64,000 nucleotides of DNA, taken from contig CM126211.1 of assembly GCA_052327205.1 (NCBI GenBank), forward strand, positions 147,498,001-147,562,000, given 5' to 3'. The DNA comes from Somniosus microcephalus (lineage: Eukaryota). Position 1 is the first letter of the stretch, and each line of letters opens with the position of its first letter. Shown here piece by piece: positions 1 through 64,000 of the stretch. The notes beneath the pieces are model-generated. The model was not told the origin of the DNA and did no database searches. It worked only from the letters and a program-made list of their open reading frames with translations. Made by a program: the position numbers and the translations under genes.

Positions 1-137
1 CTGGGTGGGTAAGGCCTCCTGTGCCGACGCCTGTTGGCCCTCCTCCATCTGGCCATGATTGGCACTCTCTCTCAGCGTCTCTGAGCCCTTTCAATGCAAT
101 GGAGAAACCCAACGTTTCCACCCATTGCAGCCCCCAT
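1..137 (-). pseudogene. N-terminus of Harbinger transposase with in-frame stop
   Basis: MGAAMGGNVGFLHCIERAQRR*ERVPIMARWRRANRRRHRRPYPP aligns with the H1 transposase start MGAAWGANAEFQRHVHRARRRGVRGAALARRRGGNRRRQHRPYPV; TGA at 72-74. Confidence 0.8.
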
Positions 138-635
138 TATATGTGGCGACTCAAGACTATGGCACTGAAAGTTAAATCCAACTGCAAAGCTCTGGCCTGA
201 AGCCAGAAGTACCTGTGCGAGCGCTGAGTCAAAGCAGAAAGCTCCCTCCCTTTGCCTCTCTCCAAATCTCTCTCTCTCACACAGAAGGAGTGGAACAAAA
301 TGGCTGCCACAAAGAATGCAGGAAGAGTCCCCTTTAAATAGCGCCCCCAGCGCCCCACAGCAACTGGGAACCGTTCCACTCAACCAGTCGCTGGGAGCGC
401 CAGGCGCACAGAAGGGGGGCGCCACTGAAGTTCCGGTTCGGGGCGCACCATGAAATGACGTCAGGACCTACGCGCGCACCTGAGCGGGCACTGCGGTTTT
501 GCGCCGCCGTTAATTCTTGACTGAAGTTCGCGAGAGGCGCAGATCGCGCCACGCCCGGGCGCTAGCCGCTTCGCGCCCCACTTCTTGCCCTCTTAAGGCG
601 CTAGCAGCTGGCGCTAACAACTGAATTTCTAGGCC
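1..635 (-). mobile_element. PIF/Harbinger transposon H0, transposase-proximal end (rest lies outside the window)
   Basis: Ends ACTGAATTTCTAGGCC at 635, the reverse complement of the GGCCTAGAAATTCAGT TIR at 20543 and 14777, followed by TTA. Subterminal GGCGCTA/TAGCGC motifs and TGACGTCA at 456-463 are as in H1/H2. Confidence 0.85.
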
Positions 636-973
636 TTAATTTATTGTAATTTCAAGGCATTTTAAAAATGTGATTTAAAAAAAAAATTTATTTAAAGTTT
701 TACTATGTTTTTTCATTGATCTCCATTCATTTATTTGACAGATCTTCCTGTCAAATGTATGAAGGGAGATTCCCTTCTGTGATTAGCTCCCCATGGCCCA
801 CGTGATCCCAGGGACGCTGCGAACTACATGCGCCCCTGGGATACGTGGGCCCTGTGCACTTCAAGTTTGGAGAGGCCCAGGATTGGAAGTGTGTGCGTCC
901 CGGGAGCCCTCAGGTAAGGGCGCAGATTTTTCCAGATCGCCCCTGGGAGGCCTGCGATCGGAAAATATGGGCC
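636..973 (-). mobile_element. Half of a MITE of the 11756-12498 family, apparently interrupted by H0
   Basis: 790-820 (CCCCATGGCCCACGTGATCCCAGGGACGC) is close to the reverse complement of ~11923-11952; ends GAAAATATGGGCC at 973. Confidence 0.6.
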
Positions 974-976
974 AAT

Positions 977-1749
977 AGCCCAGAATTTGTGGTCAGCGGC
1001 GAAGTAAAGGCCTTTGCTACTGGCCCCGAAGTATGCTTTGCACAAGTATCTCGTGATCTCTGTGTCAAGAGGTTCAGGTTTTCCGATGCATAATTCAAAT
1101 CAACGGAGTATAGTGGGAATCCCCTTGTACGAGCTGCTGTGACATCAACAGGCTGTCTAAGCAGTGAATCAAAATGCAGAATTCGCACAGACAATGAACA
1201 AGGAAGTGAGTAAGCTCTTAAAATTCTAACTTTTAAAAAATATTAGAAAGAGCAAAACAAAGATTGGGGCTCTCACATGGGGAAAAGGCAAACCTGCAAT
1301 AAAGAGGGACAAACTTTAAAAAAAACATTTCTAGAAATTTATTGAAGTTTCTTTAAAAAAATTTTTTTTAATTAAAATGGACATTTTACACGGCACAAAA
1401 TTAAAATTAGTTTTCCATTTAAACATTTGTTTAGCAGTAATAACACTGTTAAAACCCCACTTACATCTAATCCCTTTGGGTCTAACTTTTAGTGGGGAAT
1501 TTAGCAGTGTAATTACTGCGGAAGAGCCAAAGTTTTCGTTAGTTTCCCTGATTTGGCTGATTACACAGATTGCTGGCTCTGTGGTGGTGGGGAGGGGGCA
1601 CAGCCTGTTTCAGAGCTGTCAATGGCAGACCGCAACTGCAGGATTTCCACATGCACAGGCGCCAAATTCCGAAGTTGCGGTCAGTTTCAAAGGTGGAATG
1701 ATGGTGAACGCTGCCAGTTCGCCGTCATCCTGACCGCAAATTCCGGGCT
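977..1749. mobile_element. Non-autonomous TIR element (Harbinger-type MITE)
   Basis: TIRs AGCCCAGAATTTGTGGTCAG / CTGACCGCAAATTCCGGGCT (18/20 match); 3-bp flanks AAT/ATT; AT-rich core. Confidence 0.7.
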
Positions 1750-1928
1750 ATTTATAAAATATTTCAAATTCCACTTAGTAGTTCCAAAAGATAGAGTGTA
1801 CATATTTAACTCGTTCCATATTTAATAAACAAGAAGCTCAAGCTACCACAACAGTGTTTTCAGGGCTATTTTTCAATTAGTGGCATTATTGTACCAAAAC
1901 TGACTGTCTTTTCTTCTCTTTCTTCTAG

Positions 1929-2049
1929 TCTGATGTTATCGATCAGAATTTATTAAACTTCCTCCCAGAACAGGAGCATGGGGAAATATATAAACTACTG
2001 TCCTCTCATACATTAGTGACAGACTCTGTTTTGCCAGACTATTTAAACT
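1929..2049 (+). CDS. NPAS2: NPAS2 internal exon (PAS-A): [40 protein letters not shown]
   Basis: tag|TCT acceptor, gtgagt donor, 121 nt; peptide matches NPAS2/CLOCK PAS-A. Confidence 0.95.
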
Positions 2050-2109
2050 GTGAGTTCCTTTGTACATAAAAGATTATGTAACCCATTATTTTAGTAGTTA
2101 ATCCCTTCA

Positions 2110-3150
2110 ACAATGACTTACATTTGTATAGCACTCCCTAAATTAAACCTTCTCAAGCTGAAGGTGGAAGCAGGAAAAATAAGGAATTTGAGGGGGAGAG
2201 TAATGGCACTGTTGAAAAGATGGATATTTAGGTGGCTTTTGACAGCACAAAGGGAGGTAATAAGGTGAAGTGATTTTGGGAGGGAATTGCAGAAAGCAGC
2301 GACGTGGTGACTGAGTGATTATAAGATTGTCCTCTGATAGTGGAGTGGAGGAAATGGAATGAACAATAATGCAGAAACAAAGAAGCGAAGAGTGCAGGAT
2401 GGGAAATATGGCTGGTAAATGTCACTGAAATAGGATGGGGAAGATTGTGTAGAGATTTGACGATGAGGATATTGAAATCCATTTATTGTGGCACAAGTAT
2501 CCAATGCAGTTTGCCAAAGATTAGGGTGCTGGGTGTGCAGGATTTTGCAGTCGAGGACAGCAGAGTTCTGGATCAGCTGGAGTTTGTGAAGGCTGGAAGT
2601 GAGAAGAGCCTCCTTATGGCATGAAGATATCAATTAAGGTTTCAGCAGCAGTGGAAGAGAAATAGAAATATAAGTAGGCAGTATTCCAGAGATGAAATAA
2701 TATTTATTGGCAATAACTGGGTGTGGAGTAAAATCTCAGCTCAGGGTCAAGCAAGGTGCCAAAGTTGCATACCACCAGTTCAGGTTGAGCTGATAGCAAA
2801 GTGCCCGCGTGGTGCGGGAGTGGAGTGGGGTGGGGGGGTGGGTGCGGTTGATGGTATTGGAGACAAGGTCATACTGTTGCTGGCAGGAGCCAAAGATAAT
2901 GGCTTCAGTTTTGTTGAGTTGAAGGAAATTTCTCTCAGCCAGCACTTGATTTTTTTGTTACAGGTTAGATTAGCAATAGTCTACCAAAGAGGTAGAATTG
3001 AGAGTCACAGGAATATATGTGGAAACTGACAAATGTGGTAAATGATGAATGGGGGGATCCTATATTATGGAACTCTGGGAGCACTGAAGGTGACTAAGGG
3101 CACAGGAGGAGAAACTGAAGAGCTATAACTGATATTGCTTCCCCTAGTGC
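2110..3150 (-). mobile_element. Decayed L2-clade LINE 3' fragment (boundaries approximate)
   Basis: Minus-strand remnants NFLQLNKTEAIIFGS and LHKLQLIQNSA are typical of the L2 ORF2 C-terminus. Confidence 0.6.
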
Positions 3151-4468
3151 TCCAGGAACACTCATGTTCCAGGTGTTGGAGAGAGGAAAAAGGAAGGAGA
3201 GGCCCATAACGTCAGTTCTCCACCCCCTGGGATTTTCAGGGCTTCCACCAAGGGGTGAACTTGCGCCTACACCTACAATGGTAATGAGACAGGATGGGGT
3301 GTTTCCGGCCCTCCAGCCTCAATTTATTGCGCTTGCATACCCAGGGATGCCTATTTACAGTGACAGCCCTCTCAGGTGGAAGCTGTTTGAAGGGGACAGC
3401 CAGCAAGGTGAAGAGGGACAAACCGGATAAGTGGCTAAGTTTTTTTCTTAACCACCCATTGGATTTTCAAGCTTGGAGGTCTGTTGACAGCTTTTCTCCT
3501 AAGTGTCAGCCTTGACCTAATAGTAGCCCCCTCATCACTGAGTCAGAGATTGTGCGTTCAAGACCCACTCCAGAGACTTGAGCACATAATCTAGGTTAAC
3601 ACTTCAGTGTGGCATTAAAGGCGTGTTGCTATGCCAGTTATTTACTGCAATGATTAAAAGATATCCTTGATTACAGATTTAGTTCTTTTTACTCTCACCC
3701 TATTTTTTTCAGATATTCCCCTTTTCCTGCAGAAGTTTGCCAACATCATGCACCCATATCTCAGGGTTTTCCAATGTTGCACTATAACTGGCTATTAGTG
3801 GGGCAGTGAATAGCTGCTGACTTTTTGTCCCTTAAATTTGTTTCCTGTCTCCTGAGATATTAGCTTGCCGTTGTTTGGCACATCCCCAGTTGGCCTCAGC
3901 TTACCTTGCTAGTACAGCAACTGTACGGTACCACCCATAAGTAGGACTCCAAGATGCCTGTAGTCAAGGACGTGGACCCTGACTCAAGTCATCAGGAAGG
4001 GACTATTTAAGTTGTTAGAGAAGATATTCCAACTGCTGGCTAGAAAATCGCAAAGGCAGCCTGCCACTCTGATGAGTGGTGACAGAAGCTAAAGATCACT
4101 TAAAAAATGTTGCCCCATTTCTCTGAAGGGACACTGGAGCCTTTATTCTAAGGGCAGAATTCCTGAGGTGGCCTAGGATCTCCCAGAGACATGACCCCAA
4201 AGCTGTGAATGGACTTAGGGAAGGTGGTCAGAAGACCCAACCCCGCCCCACCCACACCCCCGACCGGAATTTAGGCTGCATGATACATGGGGTGGAAGTC
4301 TGGTGAATCCAGGATCTGCCTCAAATTGCAGCCCCTTGTGGTTGAGCTGCCCATATTGTGCCCTGGTTCCCCAACAATAATTTCAGACCCTACATGTATA
4401 TATAGAAAAAAAGAGCTTGCATTTAAATAACTTGCATTTAAGCAACAATGTTAATTTTTTATTTAAAG

Positions 4469-4582
4469 CTGAGAACTGCTTTGAGTTTTCTTGTCATCTG
4501 CTGCGAGGGACATTGGACCCAAAGGAACCTCCTACCTATGAATATCTAAGATTTGTAGGAAATTTTCAGACTTATGACGGTG
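4469..4582 (+). CDS. NPAS2: NPAS2 exon: [37 protein letters not shown]
   Basis: aag|CT acceptor, gtaagt donor, 114 nt, phase 1-1. Confidence 0.95.
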
Positions 4583-5231
4583 GTAAGTGTTGGGATTTAG
4601 TTACGGTCTATTATGTTTGAGGATAAAAGCTTAAATATTAGTTTACAAAACACACAAATTGTACTTTGCATAAGAACACAAAAAGTAACAAAGTAAATTG
4701 TTTAAAAGGTAGGGCTGATAGAAGAAATTATTAATTTGCAGTAAGTAAATCATTAAGCCAAATAATTTATTTTGCGAATGTCCTATTCTAAGAATTATTG
4801 GAATGAACATAATTAAATTTAACATGGTCATAAATACATCAGGTTTCATAGTAAAAGATTGACATTTAAGCTAAATGTAGACAGATTGATGAACCAAGTA
4901 AAATGCAGAGAACATTGATCATAAAAATAGGATGAATTCATTAAAGTTCATATTAACAAGCAGCAAATTATTGTTTTCCTTACTTAAAAATAATTGCATG
5001 CTGGAAATTCAAGATATTTTAAATAAGTTTGTATTATTACATTAGTTCATATGGAGATAGGAATTACAAAGAAAAATTAACTTAAGAATCAAGAGGATCT
5101 TATAGGGCTAGGTTTTACACTGTTAATGGGCAGAAAATCTAGCTGAATCCAAATGCGCGCAACTACATGTCACAAGTTGCACCGAAAGAAACCATGAAAA
5201 GGCTTTGTAAGTCAAGTTCATTGGTGATAAA

Positions 5232-6591
5232 GGGCTGGATTATAAAGAAAGAAAGACTTGCATTTATATAGTGCCTTTCACGACCACCGGACGTCCCAAA
5301 GCGCTTTACAACCAATGAAGTACTTTTTTGAAGTGTAGTCACTGTTGTAATGTGGGAAACGCGGCAGCCAATTTACACACAGCAAGCTCCCACAAACAGC
5401 AATGTGATAATGACCAGATAATCTGTTTTAGATGTTGATTGGGGATGAATATTGGCCAGGACACCAGGGATAACTCCCCTGCTCTTCTTCAAAATAGTGC
5501 CATGGGATCTTTTACATCCACCTGAGAGAGCAGACTAGGTTTAGCGCCTCATCCAAAACCCGGCACCTCCGGCAGGGCAGCACTCCCTCAGTACTGTACT
5601 GGTATGTCAGCTAGATTATGTGCTCAAGTCTATAGAGTGAGACTTGAACCCACAACCTTCTGACTCAGAGGCGAGAGTGCTACCAACTGAGCCACGGCTG
5701 ACCACAAGGGGGAAGGTGGGTTGGGGGTGGGGCGGGGGGGGGCGGGGGAGCTCCGAGGCAGTTGGGAAACCCGGGAGACCAGGTTTCCTGCAGGCCCTGC
5801 CGACTTTAACGGCAGGGCCGGATTTACATGCGAGACCTTCGGTTTCCCGCTTACAGCCAGCCAAATTGCGAGGCTGGCTGGCTGCGGGCAGGTAGGCCTG
5901 CGGCACAAAGCCGCACATAGCAGGGAGGGAGGGTTCGCGTGGGGGCCGGTCCTTTTAAAAGGATCGGGGGGGGGGTCGGGCAGAGGACCAGGGGTCGGGC
6001 TGGGCCGTTAAAAGGATCGGGCAGGGGGTAGAGAGGATCGGGACCGGATGATCCGGGTGGGCCGGCCATTGGAGGATTATGGCTGGCCTCCGGATGATGG
6101 GTGGGGGTGGGTGAAGGGAAGATCGTGGCCGGCCACCGGAGGATCAGTGGGGGGGAGAGAAGATCATGACCGGCCTCAGCATTATCGGTGGGGGAAGGCC
6201 TAGGGTGGATGATCAGAGGCCTTGTGGGGGGGTCTCTGATCGCGGGAGGTGAGTTAGGAAGGGACCCTGGATCTAGGAGGTAGATATAAAGGCACTTACC
6301 TCCTGGATCAAGCAGTCCACTTTCTGTAACTGCCAGATTTTACAAATTGTGTAAAACCCGTCCACCTTCAGTTAAAAACAAAATGGAGGTTAAAAAAGAG
6401 GCTTCCAGCTAATTATAATATTTAAATTGACCTCCCGCCTCCTGGGAGTGGGTTGGCTGCCCGCCCCTGTCCTTCCTGCCCCGCCTCCGTTAAAACCGGA
6501 AGTGAGCGGGTTCAGGTTGGGAATCTGATTTTTAACAATTTAACTCTCCCCATGCTCCAAACTCACCTTTTTTTTGCTTAAAATTCCCCCC
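5232..6591. mobile_element. GC-rich MITE-like element interrupted by the SINE
   Basis: GGGCTGGATT at 5232 directly before the SINE tail and AAAATTCCCCC at about 6581-6591; interior resembles 6880-7150 and 63014-63731. Confidence 0.45.
5245..5703 (-). mobile_element. tRNA-derived Deu-domain SINE (SacSINE1-like)
   Basis: Minus strand has A box TGGCTCAGTTGG, B box GGTTCAAGTC, Deu-like body and TATATAAATGCAAGTCTTTCTTTC tail; homologous to 25123-25585. Confidence 0.85.
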
Positions 6592-9325
6592 AAAATCTTT
6601 AACCAACTATATTTGCATAAATATGTTGATCATCAAAAAGTATCTTTTAAAAAAACATATGTGGAAAAACTCATGTTTGATTTCAAGCAAAATAAAAGTA
6701 AACAGGCAAGACATTGTACTAGAGAAGATTCGAGGGCTATTTGTTTTTAAAGGTTTCTTTCTGTAGTGCAAGATCTAGTCTTGGATACTGCTTGTACTTG
6801 TAGCACACAGGAGTACCATCATTAAAAAGCCAGCATGTTAATGCCAGCGACAGCTACTGTCACTTGATGCAAATTTTGGCCCTGATAACAGGTAGAGGGG
6901 GGTGGGGGAAGATTCAGTGTATAAATTTAACAGCAGGACCTGATTTTTTTTTAAATCTGTTTCCCGGCAACAGCCAGCCAGACTGAGGGCTGGCTGGCTG
7001 TCGGGCAGGTAGGCCTGCGGCTCCAGGCCGCAACCGGAGATCTGGCATCGGTGAGGGGGTAAGTGATCGGGAGGGGGTCGGTCAGATCGCAGTGTGGAGG
7101 GAGGGGGGGGTCGGTCAGATCGTAGGCGGTGGGGGTGGGGGGGGTTGGACAAATTACCCTAAAGTGTCAGAATTTAATTACCAGAAAGTTCCATGATCCA
7201 TGTAGCAAAAGTAAGTTCAACTATAGTAGAATCTTCCCTAACCATACTTGTACCTAAGACCAAAGTGATAATTACACAAATTGATTGTAGTTTTTTTTTA
7301 CGATTAAAAGTCTTAAAATATTTTTATTTTGCCTCTATCCCTATTTTACTTCTTTCTAGTTTCCTTCTTTCTCTCCTGCAGGTAATGATTCATGCTGGGT
7401 ATGGTTCCATGGGTGCTCTGGTACTTTGTCCAAGACCTCTTCATGTATCAGCCCAGACTGTGAGTGGCAACTGGCTATTCACTCCGGGTGGCATCACTGT
7501 CGTGCCCAATTCTGCCCTCACCTGACATTCACATATGCTTATTTTTCCAGCAAGGGGGCACTGGATAATGATCAGGAGTGGGGATCTTTGTCCCTTTATT
7601 TTCCACCCCATAGCTTAAGGAACACCAAAGCCTTTTGTGGTGCCACCACTTCTGGCCTGAAACCTGCTAATTCAATAAAAAATAGTGATCAATTCTAGGA
7701 GCTTCCTGGTCCCAATGGCGCAGTACCCAATTCTATAGTGCACTTACCTACAGAGACACGTGTGAGTGCCACTTTCCCTTTCAAATGATCTCCTGCTTCC
7801 AAGAACCTACATCTAAGAGGATGGGCTGGCAATTAGCCCCTGGGCTTCCACCAATGTACCTCCTAGATTGGCCACTAGGATGTGCTTGAGAGCTGACTCT
7901 TCCTCCAATTTCCCCTCCCTCTAGAAAGGAAGCATTTACCTTATGGTGGCACAACTCAGAACAGGGACTCAGTGTGTGGGCGTTCACAGGTGTGGATGTG
8001 CACCCCGCCACTCTTGGTCCAGCATACTGTCCCTTTCTGCAGGTTTATGCTTTTCAATATTGGCGTGCATGTGTGTAGTAAGAGATTGTGTTTGAGTGCA
8101 ACATGTTTAATCATTAACATTTGCCTACAAATGACTATGTCAATATAGCAGACTGCAATGTGGGTGTACTTTGGTAAATAATTGTTTATGTAGATAGAGT
8201 TTATTCATTAGGAAAATTTATTAGCTTGACCTGGAAAAAAGTTTGCCAACGCAGTTTGGTGCCAAAAGAGTCTGCCTGTTTTACTGGCCTGTACAGAAAA
8301 CTATTTGTCAGAGATGGCTGCTGAGAACAGATTTTCAAAAACATTTGGCCATGTTCCAAATAGGTCAGCATCAGTGGCAGAGCTTTTGAAGTATTGTTTT
8401 GAAAACTAAGCATACTGAGGGAATACTGACATTAGCAGTGGACATGTAATGATTATATAAAGCAGTATATTCATTTTTATGGCGAGCTTTTTCTTACATT
8501 TTAATTCCATATTTCCTTTGAAGTATATAAATGCATTTTTATCATGTAATTGCTTCAAAAAGAACTGCACTTATTTCATCACATTGTCTGATTTATATAT
8601 GAATCAAAATGTAATTTCTTTCTACTTGCATTGGCTGAAACATGAGTTTGTATTATTAATTAAATAGAGGATGTGCCAGCGAATACCATAATGCAGAAAA
8701 GCATTGCATATGAAACCGCACATAAATTTTAAAGAATATACCGGGCTATGTGACCAATTGTTCTGATCAGTTCTGTGTACTAAAAAATAACTTATAACCT
8801 AACCACAAATTTAATTCTGCTCCACAGAATTCACACATCTAAAGAGATAAAAAATATTCTAAGTGGTGTAAGAAAGGGGATTAAATAACAAATCCATCTG
8901 GTATTGGTGAGATAATGACCAATGCAATGCAAAGCACTTTTAATTAAGGACTGTTTCATTTATTGCCTAATGTATACTATGGATAACATGGCCAGATGTA
9001 AGTCAGACTGATGTTTGTTCTGTTATCATGCGTGTGTGCACCCAAAACAAAAATCGGCCCCATGGTTACGTAACAATTAACAGGTCATTTGTTTTAGTCT
9101 AACTTTCATGCTCAAATTTACCAGCTGCACAGACCAGTTTAAAAATATTGGAATCCTGATAAAACTACCCAGTCCGAGTGCTGTAGAGATGCATATATTT
9201 TGATGCACGTAAACCTTTTACTGATTCATAGTTAAGACCATGAATAGTTTATATTAATACACTATTTATTACATTCTGGTATAACCCATAGATTGAAATG
9301 TTCTTTTTCTTTTTTCTAATTTTAG

Positions 9326-9444
9326 TGCCTAGCTCCTCTTGTAATGGTTTTGAACGTGCTGTTCAAAGGACATTTCAAACAGCGGTAGATGAACAGATGT
9401 GTTTTGTAGCAACCGTCCGTCTAGCAACACCTCAGTTCATAAAG
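9326..9444 (+). CDS. NPAS2: NPAS2 exon: [39 protein letters not shown]
   Basis: tttag|TG acceptor, gtgagc donor, 119 nt. Confidence 0.95.
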
Positions 9445-9989
9445 GTGAGCACATATTGTTCCCTGCACCGGAACTGATAGGCCAGAGACACATTTGATAT
9501 TGGGCCTCGAGCCCCATTTAAATTAGACCAGCGAACTGCGGGCACCTGCTGCACGTCCCCAGACAGCTCATCGGCAAAGTGGATTTAAATTTCAGGAAGG
9601 TCCTGGGAAGGAATGAGAGATGATTGGGAGGGGGCTGAGCAGAGGCTGAAAACAGTCTTCAGGACTGCCCTAGATGCCTGTACCTCAGCCTTTACCAATA
9701 TGACAGGCTGTACACTTCCAAGGCGGAATATGCGCGTGTATGCTGCCCGCTGTATTGGACACTTAGGCGCCTGTTTTACGCGCGTTGTCAACAAATTTCT
9801 AGGAGATGCTGTTTATTGATTAAATTTAAATACCTCTACTTTTTAAGGATCCTCAGTTTTTTAATGTTTTTGGAAAAAAAATTGGTGATTTTGTGATATA
9901 CAATTACTGGGGAATTAATTCTGAATTTTAGTCTGAACTGTGAACCAGATTTGAGTATTAGGAATTATTGATGATTATTAATATCAATT

Positions 9990-10585
9990 TGCATTTATTT
10001 AGTACCTTTTAATGTATAAAACATCCCAAGGTTTACAGAGTAATAGAAGAGGAACTGAACACTGAGCCGGGGAGGATTTAGATGGGGTGATGGAAGACAT
10101 GGGTAAAAATAAGGTTTTTAAAGGACAAAGAGGTGGAGAGGTGGACAGGGAGCCAGAGTATGCTCAAGGGGACTGAAATCATGAGAGTGCAGAGGGAAAT
10201 AGAAGGATTTCCAGAAAGCAGGAATGAGGTAGCTGGAAACTCTGCCACTGATTGGGGAGGCAAAGAGAGGGGGAATGAACAGGTGGCCAGATCTAGAAGA
10301 CCACTAGAGAGCAGAAGGGGAAATAAGTCTGGAGATGGCTGTAGAGATAAAGTGGAGTGAGGCCATGGAGGTATTTGAAGACGAACGTGAGGATTTTAAA
10401 TTTATTGCATTGGGGTAGGGAGCCAGTTTAGGTCCATGAGGGTGGGGCTGATGGGTGAGCAGGTCATAGTGCAGGACAGGACAAAAGTTTTGGACCAATT
10501 GGAGATTATGGAGGATGAAAAAGGGGAAGCCAGTGAGGAGAGTATTGGAATAATTAAGTCTTGAGGTGACAAAGGCATGAAAGAA
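9990..10585 (-). mobile_element. Decayed L2-clade LINE 3' fragment
   Basis: FHAFVTSRLNYSNTLLTG...LHNLQLVQN motif on the minus strand. Confidence 0.65.
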
Positions 10586-10845
10586 CCAGAGGTGACATGA
10601 GGAAACATTTTTTTTTACACAGTGAGTAGTTGTGACCTGGAATGCACTGCCTGATAAAGGTGGTGGAAACAGATTCAATAGTAACATTCAAAATTAATTG
10701 GATAAATACTTGAAGCTAAAATATTTACAGGGCTCTGAGGGAAGAGTGGGATTAATTGAATAGCTCTATCAAAGAGCTGGCACAGGCACGATGGGCCGAA
10801 TGGCCTCCTTCTGCGCTGTATCATTCTATGATTCTATTATTCTAT
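10586..10845 (+). mobile_element. CR1 LINE 3' end fragment
   Basis: TTTACACAGTGAGTAGTTGTGACCTGGAATGCACTGCC (FTQRVV.WNALP-like) and GGGCCGAATGGCCTCCT..ATTCTATGATTCTAT tail. Confidence 0.7.
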
Positions 10846-11160
10846 GTGGCGGAAACCTAAGCAATTAATCTGAATGTCCTGGTGAGGACCTGCTGTTTAT
10901 TCAATAATTAAGGCTTTATTCTTGCACATCTAAGCGATAGAGCAAGACATACAACGCTGTGCAATGATATTCATCTTTGTTTCGTCAATTGTCTACTTTT
11001 TAGATTTATTCTGAAAATTTGAAATGGATATATTTCTAAATATAGCCATGTTAAATACTAAAGTTCATGGATTGATGCAACTGAAATGCAGAATTTAAAA
11101 CTGTTCTATGTAAAATGTTGCCACTTTTAACTATGTTTACAATACTTTATGTCACCACAG

Positions 11161-11243
11161 GAGATGTGCATAATTGAAGAGCCTTTAGAAGAATTTACTT
11201 CTAGGCATAGCTTGGAGTGGAAATTTTTATTTTTAGACCACAG
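11161..11243 (+). CDS. NPAS2: NPAS2 exon (PAS-B start): [28 protein letters not shown]
   Basis: cacag|GAG acceptor, gttagt donor, 83 nt. Confidence 0.97.
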
Positions 11244-11755
11244 GTTAGTGAGAATTTTTTTTGTGATGACTGTAGAACTAACCAGTTTCATGATTGCCAA
11301 CCTGGTACGGGCACAAGAAGTCGTTCTGGAATTGGTTGTGTTGTATTCCTGGAAGGAAAAGTAACACTAAATTTCCTTGCACAGGAAGTTTTATTTCCTT
11401 TGTAAGTTTACATTTTGCTGAATAGTCAATAACCTAAGAAAGATTATGCCAACCTGTCTCTGCTCTATGATCTACAAACTCTATAATAATATCAAGGTCT
11501 CTTCACGTACAAGAATGCAGCTCACTGAAATGGCAATTGCCACCTTAATTACACTGGGGCAAAGTTTGGTGAAGATGCCTCGAAAGGCAGCAAAAGATTG
11601 GAAACCTCAAGAAGCTTGACCCACTTGTCTCTATTGATGACTTCAGGCTTCAGGAAATCCTATCTGCGCAGTAATGGAAGATTATTGCTATGATTTAGCA
11701 GGCTGCTGCGAAAATCTTTTTTGTGCATCTGGACTCTGCACAGACCAAAGACATG

Positions 11756-12498
11756 GGCCCAGAAAATCAGGTCGGGGGCTTCCCGCGGGTGCAAGCCCCC
11801 GATCTGCACTTACCTTGCGCGCCGGCCATTGAGCTGTGGGCCCCCGTGGAATTCCAATCCGGGGCCTGGTCCAGCTGCCGGCGCGCAGTGCTTGCGTATC
11901 CCAGGGGCGCAGTTAGTTCGATGCGTCCCCTGGGATCACGTGGGCCATGGGGAGCCAATCGGAGCAGGGAATGCTCCATTCATAAGATTGACAGGAAGAG
12001 CTGTCAAGACTTATAAATACTACGGCCCCAAAACAGCACTAAATCTTCAAATACATTTTTTAAAAACATCACATTTTTTAAATAAACGATAAATTACATG
12101 AAATAACTATTTTAAACAATAATTTAAATTTTTGAAAAAAATAATTTTATTTTCTAACGGGGCTAAAAATAAACTTACCTTGCTTTAAAGTATTTAAAAA
12201 TAATAAACCTGCAGAAAAAATGTTTTAATTTTAATTAATTCACCACTTACGCCTGCTTTTTACATATCTAGCTTCTGGAGGCTTACCTTCCCGGGAAAAC
12301 CTGCAAAAAACCCGAAGTTCAATGCGCACGCGCAGTCTCTCCCGCGCACGCGTTCGAACTCTGAACCCCTTCGTTCAGGGGATCGGAAGTGCCGGTTTCC
12401 CGCGCATGCGCAGTGCATGCAGGAAACCGGCACTTCCATTGGGCTTACGGGTGAGTACCCCATGCATACTCACCCGTGGAGACCCGAATTTCTGGGCC
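11756..12498. mobile_element. Harbinger-type MITE
   Basis: TIRs GGCCCAGAAAATCAGGTC / GACCCGAATTTCTGGGCC; 3-bp flanks ATG/AAG; GC-rich arms around an AT-rich core. Confidence 0.75.
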
Positions 12499-13233
12499 AA
12501 GAAATCTGGAGGACACAATGAGAATAGCCTACTCCACTCAAATATCTATTGAGAGATATAGTCAGGCTTTCAGAAAGCATGGTTAGAGTATGTATATGTT
12601 GGCATATAAGATAGACCTCTGTGTTTATGCTAGGAATAAAGCTGTAATGCTGCACCTCAACATTCTGTACCAATCGAAAAAGTCTGCATCAATAAGAGGA
12701 GTAGAGTGCAGCCACCACTTCTGCCTGTGAAATACATTCCCGGACAATGTTGACTTCCAAAGCTCTATCCAGTGTATACAGCACCACACATTAAGCTATT
12801 GAGAATATATGTCTCATCCATTGGCATCTGAGTACATTTTCTTCAAGTATTTATGTACTTTCAAAAGCCACTAATTGCGATTAGTTGTGATTTTACAAAA
12901 CTTTTTTGAGTAGGTGGAGCCTTAAATAAAGGCTTTATGTACTCTGCTACATGAAAATATTCAGACAGCTTGTAGAACTTTTTTTAACATTGGTTGGTCT
13001 ACCTACATGCAATCCTCATGCAAATTCCTAACGGTTGCCCTGATGTGATGGAAATTACTACCAAGTCCCAGTTCTATTTGTCTCGTAACCAGATGTGTTG
13101 TGTAGAAGTCTAGTTCAAGAAATTAAGTTTGTTTGCTTCATTTCCAGGCACTTGTGTGTTCTGTCTAAACAGGTTGGCAGTTGCAACTAAGTGCTGCTTA
13201 CATTTTGTAATCAAATCCTCTTTCTAACCACAG

Positions 13234-13340
13234 GGCTCCACCGATCATAGGTTATTTGCCTTTTGAAGTACTGGGCACTTCGGGTTATGATTATTACCAC
13301 GTAGATGATCTGGAGCAGCTAGCACGGTGCCATCAACAAT
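13234..13340 (+). CDS. NPAS2: NPAS2 exon: [35 protein letters not shown]
   Basis: cacag|G acceptor, gtatgt donor, 107 nt. Confidence 0.97.
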
Positions 13341-14776
13341 GTATGTATCATACTGAAAAAAAGTGATCATAACATTTTTTAGAGATATTTGGGATTCGTC
13401 TGTTAGCTCTGGACTTGGAATCTGGAGCAGAAAAATAATGTAGCTCTTTCAAATCTAAAAAAGGAAAAGAGAATTTTTAAAAAATAGTTACAAATATGCC
13501 TCACACACAGATTAGAGTAAAATTTATAGAACGATTTGAAACTTCCAGTGCCAGAATGAATCTTGTGTTCTAAATTGCAAATGGCCGTGTTAGTCTTGGT
13601 TTTAGCTCAGAGCTGCAGGCTAATTTCACTGATTCTGTGCTTCCAGTGGGGAGCCACGCTAAAAGAGCGCAGGTCAGAGAACCACTGCTACGGTGTTATG
13701 GCTTAATCTCCAACCCAAGCTTCCTTTGAGTACAGCTCCCCGATGAGAGTGCAGCATTGTTTATTGTTTTAAATATTATTTGAGCAAGTTTTTCTCTTGC
13801 CATGTGTAAGCATTTCACACTGACTTTACCTCAGTAAGAGTTAACTGTAGCCAGTCAGTGTTAATAACTTTTTACTCCAGATCTACACTACCTAAAGTTC
13901 TAAACACTAAACTTACCACTCAAAAATTGACTTTGTGAATTAACAGAAACAGCATATGATTTATTATTTTCTGCACTTCTCATTTCAAATTTAATAATAA
14001 CCCTTTAATAATACATACTATGCTGTAGAACTACTTAAGTCAATTGATTTAATAGTAACATGAAGTCTGCTTTGTTAAAGGAAAGGAAAATCACGGGAAA
14101 CACTCTTTGTTCAAAGTACTTCCACAGTCTTTATTGAAGCAAAATATATGCAATAATTATAAATGTCTCAACTGCCATTTTTTTTTCACTACAGCAACTG
14201 CCAGATTGGGTCTCCTTTGCTGCTAGGCTACTCCAGTAATATCACCAATTGCCCCCACTGAAAGCAATATGGGCCCCAATTTAAGATTAGCCTGAGAGCC
14301 AGTGTACAGCTAATCCAAAGCCGCTGGATCCATGGAAAGTACATGCAGAGTACTTTCTCAGTAGTATTGTTATTACAGATTGGGCAACTTTGGATCAGCT
14401 CTCAGCCACTCAAAAGTTATAGCTTCCATTGCTTTTAGTGGAGCTGCTCTGGATTAGTCCTTGATGGTGATACAGTAGTGTACTGGTTATGTTACTGGAT
14501 TAGTAATTCAAAGGCTTGGATTAATAATCCAGAGAACATGACTTCAAATGCCACCATGGCAGATTCAGAACTTGAATTCAGTTAACAAAAAATCTAGAAA
14601 TAAAAAAGCTGATATGATTTTAAAAAGTGATGATGAAGTTATCGGATTGTCGTAAAAACCCAACTGGTTCACTAATGTCCTTTAGGGAATGAAAACAGTC
14701 ATCCTTACAATAATAAAAAAAATGTTTTAGCGAGGGAGACACAATCTGGCAGGTCTCTGTGCAGGTTAGGCAATTA

Positions 14777-15453
14777 GGCCTAGAAATTCAGTGCCCTTAG
14801 CACCGATTTTGCGGCGCTAGAGGGCCTAGCGCTGCAATTGGCGCCGGTTCCTAAATTGCCTGGTGCCCTTCCGCGGCGGTAGACCGGTAGCGCTGCGCCG
14901 GCACCGATGACGTCATCGGTGTGCGCAGCGTCCCGGTTGCCGTGGTAACCCGGCCCCAAGCCGAAATTCAGTTGCGGCCGCCTCGCCAGTGGCAGCCGCA
15001 ACTAAGACTCCGGCAAACGAGTGTTGCCGGAGTCTGCGCCGGCGCTTTAAGGAGGCGCGGCGGCCGGCCGCTTTCCCGCCGGCCGCCTGCCCGCAGCTCC
15101 CTCCCCGGACTTCTCCCCCCCCCCCCCCCCCGGAACAGATGCAAGCCCGGCACTTGTCCGAGGTGCCGGGCTCATTTTTGATGAGATTTGCGCGGGCCGC
15201 AGCCGGGTGCAGGCAGCTCCTCCTTAACGGAAGGAGGAGGCCTGCACTTCCCGAGCCTGCCGCACCGCAGCGGGCGCCGCAGCGCCGCAATGCGGCGCGT
15301 TGCGCCAGTTTTCAGGCGCTAAAACCCTTCAGTAGCGCCGGCAGCCGTTTGGGCGCGGCGCTACTGAATTTTTGGCGCGCGCAAAGGGCTTTAGCGCCGG
15401 CGCTAACTTCCGGCGCTAAAGCCCTGGCGCAGCGCAAACTCAATTTCTAGGCC
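14777..15453. mobile_element. Non-autonomous Harbinger MITE (677 bp) with H1-type TIRs
   Basis: GGCCTAGAAATTCAGT ... ACTCAATTTCTAGGCC, perfect TTA TSD (14774-76, 15454-56); inverted relative of 44744-45448. Confidence 0.9.
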
Positions 15454-15631
15454 TTATAGTTTAATAAAACATCAATCAAGGTTTTCTACATTTATATTTC
15501 TTTGATTATGAAATAAAGAAACAAATTGAACAAAAAGTACTCTCCCTAGACTTACCTGGCACTTTGAGTTATATCATAAAAATACATCTGTTTTAAAGGA
15601 AAGTTGATGTATCTGTGCATAATAAGAGTAA

Positions 15632-15928
<297 letters not shown>

Positions 15929-16904
15929 TAGATATTGCCAGTGAAATCATAAACAAATTATTTTAGAACACTTTTTATGAATTTGCTGGAAATACTGAAC
16001 ATAGGAAACTTCTCACTATGTTCACAATATCGCTAACACAAAGAGACCAGAGGAAATTCCTGTGTGGTGATTCATTATAAACTAATCATCAATAATATTG
16101 AAATTGTTAGTAACATGGGGTACAAATAACCAAATATCTATATTTACATTTGAAAAGAGTAACATTTTATACTAGAAGAGTAAAGAATGTTGTTTTTGCA
16201 ATGAGAGTAACAGCAAAACCATTCTGTCATTCAGCAATATAGCAGATACACTGACATAAAACTGAAAGTTAGAGGTACCTAACATACAGTTAGTTGCACA
16301 ATAAACAGCAAGGTGTGTGTCCTGTCCGTTGACGTTTAAGGACACCCAATTAATGTTGCTTTGTTTCTTCAAGGTTGCTTATCAGCAAAAGTAGCCTGGA
16401 GAAATTGGTCAAATTAGGCAGAGCACCAGAAGAAAATAGTCATAATAAATGCATTTTAGTAACATGTTAATTAGAATATTTTCTAGAGTTTTTCTTTTTA
16501 GCTTTACTCCCTTCTTTCCTCACAGACTACTTGCTGGTACCAGTGCAGAGGGCAGCGTGGTCTGCACTGTGGAATGCTACTCACACTTAGTTAGCCGACC
16601 ATTCCCAGCCTTCACAAAAAAGAGGACGTGTTCCTTCTGCTTTACCTTCCATATCTTGCTTGACCGTGAACTGATGGAAGTTGTCCAAATGAGACCATAA
16701 TTTGAGTGATAGGTAGCCCTGGGATAAAAATGCTTGGCTTCTGGCTAGAAAACAAGCAATGAATCACTTGAATTGCTGGGATAAGTTATGAGTTGTACAA
16801 CAGTTACAAAATACCCAATAAGATATATTTATATTTCAGGTACATTCAGTTTTGTTTTCATTAGATTTTCATTTTACTGATTTATCCCCCTAAAATCACT
16901 ACAG

Positions 16905-16989
16905 CTATGCAGAGGTTCGAGCACAGCGTCGACAAGATATCAGTTTGGATGATACCTCTGCAGAGGTTATTGGTTCTTCAATGCTTAAG
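16905..16989 (+). CDS. NPAS2: NPAS2 exon: YAEVRAQRRQDISLDDTSAEVIGSSMLK
   Basis: acag|C acceptor, gtaata donor, 85 nt. Confidence 0.9.
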
Positions 16990-17207
16990 GTAATAAGAAA
17001 GATGATACACTTCACAATTTTGGTAATCTGCTTTATATACTTGTCATTGTGAAATATTCTGTACATCTTTATTAATGCTAATATTAAATCCATTTAATAT
17101 TATTTGTGAATATATTGAAAACAATCGCTACTACCATTGCAGATGGCATAATGAAACAATAATTTGTTCACACCTGTGATACATTCTAATGTTCTTATTC
17201 TGTACAG

Positions 17208-17337
17208 GGACATGACTCGAGACTTGCTACTCAACAGCACGTTAAAACATTTGAAGTGCTCCCTGGCAGCCCGTCACCTTCTTCATCATCTCGCAGCTCA
17301 CGCAAATCATCTCATACCTCATTGTCAGAATCTGCAT
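17208..17337 (+). CDS. NPAS2: NPAS2 exon: GHDSRLATQQHVKTFEVLPGSPSPSSSSRSSRKSSHTSLSESA
   Basis: tacag|GG acceptor, gtaggt donor, 130 nt; conserved SSRSSRKSSHT motif. Confidence 0.9.
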
Positions 17338-17612
17338 GTAGGTGGTTTTTTTATTCACTGTTACTTTGAGAACCTTACGGGGTAATTTTTCCATTTTGCT
17401 ACATTGATTGTCAACACCAGTAGAAATCTGTAATTAAAAATGTACAATATGCTTCATATAGGTGATTTTGATATTTTTCTGATATTGATTTTTCCATTAA
17501 TTATTTAATATGCATAACCAAAATATTAATCTAGTCCTGCATATTTAGAAATTGCGGCTGTGTTTTGTGAACATATGCATAATTTATACCTGGTGTCTAA
17601 TTTCTTTCTCAG

Positions 17613-17719
17613 CAAACCAAAGCAAACTACTCTCAGAGTCTAATGCTCCATCCTTGCAGACGGCACCGGCAGTGCAGCAAGATATAGGAATGCAGCAACA
17701 TACACCTGCCACCAACCAG
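17613..17719 (+). CDS. NPAS2: NPAS2 exon: NQSKLLSESNAPSLQTAPAVQQDIGMQQHTPATNQ
   Basis: ctcag|CA acceptor, gtgagg donor, 107 nt, phase 1-0 consistent with neighbours. Confidence 0.8.
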
Positions 17720-18047
17720 GTGAGGATTTGCCATAATTTAGCAACACAGCTTGCTGATGAATTACTGGTATTAGAAAACTTAAAAGAAAATCTTTTTAAT
17801 TAATTAAAAATCCATTGCCACGAGAAGATAATCCTTGAAATCACTAAATTGAAATTGCTGGAGTGATAGAAGGAGAATTTGTTCAATATAGTGCTCTTTT
17901 ATGACAAACAGATGCTGAATGTATGGCCAAAAAGGTGTGGCTGCTACCAAGCTCCCATAAGGCTTTTATTAGACACTAGAGAGTTTCCTAAACTGCCATG
18001 AATTGTAGGAGACTTTAGATTGAGCATACTTCACCCTTGTCTAACTT

Positions 18048-20456
18048 CATAAGAACAACATAAGAAATAGGAGCAGGAGTAGGCCAATCGGCCCCTCAAG
18101 CCTGCTCCACCATTCAATAAGATCATGGCTGATCTGATCCTAACCTCAAATCTTCTATCACTCCATCCCACCCGAACCCATGTGATCTCCCGGGAGAGGC
18201 GAAAAACCAAATAAAAAACCCAATGGCCAATTTGGGAGAAAAAATCTGGGAAATTCCTCTCCGACCCATCTAGGCGATCGAAACTCGTCCAGGAGATCAC
18301 TCTGTCCCTATATTTTCTACAGTACTTACCTTCTGTAAAGGCGATCTCCACCCCAGCCAGGAACAGGAATAAAACCATCTCCTGAAATCTAACACAGAAT
18401 TAGAACACAAGAAGTAGGAACAGAACCAGGCTACATGGCCCCTGGGCCCGCTCCACTACCCACAGGACCATGACCATTCCGAACCTAGACTCATGTCCAA
18501 TTTCCTGCCCGCTCCCCGTAACCCTTAATTCCCTTTACTTCTAGGAAACTATCTATTTCTGTTTTAAATTTATTTAATGATGTAGCTTCCACAGCTTTCT
18601 GGGGCAGCAAATTCCACAAACCTACCACCCTCTGAGTGAAGAAGTTTCTCCTCATCTCAGTTTTGAAAGAGCAGCCCCTTATTCTAAGATTATGCCCCCT
18701 AGTTCTAGTTTCACCCATCATTGGGAACATCCTCACCGCATCCACCCGATCAAGCCCCTTCACAATCTTATATGTTTCAATAAGATCGCCTCTCATTCTT
18801 CTGAACTCCAATGAGTAGAGTCCCAATCTACTCAACCTCTCCTCATATGACCACCCCCTCATCCCCGGGATTAACCGAGTGAACCTTCTTTGTACTGACT
18901 CGAGAGCAAGTATGTCTTTTCTTAAGTATGGACACCAAAACTGTATGCAGTATTCCAGGTGCGGTCTCACCAATACCTTGTACAACTGCAGCAATACCTC
19001 CCTGTTTTTATATTCCATCCCCCTAGCAATAAAAGCCAACATTCCATTGGCCTTCTTGATCACTTGCTGCACCTGCATACTAACTTTTTGAGTTTCGTGC
19101 ACCAGGACCCCAGATCCCTTTGTACTACAGTACTTTCCAGTTTCTTGCCATTAAGATAATAACTTGCTCTATGATTTTTCCTGCCAAAGTGCATAACCTC
19201 ACACTTTCCAGTATTGTATTCCATCTGCCAAATCTCTGCCCACTTACTTAGCCTGTCTATGTCACTTTGCAGGTTTTTTATGTCCTCCTCACTCACTACT
19301 TTCCCTCCCATCTTTGTATCATCTGCAAACTTTGATATGTTACACTCGGTCCCCTCCTCCAAATCGTTAATATAGATTGTAAAGAGTTGGGGACCCAGCA
19401 CTGACCCCTGCGGAACACCACTAGTTACTGATTGCCAGTCTGAGAATGAACCATTTATCCCAACTCTCTGCTTTCTGTTAGAGAGCCAATCCTCCACCTA
19501 CGCCAGAATATTACCCCCAATCCCGTGATTTTTTATCTTGAGCAATAATCTTTTGTGTGGCACCTTGTCAAATGCCTTTTGGAAGTCTAAATACACTACG
19601 ACCACTGGTTCTGCTTTATCCACCCTGTATGTTACTTCCTCAAAGAACTCAAGCAAATTTGTCAAACATGACTTCCCCTTCATGAAACCATGCTGACTTT
19701 GTCCTATTAAATTATGTTTATCCAAATGTCCTGTTACTGTCTCCTTAATAATGGACTCTAACATTTTACCAACCACAGATGTTAGGCTAACAGGTCTATA
19801 GTTTCCAGCCTTCTGCCTACTACCCTTTTTAAATAAGGGTGTTACATTAGCAGTTTTCCAATCTGCCGGGACCTTTGCTGAGTCCAGGGAGTTTTGGAAA
19901 ATTATTACCAATGCATCCATAATCCCTACCGCCACTTCTCTCAAGACCCTAGGATGTAAGCCATCAGGTCCAGGGGATTTATCCGGCTTGAGTCCCATTA
20001 TTTTACCAAGTACCACTTCCTTAGTGATTTTAATCGTATTTAGCTCCTCTCCCCCTAGAGCCCCCTGTTTGTCCAGTGTTGGGATATTCTTAGTGTCCTC
20101 TACCGTAAAGACTGATACAAAATATTTGTTCAGCGTTTTTGCCATCTCCATGTTTCCCACCATTAATTTCCCGGTCTCATCCTCTAAGGGACCAACATTT
20201 ACTTTAGCCACCCTTTTTCTTTTTATATAACTATAGAAACTTTTGCTATCTATTTTTATATTTTTTGCTAATTTACTTTCATAATCTGTCTTCCCTTTCT
20301 TAATCAATCTTTTAGTTATTTTTTGCTGTCTTTTAAAGACTTCCCAATCTTCTATCCTCCCACTAGATTTGGCTACCTTATATGCCCTTGTTTTTAGTCA
20401 GATACTATCCTTAATTACTTTACTTAGCCACTGATGGCTATCTTTTCTTTTACATC
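18048..20456 (-). mobile_element. CR1 LINE, 5'-truncated, RT ORF broken by a stop (~19498) and a frameshift (~19105)
   Basis: SPGPDG, NYRPVSLTS, SGVPQGSVLGP, FADD, RTRGH and FFTQRVV motifs; TTCTTATG-type tail. Confidence 0.95.
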
Positions 20457-21043
20457 CTGATACTTTTGTAGTTTATAGCCTATTAAGAAGCTCACTCTCT
20501 CACTACTGAGCACAGTAATACAGGTGCATGTTTAAGAACATTGGCCTAGAAATTCAGTTGGTTGCGCCAGCCGTTAGTGCCTTAAGAGAAGTGAATTTCG
20601 GGCGCTATGTGTGTAGCGTCCGGGCGCAGCGCGATCTGCGCCTCGCCCCAAATTAAGTAGACATTTAGCGCCGGCGCAAAGTCTTAGCGCGCGCTCACCT
20701 GCGCGCGCAGAAAATGACGTCATATCCTCGTGCAACGCCCTTTGCGCGCCCCGATCCAGAACTTCAGTGGGACCGCCCCATTGTGCGGCCGGTGGCCCGA
20801 ACGCTTGTTTAGTGGAACGCAACAGAGCCGACGCGGGCCCCGGGGAGCGCAAATTAAAGGGCACTTACCCTGCACTATAAAGGGCAGCCATTTTGCGGCA
20901 AACACTCTTGTGCAACGGATTTCTGGAGAGAGACCAAGGAAGAGAGCTTTCTGGTTTGGGCCAACACTAGCTCAGGTATTTTTGGCTTCAGGCCAGAGCG
21001 TTGCAAGTGGCCTCTTGGATATTTGACTGTTTGGCAGCATATT

Positions 21044-22183
21044 ATGGGGGCTGCATGGGGTGCCAACGCTGAGTTTCAGCGTCATGTCCATAGGGCTCGC
21101 AGACGCGGGGTGAGAGGGGCAGCCCTGGCTAGACGCAGAGGGGGCAACAGGCGTCGGCAACATAGGCCTTACCCAGTCAGGGCATACCGCCAGCAGCGCT
21201 CCTACCTCAACATGAGTGGCGCGCGATGTGTAAAAAGGCTGAGATTCCGAAAGGAGGTGGTTGCAGAGATCTGCCATCTGCTTCGCAGAGATCTGCGTCC
21301 AAAGCTCAGGAGCAGGACGTCTCTGTCGGTGGACGCGAAGGTGACGGTGGCCTTGAACTTCTATGCCACCGGCTCCTTCCAATCCGCTGCTGGGGACATT
21401 GCTAACATATCCCAGCTCGCCGTGCATTGCTGCATCCGCCAGGTGACCAATGCCCTTTTCAGAAGGAGACGCCAATTCATCTCCTTCCCCATGGCCCTGG
21501 AGAGGCAGCATCAGCGTGCACTGGGATTTGCAAGATTCGCGGCCTTCCCCTTGGTGCAGGGCGCCATTGACTGTACGCATGTGGCTTTGCGGGCACCTGT
21601 GGAGCATGCCGAGGATTACCGCAACCGGAAGGGCTACCATTCCCTCAATGTGCAGCTGGTGTGTGACCACAAGCAGCGCATCCTAGCTGTCAATGCCCGC
21701 TTTCCAGGCAGCAGCCACGATGCCTTTGTCCTGCGGCAGACAACTGTGCGTGACATGTTCGAGGCACAGCCTCCCCCAAGAGGATGGCTTCTCGGGGACA
21801 AAGGCTATCCTTTGTGTACCTGGCTCATGACATCGCTCCGCGCGCCCAGGACCCCTGCTGAAGAGGCATACAACGAGAGTCATCAAGCGAGCAGGAACAT
21901 AATCGAGCAAACAATTGGCGTCCTCAAGCAGCGGTTCCGCTGCCTGGATCGTTCCGGCGGATCTCTGCAGTATTCGCTGGACCGAGTCTCCCAATTCGTC
22001 GTTGTTTGCTGCATGCTGCACAACCTGGCTCTCCGCAGGACTCAGGCACTGCCACCTCACGTTGGACCACCACCTCAGGAGGAGGAGCAGGAGGAGGAGC
22101 AGGAGGAGGAGGAGTACCATCCCAGGAGGGAGCGAGAAGGTCCAAGGGCCGTCCGTCGGCGGCTTATTGAACGTCACTTCTAA
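21044..22183 (+). CDS. Harbinger DDE transposase (HARBI1-like, 379 aa from ATG), intact
   Basis: [50 protein letters not shown] and CCMLHN motifs. Confidence 0.93.
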   Translation: MGAAWGANAEFQRHVHRARRRGVRGAALARRRGGNRRRQHRPYPVRAYRQQRSYLNMSGARCVKRLRFRKEVVAEICHLLRRDLRPKLRSRTSLSVDAKVTVALNFYATGSFQSAAGDIANISQLAVHCCIRQVTNALFRRRRQFISFPMALERQHQRALGFARFAAFPLVQGAIDCTHVALRAPVEHAEDYRNRKGYHSLNVQLVCDHKQRILAVNARFPGSSHDAFVLRQTTVRDMFEAQPPPRGWLLGDKGYPLCTWLMTSLRAPRTPAEEAYNESHQASRNIIEQTIGVLKQRFRCLDRSGGSLQYSLDRVSQFVVVCCMLHNLALRRTQALPPHVGPPPQEEEQEEEQEEEEYHPRREREGPRAVRRRLIERHF

Positions 22184-22546
22184 GCCCCCTGTCAGGGAAT
22201 GCCTTGTGGCCATAAAGGAACATGAACGCAGCCGCTCCGCAAGCCCTCAGCCGGCGAAGGCAACAAACACTTACAACAACAAACATGGACACTCTATGAA
22301 TAAAGAGAAATCTTTATTTTAGACAAATGAAACCCCTTCCCACATGAAACCCAGATACATTCAACGGCCCCAAAAAACAGTACATCAAATGACTCACTCC
22401 CACAACCTGGGGAGGAATAACTGAACATTTGGACAAAAATGGCCTTCATCCTCGGCCTTAACCCAAAAAACATCCCCAGAAACAAAACAACCATCCCCAA
22501 AAGAAACATAGGCATCGCCATATAAAATAACACTTGGCCACACCGT

Positions 22547-24480
22547 CTACTTATTGGGCCGCGAGGCCGAGACCTTGTCGAGCCTTTTGGGGCCCCTGCC
22601 CGGCCTGCTGCTCCTCTGCAAGCTCTGCCCAGTGGCTGCTGCGAGGCTGGGGGAAGGCTCCTGAGGGTCAGATGTCCTTCCGGCAGATGCCCTTGGGGGG
22701 CGGCCTAGACGGGGTTTGGCCCTCGAGGGGCCGGCTGGTGATTGGCGCAGCTGTGCCTGGCCAACATCATTCGCAGCCGCTTGCCGTTGAGGCTCCACTG
22801 GGGGAGTGGCGGTGACGGCTGGAGGAATGTGTGCAATCTGGCGGATGGGAGGCGCTGGCTGGTGATGTGGCACTCTGGCACTCGCCCGGGCCCGCACTGC
22901 AGCATGCGCACCAATCTGCCGAAGGGCAGCCCGCTGTGCTGCTGCAGCGCGGCGGGTGTCCAGGCGATGCCTGGCTGACGCAGCGCGTGTGGCAGCAGTG
23001 AGTGCCCCTGTTGCCCTGGTCTGCGACCGCAACAGAGCAGCCACTGTCTGGACGGCATCACTGATCAGCCGGCCACTCGCGGCATGTGAGGCCCCGAACT
23101 CGCGCACACTACTAGCCAGGGACTCGATCGCCTCAGGCATCCGTGCCACTACCCCCATCAGCTCGGTGTGCCGGCGATCCGAATCCTGGGCCATTTGATC
23201 GAGGTGGCGCGCCTCCTCTGAGTTGAACGTGTCCGGACTGGAGTCCGGACTCGCCCGCTGGGGAGCAGGGGGCCGAGCTGGCCAACCCTTGCCACGTTGC
23301 CGGCGGCGACTGGGCCCAGCAACTGCACTCCCCTCCGATCCTTCCCCCCTCTGGGGGGAGGGCCGCGGACCAACCGCAGCCCTCCTGGGTTGCTGGACGC
23401 CACTGGTCCCAGCAGCTCCACTCCCCTCCGACACTTCCTCCAGGCTCTCCTCCAGGGAAGACGTGTTCACTACTTCAGCATCTGCAGCCGGACCTGAGTG
23501 CTGCCCTGATGGTCCGCCTTCCTCTTCCTCCTCCTCCTCCTCCTCTTCGGAGGGGCTGTCACTGGCAGCTTCAGGGAGCTCCTCGTCACCAGCTGAAAGC
23601 AGGAAGGCACAAGAGTAGCTTTAGAGTGAGGAGAGGGCGTCAGCGAGGGAGGCATGACTGGTGGCATTCAGCGCATTGGTCGGACAGTGGCAAAGGAGGT
23701 AGATCGGATGCGCAAGTGCGACGAGAGAGGTCCAAAAGGTGATGTCCTTACCATTGTGGCCCAGAAGAGGGTCGGCATCTCCACAGGCGACGGGCCCAAT
23801 CACCCGGGCTCCCATGAAGCGACTCACGCGCTCCTCCAGGGGAGTGAGTTCCTGGATCTGGGGGCGGCCTCCCCCGGTCTCCTCCTGGTGCCTTCAGTTG
23901 TTTGCAAGTTTTGCCTGCAAGAGAAAGGACGGCCTGTAAGTACGGTGTGTAGCCCTGATGTGGTGTGCACTGCCTCCCATGGTGGAATAGCTTGGCCAGT
24001 GTGTAGCCCTGATGTGGTGTGCACTGCCTCCCATGGTGGAATAGCTTGGCCAGTGTGTAGCCCTGATGTGGTGTGCACTGCCTCCCATGGTGTAAAGTGC
24101 AGAATGTGCAATTGATGTTCATGACTGTCCCATAGCTGCTGGCTGAGGGCTGGCCATTAGGGCTTTCAGGTCCCTTTGCCCATCATGTCAGGTGTACATG
24201 CAAGGATGAGGAGGAGACTGGAAAGGGCACTCACCCTGACAATCCTGGTCAGGTCATTAAACTTCTTCCGGCATTGGACATTGTCCCTGGGGGCATCGCC
24301 GGTGGCCGACACCCTGCGGGCGACCTCCCTCCAGGCTTTCCTATAGACGCTGGTGGGAGGCTTCCTGCCAGTGTCCGGGAACAAGATGTGCTGTCTCTTC
24401 TCCAAGGCCGTCACCATCACCTTCAAGTCATGGGCTGAGAAGCGCAGGGCACGCTCACGGGCCTTCTGTACCGTTGCCAT
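22547..24480 (-). pseudogene. H1 Myb/SANT-like partner gene, exons 24480-24235, 23914-23752, 23592-22547, with premature TGA in exon 2
   Basis: RFS..DL..MV..LE..AW.EVA..R..QCRKKFNDL Myb/SANT signature; GT-AG introns in phases 0 and 1; TGA at 23896-23894. Confidence 0.85.
23945..24092. repeat. ~2.7 tandem copies of a 54-bp unit in Myb-gene intron 1
   Basis: GTGTGTAGCCCTGATGTGGTGTGCACTGCCTCCCATGGTGGAATAGCTTGGCCA repeated essentially perfectly. Confidence 0.95.
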
Positions 24481-25122
24481 GGCTCCTTCTGCTCACCAGC
24501 AGTGTTCAGGCCTAGCTGGAAGGCTGCAGTGTGCAGGCCGTTGCAGCAGACCAAGTCGACCCTTCCGCCTTTAAGAGCTGGCCGGCGCCACGGTGTCTGC
24601 TGTCAATCAAGAAATGACCGCACCTGCGCTGCGCCCGGCCTCGGCGCTATCCCTCAGCACCGCCGGCTTAGCGCCTAAAGATAGTCGTGCATCGCCAGTT
24701 TTAGCGCTCCAGCAACCTCTTAGGGCGAAGCTACTGAATATCGGCGAAGTGCCCTCGACTTTGCGCCGGGCGCAAACTTTAGCGCCCACCCGACTTTACC
24801 GCCCCAAAACTGGCTATACTGAATTTCTAAGCCATTATACTCTAGATTGTGACTTACAGATTCATGGAGCTCTGCACCCTTGCCACTAACTCCATTCTCC
24901 TCCCTAGCTACTGTCTCAGGCTGAACCCGACTGTTTGCCATCTCAATTTCTTATTTGACCACAAGCTGATTTTCCAACCCCGTGGCGTTGATTTTCATCT
25001 TCACTGCCAGGCCAGTAGAGCGGATTGCCCACCTGTTGTAGAAACCACCCAGTTTTCATTGCACAATTTCAGATTACCACCCAGGCAGTGAAACTGAAAA
25101 TCTACCCACATATCTTTTTAAG

Positions 25123-25585
25123 TGTCAGCTGTGGCTCAGTTGGTAGCACCCTCGCCTCTGAGTCAGAAGGTTCTGGGTTCAGGTCCCACTCCAGATACTT
25201 GAGCACAAAATCTAGGCTGACACTCTAGTGCAGTACTGAGGGAGTTCTGCGCTATAGGAGGTGCTGTCTTTCGGCTGAAACGTTAAACCAAGGCCCCGTC
25301 TGCCCTCTCAGGTGGATGTAAATGATCCCAAGGCACTATTTTGAAGAAGAGCAGGGGAGTTATCCCCAGTGTCCTGGCCAATATTTACCCCTCAATCAAC
25401 ATCACTAAAGCAGATTATCTGGTCATTATCACATTGCAGTTTGTGGGAGCTTGCTGTGCGCAAATTGGCTGCCGCATTTCCTACATTACAACATTGACTG
25501 CACTTCAAAAAGGTACTTAATTGGCTGTAAAGCGCTTTGAGACGTCTGGTGGTCGTAAAAGACGCTGTATAAATGCAAGTCTTTT
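25123..25585 (+). mobile_element. tRNA-derived Deu-domain SINE (SacSINE1-like)
   Basis: A box TGGCTCAGTTGG, B box GGTTCAGGTCC, Deu-like core CTGTCTTTCGGCTGAAACGTTAAACC..GATCCCAAGGCAC, tail TATAAATGCAAGTC. Confidence 0.85.
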
Positions 25586-28267
25586 TTTAATCACAAAGAT
25601 ATCCTGCTCAACCTCCATGTCACCTGTCTGCAACAAATTTGTCACTGAAGCCCTCATACGTGCCTTCATTACTTCCAAACTCAATTACTCCTGACTTTCC
25701 ATTCTCCACTCTCCAGCCACCATCCTCCATAAACTCCAGTTCATCCACAGCACTGCTGCTCACATCCTACCCTGCACCAAGTCCCATTCACCTATCACCA
25801 TCATTATTACTGGCCTGCATTGGCTTCTAATACCTCAAACTTAAAATTCTTGTCTTTGCCTTTAAGTCCCTTCATGACCGCACCGCTTCCCATCTGTAAA
25901 CCTCCTCCAGCCCTACAACCGTCTACTTCATACTCTCTGTTTCTTTAGCTCAGCTCTCTTGTCCACCAGTGGCCACCATGCCTTCGGCTACTAGGTCCCT
26001 CAAATATTTATCCATGGTTCCCGTAAAAGATGCAATGGTCTGTGTCTCAACTTCTCCCTGTGAGTTTGCTGCTCACCTCAGCCCCCATCCCCCCCACCCC
26101 CTCCGATTCCCATCCCAAGTTAAATGGGTTTAATTTTTAAAACTTCCATTAAGTCTCCTCTTTGCCTTTTCTGCTCCAGTGGAAATATTCTCAGTATCTC
26201 ATGCTTTTCATCCCTGGTGTCATCCTGGTGATTCTATGTTGTACGCTTTCTATGGCTTTAATGTCCTTTCTATAATGAGACACCCAAACCGCACACAGTG
26301 CTCTAACTGTGGTTTGTACAAATGTATCATAAACTCTTTGCTGTTGTACTCTGTGTCCCTATTTATAAAGCCCAAAACCTTATTTGCCTTTTTATGACTT
26401 TATCTGCCTGCAATTTCAGGGAATTATGTATTTGAACCCTTCAGTTTCCTTCCATTGAGCATATACTTACATTCCTTGTTTTGCCTCTTAGAATGGATTA
26501 CCTCACAATTCTCCACATTACTTGCATTTGTCACCTGTCTACCCTTCAGAAGTCTTTAACAGTCCTCCTTTAAGGGAAAATTACATAAAAATAACTCCCG
26601 CACTCAGCGTACTGTCAGATTGGCAGGCCCTTTTGGAGTGATCAAACAGTAAAAGTTCACTCTTCAACCTGCTGTCGTCTTTTTAATGGCCTACTGATAA
26701 TTTTTTAACGTTTGTCTATTTACAAACAGTGTCTGCACTTCTAAAGTAATTTGTTGTGTGAGATTTTTCAATGTAAAAAGGTACTACAAATAGTGCAATC
26801 ACAAATAACTAGGACTGTGTGATGCATGAGGTTAGCATACAGTTCTTTCACCTCTGAGATCTGGGTCCCATTATTTACTTGGGCCGCGGAGAGGATTTCC
26901 GGATAGAAAATCCGGAAGTAAGGGTTCCCGGACATCCTACTGAAATTAGCAGTAGAGCTCCTTTTAAATTTTTTCTGCTGGTTACCCACCTGTTCATTGC
27001 ACTTACATTTGCCCATAGAATTTTCTGGGCTTTTACAGTATGATTTGTGGTAATTAGAGAGCCGGAACAGTGCAGTGCCCTCTACAGGAGATCTGAGACC
27101 TGTGTGAACTGGGCAAGCAATGATGTGTCTCCTCAACCAATCAGATTGGAGAATCCTAACTGAGGCACACAGAGTCTAAACCAGGAAGTGTAAGTTAGAA
27201 CATTTAATTCAGTGTAAAAATCATTGGCAAAATAAAGAGAGGGAACGAAAGATGGGATTAAGAGAGAGATAAAAGAAAAACATTTTTTATACTTTTAGTT
27301 TTTTTAAATCTCCTACAGTTAAAATCTGAAAGAATAAGTCTCCACACTTGTAAAAGTAAATTTTCAGTGCCAGAGAGGTTGTTTGGCAGTAATTAAGACC
27401 TACCGTGCCATTAAAAATTCACTTACACTTGAATGGACAAGCCCTAACTTTTTCTGCCATGTTTAATGGCTATCTAGTGGGTAATTACTGCAATTTCACA
27501 CCCTTCATGTGTTTAAATGCTGAGTCTCTCACCGAGATACTGTTACAGCGAAGCTTCAGGAGGAGCAGGGCAACTCGGACAGCAACTTCCTGATTTCCGC
27601 ATTTAACTGCACATGTGTGAACGTCAGAAGTTGCTGTCTGATTTATTACCATAAAATCCTGATCATTGTGACATGCAATATAAATGCAAGTCTTTCCTTC
27701 TTCTTCATGAAATTAACATTTTTCTTATGTACATAGACCTAGAATTGTGCAGGCATTTTGTTTCCTGGTTTCAGTCTCCTTCTGCTTTTATGACTGTTGA
27801 CATTTACATGATCTATGGCGCTATATATTTACATGATGTGAAATAGAATGGTAGCAGGTACGGAATAATGAAATTACAAATCTAAAGAATCATTGTTTCA
27901 AAATTATTAATCTTTTATTCTCTGCTTTTTATTATTTTTTGTAAAAGAAATATTACATTTATTTAATATAAAAACAGAAAATGCTAGAAATACTCAGCAG
28001 GTCAGGGCACCATCTGTGGAGAGAGAAACAGAATTAACGTTTCAGGTCGATTAATTTAATTTGTCAGCTCACTAATTACTTCAGTTTCATTACCTGCCAA
28101 TTTACATTTCCCCACACTTCCTGTAAACTACTCACTGCTCTTGACACAAACTGTCTTCACTGGAAATCCTTTACTGTATTTGATGAAACAGGTAGATTTT
28201 GTTATAATGGTTTGGGTCATCTCTCGTTTAACTGAGGGAAAAAAATATTTTGACCTTTTTTTTGCAG

Positions 28268-28354
28268 TCTTCTTTAATGTCAGAGCCATCTATTGATCTA
28301 CTTTCGCAGCAGTTGATGCCCCAACCAGTCAGTCAGTCTGCATCGATGACACAG
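28268..28354 (+). CDS. NPAS2: NPAS2 exon: SSLMSEPSIDLLSQQLMPQPVSQSASMTQ
   Basis: Poly-T tract + gcag acceptor, gttaga donor, 87 nt, phase 0-0; resembles the mammalian NPAS2 DLTQQLLPQ..MAQ segment. Confidence 0.8.
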
Positions 28355-28679
28355 GTTAGAAAATAAATACATTTTCTTTAATTGTGTAAATGTATTTTCT
28401 TCCATTTCCCTAAACCTTTGTTTATAATCTTCAACCAAATTGATACACAGGACAAGCAGGAAATAACAAAGCATGTACAGTAATTAATTAAAATTTAGTT
28501 TAAAAAAAATTCTTATTTGTTTTCTTGCTTGATTTTAAAGTTATTTGTCCCATTCCTCCACTTGACCATGTTATGTTCCCTATCTGAGAGAGAGGCAGGT
28601 TATGTGATCCCTTATTTCTTCCAAAGCCGCCACTTATCAGTGTCCAAACACTGTGTGGGGACTCTCTCTTGGATTTTCT

Positions 28680-30890
28680 TCTTTCATCGTGTTGTGTGGC
28701 ACTACCACCGTGCTAAATGGGACAGATTCAGAACAGATCTAGCAGCTCAAAACTGGGCATCCATGAGGTGCTGTGGGCCATCAGCAGCAGCAGAATTGTA
28801 TTCCACCACAATCTGTAACCTCACGGCCCAGCATATCCCTCACCTCTACCATTACCATCAAGCCAAGGGACCAACCCTGGTTCAATAAGGAGTGTAGAAG
28901 AGCATGCCAGGAGCAGCATCAGGCGTACCTAAAAATGAGGTGCCAACCTGGGGAAGCTGCAACACAGGACTACATGCATGCTAAAAAGTGGAAGCAGCAT
29001 GCTATAGACAGGATAAGTGATCTCACAATCAGCAGATCAGATCAAAACTCTCCAGTCCTGCCACATCCAGTCATGAATGGTGGTGGACCATTAAACAACT
29101 AACGGGAGGAGGAGGCTCTATGAGTATCCCCATCCGCAATGATGGTGGAGCCCAGCACATGAGTGCAAAAGACGAGGCTGAAGTGTTTCCAACCATCTTC
29201 AGCCAGAAGTGCCGAGTGGATGATCCATATCAGCCTCCTCCTGAGGTCCCCACCATCACAGAAGCCAGTCTTCAGTCAATTCGATTCACTCCACGTGATA
29301 TCAAGAAACGGCTGAGCACACTGAATACAGCAAAGGCATTGGGCCCTGACAACATCCCGGCTGTTGTGCTGAAGACTTGTGCTTCTGAAGTAGCCGCGCC
29401 TCTAGGCCAAGCTGTTCCAGTACAGCAAAACACTGGCATCGATCCGACACTATGGAAAACTGCCCAGGGATGTCCTGTCCACAAAAAGCAGGACAAATAC
29501 AATCCAGCCAATTACCGCCCCATCAGTCTACTCTCAATCATCAACAAAATGATGGAAGGTGTCGACGACAGTGCTATCAAGCGACACTTACTCACCAATA
29601 ACCTGCTTACTGATGCCCAGTTTGGGTTCCGTCAGGACCACTCGGCTCCAGACCTCATTACAGCATTGGTCCAAACATGGACAAAGGAGCTGAATTCCTG
29701 AGGTGAGGTGAGAGTGACTGCCCCTTGACATCAAGGTAGCATTTGACCGAGTGTGGCATCAAGGAGTCCTAGTAAAATTGAAGTCAATGAGAATCGGTGG
29801 GGGAAAACTCTCCACTGGCTGGAGTCATACTAGCACAAAGGAAGATGGTTGTGGTGGTTGGAGGTCAATCATCTCAGCCCCAGGACATCGCTGCAGGAGT
29901 TCCTCAGGGCAGTGTCCTAGGCCCAACCATCTTCAGCTGCTTCATCAATGACCTTCCCTCCAACATAAGGTCTGAAATGGGGATGTTTGCTGATGACTGC
30001 AAAGTGTTCAGTGCCATTCGCAACTCCTCAGGTAATGAAGCAATCTATGCCTGCATGCAACAAGATCTGGACAACATTCAGGCTTGGGCTGATAAGTGGC
30101 AGGTAACATTCGCGCCACACAAGTGCCAGGCAATGACTATCTCCAACAAATGAGAGTCTAACCACTGCCCCTTGACATTCAACGGTATTACCATCGCCAA
30201 ATCCACCACCATCAACATCCTGGGGGTTACCATTGACCAGAAACTTAACTGGACCAGCCACATAAATACTGTGGCAACAAGAGCAGGTCAGAGGCTAGGT
30301 ATTCTGCGGTGAGTGTCTCACCTTCTGACTCCCCAAAGCCTTTCCACCATCTACAAGGCACAAGTAAGGAATGTGATGGAATACTCTCCACTTGCCTGGA
30401 TGAGTGTAGCTCCAACAACACTCAAGAAGCTCAACACCATCCAGGACAAAGCAGCCTGCTTGATTGGCACCCAATCAACCACTTTAAACATTCACTCCCT
30501 CCACCACTGATGTACCGTGGCTGCAGTGTGTACCATCTACAAGATGCACTGCAGCAACTCGCCAAGGCTTCTTCGGCAGCACCTCCCAAACCCGTGACCT
30601 CTACCACCTAGAAGGACAAGGGCAGCAGGCGCATGGGAACGTCACCACCTCCAAGTTCCCCTCCAAGTCACACACCAGCCTGACTTGGAAGTATATCGCC
30701 GTTCCTTCATCGTCGCTGGGTCAAAATCCTGGAACTCCCTCCCTAACAGCACTGTGGGAGTAGTCTCACCACACGGACTGCAGCGGTTCAAGAAGGCTGC
30801 TTACCACCACCTTCTCAAGGGCAACTAGGGATGGGCAATAAATGCTGGTCTTGCCAATGATGCCCACATCCCATGAATGAATATTTAAAA
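28680..30890 (+). mobile_element. Decayed CR1-group LINE (HER1-like), 5'-truncated
   Basis: GPDNIP, NYRPISLLS, QFGFR, GVPQGSVLGP and FADD motifs with several stops/frameshifts; tail GGCAATAAATGCTGG..CCCATGAATGAAT plus A-run. Confidence 0.88.
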
Positions 30891-32656
30891 AAAAATTCCT
30901 GTGTGGAATTACCTAGCCTGTACATGTTCCTTCTCACTGACAGCATGGAGAGGATCATAAACTTCCTATTTGGAGAAGTCCTTCCACTCAGTGACATAGT
31001 GCAATGGAGCACCAGTACTGTAATGATCAGTAACATGTCATTCTAGAATGGTACACTAGGTGGAGCTGTATGTTTAGTAGTGGGCTACCCATAAGGCAGT
31101 AGTCAAGATGGATGCCTGTACACTAGTCCACATGGCTGAATAAATGACTAGCTCAAGCTAGCTGTTCATAATGAAAATGTCTATTTATTTATGAACATAA
31201 CATGGTACCAGGATTGGTAATATCTGCTGAATATTGTGAAACGCGACATGGAGAATTTGAAGCCACCGGAGGGTTTGAAACTCACGGGGAATGTCGACTG
31301 CAATTGGTGGACTTTCAAACAACAATTCGAACTCTACATTGCTGCCATCGGGTTCAGTACGAAGCCAGACGCAAGGAAAATAGTGTTACTGCTCACGGTT
31401 GCAGGCCCGCAGGTGATAGAGGTATTTAATATGTTTGTATTTGATCAAGAGGAGGACAGAGAAAAAATGGACGATGTGCTAAAGAAGTTTGATACACATT
31501 GTTCTCCCAAAAAGAACGAGACCTATGAGAGGTATGTGTTCCGTTCACGGACACAGCAGCAAAATGAAACTTTTGATAGCTTTGTGACCGATCTGAAACT
31601 GAAAGCACAGACATGTAATTTCTCTGAACTGACATCATCCATGATTCATGACCAGATTGTGTTTGGTATTCATGATAAAAAAAGTCAGGGAACGTCTGTT
31701 GAGAGAAACCGAACTAACATTGGAGAATACTGTGAAAATATGCCATGCCAGTGAGCTAGCTCAACAGCACGCAAAGACTTTCAGTGAAATTAATAATAAT
31801 GCGACTGTAGTAAGTGATAGTGCTGCTGTCGGTGCTGTATCCTACAAGGGGAAGAAACGTGGGCAGAACAGAAATGCAAAGCAATTGGAGGATGGAACTT
31901 TTAATTGTAAACGCTGTGGTTACCAGCACCAGTCAAGACAATGCCCAGCGTTTGGGAAAATGTGCACAAAATGTAATGGAAAGAATCACTTTGCCAAACA
32001 ATGCTTTTCAAAAGTAAAAACAAAGAAAGGGCAACAAGTCAATGTGATTGGGGACACTGATTTAAGTGAGACATTTTTTGTAGGAATGGTGTCATGTGAC
32101 AATATAGAAAAGGATACAGATAATGTGCAGCCCTCAGGAATGGACAATGCTGAACATAAAGTTAATGCAGTAAAAGAGGACAAATGGATGATGCCACTAC
32201 AGGTAAATAGAGCATTAGTTACATTGAAACTAGACACTGGGACAAAAGCAAACTTAATCAGTATGAGTGACATTAAAAATATGAAAGAAAAGCCCAAAAT
32301 ACAGAAAAAGTCAGTACTACTGAAGAACTATAATGGACAGAAAATAGATAGCTTAGGTGTATGCAGACTTAAAGTGACAGTCAAAGACAAAGTGCATCAT
32401 CTCATGTTTTCTGTTGTGGCTGAAGGACTTGATTCACTACTAGGTGACAAAGCTTGTGAGGACTTAGAACTGGTCAAGAGAGTCTACCGTATAAACTGTG
32501 CCATAAGCAGACCAGATGACTCAGTGGATTCTGTAGTGAGTAATTTCCAGGATGTGTTCAAAGGATTTGGAGTTCTACCATTCACTTACAAGAGCCAGCT
32601 AAAGGAGGATGCTCAGCCAGTGGTACATGCTCTACGGAGAGTTCCAGCACCCCTGC

Positions 32657-35600
32657 TGTTAGATCCGTGTGTTAATGGAGACACGGAATGCAGGAGTTGA
32701 TTTAACAAGTGTTTACTGAACAAAGTCTGGAGATGAACTAACAACACAAGACGCTACACAGGCTTATATACCCGAGTGGTCACTACTGGTACTACAGTAT
32801 ACAGGGGCTTCAAAAACATAGTTGCTCTTAAAGGTACATACACTACAATTCCTCCCCTTTTAGATAAATAGTACATAACATTTTAAGTAATCATTAAATA
32901 ACATTTTTACAAGAACAATAATATACACATTTGCTGAAGTTAATCAATTACAAATTCAGTCTCTCTGGAGGCTTCCTGACTTGGTCCGGATAACGCCTCG
33001 GTGGTGTAGTAGGTTCTTTTGGCAAGGTCGATTCGGCTTCAATGCTAGTGTCGGGTTCATCTGGTTCCAGTATCACCAGATCGGAGGTAGATACTATGGG
33101 TATCTCTGCTTCATCACTAGGTGTATAGAGTTGTGGTGTAGGTTGTCCTTTTTCGGATGACTCTATGATCTGGTCAGCATGGCGCCTTATTATGCTTTCT
33201 CCAATGTCCACGGTATACATCAGCGGTCCTAGTCGTGTGCAAATAGTTCCAGGCTGCCATTTCTCGGTACGGTAGTCCCGGGCCAAAACTGGTTGACCTA
33301 TCTGGAAGGTTCTAGTTGGCCTTTCATTCATGCTTTGAAATTGCCGGTTCTCTACGTCCCTTCTGACGTTTGGCTTGACCAAATCCAGCCGGCATCTTAG
33401 TCTTCTATTGAAAAACATCATGGCGGGGGTTTGGTTTGTAACCACATGTGTTGCATTCCTGTACGCAAACAAGAAGTTATCTACCTTATGTTGTAGATTT
33501 ATGTCTTCATTACCCATGGCCTTTATGGCCTTCTTGAAGGTCTGGACAAACCTTTCAGCCAATCCATTGGTGGCGGGATGGTATGGGGCGGACGTGTAGT
33601 GCTTAACCCCATTGTTTTTTAAGAACTTCCTGAATTCTTCGGATACAAATTGCGGTCCATTATCAGAACAGATCTGTTCAGGCAGCCCATTCCTGGCGAA
33701 TATGGTCCTTAATACTGTGATGGTTTTTTCCGTGGTGGTGGAGGACATCTTTATTACCTCCGGCCACTTGGAGTGTGCATCCACCGCAATTAAGAACATT
33801 GAGTCCATAAATGGACCAGCAAAGTCGATATGTACCCTTTGCCATGGAGATGAGGGCCACTCCCATGGATGTAGAGGGGCTTGTGGTGGGGCGTTTTGGA
33901 CCTTCTGGCATCCTAGACAGCTCTTGGTCATTTCTTCGATGTCTCCATCGATACCTGGCCACCACACAAACGCTCTGGCTAAGTTCTTCATTTTCACTCC
34001 ACCCAGATGCCCCTCGTGAAGCTCCTTTAGCACTCTATCCTTGAGTTTGGGTGGAATCACCACTCTGGACCCACACATCAAGGTTCCTCGGCACACTGAC
34101 AGCTGTTCTCTTCTTTGCGTGAATGCTGGCAACAGTGGTTCGCCATGTGCTGGCCATCCCTTCACCGTTAAATCGTAGACTCGTGAGAGAGTCGGGTCAT
34201 TTCGCGTTTCCTTTTCAATGGTAGAATTTGTCACCGGTAAACATTCCACTGTGGTCGAGTGGAATATCTCCACTGGGTCCACTGTAGGCGCCTCTTCCAC
34301 CGTTGGCAACAGTAGGCGCGATAACCCGTCAGCATTCCCATGCTGTTTTGTTCCTTTGTACTCTATGTCATATTGGTGTGCCCCTAGGAAAAGGGACCAG
34401 CTCTGTAGCCTTTGCGCTGTCATAATGGGAACGCCCTTTTTAGGGTTGAATATTGATGGCCAGTCAACAAGGTAAACTTTTGTCCGTGTAGGTAATGGTT
34501 GAATTTCTTCACCCCCCACACCAGGCTGAGTGCCTCCCTGTCGATCTGGGCATAGTTACGCTCAGCTGAGTTCAATGAGCATGACGCAAAAGCTATCGGC
34601 CGCTCCGAGCCATCAGGGAATCTATGCGATAATACTGCTCCCACGCCGTAAGGGGATGCATCGCACGCCAGTCTGATTGGCAGTGATGGGTTGTAATGAG
34701 CCAACACTTCCCTGGACGTGATCAAGCCTTTGCATTTATGGAAGGCATGTTTACAGTCTTCGCTCCATTTCCAAACTGCTCCCGTTTGTAGCAGTGCGTT
34801 AAGCGGGTGCAGAACCGTCGACAAGTTTGGTAAAAATTTATGATAGTAATTTACTAATCCCAGGAACGACCTTAATTGTGAGACATTTTCAGGTGCTGGG
34901 GCCTTTACGACCGCTTCAATTTTTTCAGGTGACTTATGCAACCCTTCTTCGTTAATGACATGGCCACAATATGATATTTGTTTCTGGAAAAATTCGCATT
35001 TGGAGCGATTTGCTCGTAGGCCCCGTTCTCTCAGCCTCGTGAGCACCTGCTCCAAGTTGGCAAGGTGCTCGTTGTCGTTTTCTCCTGTTACAAGGATATC
35101 GTCTAGGTAGCATTGAGTCCCCGGAATCCCTTGCAGGACTTGCTCCATAGCTCTTTGCCAGATAGCCGGAGCTGATGCCACTCCGAAAACCAGTCGATTG
35201 TACTGGTACAGGCCTTTGTGTGTGTTTATCGTGAGATACTTTTTAGAGGCCTCCTCAACCTCCATCTGTAGATATGCCTGTGCTAAATCAATTTTGGTGA
35301 AACGTTTCCCTCCGGATATTGAGGCGAAAATATCTTCTATCCTCGGAAGAGGATACTGTACCGTGTGAAGAACCGGGTTTACATTCACCTTGAAGTCCCC
35401 ACAGATGCGAACTATTCTCTGTTCTTCAGATTTATCATTATTCAATGTTTTCTTCATGACCGGGACGATGGGTGTTGCCCACTCGCTCCAATCTACCTTG
35501 GATAACACGCCTGCTTTTTCCAAATTCTCCAGCTCTGCCTCGACGGCTGGACGAATTGCGTATGGCACCGGCCTTGCCTTAAAAAACTTGGGAATTGCCG

Positions 35601-37672
35601 CATCTTCCACTTTTATTGAGGCAGTGGCGCCTTTCAGGGTTCCTAGTTCCAGTTGAAACACTTCTTTGGCGTTAGCCAAGATTTCTTTTAATCGTCCAGG
35701 TATGACGTCATCATCGTTTTTTTTCTTACTGGTCACCGTCAGTGCCTGAATGGAGTGCCAGTCTAAACGTATCTTTCTGATCCATTCACGTCCCAACAAC
35801 GGTGGACCACCATCTTGCAGAACGTATAAATACAACTCCTGTATTTCCTTGCCGTTGTATACAACAGGCACCCTTATTTTCCCTCTGGGGTATACTTTCT
35901 GCCCCGTATATGTCTTCAAGACAATGGATGTGTCTTTCAAAGGTATATGCGGAAATAGCCGCTCGTAATCCTGTCGACTCATGACGGTCAGAGCTGATCC
36001 TGTATCTAGCTCCATTTTGACTGGGGACCCCGCTATCGTGAGGGTAACCCAAATGGTCTGGTAATCTTCTTTGGCAATTACATTATGTAATTTGAGACAG
36101 CTTAGTCTCTTGTTTCCGGAGTCGCTATCGCTCTTCTGGTTTTCGGAGCTACTGTCCGTCATCATTTGTACCTTTCTGTACTTTTCCTTATTGACCTTTT
36201 TACTGTCAGCGGATTTCTTTCCAGATCTGCATACACGTGCAATGTGTCCCATCTTTCCGCATTGCCTGCATGCTTTGTCCTTGAACCAGCAGTCCTTCTG
36301 GTCATGGGTGGATCTGCCACAGTGATAACATCTCTCGAAACCCCGTGTCATTTCATGGGTGCTGAAGTCCTGTGGCTTTTGCTGTATCTCTGCAGCTCCT
36401 CTTGCTGCTGCTTCGTATGATACAGCCACACTGAAAGCCTTGTCCAGTGTCAAATCTTTCTCAGAAAGTAGTCTTTTCTGTGTTCCTTCGCTTAGGAGAC
36501 CGCAGACGAATTTGTCTCGTAGAGAATCTGCCAGTCCTGCCCCGAATTGGCAGTGCTTTGACAGCTTTCGTAATTCGGTGAGGTAATCAGCGTTACTTTC
36601 ATTCTTGTGCTGATTCCTCCTGAAAAATTTGAATCGTTCCGCTATCAGCAGCGGTGTTGGGTTTAAGTGCTCCTGTAAGGTATCAACAATCTCCTTAAAA
36701 TTCTTGTCCATCGGTTTGGCTGGAGTGATCAAGTTTCGTAACAGCCCGTATGTCCTTGCGCCCATCAGATTTAGAAGTACCGATGCCTTTTTACCATCCG
36801 CTACTTCATTCGCCTTGCAATATACCTCCACCCTTTCCACATATGTGGTCCAATCTTCTATATCACTATCGAAAGCAGTAATATTGCCAGTCTTCGGCAT
36901 CTTGAAAATCTAAAATGGCGCTTCCCGCGCTTTTCTTTCTTCCCCGCCGAGTTAAGATGGTGCCTCCCGCGCTTTCCCGCCGCTGCCGCTGCTGTTCTCC
37001 GCGGTTCCCGTTGCGACCTGCAGCTTTTCGCGGTATTTCTATTTTTTTTATATATCGCTTCAATAGTTTCTCCGTTACTTGGAGAACCGTTCCCGTCATG
37101 GAGCGGAACCTCTGGGACTTTCCCCTCCCTCTGCTCGGTCCGAACGCTGACCTGCTTTGCAGCACCGGCCGCGCCCTGAGTGCTCCACCCTCTCTCTCTC
37201 TTTGCTTCTGCTTCCCGACTCGCTGCCCAGCCCCGTTGCAGAGCCACCCGATCGAGCTCTAGCCCGCCGCAGCCCAGGAAGGATCAGTGCACTACCTGCC
37301 ACCAGCCGGTTTAGCTGGGGAAACCACAGACTGGAGACCAAGCCTGGCCCTCGTTTTCGAGTTTCTTCGAGTTATTTTTTTATTATTTTTTTTTTCTTCT
37401 GGCTTCGACCTTCGTCTGAGGAATCGATCCCCTTGAGGTGCTGCCGAATTGCAGGTAAGTTTGTTTCTAACTCGTCGCCACTGTTAGATCCGTGTGTTAA
37501 TGGAGACACGGAATGCAGGAGTTGATTTAACAAGTGTTTACTGAACAAAGTCTGGAGGTGAACTAACAACACAAGACGCTACACAGGCTTATATACCCGA
37601 GTGGTCACTACTGGTACTACAGTATACAGGGGCTTCAAAAACATAGTTCCTCTTAAAGGTACATACACTGCA
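32657..37672 (-). mobile_element. Ty3/Gypsy element B, full length, nested in A
   Basis: 191-bp LTRs 32657-32847 and 37482-37672 (3 mismatches by eye), CCTGC TSD, PBS TGGCGACGAG, PPT AAAAGGGGAGGAAT. Confidence 0.95.
32948..36900 (-). pseudogene. Gag-Pol of Gypsy B with a frameshifting deletion in RNase H (~34455)
   Basis: 826-aa and 523-aa ORFs together align with the uninterrupted Gypsy D polyprotein; LLTDHQPLVSIFNP is collapsed. Confidence 0.9.
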
Positions 37673-37767
37673 CCTGCGTGATCGGCTCAAGAAAGAACTG
37701 GACAGAATGACCACACTAGGAGTTATCAGGAAAGTCGAAGAGCGAACAGACTGGGCTAACTCCATGG

Positions 37768-38018
37768 TGATGTAACAAAAGAGTCTCACACATCAAGGAA
37801 CTTTAAAATAAGCTTTAAGCAACTTATAATTAAACTATATACAAGAGCGGTTTTCACCATGCCTCTAGGTGAAGCCCTTTTACCATACTGAGCAGTACAG
37901 TATTTATACTAGTCCAAACACAGGAAGTGACATATGCACAGGAAGTGATGTATGCACAGAGTTCACAGTTCACAGGAAGTGATGTGCACATAACTTCCCG
38001 GAAGTTATTATTATCACA
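37768..38018. mobile_element. Solo LTR (251 bp) inserted in the RT of Gypsy A
   Basis: TG...CA ends, CATGG TSD (37763-67, 38019-23); removal restores NSMVCVKK; internal ACAGGAAGTGA repeats. Confidence 0.85.
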
Positions 38019-39630
38019 CATGGTATGTGTAAAGAAAAAGAACAATGATCTAAGAGTATGCATGGATCCAAAGGACTTAAATGTAAACATAAAACGTGAA
38101 CACTACCAGATTCCCAAGCGAGAAGAAATCACCAGTGAAATGTCAGGTGCCAGATACTTCACAAAGCTCGATGTCTCACAGGGATATTGGCAACTAAAAC
38201 TGGATGAAGAGAGCACCAAATACTGTACCTTCAACACACCATTTGGCAGGTATTGTTTCCTCAGAATGCCTTTCGGGATAATATCTGCATCTGAAATCTT
38301 TCATAGAGCGATGGAACACATAATTGAAGGTCTGGAAGGAGTTCGGGTCTATGTTGATGACATCATCATCTGGGGCTCCACACTGAAAGAACACAATGAG
38401 AGACTGACTAAAGTGCTACAGAGCATACGCCGGAATGGACTGAAGCTCAACAAAGCCAAGTGTCAGTTTGGCGTCCAGGAAGTCACTTTCCTAGGAGATA
38501 ATCTATCTGGTAAAGGAATAGAGCCAGATATGGAAAAAGTAAATGCCATACTCAACATGCCCCGACCCACTGACAAAAAAGGAGTGCTACGCATCATGGG
38601 GATGATAAACTTCATTGTAAAGTTCATTCCTAACTTGTCAGCCAAGACAGCCTGTCTGCGAGACCTGCTACATAAAATAAATGAGTTCGCATGGACAGAA
38701 AGACATGAACAAGAGTGGATGAACCTTAAAACAGTGCTGACAACCACACCTGTACTCACCTTCTTTGACCCAACAAAGAGAATCAAAGTGTCAACAGATG
38801 CATCAAAAGATGGCCTAGGCGCGGTCTTGCTACAAGCAGAGGGTGAAGATTGGAAGCCTGTTGCCTATGCCTCCAGGTCTATGACTGATTCTGAGTGTCG
38901 ATATGCCCAGATTGAAAAGGAATGTCTAGGCTTGGTAGTTGGACTAGAAAAGTTCCATGGCTACATATATGGACTTCCCACCTTCACAGTTGAGACAGAC
39001 CACTGCCCACTGGTTGCCATCATAAAAAAAAACCTGAATGAGATGTCTCCAAGGATTTAGCGACTCATGATGAAGCTGCAAAGATATGACTTTGAACTGA
39101 TCTACACACCAGGCAAACACACAGTGTTAGCAGATGCACTATCCCGAGCACCCACAATGAGTCATGTGAGCTCTACTGAGGAAGACGTGGATGTTCATGT
39201 GAGTATGGTCACTGCTGCGCTGCCCGTGTCAGACACAAAATCAAAGCAAATAGCAGAAGAAACAGTAAAAGATACAGGGCTAGATTTTCAGTATAGGCAG
39301 TTTTGGGGCGCTAACCTTAGCGCCCGCCCGAAGTTAGCGCCCGCCCCAAAGTAGCGCCCCGTTGCCGGGAATTCAGTGGCTTCACCCTAAGAGGTTGGTG
39401 GAGCGCTAAAAGAGGCGTTCCACTACTATCTTTAGGCGCTAAGCCGGCGGTCCAGAGGGATAGCGCCCAGGCGGGGTGCAGCGCGGGTGCGGTCATTTTT
39501 GGACTGACAGCAGACCCCGTGGCGCCGACCAGCTCTTAAAGGGGGAAGGGACGAATTGGTCTGCTGCCACGCCCTGCACACTGCAGCCTTGCAAAGAGGC
39601 CTGAACACTGCTGCTCAGCCCCAGGGAGTC

Positions 39631-41517
39631 ATGGCAACGCCAGAGAAGGCCCGTCAGCGTGCCCTGCGCTTCTCAGAGGGTGATCTGGACATAATGGTCA
39701 CAGCTCTGGAGGTGAGGCGCAAGATCTTGTTCCCAGAGAGTGGGAGGAATCCAACCCACCACGACTACACCAAAGCCTGGAAGCAGATCGCCCAGAGGGT
39801 GACGTTCACCGGCGATGCCCCCAGGACCCACAAACAATGTCGTAAAAAATACAACGACCTGACCAGGATTGTCAAGGTGAGTAGCCTTTCCAGTCTCCTC
39901 CTCATTCTTGCATGTACACCTGACATGATGGGCAAAGGGAGCTGAAAGTCCTATTGGCCAGCCCTCAGCCAGCAGCATTGGGACAGTCATGAGCATCAAA
40001 TGGCCATTCGGCACTCTACACTTTGGCCAAGCTATTCCACCATGGGAGGCTGTGCACACTACATCAGGGCTTCACTCTGGTCAAGTTATTCCACCATGGG
40101 AGGCAGTGCACACTACATCAGGGCTACACTGTGCACTTACAGCCCGTCCTTTCTCTTGCAGGCTAAAGTAGCCTTTAATCACCAGGCCCGTGCCAGGGGT
40201 GGCCGCGCCAAGCTGCAGAAGCTCACTCGGCTGGAGGAGCGCGTGTGTGTGCTCATGGGAGCCCGTGTGATCGTCCCCACAGCGTGCGGAGTATCCGACC
40301 CTCCACTGCCCGGCAATGGTAAGGACCTCGCCTTTTGGCCCTCTCGCGTCGCACTGGCCCATCCGAGCTACCTCCTTTGCCACTGTCCCACCAATGCGCT
40401 GAATGCCACCAGTCCTAACTCCCTCGCTGACGCCGTCTCCTCACTCTGAAGCTACTCTTGTGCATTCCTGCTTTCAGCTGGTGACGACCAGGACCCTGAA
40501 GCTGCCAGTGACAGCACCTCCGAGCAGGAGGAGGAGGAGGAGCAAGCCGGACCATCGGGGGAACAGTCACGTCCCGCAGGAGAGGAGGAAATGCTTGACA
40601 CCTCCTCACTGGACGAGTGCCTGGAGGAACTGTCGCAGGGCAATGCAGCTTCTGGGACCAGTGGCGTCCAGCCACCCAGGAGCCGTGCGCGTGGCCCGCG
40701 GCCTTCCCCCCAAAGGGGGGAAGGATCAGAGGAGAGTGCTGCTGATCGGCACACTCGCCGCCACCAACGTGGCAAGGGTCCCTTAGTTCGGCCCCCTCCT
40801 CCCCAGCGGGAGAGTCGCGACTCCAGTCCGGACACCTTCACCTCGGAGGAGGTGCGGAAGCTGGATAAGATGGCCGAGGATTCGGACCGGCGCCACACGG
40901 AGCTCATGAGCGTGGTGGGGCGCATGCCTGAGGCCATCGAGTCGCTGGCGACCAGTGTGCGCGAGTTCGGGGCAGCAACTGCCGCGAGTGGCCACATGCT
41001 GACTAATGCCGTCAAGACCCTGGCGGATGTGATGCGCGCGCACACCAGGACAACAGGGGCACTCACTACTGCCACACGCGCTGTCTCAGGCAGGCATCGC
41101 CAGGGCAGCCGCCGCGCTGGACCATCCCAGCAAGCCGCCCCTCGGCTGATTGTTGCGGATCCTGCAGTGCGGGCCCGGCCGAGTGCCACCGCGCCACAGC
41201 ACCAGCCAGCGCATCCCAGACGCCAGCTGGCCCACATTGCGCCATCCGTCGCCGCCATTCCCCCACTGGGGCGTCAAGGGCAAGCGGCTGCAGCTGATGG
41301 TGGCCAGGCTCAGGTGCGCCACTCAGCAGACGGCCCCTCGAGGCCCAAACGCCGTGTAGGCCGCCCCCCAGCGGCATCTGGCGGAAGGGCATCTGAGCCT
41401 CAGGCACCTTCCCCCAGCCTCGCAGCAGCCACTGGGCAGAGCTTGCGAAGGAGCAGCAGGCCGGGCAGGGGAGGCAAAAGGCTGGGCAAGGTCTCGCCCT
41501 CGCGGGCCACTCAGTAG
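39631..41517 (+). CDS. H2 Myb/SANT-like DNA-binding partner, exons 39631-39876, 40162-40318, 40478-41517 (~480 aa), intact
   Basis: Myb/SANT motif in exon 1, gtgagt/ttgcag and gtaagg/tttcag introns, continuous frame to TAG; same structure as H1 and H3. Confidence 0.85.
40024..40129. repeat. Two copies of the 54-bp intronic unit in H2
   Basis: TGGCCAAGCTATTCCACCATGGGAGGC(T/A)GTGCACACTACATCAGGGCT, the reverse complement of the H1 unit. Confidence 0.9.
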
Positions 41518-41880
41518 AGGGTGTGGCCAGCTTTCCTTTTATATGGCGGTGGCCATCTTTATTTTGCCCATGGTTGTGTTGTTGGAGGGCTTATTTTTTG
41601 CGTTAGGCCGACGTTGAGGCCCGGTTTGAAGAAAGGTGGAGTGACTCCTCCCCAGTTTGTGGGAGTGAGTCGTTTGTTGGGCTTTTTGTGGGGCCCGTTT
41701 ATTGTTTTTGGGGATTCATGTGGGAAGGGCTTTTCATTTTTGTGTAATAAAAAATTATCTTTATTCATGCAGTCTCCATGGTTGTTCTTCTTAGTGTTTG
41801 TTGGCTTCGCCGGCTGAGGGCTTGCGGAGCGGCTGCATTCATCTTCCCTCATGGCCCCTGGCCATTCCCTGACAGGGGGC

Positions 41881-43017
41881 TTAGAAGTCCCGTGTAATAA
41901 GGTGGCGTCGTGCGGCCCTTGGCCCTGGTCGCTCCCTCCTGGCAACGTACTCCTGCTCCTCCTCCTCCTCATGCTCCTCCTCCTGAGGTGCTGGTCCAAC
42001 GTCAAGTGGCAGTGCCTGAGTCCTGCGGATAGCCAGGTTGTGTAGCATGCAGCAAACCACCACAAATTGGGAGACCCGGTCCGGCGAATACTGGAGAGCT
42101 CCTCCGGAGCGATCAAGGCAGCGGAACCGCTGCTTGAGGACCCCAATAGTTAGCTCGATGATGTTGCGGGTGGTTTGATGGCTCTCGTTGTAGGCCTCTT
42201 CAGCAGCGGTCCTGGGCGCGCGGAGCGGGGTCATGAGCCAGGTGCACAAAGGATAGCCTTTGTCCCCGAGTAGCCATCCTCTTGGGGGAGGCTGTGCCTG
42301 GAACATGTCATGCACAGTACTCTGCCGCAGGATAAAGGCATCGTGGCTGCTGCCTGGGAAGCTGGCATTGACTGCCATGATGCGCTGCTTGTGGTCACAC
42401 ACCAGCTGCACATTCAGAGAATGGTAGCCCTTCCTGTTGCGATACTGCTCGCCATGCTCCAGAGGGGCCCGCAAAGCCACATGCGTACAGTCAATGGCGC
42501 CCTGCACCAAGGGGAATTCCCCGAGTCTGGAAAATCCCAATGCGCGCTGATGCTGGCTCTCCAGGGCCATGGGGAAGGAGATGAATTGGCTTCTCCTTCT
42601 GAACAGTGCTTCGGTCACCTGGCGGATGCAGCGATGCGCGCCATACTGGGAGATGTTTGCTATGTCCCCAGCAGCGTATTGGAAGGAGCCGGTGGCATAG
42701 AAGTTCAATGCCACCGTCACCTTCACTTCCACCGACAGAGACATCCTGCACCTGAGCTTTGGCCGCAGATCTCGGCGAAGCAGGTGGCAGATCTCTGCAA
42801 TCACCTCCTTTCGGAATCGGAGCCTTTTAACACATCGCGCGGCACTCATGTTTAGGTAGGAGCGCTGCTGGCGGTATAGCCTGACTGGGTAAGGCCTACG
42901 TGGCCGACGCCTGTAGCCCCCTCTGCCTCTAGCCAGGGCTGCCCCTCTCACAATGCGTCTGCGAGCCCTACGGACATGGAGCTGCAGCTCCGTGTTGGCA
43001 CCCCATGCAACCCCCAT
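41881..43017 (-). CDS. Harbinger DDE transposase of H2 (378 aa from ATG), intact
   Basis: Same catalytic motifs as H1 (GAIDCTH, PGSSHD, GDKGYP, IELTIGVLK). Confidence 0.93.
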   Translation of the reverse strand: MGVAWGANTELQLHVRRARRRIVRGAALARGRGGYRRRPRRPYPVRLYRQQRSYLNMSAARCVKRLRFRKEVIAEICHLLRRDLRPKLRCRMSLSVEVKVTVALNFYATGSFQYAAGDIANISQYGAHRCIRQVTEALFRRRSQFISFPMALESQHQRALGFSRLGEFPLVQGAIDCTHVALRAPLEHGEQYRNRKGYHSLNVQLVCDHKQRIMAVNASFPGSSHDAFILRQSTVHDMFQAQPPPRGWLLGDKGYPLCTWLMTPLRAPRTAAEEAYNESHQTTRNIIELTIGVLKQRFRCLDRSGGALQYSPDRVSQFVVVCCMLHNLAIRRTQALPLDVGPAPQEEEHEEEEEQEYVARRERPGPRAARRHLITRDF

Positions 43018-44192
43018 CAAATCCTGGCAAACACTCAAATTTCCAAAAGGCCACTTGCAGCGCTCTGGCCTGAGTCCAAAAATACCTGAGCTCTTGCTGC
43101 TTGAAACCAGTTAGCTATCCTCCTTGTTGTGTCTCCAGAAATGCGTTGCACAAGAGTGTTTTCTGAAAAAAGGCTGGCCTTTATACTGGAGAGCACGTCC
43201 CCTTTAATTTGCACCCCCCGGGGCCCGCGCTGGTTGTGTTGCGTTCCTTTTTCCAAACGCTCCGGCCGCCAGCTGCACAATGGGGCGGTCCGACTGAAGT
43301 TTGGAATCGGGGCGCACAAAGGGCGTTGCACGAGGATGTGACGTCATTTTCTGCGCGCGCATCCGGGCGGGCGCTAAACTTTGCGCCGGCGCTAACGGGC
43401 AACTTAATTTGGGGCGGGGCACAAACTACACGCATAGCGCCCGAAAATCACTTCTCTTAAGGCGCTAACTGCTGGCGCTATCAACTGAAAATCTAGCCCA
43501 CAGTGTTACAAACAGTAATAGAGAACATTCATCATGGTTGGCCAAAAGGTTCCTGTCCAAAGTACTTTCACATCAGGTCAGAGTTGAGTGTCGCAAGTGG
43601 ACTATTACTAAAACAGAACAGAATAGTCATTCCACAGGCTCTACATCAAGACCTGCTCAAAAGGATTCATGAGGGACACCTTGGAATTGAAAAATGCAAA
43701 AGGAGAGCAAGAGACACCGTTTATTGGCCTGGTATAAATAAGGACATTGAGAACATGATAGGCATATGTGAGACATGTCAGAAACACCAAAACAAACAAG
43801 CAAAGGAACCAATGATAGTAGCTGACTTACCAACAGCACCATGGCAAAAGGTTGGTATGGACCTTTTTCATTTGAATGGTAAAGACTATCTAATAGTGAT
43901 TGACTACTATTCTAACTATCCTGAGGTGGCACTGCTCTCAAGCACATCAGCAGGCAGTGTCATAATGCATGTTAAATCCATCTTCGCCAGATATGGAATT
44001 CCCAGGATTGCCATTATCGACAATGGTCCGTGCTTCAACTGTAAGGAGTGGCAACAGTTTGTAGCATAGGTGACAACCCCATAGCTATGTTTAGATTTAG
44101 AATTACATTTGTAGACGTGACTGTCCACATGAAATGTGTCAAATTTAATGTTGAGCCTTTTTTTTTAATACATACATTGCTGTACATACCAG

Positions 44193-44339
44193 CTCTCAGC
44201 ACAGTTTGACGTGATTCAGTCTCTCAAAGACCAGCTTGAGCAACGTACACGCATTCTCCAAGCAAACATCACATGGCAGCAAGAAGAATTACAAAAAATC
44301 CAGGAACAACTGTGCATGGTGGATGACTCAAATTTACAG
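44193..44339 (+). CDS. NPAS2: NPAS2 coiled-coil exon (Clock exon-19 homolog): [49 protein letters not shown]
   Basis: ccag|CTC acceptor, gtaagg donor, 147 nt, phase 0-0; RILQANI.WQQEEL is NPAS2-type. Confidence 0.96.
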
Positions 44340-44743
44340 GTAAGGACTTTCTCAGGTGCCTCGCTATCTTGTTTCAGTTTAAAATGAGGAAGACTGGAAA
44401 ACTACTACACAAGAGCTCCAAATGACATGTCAGAAACGTGTATTCCTGAATTTCTGAAAGTTGGACCTTGTAACTTCTTGTTCCAGGAATACTAGTTTAT
44501 TGCTGGAACCTCAGATAAACTGATGTTGTTGTGATTCTGTGGGTAAAGGTCTGTTGGTAGATTTAGTGTGTTGATCAAATCAATCCAAAAGTCACACTCA
44601 GGATGTTTATACTGAATTGCCAGAAAAAACACTGGCCACACCTCAGGTTCTACAGATTATAAAACCCTGTATGAAGTTGCAAACTGTGGTGCTATGGTCA
44701 GGGAACAAAACTGGCAAGTCATTGATCTATCGTAAAAGATAAA

Positions 44744-45448
44744 GGCCTAGAAATTCAGTTTGGGCCCGCCAGCTCGCTTGCGCCCAGAAGTTACCGCTGC
44801 GCGCGGAGCCACTTGCGCCCGCCGGAAATTCAGTTTCAGCGCCCCAAGTCGAAGCCGGCTGCTATTCAAGGGTGTGGCCGCCCCCGCTTGGGGCGCTGCA
44901 ACTGAATTTCGGCGCGCTAGGTGCCGCAGCGCCACCCGCTGCGGAGCGGCAGGCTGCGGTACTGCAAGCCTTCCTCCCTCTCTTAAGGGGGAGGTGCCTG
45001 CAACAGCGAGATCGCCGCTCGCTAGTGCCGGCAAATGAGCCCGGCACCACGGAGAAGTGCCGGGCTCCCGGAAAACAGCCGGCAATGCCGTGGGGGGGGG
45101 GGGGGTGGAGGAGGCCGGGGAAGGAGGTGCGGGCAGGCGGCCACCGAAAAAGCGGCCGGCCGCACCTCCGCCTTAACTCGCCCCACTAAGGCTGCAGGAC
45201 AGCCCCGTTTTCAGATCGCTTTTTGCGGCCGCTGCGGAAGAGGCGGCCACAACTAAATATGGCGGTCGGGCCGGTAGCGGGGCAGTAGCGGGGCACTGCG
45301 CACACCGATGAAGTCATCGGTGGCGGCGCAGCGCTACTGGCTAACGCCGCCATTACCGCAGCGCTGAATATCGGCGCAATCTCAGCAAGTGGCGCAAAAG
45401 CCCTCTTTGGGCGAAAACTGGGCGCAAAGCCTACTGAATTTCTAGCCC
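44744..45448. mobile_element. Non-autonomous Harbinger MITE (705 bp)
   Basis: GGCCTAGAAATTCAGT ... ACTGAATTTCTAGCCC, AAA TSD; inverted homolog of 14777-15453. Confidence 0.9.
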
Positions 45449-45582
45449 AAACTGTAACTAAACAAGTCATGGGGATGGGGAAAATTAGACAGCAAGTTTG
45501 AAGCACACCAGCAGACCACTCAAAGCATTTATACCACTTGGAGTGCTGCTATAAAGAAGACCCTCTTTTGATCCATAAGTTT

Positions 45583-46022
45583 TAGCCCTGGTTCAGTGGT
45601 AGCGCTCTTGCCCCCAAGCTAGAAAGCTGTGGGTTCAAGCCCCACTTCTGGACTTGAGCACATAATCTAGGTTGACACTTCAGTGCTGTACAGAGGAATG
45701 CTGCATTGTCAGAGGTGCCATCTTCCAGATAAATTGTGGCCCCGTCTGCAATCTCAGGCGGATATAAAAGATTCCATGGCACTTTCAAAGAAAAGCGGGA
45801 AGGTGTCCTGGCCATCATTAATCCCTCAACCAACACGACTAAAAATAGATTAATTGGTCATTCATCTCATTGATGTTTGTGGGACCTTGCTGTGTGCAAA
45901 ATTGACTGCTGCATTTGCCTACAACACAATAGTGACTACATTTAAAAAATACTTCATTGGCTGTAAAGCACTTTGGGATATTCTGAGGACTTGAAAGGTG
46001 CTATGCAAATGCAAATCTTTTC
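45583..46022 (+). mobile_element. Deu-domain SINE, diverged
   Basis: Colinear with 25123-25585 (A/B boxes, body, ATGCAAATCTTT tail). Confidence 0.8.
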
Positions 46023-46076
46023 TTCTTGCATATTCTCAGCTAGTCTCAGGAGCAATGCGAAGTTCTAGACCACCAA

Positions 46077-46242
46077 ACATACTATAGGAGGTGGACATAC
46101 TACAGGAGGTGGACATACTACAGGAGGTGGACATACTACAGGAGGTGGACACACTACAGGAGGTGGACACACTACAGGAGGTGGACATACTACAGGAGGT
46201 GGACATACTGCAGGAGGTGGACATACTACAGGAGGTGGACAT
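46077..46242. repeat. 18-bp minisatellite, left block (~9 units)
   Basis: CAGGAGGTGGACA(T/C)ACT(A/G) units up to the Gypsy C TSD. Confidence 0.95.
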
Positions 46243-48717
46243 TGTTGTATCCGTGTGTTAATGGAGACACGGAATGCAGGAGCTGGTTTAACAGGTGTTT
46301 ACTGAACAAAGTCTGGAGGTGAACTAAAAGATACAAGACACTATACAGGCTTATATAGCCCGAGTGGCCACTACTGGCATTACAGTACACAGGGGCTCTT
46401 AAAGGCACATACACCACAATTCCTCCCCTTTTAGACAACCAGTACATAACATTTTAAGTAATCATTAATTAACATGTTTACAAGAACAATAATCTACACA
46501 TTTGCTGCAGTTAATCAATTATAAGTCAGTCTCTCTGGAGGCTTCCTGACTCGGTCCGGATAACGCCTCGGTGGTGTAGTAGTTTTCGGTGGTGTAGTAG
46601 GTTCTTTTGGCACGGTCGATTCAGCTTGAATGCCAGTGTCTGGTTCATCTGGTTCCAGTATCACCGGATCGGAGGTAGATACTATGGGTATCTCTGCTTC
46701 ATCATTAGGCGCATAGAGTTGTGGTGTAGGTTATCCCTTTTCGGATGACTATGATCTGGTCAGCATGGCGCCTTATTATGCTTTCACCAATGTCCACGGT
46801 ATACTTCAGCGGTCCTAGTCGTGCGCAAATAGTTCCAGGCTGCCATTTCTCGGTACGGTAGTCCAGGGCCAAAACTTGTTGACCTATCTGGAAGGTTCTA
46901 GTTGGCCTTTCATTCATGCCTTGAAATTGCCGGTTCTCTACGTCCCTTCTGATGTTTGGCTTGATCAAATCCAGCCGGCATCTTAGTCTTCTATTGAAAA
47001 ACATCATGGCGGGAGTTTGGTTTGTAACCACGTGTTGCATTCCTGTATGCAAACAAGAAGTTATCTACCTTATGCTGTAGATTTATGTCTTCATTACCCA
47101 TGGCCTTTATGGCCTTCTTGAAGGTCTGGACAAACCTTTTAGCCAATCCATTGGTGGCGGGATGGTATGGGGCGGACGTGTAGTGCTTAACCCCATTGTT
47201 TTTTAAGAACTTCCTGAATTCTTCGGACACAAATTGCGGTCCATTATCAGAACAGATCTGTTCAGGCAGCCCATTCCTGGCAAATATGGTCCTTAATACT
47301 GTAATGGTTTTTTCCGTGGTGGTGGAGGACATCTTTATTACCTCCAGCCACTTGGAGTGTGCATCAACCGCGATTAAGAACATTGAGTCCATAAATAGAC
47401 CAGCAAAGTCGATGTGTACCCTTTGCCATGGAGATGAGGGCCACTCCCATGGATGTAGAGGGGCTTGTGGCGGGGCGTTTTGGACCTTCTGGCATCCTAG
47501 ACAGCCCTTGGTCATTTCTTCGATGTCTCCATCGATACTTGGCCACCACACAAACGCTCTGGCTAGGTTCTTCATTTTCACTCCACCCAGATGCCCCTCA
47601 TGAAGCTCCTTTAGCACTTTATCCTGGAGCTTGGGTGGAATCACCACTCTGGATCCACACATCAAGGTTCCTCGGCACACTGACAGCTGTTCTCTTCTTT
47701 GCGAGAATGCTGGCAACAGTGGTTCGCCATGTGCTTCGACAGCTTTCTTAATTCGGTGAGGTAATCAGCGTTACTTTCATTCTTGTGCTGATTCCTCCTG
47801 AAGAATTTGAATTGTTCCGCTATCAGCAGCAGTGTTGGGTTTAAGTGCTCCTGTAGGGTATCAACAATCTCTTTAAAATTCTTGTCCATCGGTTTGGCTG
47901 GAGTGATTAAGTTTCGTAACAGCCCGTATGTCCTTGCGCCCATTAGATTTAGAAGTACCGATGCCTTTTTATCATCCTCTATTTCATTCGCTGTGCAATA
48001 TACCTCCGCTCTTTCCACATATGTGGTCCAATCCTCTACATCACTATCGAAAGCAGTAATATTGCCAGTCTTAGGCATCCTGAAAAAAAATGGCGCCTCC
48101 CGCGCTTTCCTTTCTTCCCTGTCGAGAAAAAATGGCGCCTCCCGCGCTTTCCCGCCGCTGCTGACAACGCTGTTCTCCGCGGTTTTTATTTATACAGATA
48201 TTTTTAATAGTTGGAGACTCGTTCCCGCCGGACTCTCTGGGACTTTTCCCTCCCTCTGCTTGGTCCGAACGCTGACCTGCTTTGCAGCGCTGGCCATCTC
48301 CCGAGTGCTCCACCCTCCGTCTCTGTTTGCCTCCGCCTTCGCTGCTCGGCCCCACTGCAGAGCCAGCCGATCGAGCCCCAGCCCGCCGCCCAGGAAGGAT
48401 TATTGCAGTACCTGCCACCAGCCCGGCTAGCTGGTGAAACCAGAGTTTTTTCTTTTTTTTTTCTTCGACCTTCGTCTGAGGAATCGATCTCCTTGAGGTG
48501 CTGCCGAATTGCAGGTAAGTCCATTTCCAATTCGTCGCCACTGTTGTATCTGTGTGTTAATGGAGACACGGAATGCAGGAGCTGGTTTAACAGGTGTTTA
48601 CTGAACAAAGTCTGGAGGTGAACTAAAAGATACAAGACACTATACAGGCTTATATAGCCCGAGTGGCCACTACCGGCATTACAGTACACAGGGGCTCTTA
48701 AAGGCACATACACCACA
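46243..48717 (-). mobile_element. Ty3/Gypsy element C, internally deleted relative of B
   Basis: 176-bp LTRs 46243-46418 and 48542-48717, GACAT TSD, PBS TGGCGACGA, PPT; gag 5' part joined directly to the integrase region. Confidence 0.95.
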
Positions 48718-50017
48718 GACATACTACAAGAGGTGGACATACTACAGGAGGTGGACATACTGCAGGAGGTGGACATACTGCAGGAGGTGGACATACTACA
48801 GGAGGTGGACATACTACAGGAGGTGGACATACTACAGGAGGTGGACATACTACAGGAGGTGGACATACTACAGGAGGTGGACATACTGCAGGAGGTGGAC
48901 ACACTGCAGGAGGTGGACATACTACAGGAGGTGGACACACTACAGGAGGTGGACACACTACAGGAGGTGGACATACTACAGGAGGTGGACATACTGCAGG
49001 AGGTGGACACACTGCAGGAGGTGGACATACTGCAGGAGGTGGACACACTACAGGAGGTGGACACACTGCAGGAGGTGGACATACTGCAGGAGGTGGACAC
49101 ACTGCAGGAGGTGGACACACTACAGGAGGTGGACACACTACAGGAGGTGGACACACTACAGGAGGTGGACACACTACAGGAGGTGGACATACTGCAGGAG
49201 GTGGACACACTACAGGAGGTGGACACACTACAGGAGGTGGACATACTACAGGAGGTGGACATACTACAGGAGGTGGACATACTACAGGAGGTGGACATAC
49301 TACAGGAGGTGGACATACTACAGGAGGTGGACATACTACAGGAGGTGGACACACTACAGGAGGTGGACATACTACAGGAGGTGGACACACTACAGGAGGT
49401 GGACATACTGCAGGAGGTGGACACACTGCAGGAGGTGGACACACTGCAGGAGGTGGACACACTGCAGGAGGTGGACACACTACAGGAGGTGGACACACTA
49501 CAGTAGGTGGACACACTACAGGAGGTGGACACACTACAGGAGGTGGACATACTACAGGAGGTGGACATACTGCAGGAGGTGGACATACTGCAGGAGGTGG
49601 ACATACTGCAGGAGGTGGACATACTGCAGGAGGTGGACACACTACAGGAGGTGGACACACTACAGGAGGCGGACACACTGCAGGAGGCGGACACACTGCA
49701 GGAGGCGGACATACTGCAGGAGGTGGACATACTGCAGGAGGTGGACACACTACAGGAGGTGGACACACTACAGGAGGTGGACACACTACAGGAGGTGGAC
49801 ACACTACAGGAGGTGGACGTACTACAGGAGGTGGACATAATACAGGAGGTGGACATACTACAGGAGGTGGACACACTACAGGAGGTGGACACACTACAGG
49901 AGGTGGACGTACTACAGGAGGTGGACACACTACAGGAGGTGGACATACTACAGGAGGTGGACATACTACAGGAAGTGGACACACTACAGGAGATGGACTT
50001 ACTACAGGAGGTGGACA
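48718..50017. repeat. 18-bp minisatellite, right block (~72 units)
   Basis: Same unit, continuous for ~1.3 kb, degenerate at the distal edge. Confidence 0.97.
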
Positions 50018-50164
50018 TAGCAATTTCGTTCCTCATTGATTCCGGTGTGCCTTTGACCAGTTCCTATGAGAATCAAAGAAGTCTGCCTTCATTCCAATGC
50101 TGTGTATAAATAAATATGATGTCCTTCCACTCCCTTAATCTTTTATATTTAGTGATATAATAGA

Positions 50165-50563
50165 AATAAAGAACTTGCATTTATAGTGCTGTTCACATCC
50201 TCAGGACATCCCAAAGTGCTGCACAGCTAATGAATTTGTTTTGAAGTGTTGTTATATTGGCAAACGCAGCAGTTAATTTACACAACAAGGTCCCACGAAC
50301 AGCATTAAGATAAATAACCATTTGATTTTTTTGTGATGAAGAATAAATGTCAGTCAGGACACTGGAAAAACTCTCCTTCAAACAGTGCCATGGGACTTTT
50401 TACATCCACCTGAACAGACAAACAGGCCCTTGGTTCAACAACTCATCCAAAAGACAACATTGCCAACAGTGTAGCACTCCCTCAGTACTATATTGAAGTG
50501 TAGGACTAGACTATGAGCTCAAGACTTGTAGTGGGGCTTTAACACATGGATTTCTGACTCAGA
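50165..50563 (-). mobile_element. Deu-domain SINE, diverged
   Basis: Colinear with 5245-5703 (ACTTGCATTTATAGTGC...TTCTGACTCAGAG). Confidence 0.75.
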
Positions 50564-51314
50564 GACTACCACAAAATCAAGCTGACATTATAGTAGGAAA
50601 AGACCTCAGTGGAAGCCACAGGGCCATATTGTTTATAAATATCCATTTTATAACATTGACAAAGATTCTGGTGGGTGTTTAGAACTTGGGCTAGAACTGG
50701 CCCTGCCTCGGGTAATGTGTCCTGATCAAATTTTATATTCAAACATTGCATGAGTAGACTCGGTGTCTGCCTGCAGGGAGTTAGTGGGCTCGATTTTGCC
50801 AGGCCCGAGGAGGCGGGATTGGAGGCGTATGAGGTGTTAAAATCGCAAAAAATGGCAGGCGGCTCCGATCCCATCTACAGCCCGCCTCTGAGCAATTTTC
50901 CCAGAATCGGGGTTTCAGACCCCGTTTCCATCCCGCCTCCAAGAGGCGGGATAGGCCCTTAAGGCCCTTAACAACCAGTTAAGTGCCTCTATAATCCAAT
51001 TTTGAGAGGCCTTTCTGAATTAGCACTTTACCCCCATGCTGCACGTCTCCTCTGGAACACGCCAGTTAATCCTGGCGGCCTCACAAGTGGATTGCTTACT
51101 AACAGCTGCAGCTCCACCATTAAAAAGGAGTTTCAGCAATCATCATTTGCAGGTGGCAGAACTTTGTTGTCTCAGGTCTGGGGGAACTTTTAGCAGGCCT
51201 ACTCATTGTTGTGGAAGTTTGGAGCCTGACACCCATCTCCAGTGTGACCTCCTGAGAAACCCCTCCCCCCCACCTTGACTGAGCGCTTCCTCAACTGAGG
51301 TATATAGCAGAAGA

Positions 51315-52549
51315 ATGGGAACCATTTATTTCCTTTCCTCCTGGACATCAGATTCGGACGAAGACCAGTTGCGGCAGCAGCAGAGCCCTGAACAACAGCA
51401 GCACCAACAACAGGAGTGCCAACCTGCTGCTCACCCACCTGAAGCTGCACAGGCAAGAAGGCGCCAGCGCATGGAAGCACGTCGCCACAGGAGATACCCC
51501 AAAACAGGGTTTACAGACAGAGGATGAGCTACCTCAACCTGACTGAGCAGCAGTGCCAAAGGAGGCTCAGACTTTCGCGAGAGGTAGTGGGTGACATCTG
51601 CGAAATATTGCAGCAAGACCTGGAGCCCAGAGGAGCGGGTGGACACCCCTTACCAGTGACCGTCAAAGTCACCACCGCACTTAACTTTTTTGTTTCAGGC
51701 TCATCCTAGGAATCAGCAGCAGACATCAGCGGCGTCTCCCAGGCGGCCGCACACACTTGTATCACACAGGTAACCGATGCCCTCTTTGCCATCGCGTACA
51801 ATTACATCAACTTCTCCAAGGATCAAGCAAGTGTAAGCGTGCATGCGGTTGGATTCGCTAATCTGGCAGGCTTTCCAAGGCTGCAGGGCGTCGTTGACTG
51901 CACACATGTGGCCCTTAAGGCACCCCATCATAATCCAGGTATTTTTGTCAACCGCAAGGGCTTCCACTCCCTCAACGTGCAGCTGGTGTGTGACCACAAG
52001 AAGGAAATGTTGCATGTTTGTGCCAAGTACCCTGGCAGTTGCCATGACTCCTTCATCCTGCGCCAGTCTAGTGTGCTTCTGCTCTTCAGTCGGCCAGACC
52101 AACTTTTCGGATGGCTACTTGGAGACAAGAGCTATCCCCTGAAGACGTGGCTAATGACGCCATTGAGGAGCCCATCCAACGAAGCTGAGGAGCGCTACAA
52201 CTCCAGCCACATTTCCACCAGGTCCATAATCGAGCAAACCATTGGCTTGCTGAAGATGTGCTTCAGATGCCTTGATAGATCAGGTGGAGCCCTGCAGTAC
52301 TCAGCAGCCAGGGTCTCCAGAATGGTTGTGGTTTGCTGTGCACTTCACAACATGGCACAGGATCATGGCTTGCAGATGCCTGAGGAACAAGTGGCTCATC
52401 GCATAGCCTCCTCAGATGAGGAGGAGGAAGAGGTGGAGGAGAGCGACAATGAACAGCTTGCGGAGGCACATCAACCAGCGGCAGCAGCACACGAGCATAT
52501 TGCTGCCCAGGATGCAAGGGACGCACCCATCTTGACCAGATTTGCTTAG
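51315..52549 (+). pseudogene. H3 Harbinger transposase with frameshift (~51500-51525) and stop (51707-09)
   Basis: [54 protein letters not shown] and CCALHN motifs. Confidence 0.9.
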
Positions 52550-52807
52550 CCTAGCGAATCAAACACTTTTGCCTCACATCTTCTTACCAGAGCATCAACA
52601 ATGGCCAAGAACCTGCGGATTCCTATCACTCTGACCACCATACTGACAATTGCAAGTCGCATTAAGCCCTCAATGTGGAAGTCCCATTTGCGAAATGACA
52701 CAGGCCACAACTTCAACAGTTTGCCATCAGAATTTTTTATTACAATAATCAACGGATGGCATTTAAAAAATAAACACAACATAACACCCAAGTGACTACC
52801 CTTGTGA

Positions 52808-54792
52808 CTACTTGTGCTTTATCTTCCTCTTACACGTGCTCCTACGTGGTGCTTCCCCTGTGGCTTCAGCAGATGTGGAGGCCCCTTGCTCACTTTCTTG
52901 CTGCTCCTGCCTCGACACCTTTGGTGGGTGTCCTCTGGGTTTGCGAGCCTGTGAGGGCTCGGCAACAGTCTGCTGCTCCTGCGGCTGTGCAGGGGCTGAG
53001 ATGCCAATCTCAGTTGGGTGAGGACTCTGGTGGGGGTCTGACCGAGGGCTCTGCAGTGGCATGGTCGTGTAAGCACTTGGAGAGGAGCCCCCCACTTCCT
53101 GGTTCTCTGCCACCAACATCCCTCATGGGTCAGCCCCACTTCAGAGCTAGCAAATGGCTTGACAGCACCTTGCTGTACTTCAGGGGGGCCATGAGGACCC
53201 GTTTCTGCACTGGAAATCCTACTCCAGATGACTTCCATGAAGGTCTGGTTTCTCTGCTCAATAGCTGACCATCGCTCCTCAAGCAATGTCATTCTATTCT
53301 GAACAATGACCATGTTTTCAAGACCCTGGTGACTAAGCTCCTCCATAGCCATAGCCATCCTCTCCTCTACCGTAGCCCTCCTCTCCTCTACGGTAGCCAG
53401 CCTTACCATGGAGGTAGCCATCCTTTCCACGAAGGTTGCCATCCTTTCCGTGGTGATGCGTTCATGCGCCAACGCCTCCACAAAGGCCCTGCTCATGTTA
53501 GCGATGGACTCCTCCATTCGCTCCACACTCGCAGTGACCCTGGAGACAAAACCTGCCAGAGACTCCTGCACCACTTCCTGGAGTTCCAGCACTGCTTTCC
53601 TTCTGGATAGACCCGGAGGCACAGGATCGACATGCAGTGGAGCCGAGCTGGGAGAGTCCTGCGCCCTCCGATGAGGACTCTCCACTGCTGTCTCTGTCTC
53701 CACCATCTGCTGATGCTCACTTGTGAGCGATGATACACCAGGTGACAACTCTACTCTATGTCCTGAAGGTCCCACTGAGGTGTGAGTGTCTGCGTTGGTG
53801 CTGGGTGCGCTGAATTCTGCTGACGCTGCGCCCTCAGAGGTTGCAGCTTCTTCTGAGGAGTCTGGGCGCTCAGGCTGTTCCTCCTGGACAGTGGGGAGGG
53901 GGGCTGTCGATGGTCCTGTGGGGGAGTAAATGAAAGAGTTAGACATGGGAGATAAACGTTGCATGCACATTGAATTGTGCAGATGATCATAAGTCAATCT
54001 GTTAGAGTATCAGAATCAATATCAGTCAGTCATGCAATGTCAATGAGAGAGATGAAAAACTATTCTGTCACCAGCTTGCTCTGATGCGCCCGTCTGTCCG
54101 TCCCCCACTTGCGCATCCTCCTCCACTCCCACGATCTCCAGGGCCACCTCCTCCACAGTGGTGAGCTGGGCTATTGAGGGTGGCCCTCCTCCTGTCCTCG
54201 CCCTCTCCCTCTTATTGTGGGCTTTCTTGTGGAGTTTGAGTGAGAATGAAGGAGTGAGTGTAGAGAATCCATAGCATAGATGCTTAGAAGGACACAAAGA
54301 TGGAGTGAGGTGGCAAGACCAAGGGCCCTCCCTGTGTGTTGTAAGTTGTTGTCGTAGCATCACAGTGATAGGAAGTGTGAGGGCTGCATATTCGAATAGT
54401 TAAGTGAATGTGAACATACAGAGAGAGGGAATGGGTAAGAGTGCAGGGATGTAAGGGTGAAGTGGGATGTGGAGGAGGAGGTTGACAAAGCAGAGTGCTG
54501 GTGATGAGAGGCGATGGGATCAGATTGAGGGTCATGGGGATGGAATACTCACTTTTCCTGTGCGGAGAAGGTCATGAAACCTCTTTCGACACTGCAGCCA
54601 GGTTCTGCTGCACATTGAAATCGCATTCACCTCCTGTGCCACTTGCAGCCACACAGCTTTGGTCTGTTGTGGAGGCTTTTTCCTCCCTGAGGAAGGAAAG
54701 AGCACTTCCTTGTTTGCTCTTGCTCCCTCCACCAGAGCTTAGAGGGAGGCCTCATCGAATCTGGGTGCACACTTTGGTCTGATGCTAGACAT
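52808..54792 (-). pseudogene. H3 Myb/SANT (NAIF1/MSANTD-like) partner gene, 3 exons, disrupted
   Basis: Exon 1 54792-54553 (PRF..ASL*AL..WLQVAQEVN..RTWLQCRKRFHDL); exon 2 to 54072 (HNKRERARTGGGPP); exon 3 from 53915. Confidence 0.8.
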
Positions 54793-55356
54793 AGTAGCAG
54801 TAGGAATCCCTCAGAAGTATGATGAGTAAGTTGAAAGGCTGAAAAAGAACCAAGGCTGCTTGCAGGCCTTAAATCCAGCTGCATAGATGACATCATCGGA
54901 GGCGAGTTTCAGTATCAAAAGGCTCATTGGGCCAGGGGTTCCCACACGCTGGAAATCAAGTGCCCAATTAGGGCAAAATCGTACCCGGAGGCGGGGTCCT
55001 GACACGCCCCCAGCCCGCCCCCAATGAAAAAATCCAGCCCAGTGCCTCCAGTTGTGGCTTTGATATGGAAAAATGATCAGATAATAAAGCAAACAATAAA
55101 AACCTAAAGGGGTCAATCTCAACTTGCCTGAAAAATGGACAGCCAGCAATTGGAAATTGAGGAGAAATGGGGCCATCAAATGGATGAACAGCCTACCCAC
55201 CTGAAATAGTTGGACCCTGATTGCAATTTTCAGGTACACAGCACTGTGCACACTCTGCCCTGTTGTGCCAGGCATTGAGTGACCTAACCAGTGGTCCGAG
55301 AAACTGCCCAAAAAACAGCCCAGAAAACCTTCCATTTTTTTTGGTGAGCCAAGGAG

Positions 55357-56985
55357 CCAAAACTCCCTGGACTCAGCAAAGGTCCCGGCAGACTGGAAAA
55401 CTGCTAATGTAACACCCTTATTTAAAAAGGGCAGTAGACAGAAGGCTGGAAACTATAGACTGGTTAGCCTAACATCTGTGGTAGGTAAAATTTTGGAGTC
55501 CATTATTAAGGAGAAAGTAACAGGACATTTGGATAATCATAATTTAATAGGACAAAGTCAGCATGGTTTTATGAAGGGGAAGTCATGTTTGACAAATTTG
55601 CTGGAGTTCTTTGAGGAAGTAACATATAGGGTGGATAAAGGGGAACCAGTGGACGTAGTGTATTTAGACTTCCAAAAGGCATTTGACAAGGTGCCACACA
55701 AAAGATTATTGCTTAAGATAAAAAATCACGGGATTGGGGGTAATATTCTGGCATGGATAGAGGATTGGCTATCTAACAGAAGGCAGAGAGTTGGGATAAA
55801 TGGTTCATTCTCAGACTGGCAATCAGTAACAAGTGGTGTTCCGCAGGGGTCAGTGCTGGATCCCCAACTCTTTACAATCTATATTAACGATTTGGAGGAG
55901 GGGACCGAGTGTAACATATCAAAGTTTGCAGATGATACTAAGATGGGAGGGAAAGTAGTGAGTGAGGAGGACATAAAAAACCTGCAAGGGGACATAGACA
56001 GGCTAAGTAAGTGGGCAGAGATTTGGCAGATGGAATACAATACTGGAAAGTGTGAGGTTATGCACTTTGGCAGGAAAAATCATAGAGCAAGTTATTACCT
56101 TAATGGCAAGAAACTGGAAAGTACTGAAGTACAAAGGGATCTGGGGGTCCTGGTGCACGAAACTCAAAAGGTTAGTATGCAGGTGCACCAAGTGATTAAG
56201 AAGGCCAATGGAATGTTGGCTTTCATTGCTAGGGGGATAGAATATAAAAATAGGGAGGTATTGCTTCAGTTGTACAAGGTATTGGTGAGACCGCACCTGG
56301 AATACTGCGTACAGTTTTGCTGTCCATACTTAAGAAAGGACATACTTGCTCTCGAGTCAGTACAAAGAAGGTTCACTCGGTTAATCCCGGGGATGGACAT
56401 ATGAGGAGAGGTTGAGTAGATTGGGACTCTACTCATTGGAGTTCAGAAGAATGAGAGGCGATCTTATTGAAACATATAAGATTGTGAAGGGGTTGGATCG
56501 GTTGGATGCGGGGAGGATGTTCCAGATGATGGGTGAAACTAGAACTAGGGGGCATAGTCTTAGAATAAGGGGCTGCTCTTTCAAAACTGAGATGAGGAGG
56601 AACTACTTCACTCAGAGGGTGGTAGGTCCATGGAATATGCTGCCCCAAAAAGCTGTAGAAGCTACATCATTACATAAATGTAAAACAGAAATAGACAGTT
56701 TCCTAGAAGAAAAGGGAATTAAGGGTTACGGGGAGCGGGCAGGAATTTGGACATGAGTCTAGGTTCGGATCGGTCATGGCCCTGTGGGTAGCGGAGCAGG
56801 CCCAGGGGCCGTGTAGCCTGATCCTGCTCCTATTTCGTGTGTCTAATTCTGTTAGATTCAAAAGATGGTTCTGTGATAGTAGATTGGCGGGTAGGATCAG
56901 ATCAGCCATGATCTTATTGAATGGCGGAGCAGGCTCGAGGGGCCGATTGGCCTACTCCTGCTCCTATTTCTTATGTTCTTATGTT
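55357..56985 (+). mobile_element. CR1 LINE, 5'-truncated, same family as 18048-20456
   Basis: Nearly identical RT peptide; frameshift ~56395; TTCTTATGTTCTTATG tail. Confidence 0.95.
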
Positions 56986-57747
56986 CACCCATGGTGGCCT
57001 GCCGATCTGGCAGCGGTCCTGTATGGGAGCTGACCGCGTTCCCACCATCCCAGAATACCTGTAGCTCGCCGGCAGCATATTAGTGAGAATTGGGCTTCAA
57101 AATGGATCGGGCCTCATGGCAGCACCAACAGGTGGGCGGAGTGGTCGCGCTGCCCATTTCATGTCTGCTTTGGCTGCCACTTGAAAATTGCCTTAAAGTG
57201 TTTTTTCAAAGAGCCTTTTTTTCTGCATTTTCATACCTTAGGTGTTTCTGGATGACTATTTACTGGATGATGGCCACATGCCAAACTACAGGACATTGTT
57301 ATAGAGAAATTTAGCCTTGATAGGAATATACATCCCAGTCTGTGATTACGTTTCAGGGCTCTGTACATTGGTACATTGTGTAAAGTATGCGCATATACTT
57401 GATACAAAAAGGAAGAGACAGCTTGGAAGGGTTTAACTTAGGTCTTTACTTCATACCCACAGGCGGGAACTGAGGGGAGATCAGTACCCGCAGTACTATT
57501 TATACCCCTATGGCCAGGAGTGGTACTACGGTATCACTACGCCCTACAAAGTAGTGCTGCCCTGGCCATAGGGTTAAAGTAGCATACATATTACATACAC
57601 AACATTCCTCCCCTTTTAATTAAAACGTACCCGTGCAATTAAGTCAACAGATGCACCATAACTAGGGCTAATAACATTTGGTAACACAACATACATAACA
57701 TATTTACATCAGAGTTGTCTACCTATATATATATAAAAAGAAACATG

Positions 57748-60700
57748 TTATAGATTCAGTCTCTGAGGAGGCCTCCTGTCTCGACTAGGATAACGTCTTT
57801 CTCTAGTCGGTCTCGGTGTAGGCGGCGGTACTTCCGTCACCACTTCATCGCTGGAGTCGTCGGTGTCTGATGGCACATCCTGTGCCGTGGAGCTCACTGG
57901 AGTGCTGAACTCCTCGCCATCCTGAGACTTCTGTAGCGACGAGCTGGGCTGTGATTCCGCTGGAACAATGTGCTGAGACGTTTGAGGTAGTGAATCAGTT
58001 GGGTTTCTGGACTCCACAAGTTGATCAGCATGTCGTTTGATTATGCCGTCCCCAGTATCCACTGTGTACATCAAAGGTCCCTGGCGGGCCTTTATCGTAC
58101 CAGACCGCCACTTTTCATTTCTATAATCACGGGCCAACACTTGCTGCCCCACCTCGAAGCTCCGTGTCTGTCTGTCAGGAGCCCTACGAAATACTCGGTT
58201 TTCCACATCTCTCCGGATGTTTGGTCTGAGCAATTCGAGGCGAGACCTTAACCTTCTATTAAAGAACATGACGGCGGGGGCCTGGTTGGTCACCGTATGT
58301 GCAGCATTACGGTACGCGAATAGGAAATTGTCCACCTTGTGTTGTAGTGGCAACCTTTCCTCCCCCATCGCCTTGATGGCCTTTTTAAAAGTCTGTACAA
58401 ATCGCTCTGCCAGCCCATTTGTAGCCGGATGATATGGTGCGGACGTATAATGTCGCACTCCATTCCTTTTTAGGAATGCTTGAAATTCTTCTGCCACAAA
58501 TTGTGGCCCATTGTCCGAACAGACTTGCTCGGGCACCCCGTTTCGGGCAAAAATGGTCCTTATGGCTGCGACCGTCTTTTCGGCTGTCGTTGATGACATC
58601 TTTATGACCTCCGGCCATTTTGAGTGGGCATCCACTACAATAAGGAACATCGCATCCATGAAGGGCCCAGCGAAGTCCACGTGGATCCTTTGCCACGGCG
58701 TTGAGGGCCACTCCCACGGATGTAGTGGGGCTTGGGGTGGTACGTTCTGTACCATCTGGCACCCTTGGCATGCTTTTGCTACTTCCTCGATGTCCCTGTC
58801 AATGCCGGGCCACCAGACGTAGGCTCTGGCGAGGCTTTTCATTTTGACACCCCCCAGATGACCTTTGTGTAAGTCCCGCAACACTTTATGTTGTAATTTT
58901 TGAGGGACCACCACCCTGGCTCCGCACATCAATGTGCCCCGGCATACGGACAACTGGTCCTTCCTTGCCGAAAACGCCGGCAATGATGCGTCACCCTGCG
59001 CCGGCCAGCCTTTCACGGTCAATTCGTAAACCCTTGCCAGTGTCGGGTCATTCTGTGTTTCCCGCTCGATACATTGGCTGGTGATGGGCAAGTGTTCCAT
59101 AACCGCCGTATGATATATTTCCACGGGGTCCTGTACTATCTCTTCGATCTCTGCAGGCAATGGTAGCCGCGACAGGCCATCCGCATTGCCATGCTGTTTG
59201 GTACCCTTATATTCGATAAGGTACTGGTGTGCTCCTAAGAACAGTGACCATCTCTGTAGCCTTTGGGCCGTCATCAGGGGCACCCCTTTTGTTGGATTAA
59301 ATATGGACACCAACGGTTGATGATCCGTCAGTAGTGTGAAACGTTGCCCATGTAGATAGTGGTGGAATTTTTTTACACCCCACACCAGACTGAGGGCCTC
59401 CCTGTCGATTTGCGCATAGTTTCTTTCGGCTGTAGTTAACGACCTTGAGGCAAATGCTATTGGCCTCTCCGTCCCATTGGGAAATTTGTGTGACAACACT
59501 GCCCCTATACCATACGGGGAGGCGTCACATGCCAACCTCATTGGCATTTTTGGGTCAAAGTGTGCGAGCACTTCCTTTGATGTAATGAGTTGTTTACCCT
59601 TTTTAAAAGCAGCCTCACACGCTTCGTCCCAATTCCAGGAGACTCCCTTTTGCAGCAATGAATTTAGTGGATGTAAAATGGACGATAAGTTCGGGAGGAA
59701 CTTATGGTAATAGTTTATAAGGCCTAAGAATGATCGTAACTGAGATACATTCTCAGGGGGCGGGGCCTTCACTACTGCCTTGATCTTTTCTGGGGACTTA
59801 TGCAGGCCTTCCTTATCTATAATGTGACCACAGTATGAGATACGTTCCTGGAAAAACTCACATTTCTGATTGTTCGCCCTGAGTCCGTATTGTTGCAACC
59901 GCAGAAGTACTCGCTCCAGGTTAGCGAGGTGGTCGTTATCCGTTTGTCCTGTCACCAGGATGTCATCCAGGTAGCACTGCGTTCCTGGAATGCCCTGTAG
60001 GACCTGTTCCATGGTCCTCTGCCATATGGCTGGGGCGGACGCCACACCAAATACCAGGCAATTGTACTGGTACAATCCCTTGTGGGTGTTAATCGTTAGG
60101 AGCTTTTTCGAGTCCTGCTCCACCTCCATCTGTAAATAAGCTTGACAAAGGTCAATCTTCGTAAAGTGTCTACCCCCAGCTAACGATGCGAATATGTCCT
60201 CTATCCGCGGCAGCGGATACTGTACCGTGTGCAGGACTGGGTTAATAGTTATTTTAAAATCCCCGCAAATGCGAACCTTCTTTGGTTCCCCCGGCGTGTT
60301 ATTTGCAGATTTCTTTATAACTGGGACGATGGGCGTGGCCCACTCGCTCCACTCAATCTTTGTAAGGACACCTGCACTCTCTAAGGCATCCAGTTCTGCT
60401 TCCACAGCTGGCCGGATGGCGTAAGGCACCGGTCTGGCCTTACAAAACTTGGGGTTTGCGTCTTGAGCAATAGTTATTTTTGCTCTAATGTCCTTTAAGG
60501 TCCCCAGCCCTTGTTGGAACACCTCTGGCGTTTTTGCCAATAGTTTCGACAGCCTGCTTGTAATGGTTGTATCATCCTTGGTGGTCTCTACTTTTATCTC
60601 GTGTATCGACTTCCAGTCGAAATGGATTTTTCTTATCCATTCCCTACCCAAAAGTGGTGGTCCGCCGTTTGGTAGGACGTATAAATAAAGTCCTGGCACT

Positions 60701-61758
60701 TTTCTGCCATTGTATTTAACTGTTACTTGCATTTTTCCCTTCGGGTAAACTTTTTGTCCCGTATATGTTTTTAATTTGATTTCGGTATCCTTTAAGGGAA
60801 TGCGTTTGAACAGCCTGTTATAATCTTGTTCATTAATTACTGATAGGGCTGAACCCGTGTCCAGCTCCATATTAACTTCGACGCCTGCTACCTTCATTTT
60901 AACCCACATTGTGCTGTGGTCCTCCGTTTTGTCTACACCATATAACTTGAGACATCCCAGACCTTTAGGCTCTGCTTTTGTGCCTTCCTGTGACTCGTCT
61001 GAGCTACTGTCAGATATCTTATGTATTTTTCTCCTTGCCTTGGTACTGCTCGGATTGCCCCCACTATTGGGTTTCGTACCCGACCGACAAACTTTCGCTA
61101 TATGCCCCTTTTTCCCACACTGCCGGCATATTTTATCACGAAACCAACAATTACTTTGGTCGTGGGTGGTTTTGCCACAATGGTAGCATTTACCTTTGTG
61201 AAATGTCACCTCATGGGTGTCATAGCCGGTTGTATTTTGTCGTATTTGGGCAGCACCCTGTGCTGCTGCTTCATGTGCCAATGCTATTTCTATCGCCTGA
61301 TCTAGGCTGAGCTGTTTCTTGGCCAGCAACCGTTTTCGTGTACTCTCATTTAACATGCCACAGACAAATCTGTCTCTGATCGCTTCTGCCAAAAAGGCTC
61401 CAAACTGGCAATGTTTGGACAACCGTCTGAGCTCAGCCAAATAGGCTGCCTGCGACTCATCATTCCTTTGGTCGCGTCTGTAAAAGCGGTACCTTTCCAC
61501 TATAAATGGTGGCTTAGGGTTTAAATGTTCCTTTAACGTATCAACAATTTGGGCATACGTTTTGTCTGCTGGCTTTTCTGGAGTAAGAAGATTCCTCAGC
61601 AGACCGTATGTTTTTGCCCCCATAGAATTTAATAAGGTTGCTGCCTTTTCGTCATCTTTCACCTTGTTCACTATGCAATAAAGTTCATGCCTTTCTACAT
61701 ATGCGTCCCAATCTTCTATGTCGGCAACAAATTCTGACAACCGAGCTGCTTTAGCCAT
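57748..61758 (-). CDS. Single Gag-Pol polyprotein (1336 aa from ATG): gag, 2 CCHC knuckles, protease, RT, RNase H, integrase
   Basis: Uninterrupted ORF with LDTGS, YLDD, CDAS, HHCC zinc finger and DFAG..SDNG..AER. Confidence 0.95.
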   Translation of the reverse strand: MAKAARLSEFVADIEDWDAYVERHELYCIVNKVKDDEKAATLLNSMGAKTYGLLRNLLTPEKPADKTYAQIVDTLKEHLNPKPPFIVERYRFYRRDQRNDESQAAYLAELRRLSKHCQFGAFLAEAIRDRFVCGMLNESTRKRLLAKKQLSLDQAIEIALAHEAAAQGAAQIRQNTTGYDTHEVTFHKGKCYHCGKTTHDQSNCWFRDKICRQCGKKGHIAKVCRSGTKPNSGGNPSSTKARRKIHKISDSSSDESQEGTKAEPKGLGCLKLYGVDKTEDHSTMWVKMKVAGVEVNMELDTGSALSVINEQDYNRLFKRIPLKDTEIKLKTYTGQKVYPKGKMQVTVKYNGRKVPGLYLYVLPNGGPPLLGREWIRKIHFDWKSIHEIKVETTKDDTTITSRLSKLLAKTPEVFQQGLGTLKDIRAKITIAQDANPKFCKARPVPYAIRPAVEAELDALESAGVLTKIEWSEWATPIVPVIKKSANNTPGEPKKVRICGDFKITINPVLHTVQYPLPRIEDIFASLAGGRHFTKIDLCQAYLQMEVEQDSKKLLTINTHKGLYQYNCLVFGVASAPAIWQRTMEQVLQGIPGTQCYLDDILVTGQTDNDHLANLERVLLRLQQYGLRANNQKCEFFQERISYCGHIIDKEGLHKSPEKIKAVVKAPPPENVSQLRSFLGLINYYHKFLPNLSSILHPLNSLLQKGVSWNWDEACEAAFKKGKQLITSKEVLAHFDPKMPMRLACDASPYGIGAVLSHKFPNGTERPIAFASRSLTTAERNYAQIDREALSLVWGVKKFHHYLHGQRFTLLTDHQPLVSIFNPTKGVPLMTAQRLQRWSLFLGAHQYLIEYKGTKQHGNADGLSRLPLPAEIEEIVQDPVEIYHTAVMEHLPITSQCIERETQNDPTLARVYELTVKGWPAQGDASLPAFSARKDQLSVCRGTLMCGARVVVPQKLQHKVLRDLHKGHLGGVKMKSLARAYVWWPGIDRDIEEVAKACQGCQMVQNVPPQAPLHPWEWPSTPWQRIHVDFAGPFMDAMFLIVVDAHSKWPEVIKMSSTTAEKTVAAIRTIFARNGVPEQVCSDNGPQFVAEEFQAFLKRNGVRHYTSAPYHPATNGLAERFVQTFKKAIKAMGEERLPLQHKVDNFLFAYRNAAHTVTNQAPAVMFFNRRLRSRLELLRPNIRRDVENRVFRRAPDRQTRSFEVGQQVLARDYRNEKWRSGTIKARQGPLMYTVDTGDGIIKRHADQLVESRNPTDSLPQTSQHIVPAESQPSSSLQKSQDGEEFSTPVSSTAQDVPSDTDDSSDEVVTEVPPPTPRPTRERRYPSRDRRPPQRLNL

Positions 61759-61793
61759 TTTTAAAACTACTGAAGAGGTTTTCCCGCCTTTTT

Positions 61794-61919
61794 CCACTAG
61801 ATGGCGCTGTTATTTTTTTTTCTAAGAGAAAAACTTTCCCCCTTTTGTCCACTAGATGGCGCTGTTCATTTTAAACTGCTGAAGAGAAAAACTTTTCCCC
61901 TTTGTCCACTAGATGGCGC
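61794..61919 (+). promoter_or_regulatory. Three tandem CTCF-consensus motifs CCACTAGATGGCGC in the Gypsy D leader
   Basis: Exact copies at 61794, 61849 and 61906 inside a ~56-bp degenerate repeat. Confidence 0.6.
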
Positions 61920-63013
61920 TTTTCCCGCCTTTTCTCCCTCTGCTGTCAACGACGTCTCTCCAGGTTCGTTATTTTTTTTTCTTGCAGCTCCCGTTATTGC
62001 CACCGCCGCTATTACAACGACCTTCCCCTCTCGTGGCCCGCTAGTCCTCGTGGCTCCGTTTGTTCCCCAGATCGCCTGCCCGTTCTGGCCCTTGCAGCTC
62101 GCGTTCCCCGGGAAGGATTGCAGTTTACCTGACCCTGGGTGGACTTTTGCCCCGTGGCTGGAACGCCCGTTCAGCCTCTTCTCTCAGCTGCCGCAGCCTC
62201 CGCTGGAACCTCTCTCTCTCGCTCCGTTGCTGCCGCTCCTCCTGAACTGGGTGGCCTCCTTCGGCCGACGCTGGACTCTGCAGGCTGGTAAGAAGCTTCT
62301 CTCCCCGTACTGCTACCGATCCTTTGTTGCACCTTGTACTGGTGAGTTCGAACGTTCCTAGTCGCCAGTGTAAAGTATGCGCATATACTTGATACAAAAA
62401 GGAAGAGACAGCTTGGAAGGGTTTAACTTAGGTCTTTACTTCATACCCACAGGCGGGAACTGAGGGGAGATCAGTACCCGCAGTACTATTTATACCCCTA
62501 TGGCCAGGAGTGGTACTACGGTATCACTACGCCCTACAAAGTAGTGCTGCCCTGGCCATAGGGTTAAAGTAGCATACATATTACATACACAACACATTGG
62601 GATATTGCTATAAGTGGATTTGTCCAGATTTGGGGGTGAACAGCCAACAAATTTAATAACTGAGAACTAGACAGAAAAGGTCCAATTGCTGCATTTTTAA
62701 AGCATTCCATGCATAAGCAAGCAGGCCCATTTGCAGCCCAAGCACGTGTGAGGGTATCTGCCATCGCTCCAGCCACAGTGGATGACTGCCTTACACAAGC
62801 CCCACCATGTCATTGCCAATTGAGGAGGCTCCATGTACGAGTGGGTCTGGCCACATCAAAGTCTGCCTCCTGTCCAAAGCCATGCCCATTTCTGGTCTTG
62901 GACTGAACAAAAGGTAGCAGCCCTATGTAGATGATGATCCTGGCTACAGTACTCCAGTCCTGCTGAAATCTGACATCACCACAATCCAAAACTAATTTCC
63001 ATCCACACATTTA

Positions 63014-63731
63014 AGCCCTGATTTTAACCGGGAGCAGGAATCGGCCAGACCAGGTGGCAAGACAAGTGCCAAATCCCTCCTGACTTCGGCAATTTGAGGC
63101 CTGGGTGATTTTAACCCACAGGCCCCATCACATGCTGCCGGTTAGCTGCCCACCTAAAACGGTCGGGAAGCAGCAGTTGGCCGGCAAATGGGAGTGGATA
63201 TCAGGCAGCAGGAGGTCGCCGGCAAGAAGATAAGTCACTAGGAGGGGGTTTTGGGAGGGTCCTGTTGGAGGGAAGGGGGAAGCCTGTGGCTGGGGAGTCC
63301 TCATTGTAGCACTCCTGCCCCTCCTGGCCTCACAAGGAAAGTGTATAAATAAACGTACATGTCTGGACTTGTTCTGGCCCCAGATGCACCTCCGCTGTCT
63401 TCACCTGGAGGGAAAGTCAAAATGGCTTCCCCGCTAAGGCCACAGTTAAAATGGCACCAGGGGCCTGATGATGTCATCGGAATCCGATCTGCATATTTAA
63501 AGAAGGAACTCGCCGACTTCAGTTGGGTTTCCTTGTGCCTGCTCAACAGATCAGGTTAAAATTGAAGACGGCAGAAGGGCAAAAAGGGCAAAAATCAAAG
63601 CATGGTATATCCTGTGTTTCTGGCAAGCATCAGCAGATAAATCAGCCACCTGATTTTAACTGCTCGCCCGATTTTAACTGCTCGCCTGCCCGCCCAGTAG
63701 AAACTGGGCGGGTAGGGTTAAAATTGCCTCT
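63014..63731. mobile_element. MITE-like element
   Basis: AGCCCTGATTTTAACC ... GGTTAAAATTGCCTC imperfect TIRs; internal GATTTTAAC repeats; similar to 5700-6590. Confidence 0.45.
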
Positions 63732-64000
63732 TTAGTTAGCCTTTTTATTTAGATAGCTCAGAGAGCTTGCCTGGGAATTAAGTTGTTCTCCAATCTAACA
63801 GAAATAGTCAATCAAAATAATACTTGTTCAAGACCAGTGTGCAGTATAAACTACTGGCCCAGATTTAAGTCATCAGTTTGTAGTTGCAAGTAAACCACTA
63901 ATTTTTCTGTGGTTATCAGAATGAGTGATTTAGTTTTATTTATCTGTTGCTTGTTTTTATTTTGATTTTAAACTTCCCTTTACTTTTCCTCCTCTTTCAA

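Follow-up and report, generated by a model that had tools for sequence, protein, structure and literature searches.

Fast Myb exons flanking slow introns in Harbinger transposons of the shark Somniosus microcephalus: very probably accelerated exons rather than functional introns

The usual view of DNA transposons is that inside a host they decay and that horizontal transfer lets them survive. In VANDAL transposons the non-coding VANC motifs differ from one subfamily to another and depend on a dedicated protein, and the P-element IVS3 is a case of regulated splicing. In zebrafish, the Myb-like protein of Harbinger3_DR is described as binding both a 9-bp subterminal motif and the transposase (PMC9710019), and the Myb-like proteins are portrayed as less conserved than the transposases (PMC9179366). 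The ladder shape of mammalian LINE-1 has been tied to an arms race with the host, and the same text lets DNA transposons such as mariner persist by horizontal transfer and extinction (PMC6562965). For conotoxins, which are among the venom genes compared with our elements below, a role of error-prone polymerases has been suggested (PMC3862624).

The window, that is the whole stretch of 64,000 nucleotides that was analysed, holds two full elements, H1 and H2, which are 83% identical overall; in each, a Myb/SANT gene of three exons converges with a gene for a DDE transposase (Table 1). Both are ordinary PIF/Harbinger members, as judged by a transposase of the HARBI1/DDE_Tnp_4 type, the Myb/SANT second gene, short terminal inverted repeats (TIRs) and a 3-bp target site duplication (TSD), although the duplications ACA and ATT differ from the TAA/TTA typical of plant PIF. 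The best homologues of the transposase carry HARBI1-like names, and GC-rich repeated motifs, putative binding sites of the Myb protein, lie near both element ends. Among the best 120 of 161 matches listed, the closest proteins are from elasmobranchs and at most 66% identical; a PDB sequence search gave no significant relative. H2 was 99-100% identical to all 40 genomic matches scored. Amino acid identity of the third element, H3, is 37% in exon 1 and 56% in the transposase.

Table 1. Positions of the Harbinger elements and their parts in the window
Feature	Position	Strand	Remarks
Harbinger H2 (subfamily A, youngest)	39277..43499	+	15-bp perfect TIRs; 3-bp TSD ACA
Left subterminal module of H2	39296..39369	+	H1/H2 identity 62%
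Myb exon 1 (Myb/SANT domain)	39631..39876	+	PF13873, E=1.2e-11
Intron 1 (GT-AG)	39877..40161	+	231+54n nt in most subfamilies
54-bp tandem repeat inside intron 1	40023..40134 (limits approximate)	+	1-11 units among copies
Myb exon 2	40162..40318	+	
Intron 2 (GT-AG)	40319..40477	+	159 nt in 99 of 106 parsed copies
Myb exon 3, low-complexity	40478..41517	+	dN ~ dS
Convergent 3' UTRs	41518..41880		polyA signals back to back
DDE transposase, 378 aa	41881..43017	-	open frame; PF13359, E=1.4e-39
Harbinger H1 (subfamily C)	20543..24833	-	TSD ATT; in-frame stop within exon 2
H1 Myb gene	exon 1 24480-24235	-	intron 1 320 nt; intron 2 159 nt
Harbinger H3 (lineage II member)	50785..55045 (limits approximate)	-	
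Non-coding Harbinger MITE	44745..45450	+	TIR as in H2; control for transversion bias

Several features of the surroundings were recorded as well. H2 is embedded in a Gypsy-like pol stretch (37950-44050), whose motifs, assigned by eye, we take to be those of a reverse transcriptase, RNase H and an integrase-like domain. Many reads of runs X7, X8, X4 and X5 bridge the ends of H2 (39273-43500) and skip about 4226 bases; they may represent empty sites or very short derivatives. Positions 6-635 hold part of the right end of a further Harbinger, with 69% identity to H1, and a long minisatellite with an 18-bp period lies at 48718-50019, with a short second array at 46066-46242 and LTR-like repeats adjacent. 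Elsewhere in the genome nine subfamily A exon-1 matches (L066-L074) are clustered in both orientations within about 100 kb (G000:C1:16548254-16651014), which may reflect local hopping or tandem amplification. The left subterminal module switches abruptly between subfamilies C and B (net p ~0.30), GGCGCTA motifs being more numerous in B, AB and A, and the switch possibly reflects a changed layout of binding sites.

The genome searched amounts to 6.4 Gb and contains 6,179 and 34,553 matches to two exon-1 patterns and 8,205 matches to a 32-mer of intron 2. From these, 120 full-length regions were taken, 118 of them from the first places on contig 1 as chosen by the exon or the intron motif. The resulting set comprised 123 elements, of which 106 were parsed, one was unparsed and 16, truncated or from other lineages, were set aside; 91 copies entered whole-element alignments, and after dropping four mosaic-looking copies 12 subfamilies with at least two members remained. 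The rates were derived from distances between pairs, from counts of alignment columns and from partition models, and the 66 subfamily pairs are not independent. Half of the sampled copies were picked through the intron motif, which biases the sample toward similar introns; the copies picked through the exon motif gave the same slow introns and fast exons.

The inverted pattern of conservation that the first-pass annotation had described for H1 and H2 was reproduced by global alignment. Intron 2 is 159 nt in both and has 14 mismatches (3 transitions, 11 transversions; 91.2% identity), and intron 1 has 6 within its first 100 nt; over its whole length it has 28 mismatches in 285 columns plus 35 gap columns, for which the 54-bp repeat and a deletion of 19 bp account. 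In exon 1, 63 of 246 nt are mismatched (74.4% identity) and exon 2 is diverged as well, with 46 in 157 and a 6-nt indel. Taken together, the introns (42 of 444) differ less than exons 1 and 2 (109 of 403; Fisher p=2e-11) and also less than the 4-fold sites of the transposase (30 of 155; p=0.002), while the transposase coding sequence, at 89%, is about as conserved as the introns. Transversions outnumber transitions in every region of the element.

This relation is general. Each intron is less diverged than each of the first two exons in all 66 subfamily pairs, the net distance between subfamilies being 0.069 for intron 1 and 0.067 for intron 2 (66 non-independent pairs) and 0.225, 0.214, 0.162 and 0.085 for exons 1, 2, 3 and the transposase, respectively. 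Promoters (0.10-0.13) and 3' UTRs (0.211; UTRs 0.18-0.21) also exceed the introns. Silent-site divergence (pS) falls from 0.346 in exon 1 and 0.288 in exon 2 to 0.161 in exon 3 and 0.143 in the transposase, where replacement divergence (pN) is 0.162 and 0.066. The lack of codon periodicity in the introns holds too: for the variable columns of 11 subfamilies p is 0.71 and 0.58, versus p<0.001 in the transposase. How the introns compare with synonymous sites depends on the reference. They are far below the silent sites of the Myb exons, as the annotation would have it, but elsewhere they lie near the silent baseline in both lineages.

An independent replicate is provided by lineage II, the H3 type, which gave 5,082 motif matches and 30 copies, 16 of them intact. 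Here the distances are 0.239 for exon 1, 0.174 for exon 2, 0.097 for intron 1, 0.134 for intron 2 and 0.114 for the first 600 nt of exon 3, and those of the 4-fold sites 0.38, 0.24 and 0.106 for exons 1, 2 and 3. Both introns are below exon 1 in every one of the 102 pairs used (of 120), and intron 2 is below exon 3 in just 35 of these. The introns of the two lineages can barely be aligned (best shuffle P 0.013 of 6 tests), and thus the pattern does not depend on a particular intron sequence.

The private mutations of single copies, which we used as a proxy for decay after insertion, allow the exons to be separated from the host. Outside CpG they amount to 0.005-0.006 in introns, exons, UTRs and transposase alike (introns 0.0059, exons 1+2 0.0051). 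Therefore, the mutation rate of the host does not explain the fast exons. The ratio of fixed to private differences is 0.65 in introns and 2.07 in exons 1+2 (p=5e-17, with neighbouring pairs non-independent), and rates shift sharply at the splice junctions. The acceleration includes silent sites. At third positions of codons whose amino acid is invariant, exons 1-2 differ by 0.258 (4-fold, n=23) and 0.236 (2-fold, n=16), compared with 0.080 in the intron cores (n=304) and with 0.127 (4-fold) and 0.046 (2-fold) in the transposase, that is about three times the intron cores and, for 2-fold sites, about five times the transposase (p=5e-6). The same is seen within subfamily A, where nested sub-lineages have gathered 19 shared variants in exons 1-2, 12 of them silent and 7 replacements; five of the silent variants fall in the last 40 nt of exon 1, and silent sites toggle or revert singly on both sides of an A-specific codon. 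Subfamily C has just 2 silent and 5 replacement variants there; pooled, A and C show about 14 changes in 200 silent sites and 9 in 688 intron sites (p=7e-5, site totals being approximate).

Introns, exons 1+2, exon 3 and transposase share one ladder-like order of subfamilies (G, E, F/D, C, B, AB, A); minor disagreements concern the short F/D branches, and resolution is poorer in the trees of promoters and 3' UTRs. Such a common ladder, on which all 66 pairs show the effect, excludes a single conversion tract as its cause and leaves a recent exchange of introns between subfamilies, the other explanation offered earlier, unsupported. In AU tests the tree of transposase and exon 3 is not rejected by the introns (p=0.10) or by exons 1+2 (p=0.40). 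One copy, L163, has a left end 99% identical to A and the body of C, so subfamilies do recombine.

The ladder is also remarkable for its speed. Private non-CpG decay rises from 0.0024 in A to 0.0086 in G, values that are inflated in small families and deflated in large ones, and G copies are 0.021 from the majority of their own family. The introns of A and G, however, have a net difference of 0.14-0.16, and the intron branch of G is 0.005 long versus 0.18 to A. This large distance, set against low private decay and the short G branch, indicates a fast trunk: if the root lies among the most divergent copies, the successful lineage outpaces the decay of inserted copies roughly 7-25-fold. Sharks mutate slowly, the rate in the epaulette shark being given as 7e-10 per generation (PMC10587355). 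A reservoir outside sharks with repeated horizontal transfer was considered and rejected: among the best 120 of 161 transposase matches listed, the top 54 are all from elasmobranchs, and the first named bony fish match is 51% identical (7990 candidates scored).

The trunk has a spectrum of its own. Fixed differences have a transversion to transition ratio of 1.9-3.8 (3.4 in introns), with 21-44% C<>G changes, and private non-CpG mutations a ratio of about 0.7-0.9. The introns have 41 transversions and 14 transitions. Variants found in two or three copies resemble private ones (21 transversions, 28 transitions), whereas those in at least four copies are rich in transversions (102 to 25, p=3e-6). 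Among repeats of the window, the ratio is 0.33-0.84 in six other pairs and 1.5-2.2 in five Harbinger pairs. In the non-coding MITE, shared differences are 14 transversions to 2 transitions and private ones 42 to 32 (p=0.02), 2 of the 14 lying at the element edge. The non-coding Harbinger MITEs at 44745-45450 and 14873-15455 and at loci L241-L270, this one among them, show transversion-rich subfamily differences. Since the excess is found in introns and in a MITE too, it is not by itself a signature of mRNA escape. A transversion-rich clock specific to Harbinger means that host mutation rates and transition-biased models will misdate such elements.

Our data imply, with high probability, that the unusual component of this gene is its fast exons and not a function of its introns. 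What drives the exons is less certain, and escape from silencing as the cause has in our judgement an even chance. The introns keep a slow and even baseline clock and exons 1-2 run about three times faster even at silent sites; each new subfamily would have been selected for a spliced mRNA unlike that of older copies already silenced by the host in a piRNA-like manner. The silencer would most plausibly be a small RNA that slices the spliced mRNA (PMC10338343). The transversion-rich baseline of the whole element, which is read most cleanly in the introns, might stem from repair errors during cut-and-paste replication or from weaker escape selection, favouring any mismatch to older copies. The silent acceleration, its sharp limits at the junctions, the fast UTRs and the ladder all argue for escape in exons 1-2.

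The account of PIWI slicing just cited lists escape via target mutation as a theoretical route and G:U wobbles as the least costly mismatches, which would favour transversions; it also has PIWI tolerate mismatches, by which a single-base escape would be weak (PMC10338343). Two more specific predictions failed. Even spacing of differences was seen in 1 of 30 tests at p<0.05, with clustering in transposase and exon 3, and the Myb mRNA showed no strand asymmetry against wobble-forming transitions (64 vs 64). The silent acceleration of the spliced mRNA is present in exons 1-2 and the UTRs, weak in the transposase, whose silent sites change just 1.6 times as fast as introns, and absent in exon 3 of lineage II, which is no faster than its introns; hence the mRNA as a whole is not accelerated. 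We therefore propose only tentatively, and with more doubt than belief, that a vertically inherited vertebrate DNA transposon has formed a single LINE-1-like escape lineage, which evolves by a transversion-rich route of its own, exceeds its slowly mutating host in pace by an order of magnitude and continually recodes the silent letters of its Myb exons past piRNA memory. If true, its copies would archive how changes of single nucleotides evade silencing by small RNAs, and the introns would serve as an internal neutral control.

It could be argued that the selection acts on the protein, diversifying the Myb surface and the following helix in response to a host restriction factor or so that defective copies and MITEs do not titrate it; silent changes would then be carried along in clustered mutation events. 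We regard this as unlikely, although it is the most serious alternative. Replacement divergence of exons 1-2 (pN 0.19) stands at 2.8 times that of the introns and 1.5 times that of transposase 4-fold sites, helices 1-2 and the loops of the Myb domain take up to 7 residue states per position among the 12 subfamilies, adjacent double changes are over-represented in the coding parts and UTRs, and the left subterminal module has switched once. However, pN/pS of exons 1-2 is 0.54-0.66, the silent sites of invariant codons are equally fast, and most silent variants of subfamily A arose without a nearby replacement in the same step. Moreover, the helix QCRKK(F/Y)NDLTR of exon 1, which from Pfam we take to be the putative recognition helix, is nearly invariant in protein. 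Of the explanations offered by the first-pass annotation, diversifying selection on the exons fits best, with the amendment that it acts on nucleotides, silent ones included, and spares the recognition helix.

It is improbable that the introns themselves are functional, as a structured RNA, a splicing control or a protein-binding platform under purifying selection. They are, indeed, the slowest non-coding part of the element and below the transposase 4-fold sites in 62-64 of 66 pairs (intron cores of lineage I 0.080 vs 0.127, p=0.03; exon 3 4-fold sites 0.149, p=0.001). Intron 2 keeps its 159 nt even between copies about 60% identical, an in-frame stop is retained in it, and intron 1 carries the 54-bp array. 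On the other hand, fixed indels are rare in the promoters too, the number of repeats ranges widely, and lineage II shows the pattern with introns that hardly align. Change in 22 copies, at about 1.5 substitutions per site, is nearly homogeneous (gamma alpha 2.9-4.6, invariable share 0.13-0.16; alpha of 1 or less is rejected for the cores by about 18 log-likelihood units), the invariant columns (56 of 205 and 53 of 159) are scattered outside the splice signals, and no conserved block beyond these signals was found in the 22 copies. In the most distant copies the introns are 57-67% identical, on a level with exon 1. A structured ncRNA is not borne out: the Rfam scan of H2 gave four sub-threshold matches, none of them within the introns, single-strand folding is not unusual (z +1.90 and +0.34), RNAalifold on both strands yielded an SCI of 0.07-0.16 (z -0.9 to +0.1) with more broken than compensatory cells, and changes that are mostly transversions are the opposite of what conserves stems. 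These rates allow for a mild diffuse constraint, which in lineage I would hold the introns at most about 40% under the 4-fold sites and in lineage II would be nil. In practice, these Harbinger introns should not be pursued as ncRNA candidates.

A splicing module or a VANC-type platform in the introns found no positive support either. The unit of the 54-bp repeat stays nearly constant between subfamilies while the Myb protein varies, which differs from a VANC-type target. Each unit holds a start-like motif, CCACCATGG, in frame with exon 2 in A and C; coding introns were rejected on the missing periodicity and on the stop that closes the repeat frame in D and E copies. The stop of intron 2, kept in those displayed subfamilies that keep the frame, overlaps CTCTRA (40444-40449), a branch-point-like motif. 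Retention of intron 2 would append about 43 residues and a stop (40319-40449) to the Myb domain in nearly all displayed subfamilies, and a repressor isoform is a possible product. Splicing of the Myb gene is predicted from the GT-AG ends, the open spliced frames and one contig (run X5, type unrecorded) that skips exactly the 159 nt of intron 2, with a short side of 27 letters. Of 1351 + 1782 RNA-seq reads, none was listed with a spliced junction; introns and exons are covered unspliced on both strands (two raw runs labelled as related), probably by read-through of embedded copies.

A small probability also goes to a mutational process of the active lineage alone, such as error-prone gap repair or transcription-linked damage, that happens to hit exons 1-2 harder, with silent sites free of selection. 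In each region, and in the MITE as well, the spectrum of the trunk is unlike that of host decay, and the other repeats of the window lack the transversion excess of the Harbinger pairs. Nevertheless, private mutations have no excess in exons, and no process acting on DNA is known to us that would end at splice junctions and pass over the intron between two hot exons. Only variants in at least four copies are transversion-rich, which short residence times could also yield. Least probable of all is recombination, in which introns were homogenised or exons were patched by distant Harbingers or spliced cDNA: exon 1 is more homoplasic (22 of 50 informative sites fit the tree vs 67-86% elsewhere), chimeras exist, more than 34,000 related exon-1 motifs are potential donors and the intron and exon 1+2 trees reject one another (AU p=0.004, 0.023), but the parts keep one ladder order, subfamily A silent sites reverted singly around the A-specific codon, and two degenerate junction patterns matched no intron-less genomic copy, a count by which absence is not proven.

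That transposons might get past piRNAs through sequence change is treated as a theoretical possibility (PMC10338343). The elements described here allow a direct test: their copies lie by the thousand, and graded in age, along one ladder, in two lineages, and the introns act as internal controls. The described systems resemble these elements in parts. The retention of intron 2 would truncate a DNA-binding protein as in the P-element IVS3, but here the stop overlaps the branch-point motif and no sign of regulated retention was seen. Like VANDAL elements with VANC, an autonomous DNA transposon carries a tandem repeat in its non-coding part; unlike there, the Harbinger repeat changes at the slow intron rate, its copy number is free and a third gene is lacking. 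In snake venom PLA2 and conotoxin genes introns are described as much more conserved than coding exons, with all three codon positions changing (PMC7285919, citing Nakashima 1993). Those genes have KA near or above KS and conserved UTRs, whereas Harbinger exons 1-2 have the lower pN/pS given above, in a selfish gene with fast UTRs. Zebrafish Harbinger3_DR shares the transposase, the Myb-like gene, the TIRs and the 3-bp TSD; compared by description, it appears in the portion of the literature cited here with no analysis of exon and intron rates, subfamily ladder or substitution spectrum. LINE-1, as portrayed in the cited source, likewise forms successive subfamilies on one trunk (PMC6562965), but Harbinger is a cut-and-paste DNA transposon that has no reverse transcriptase. 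Within the open-licence literature, we found no report of this combination of rates and spectrum in a DNA transposon. Faster Myb evolution between families, genes with slow introns and fast exons, and ladders are each known singly, and it is their combination in a DNA transposon that appears to be new.
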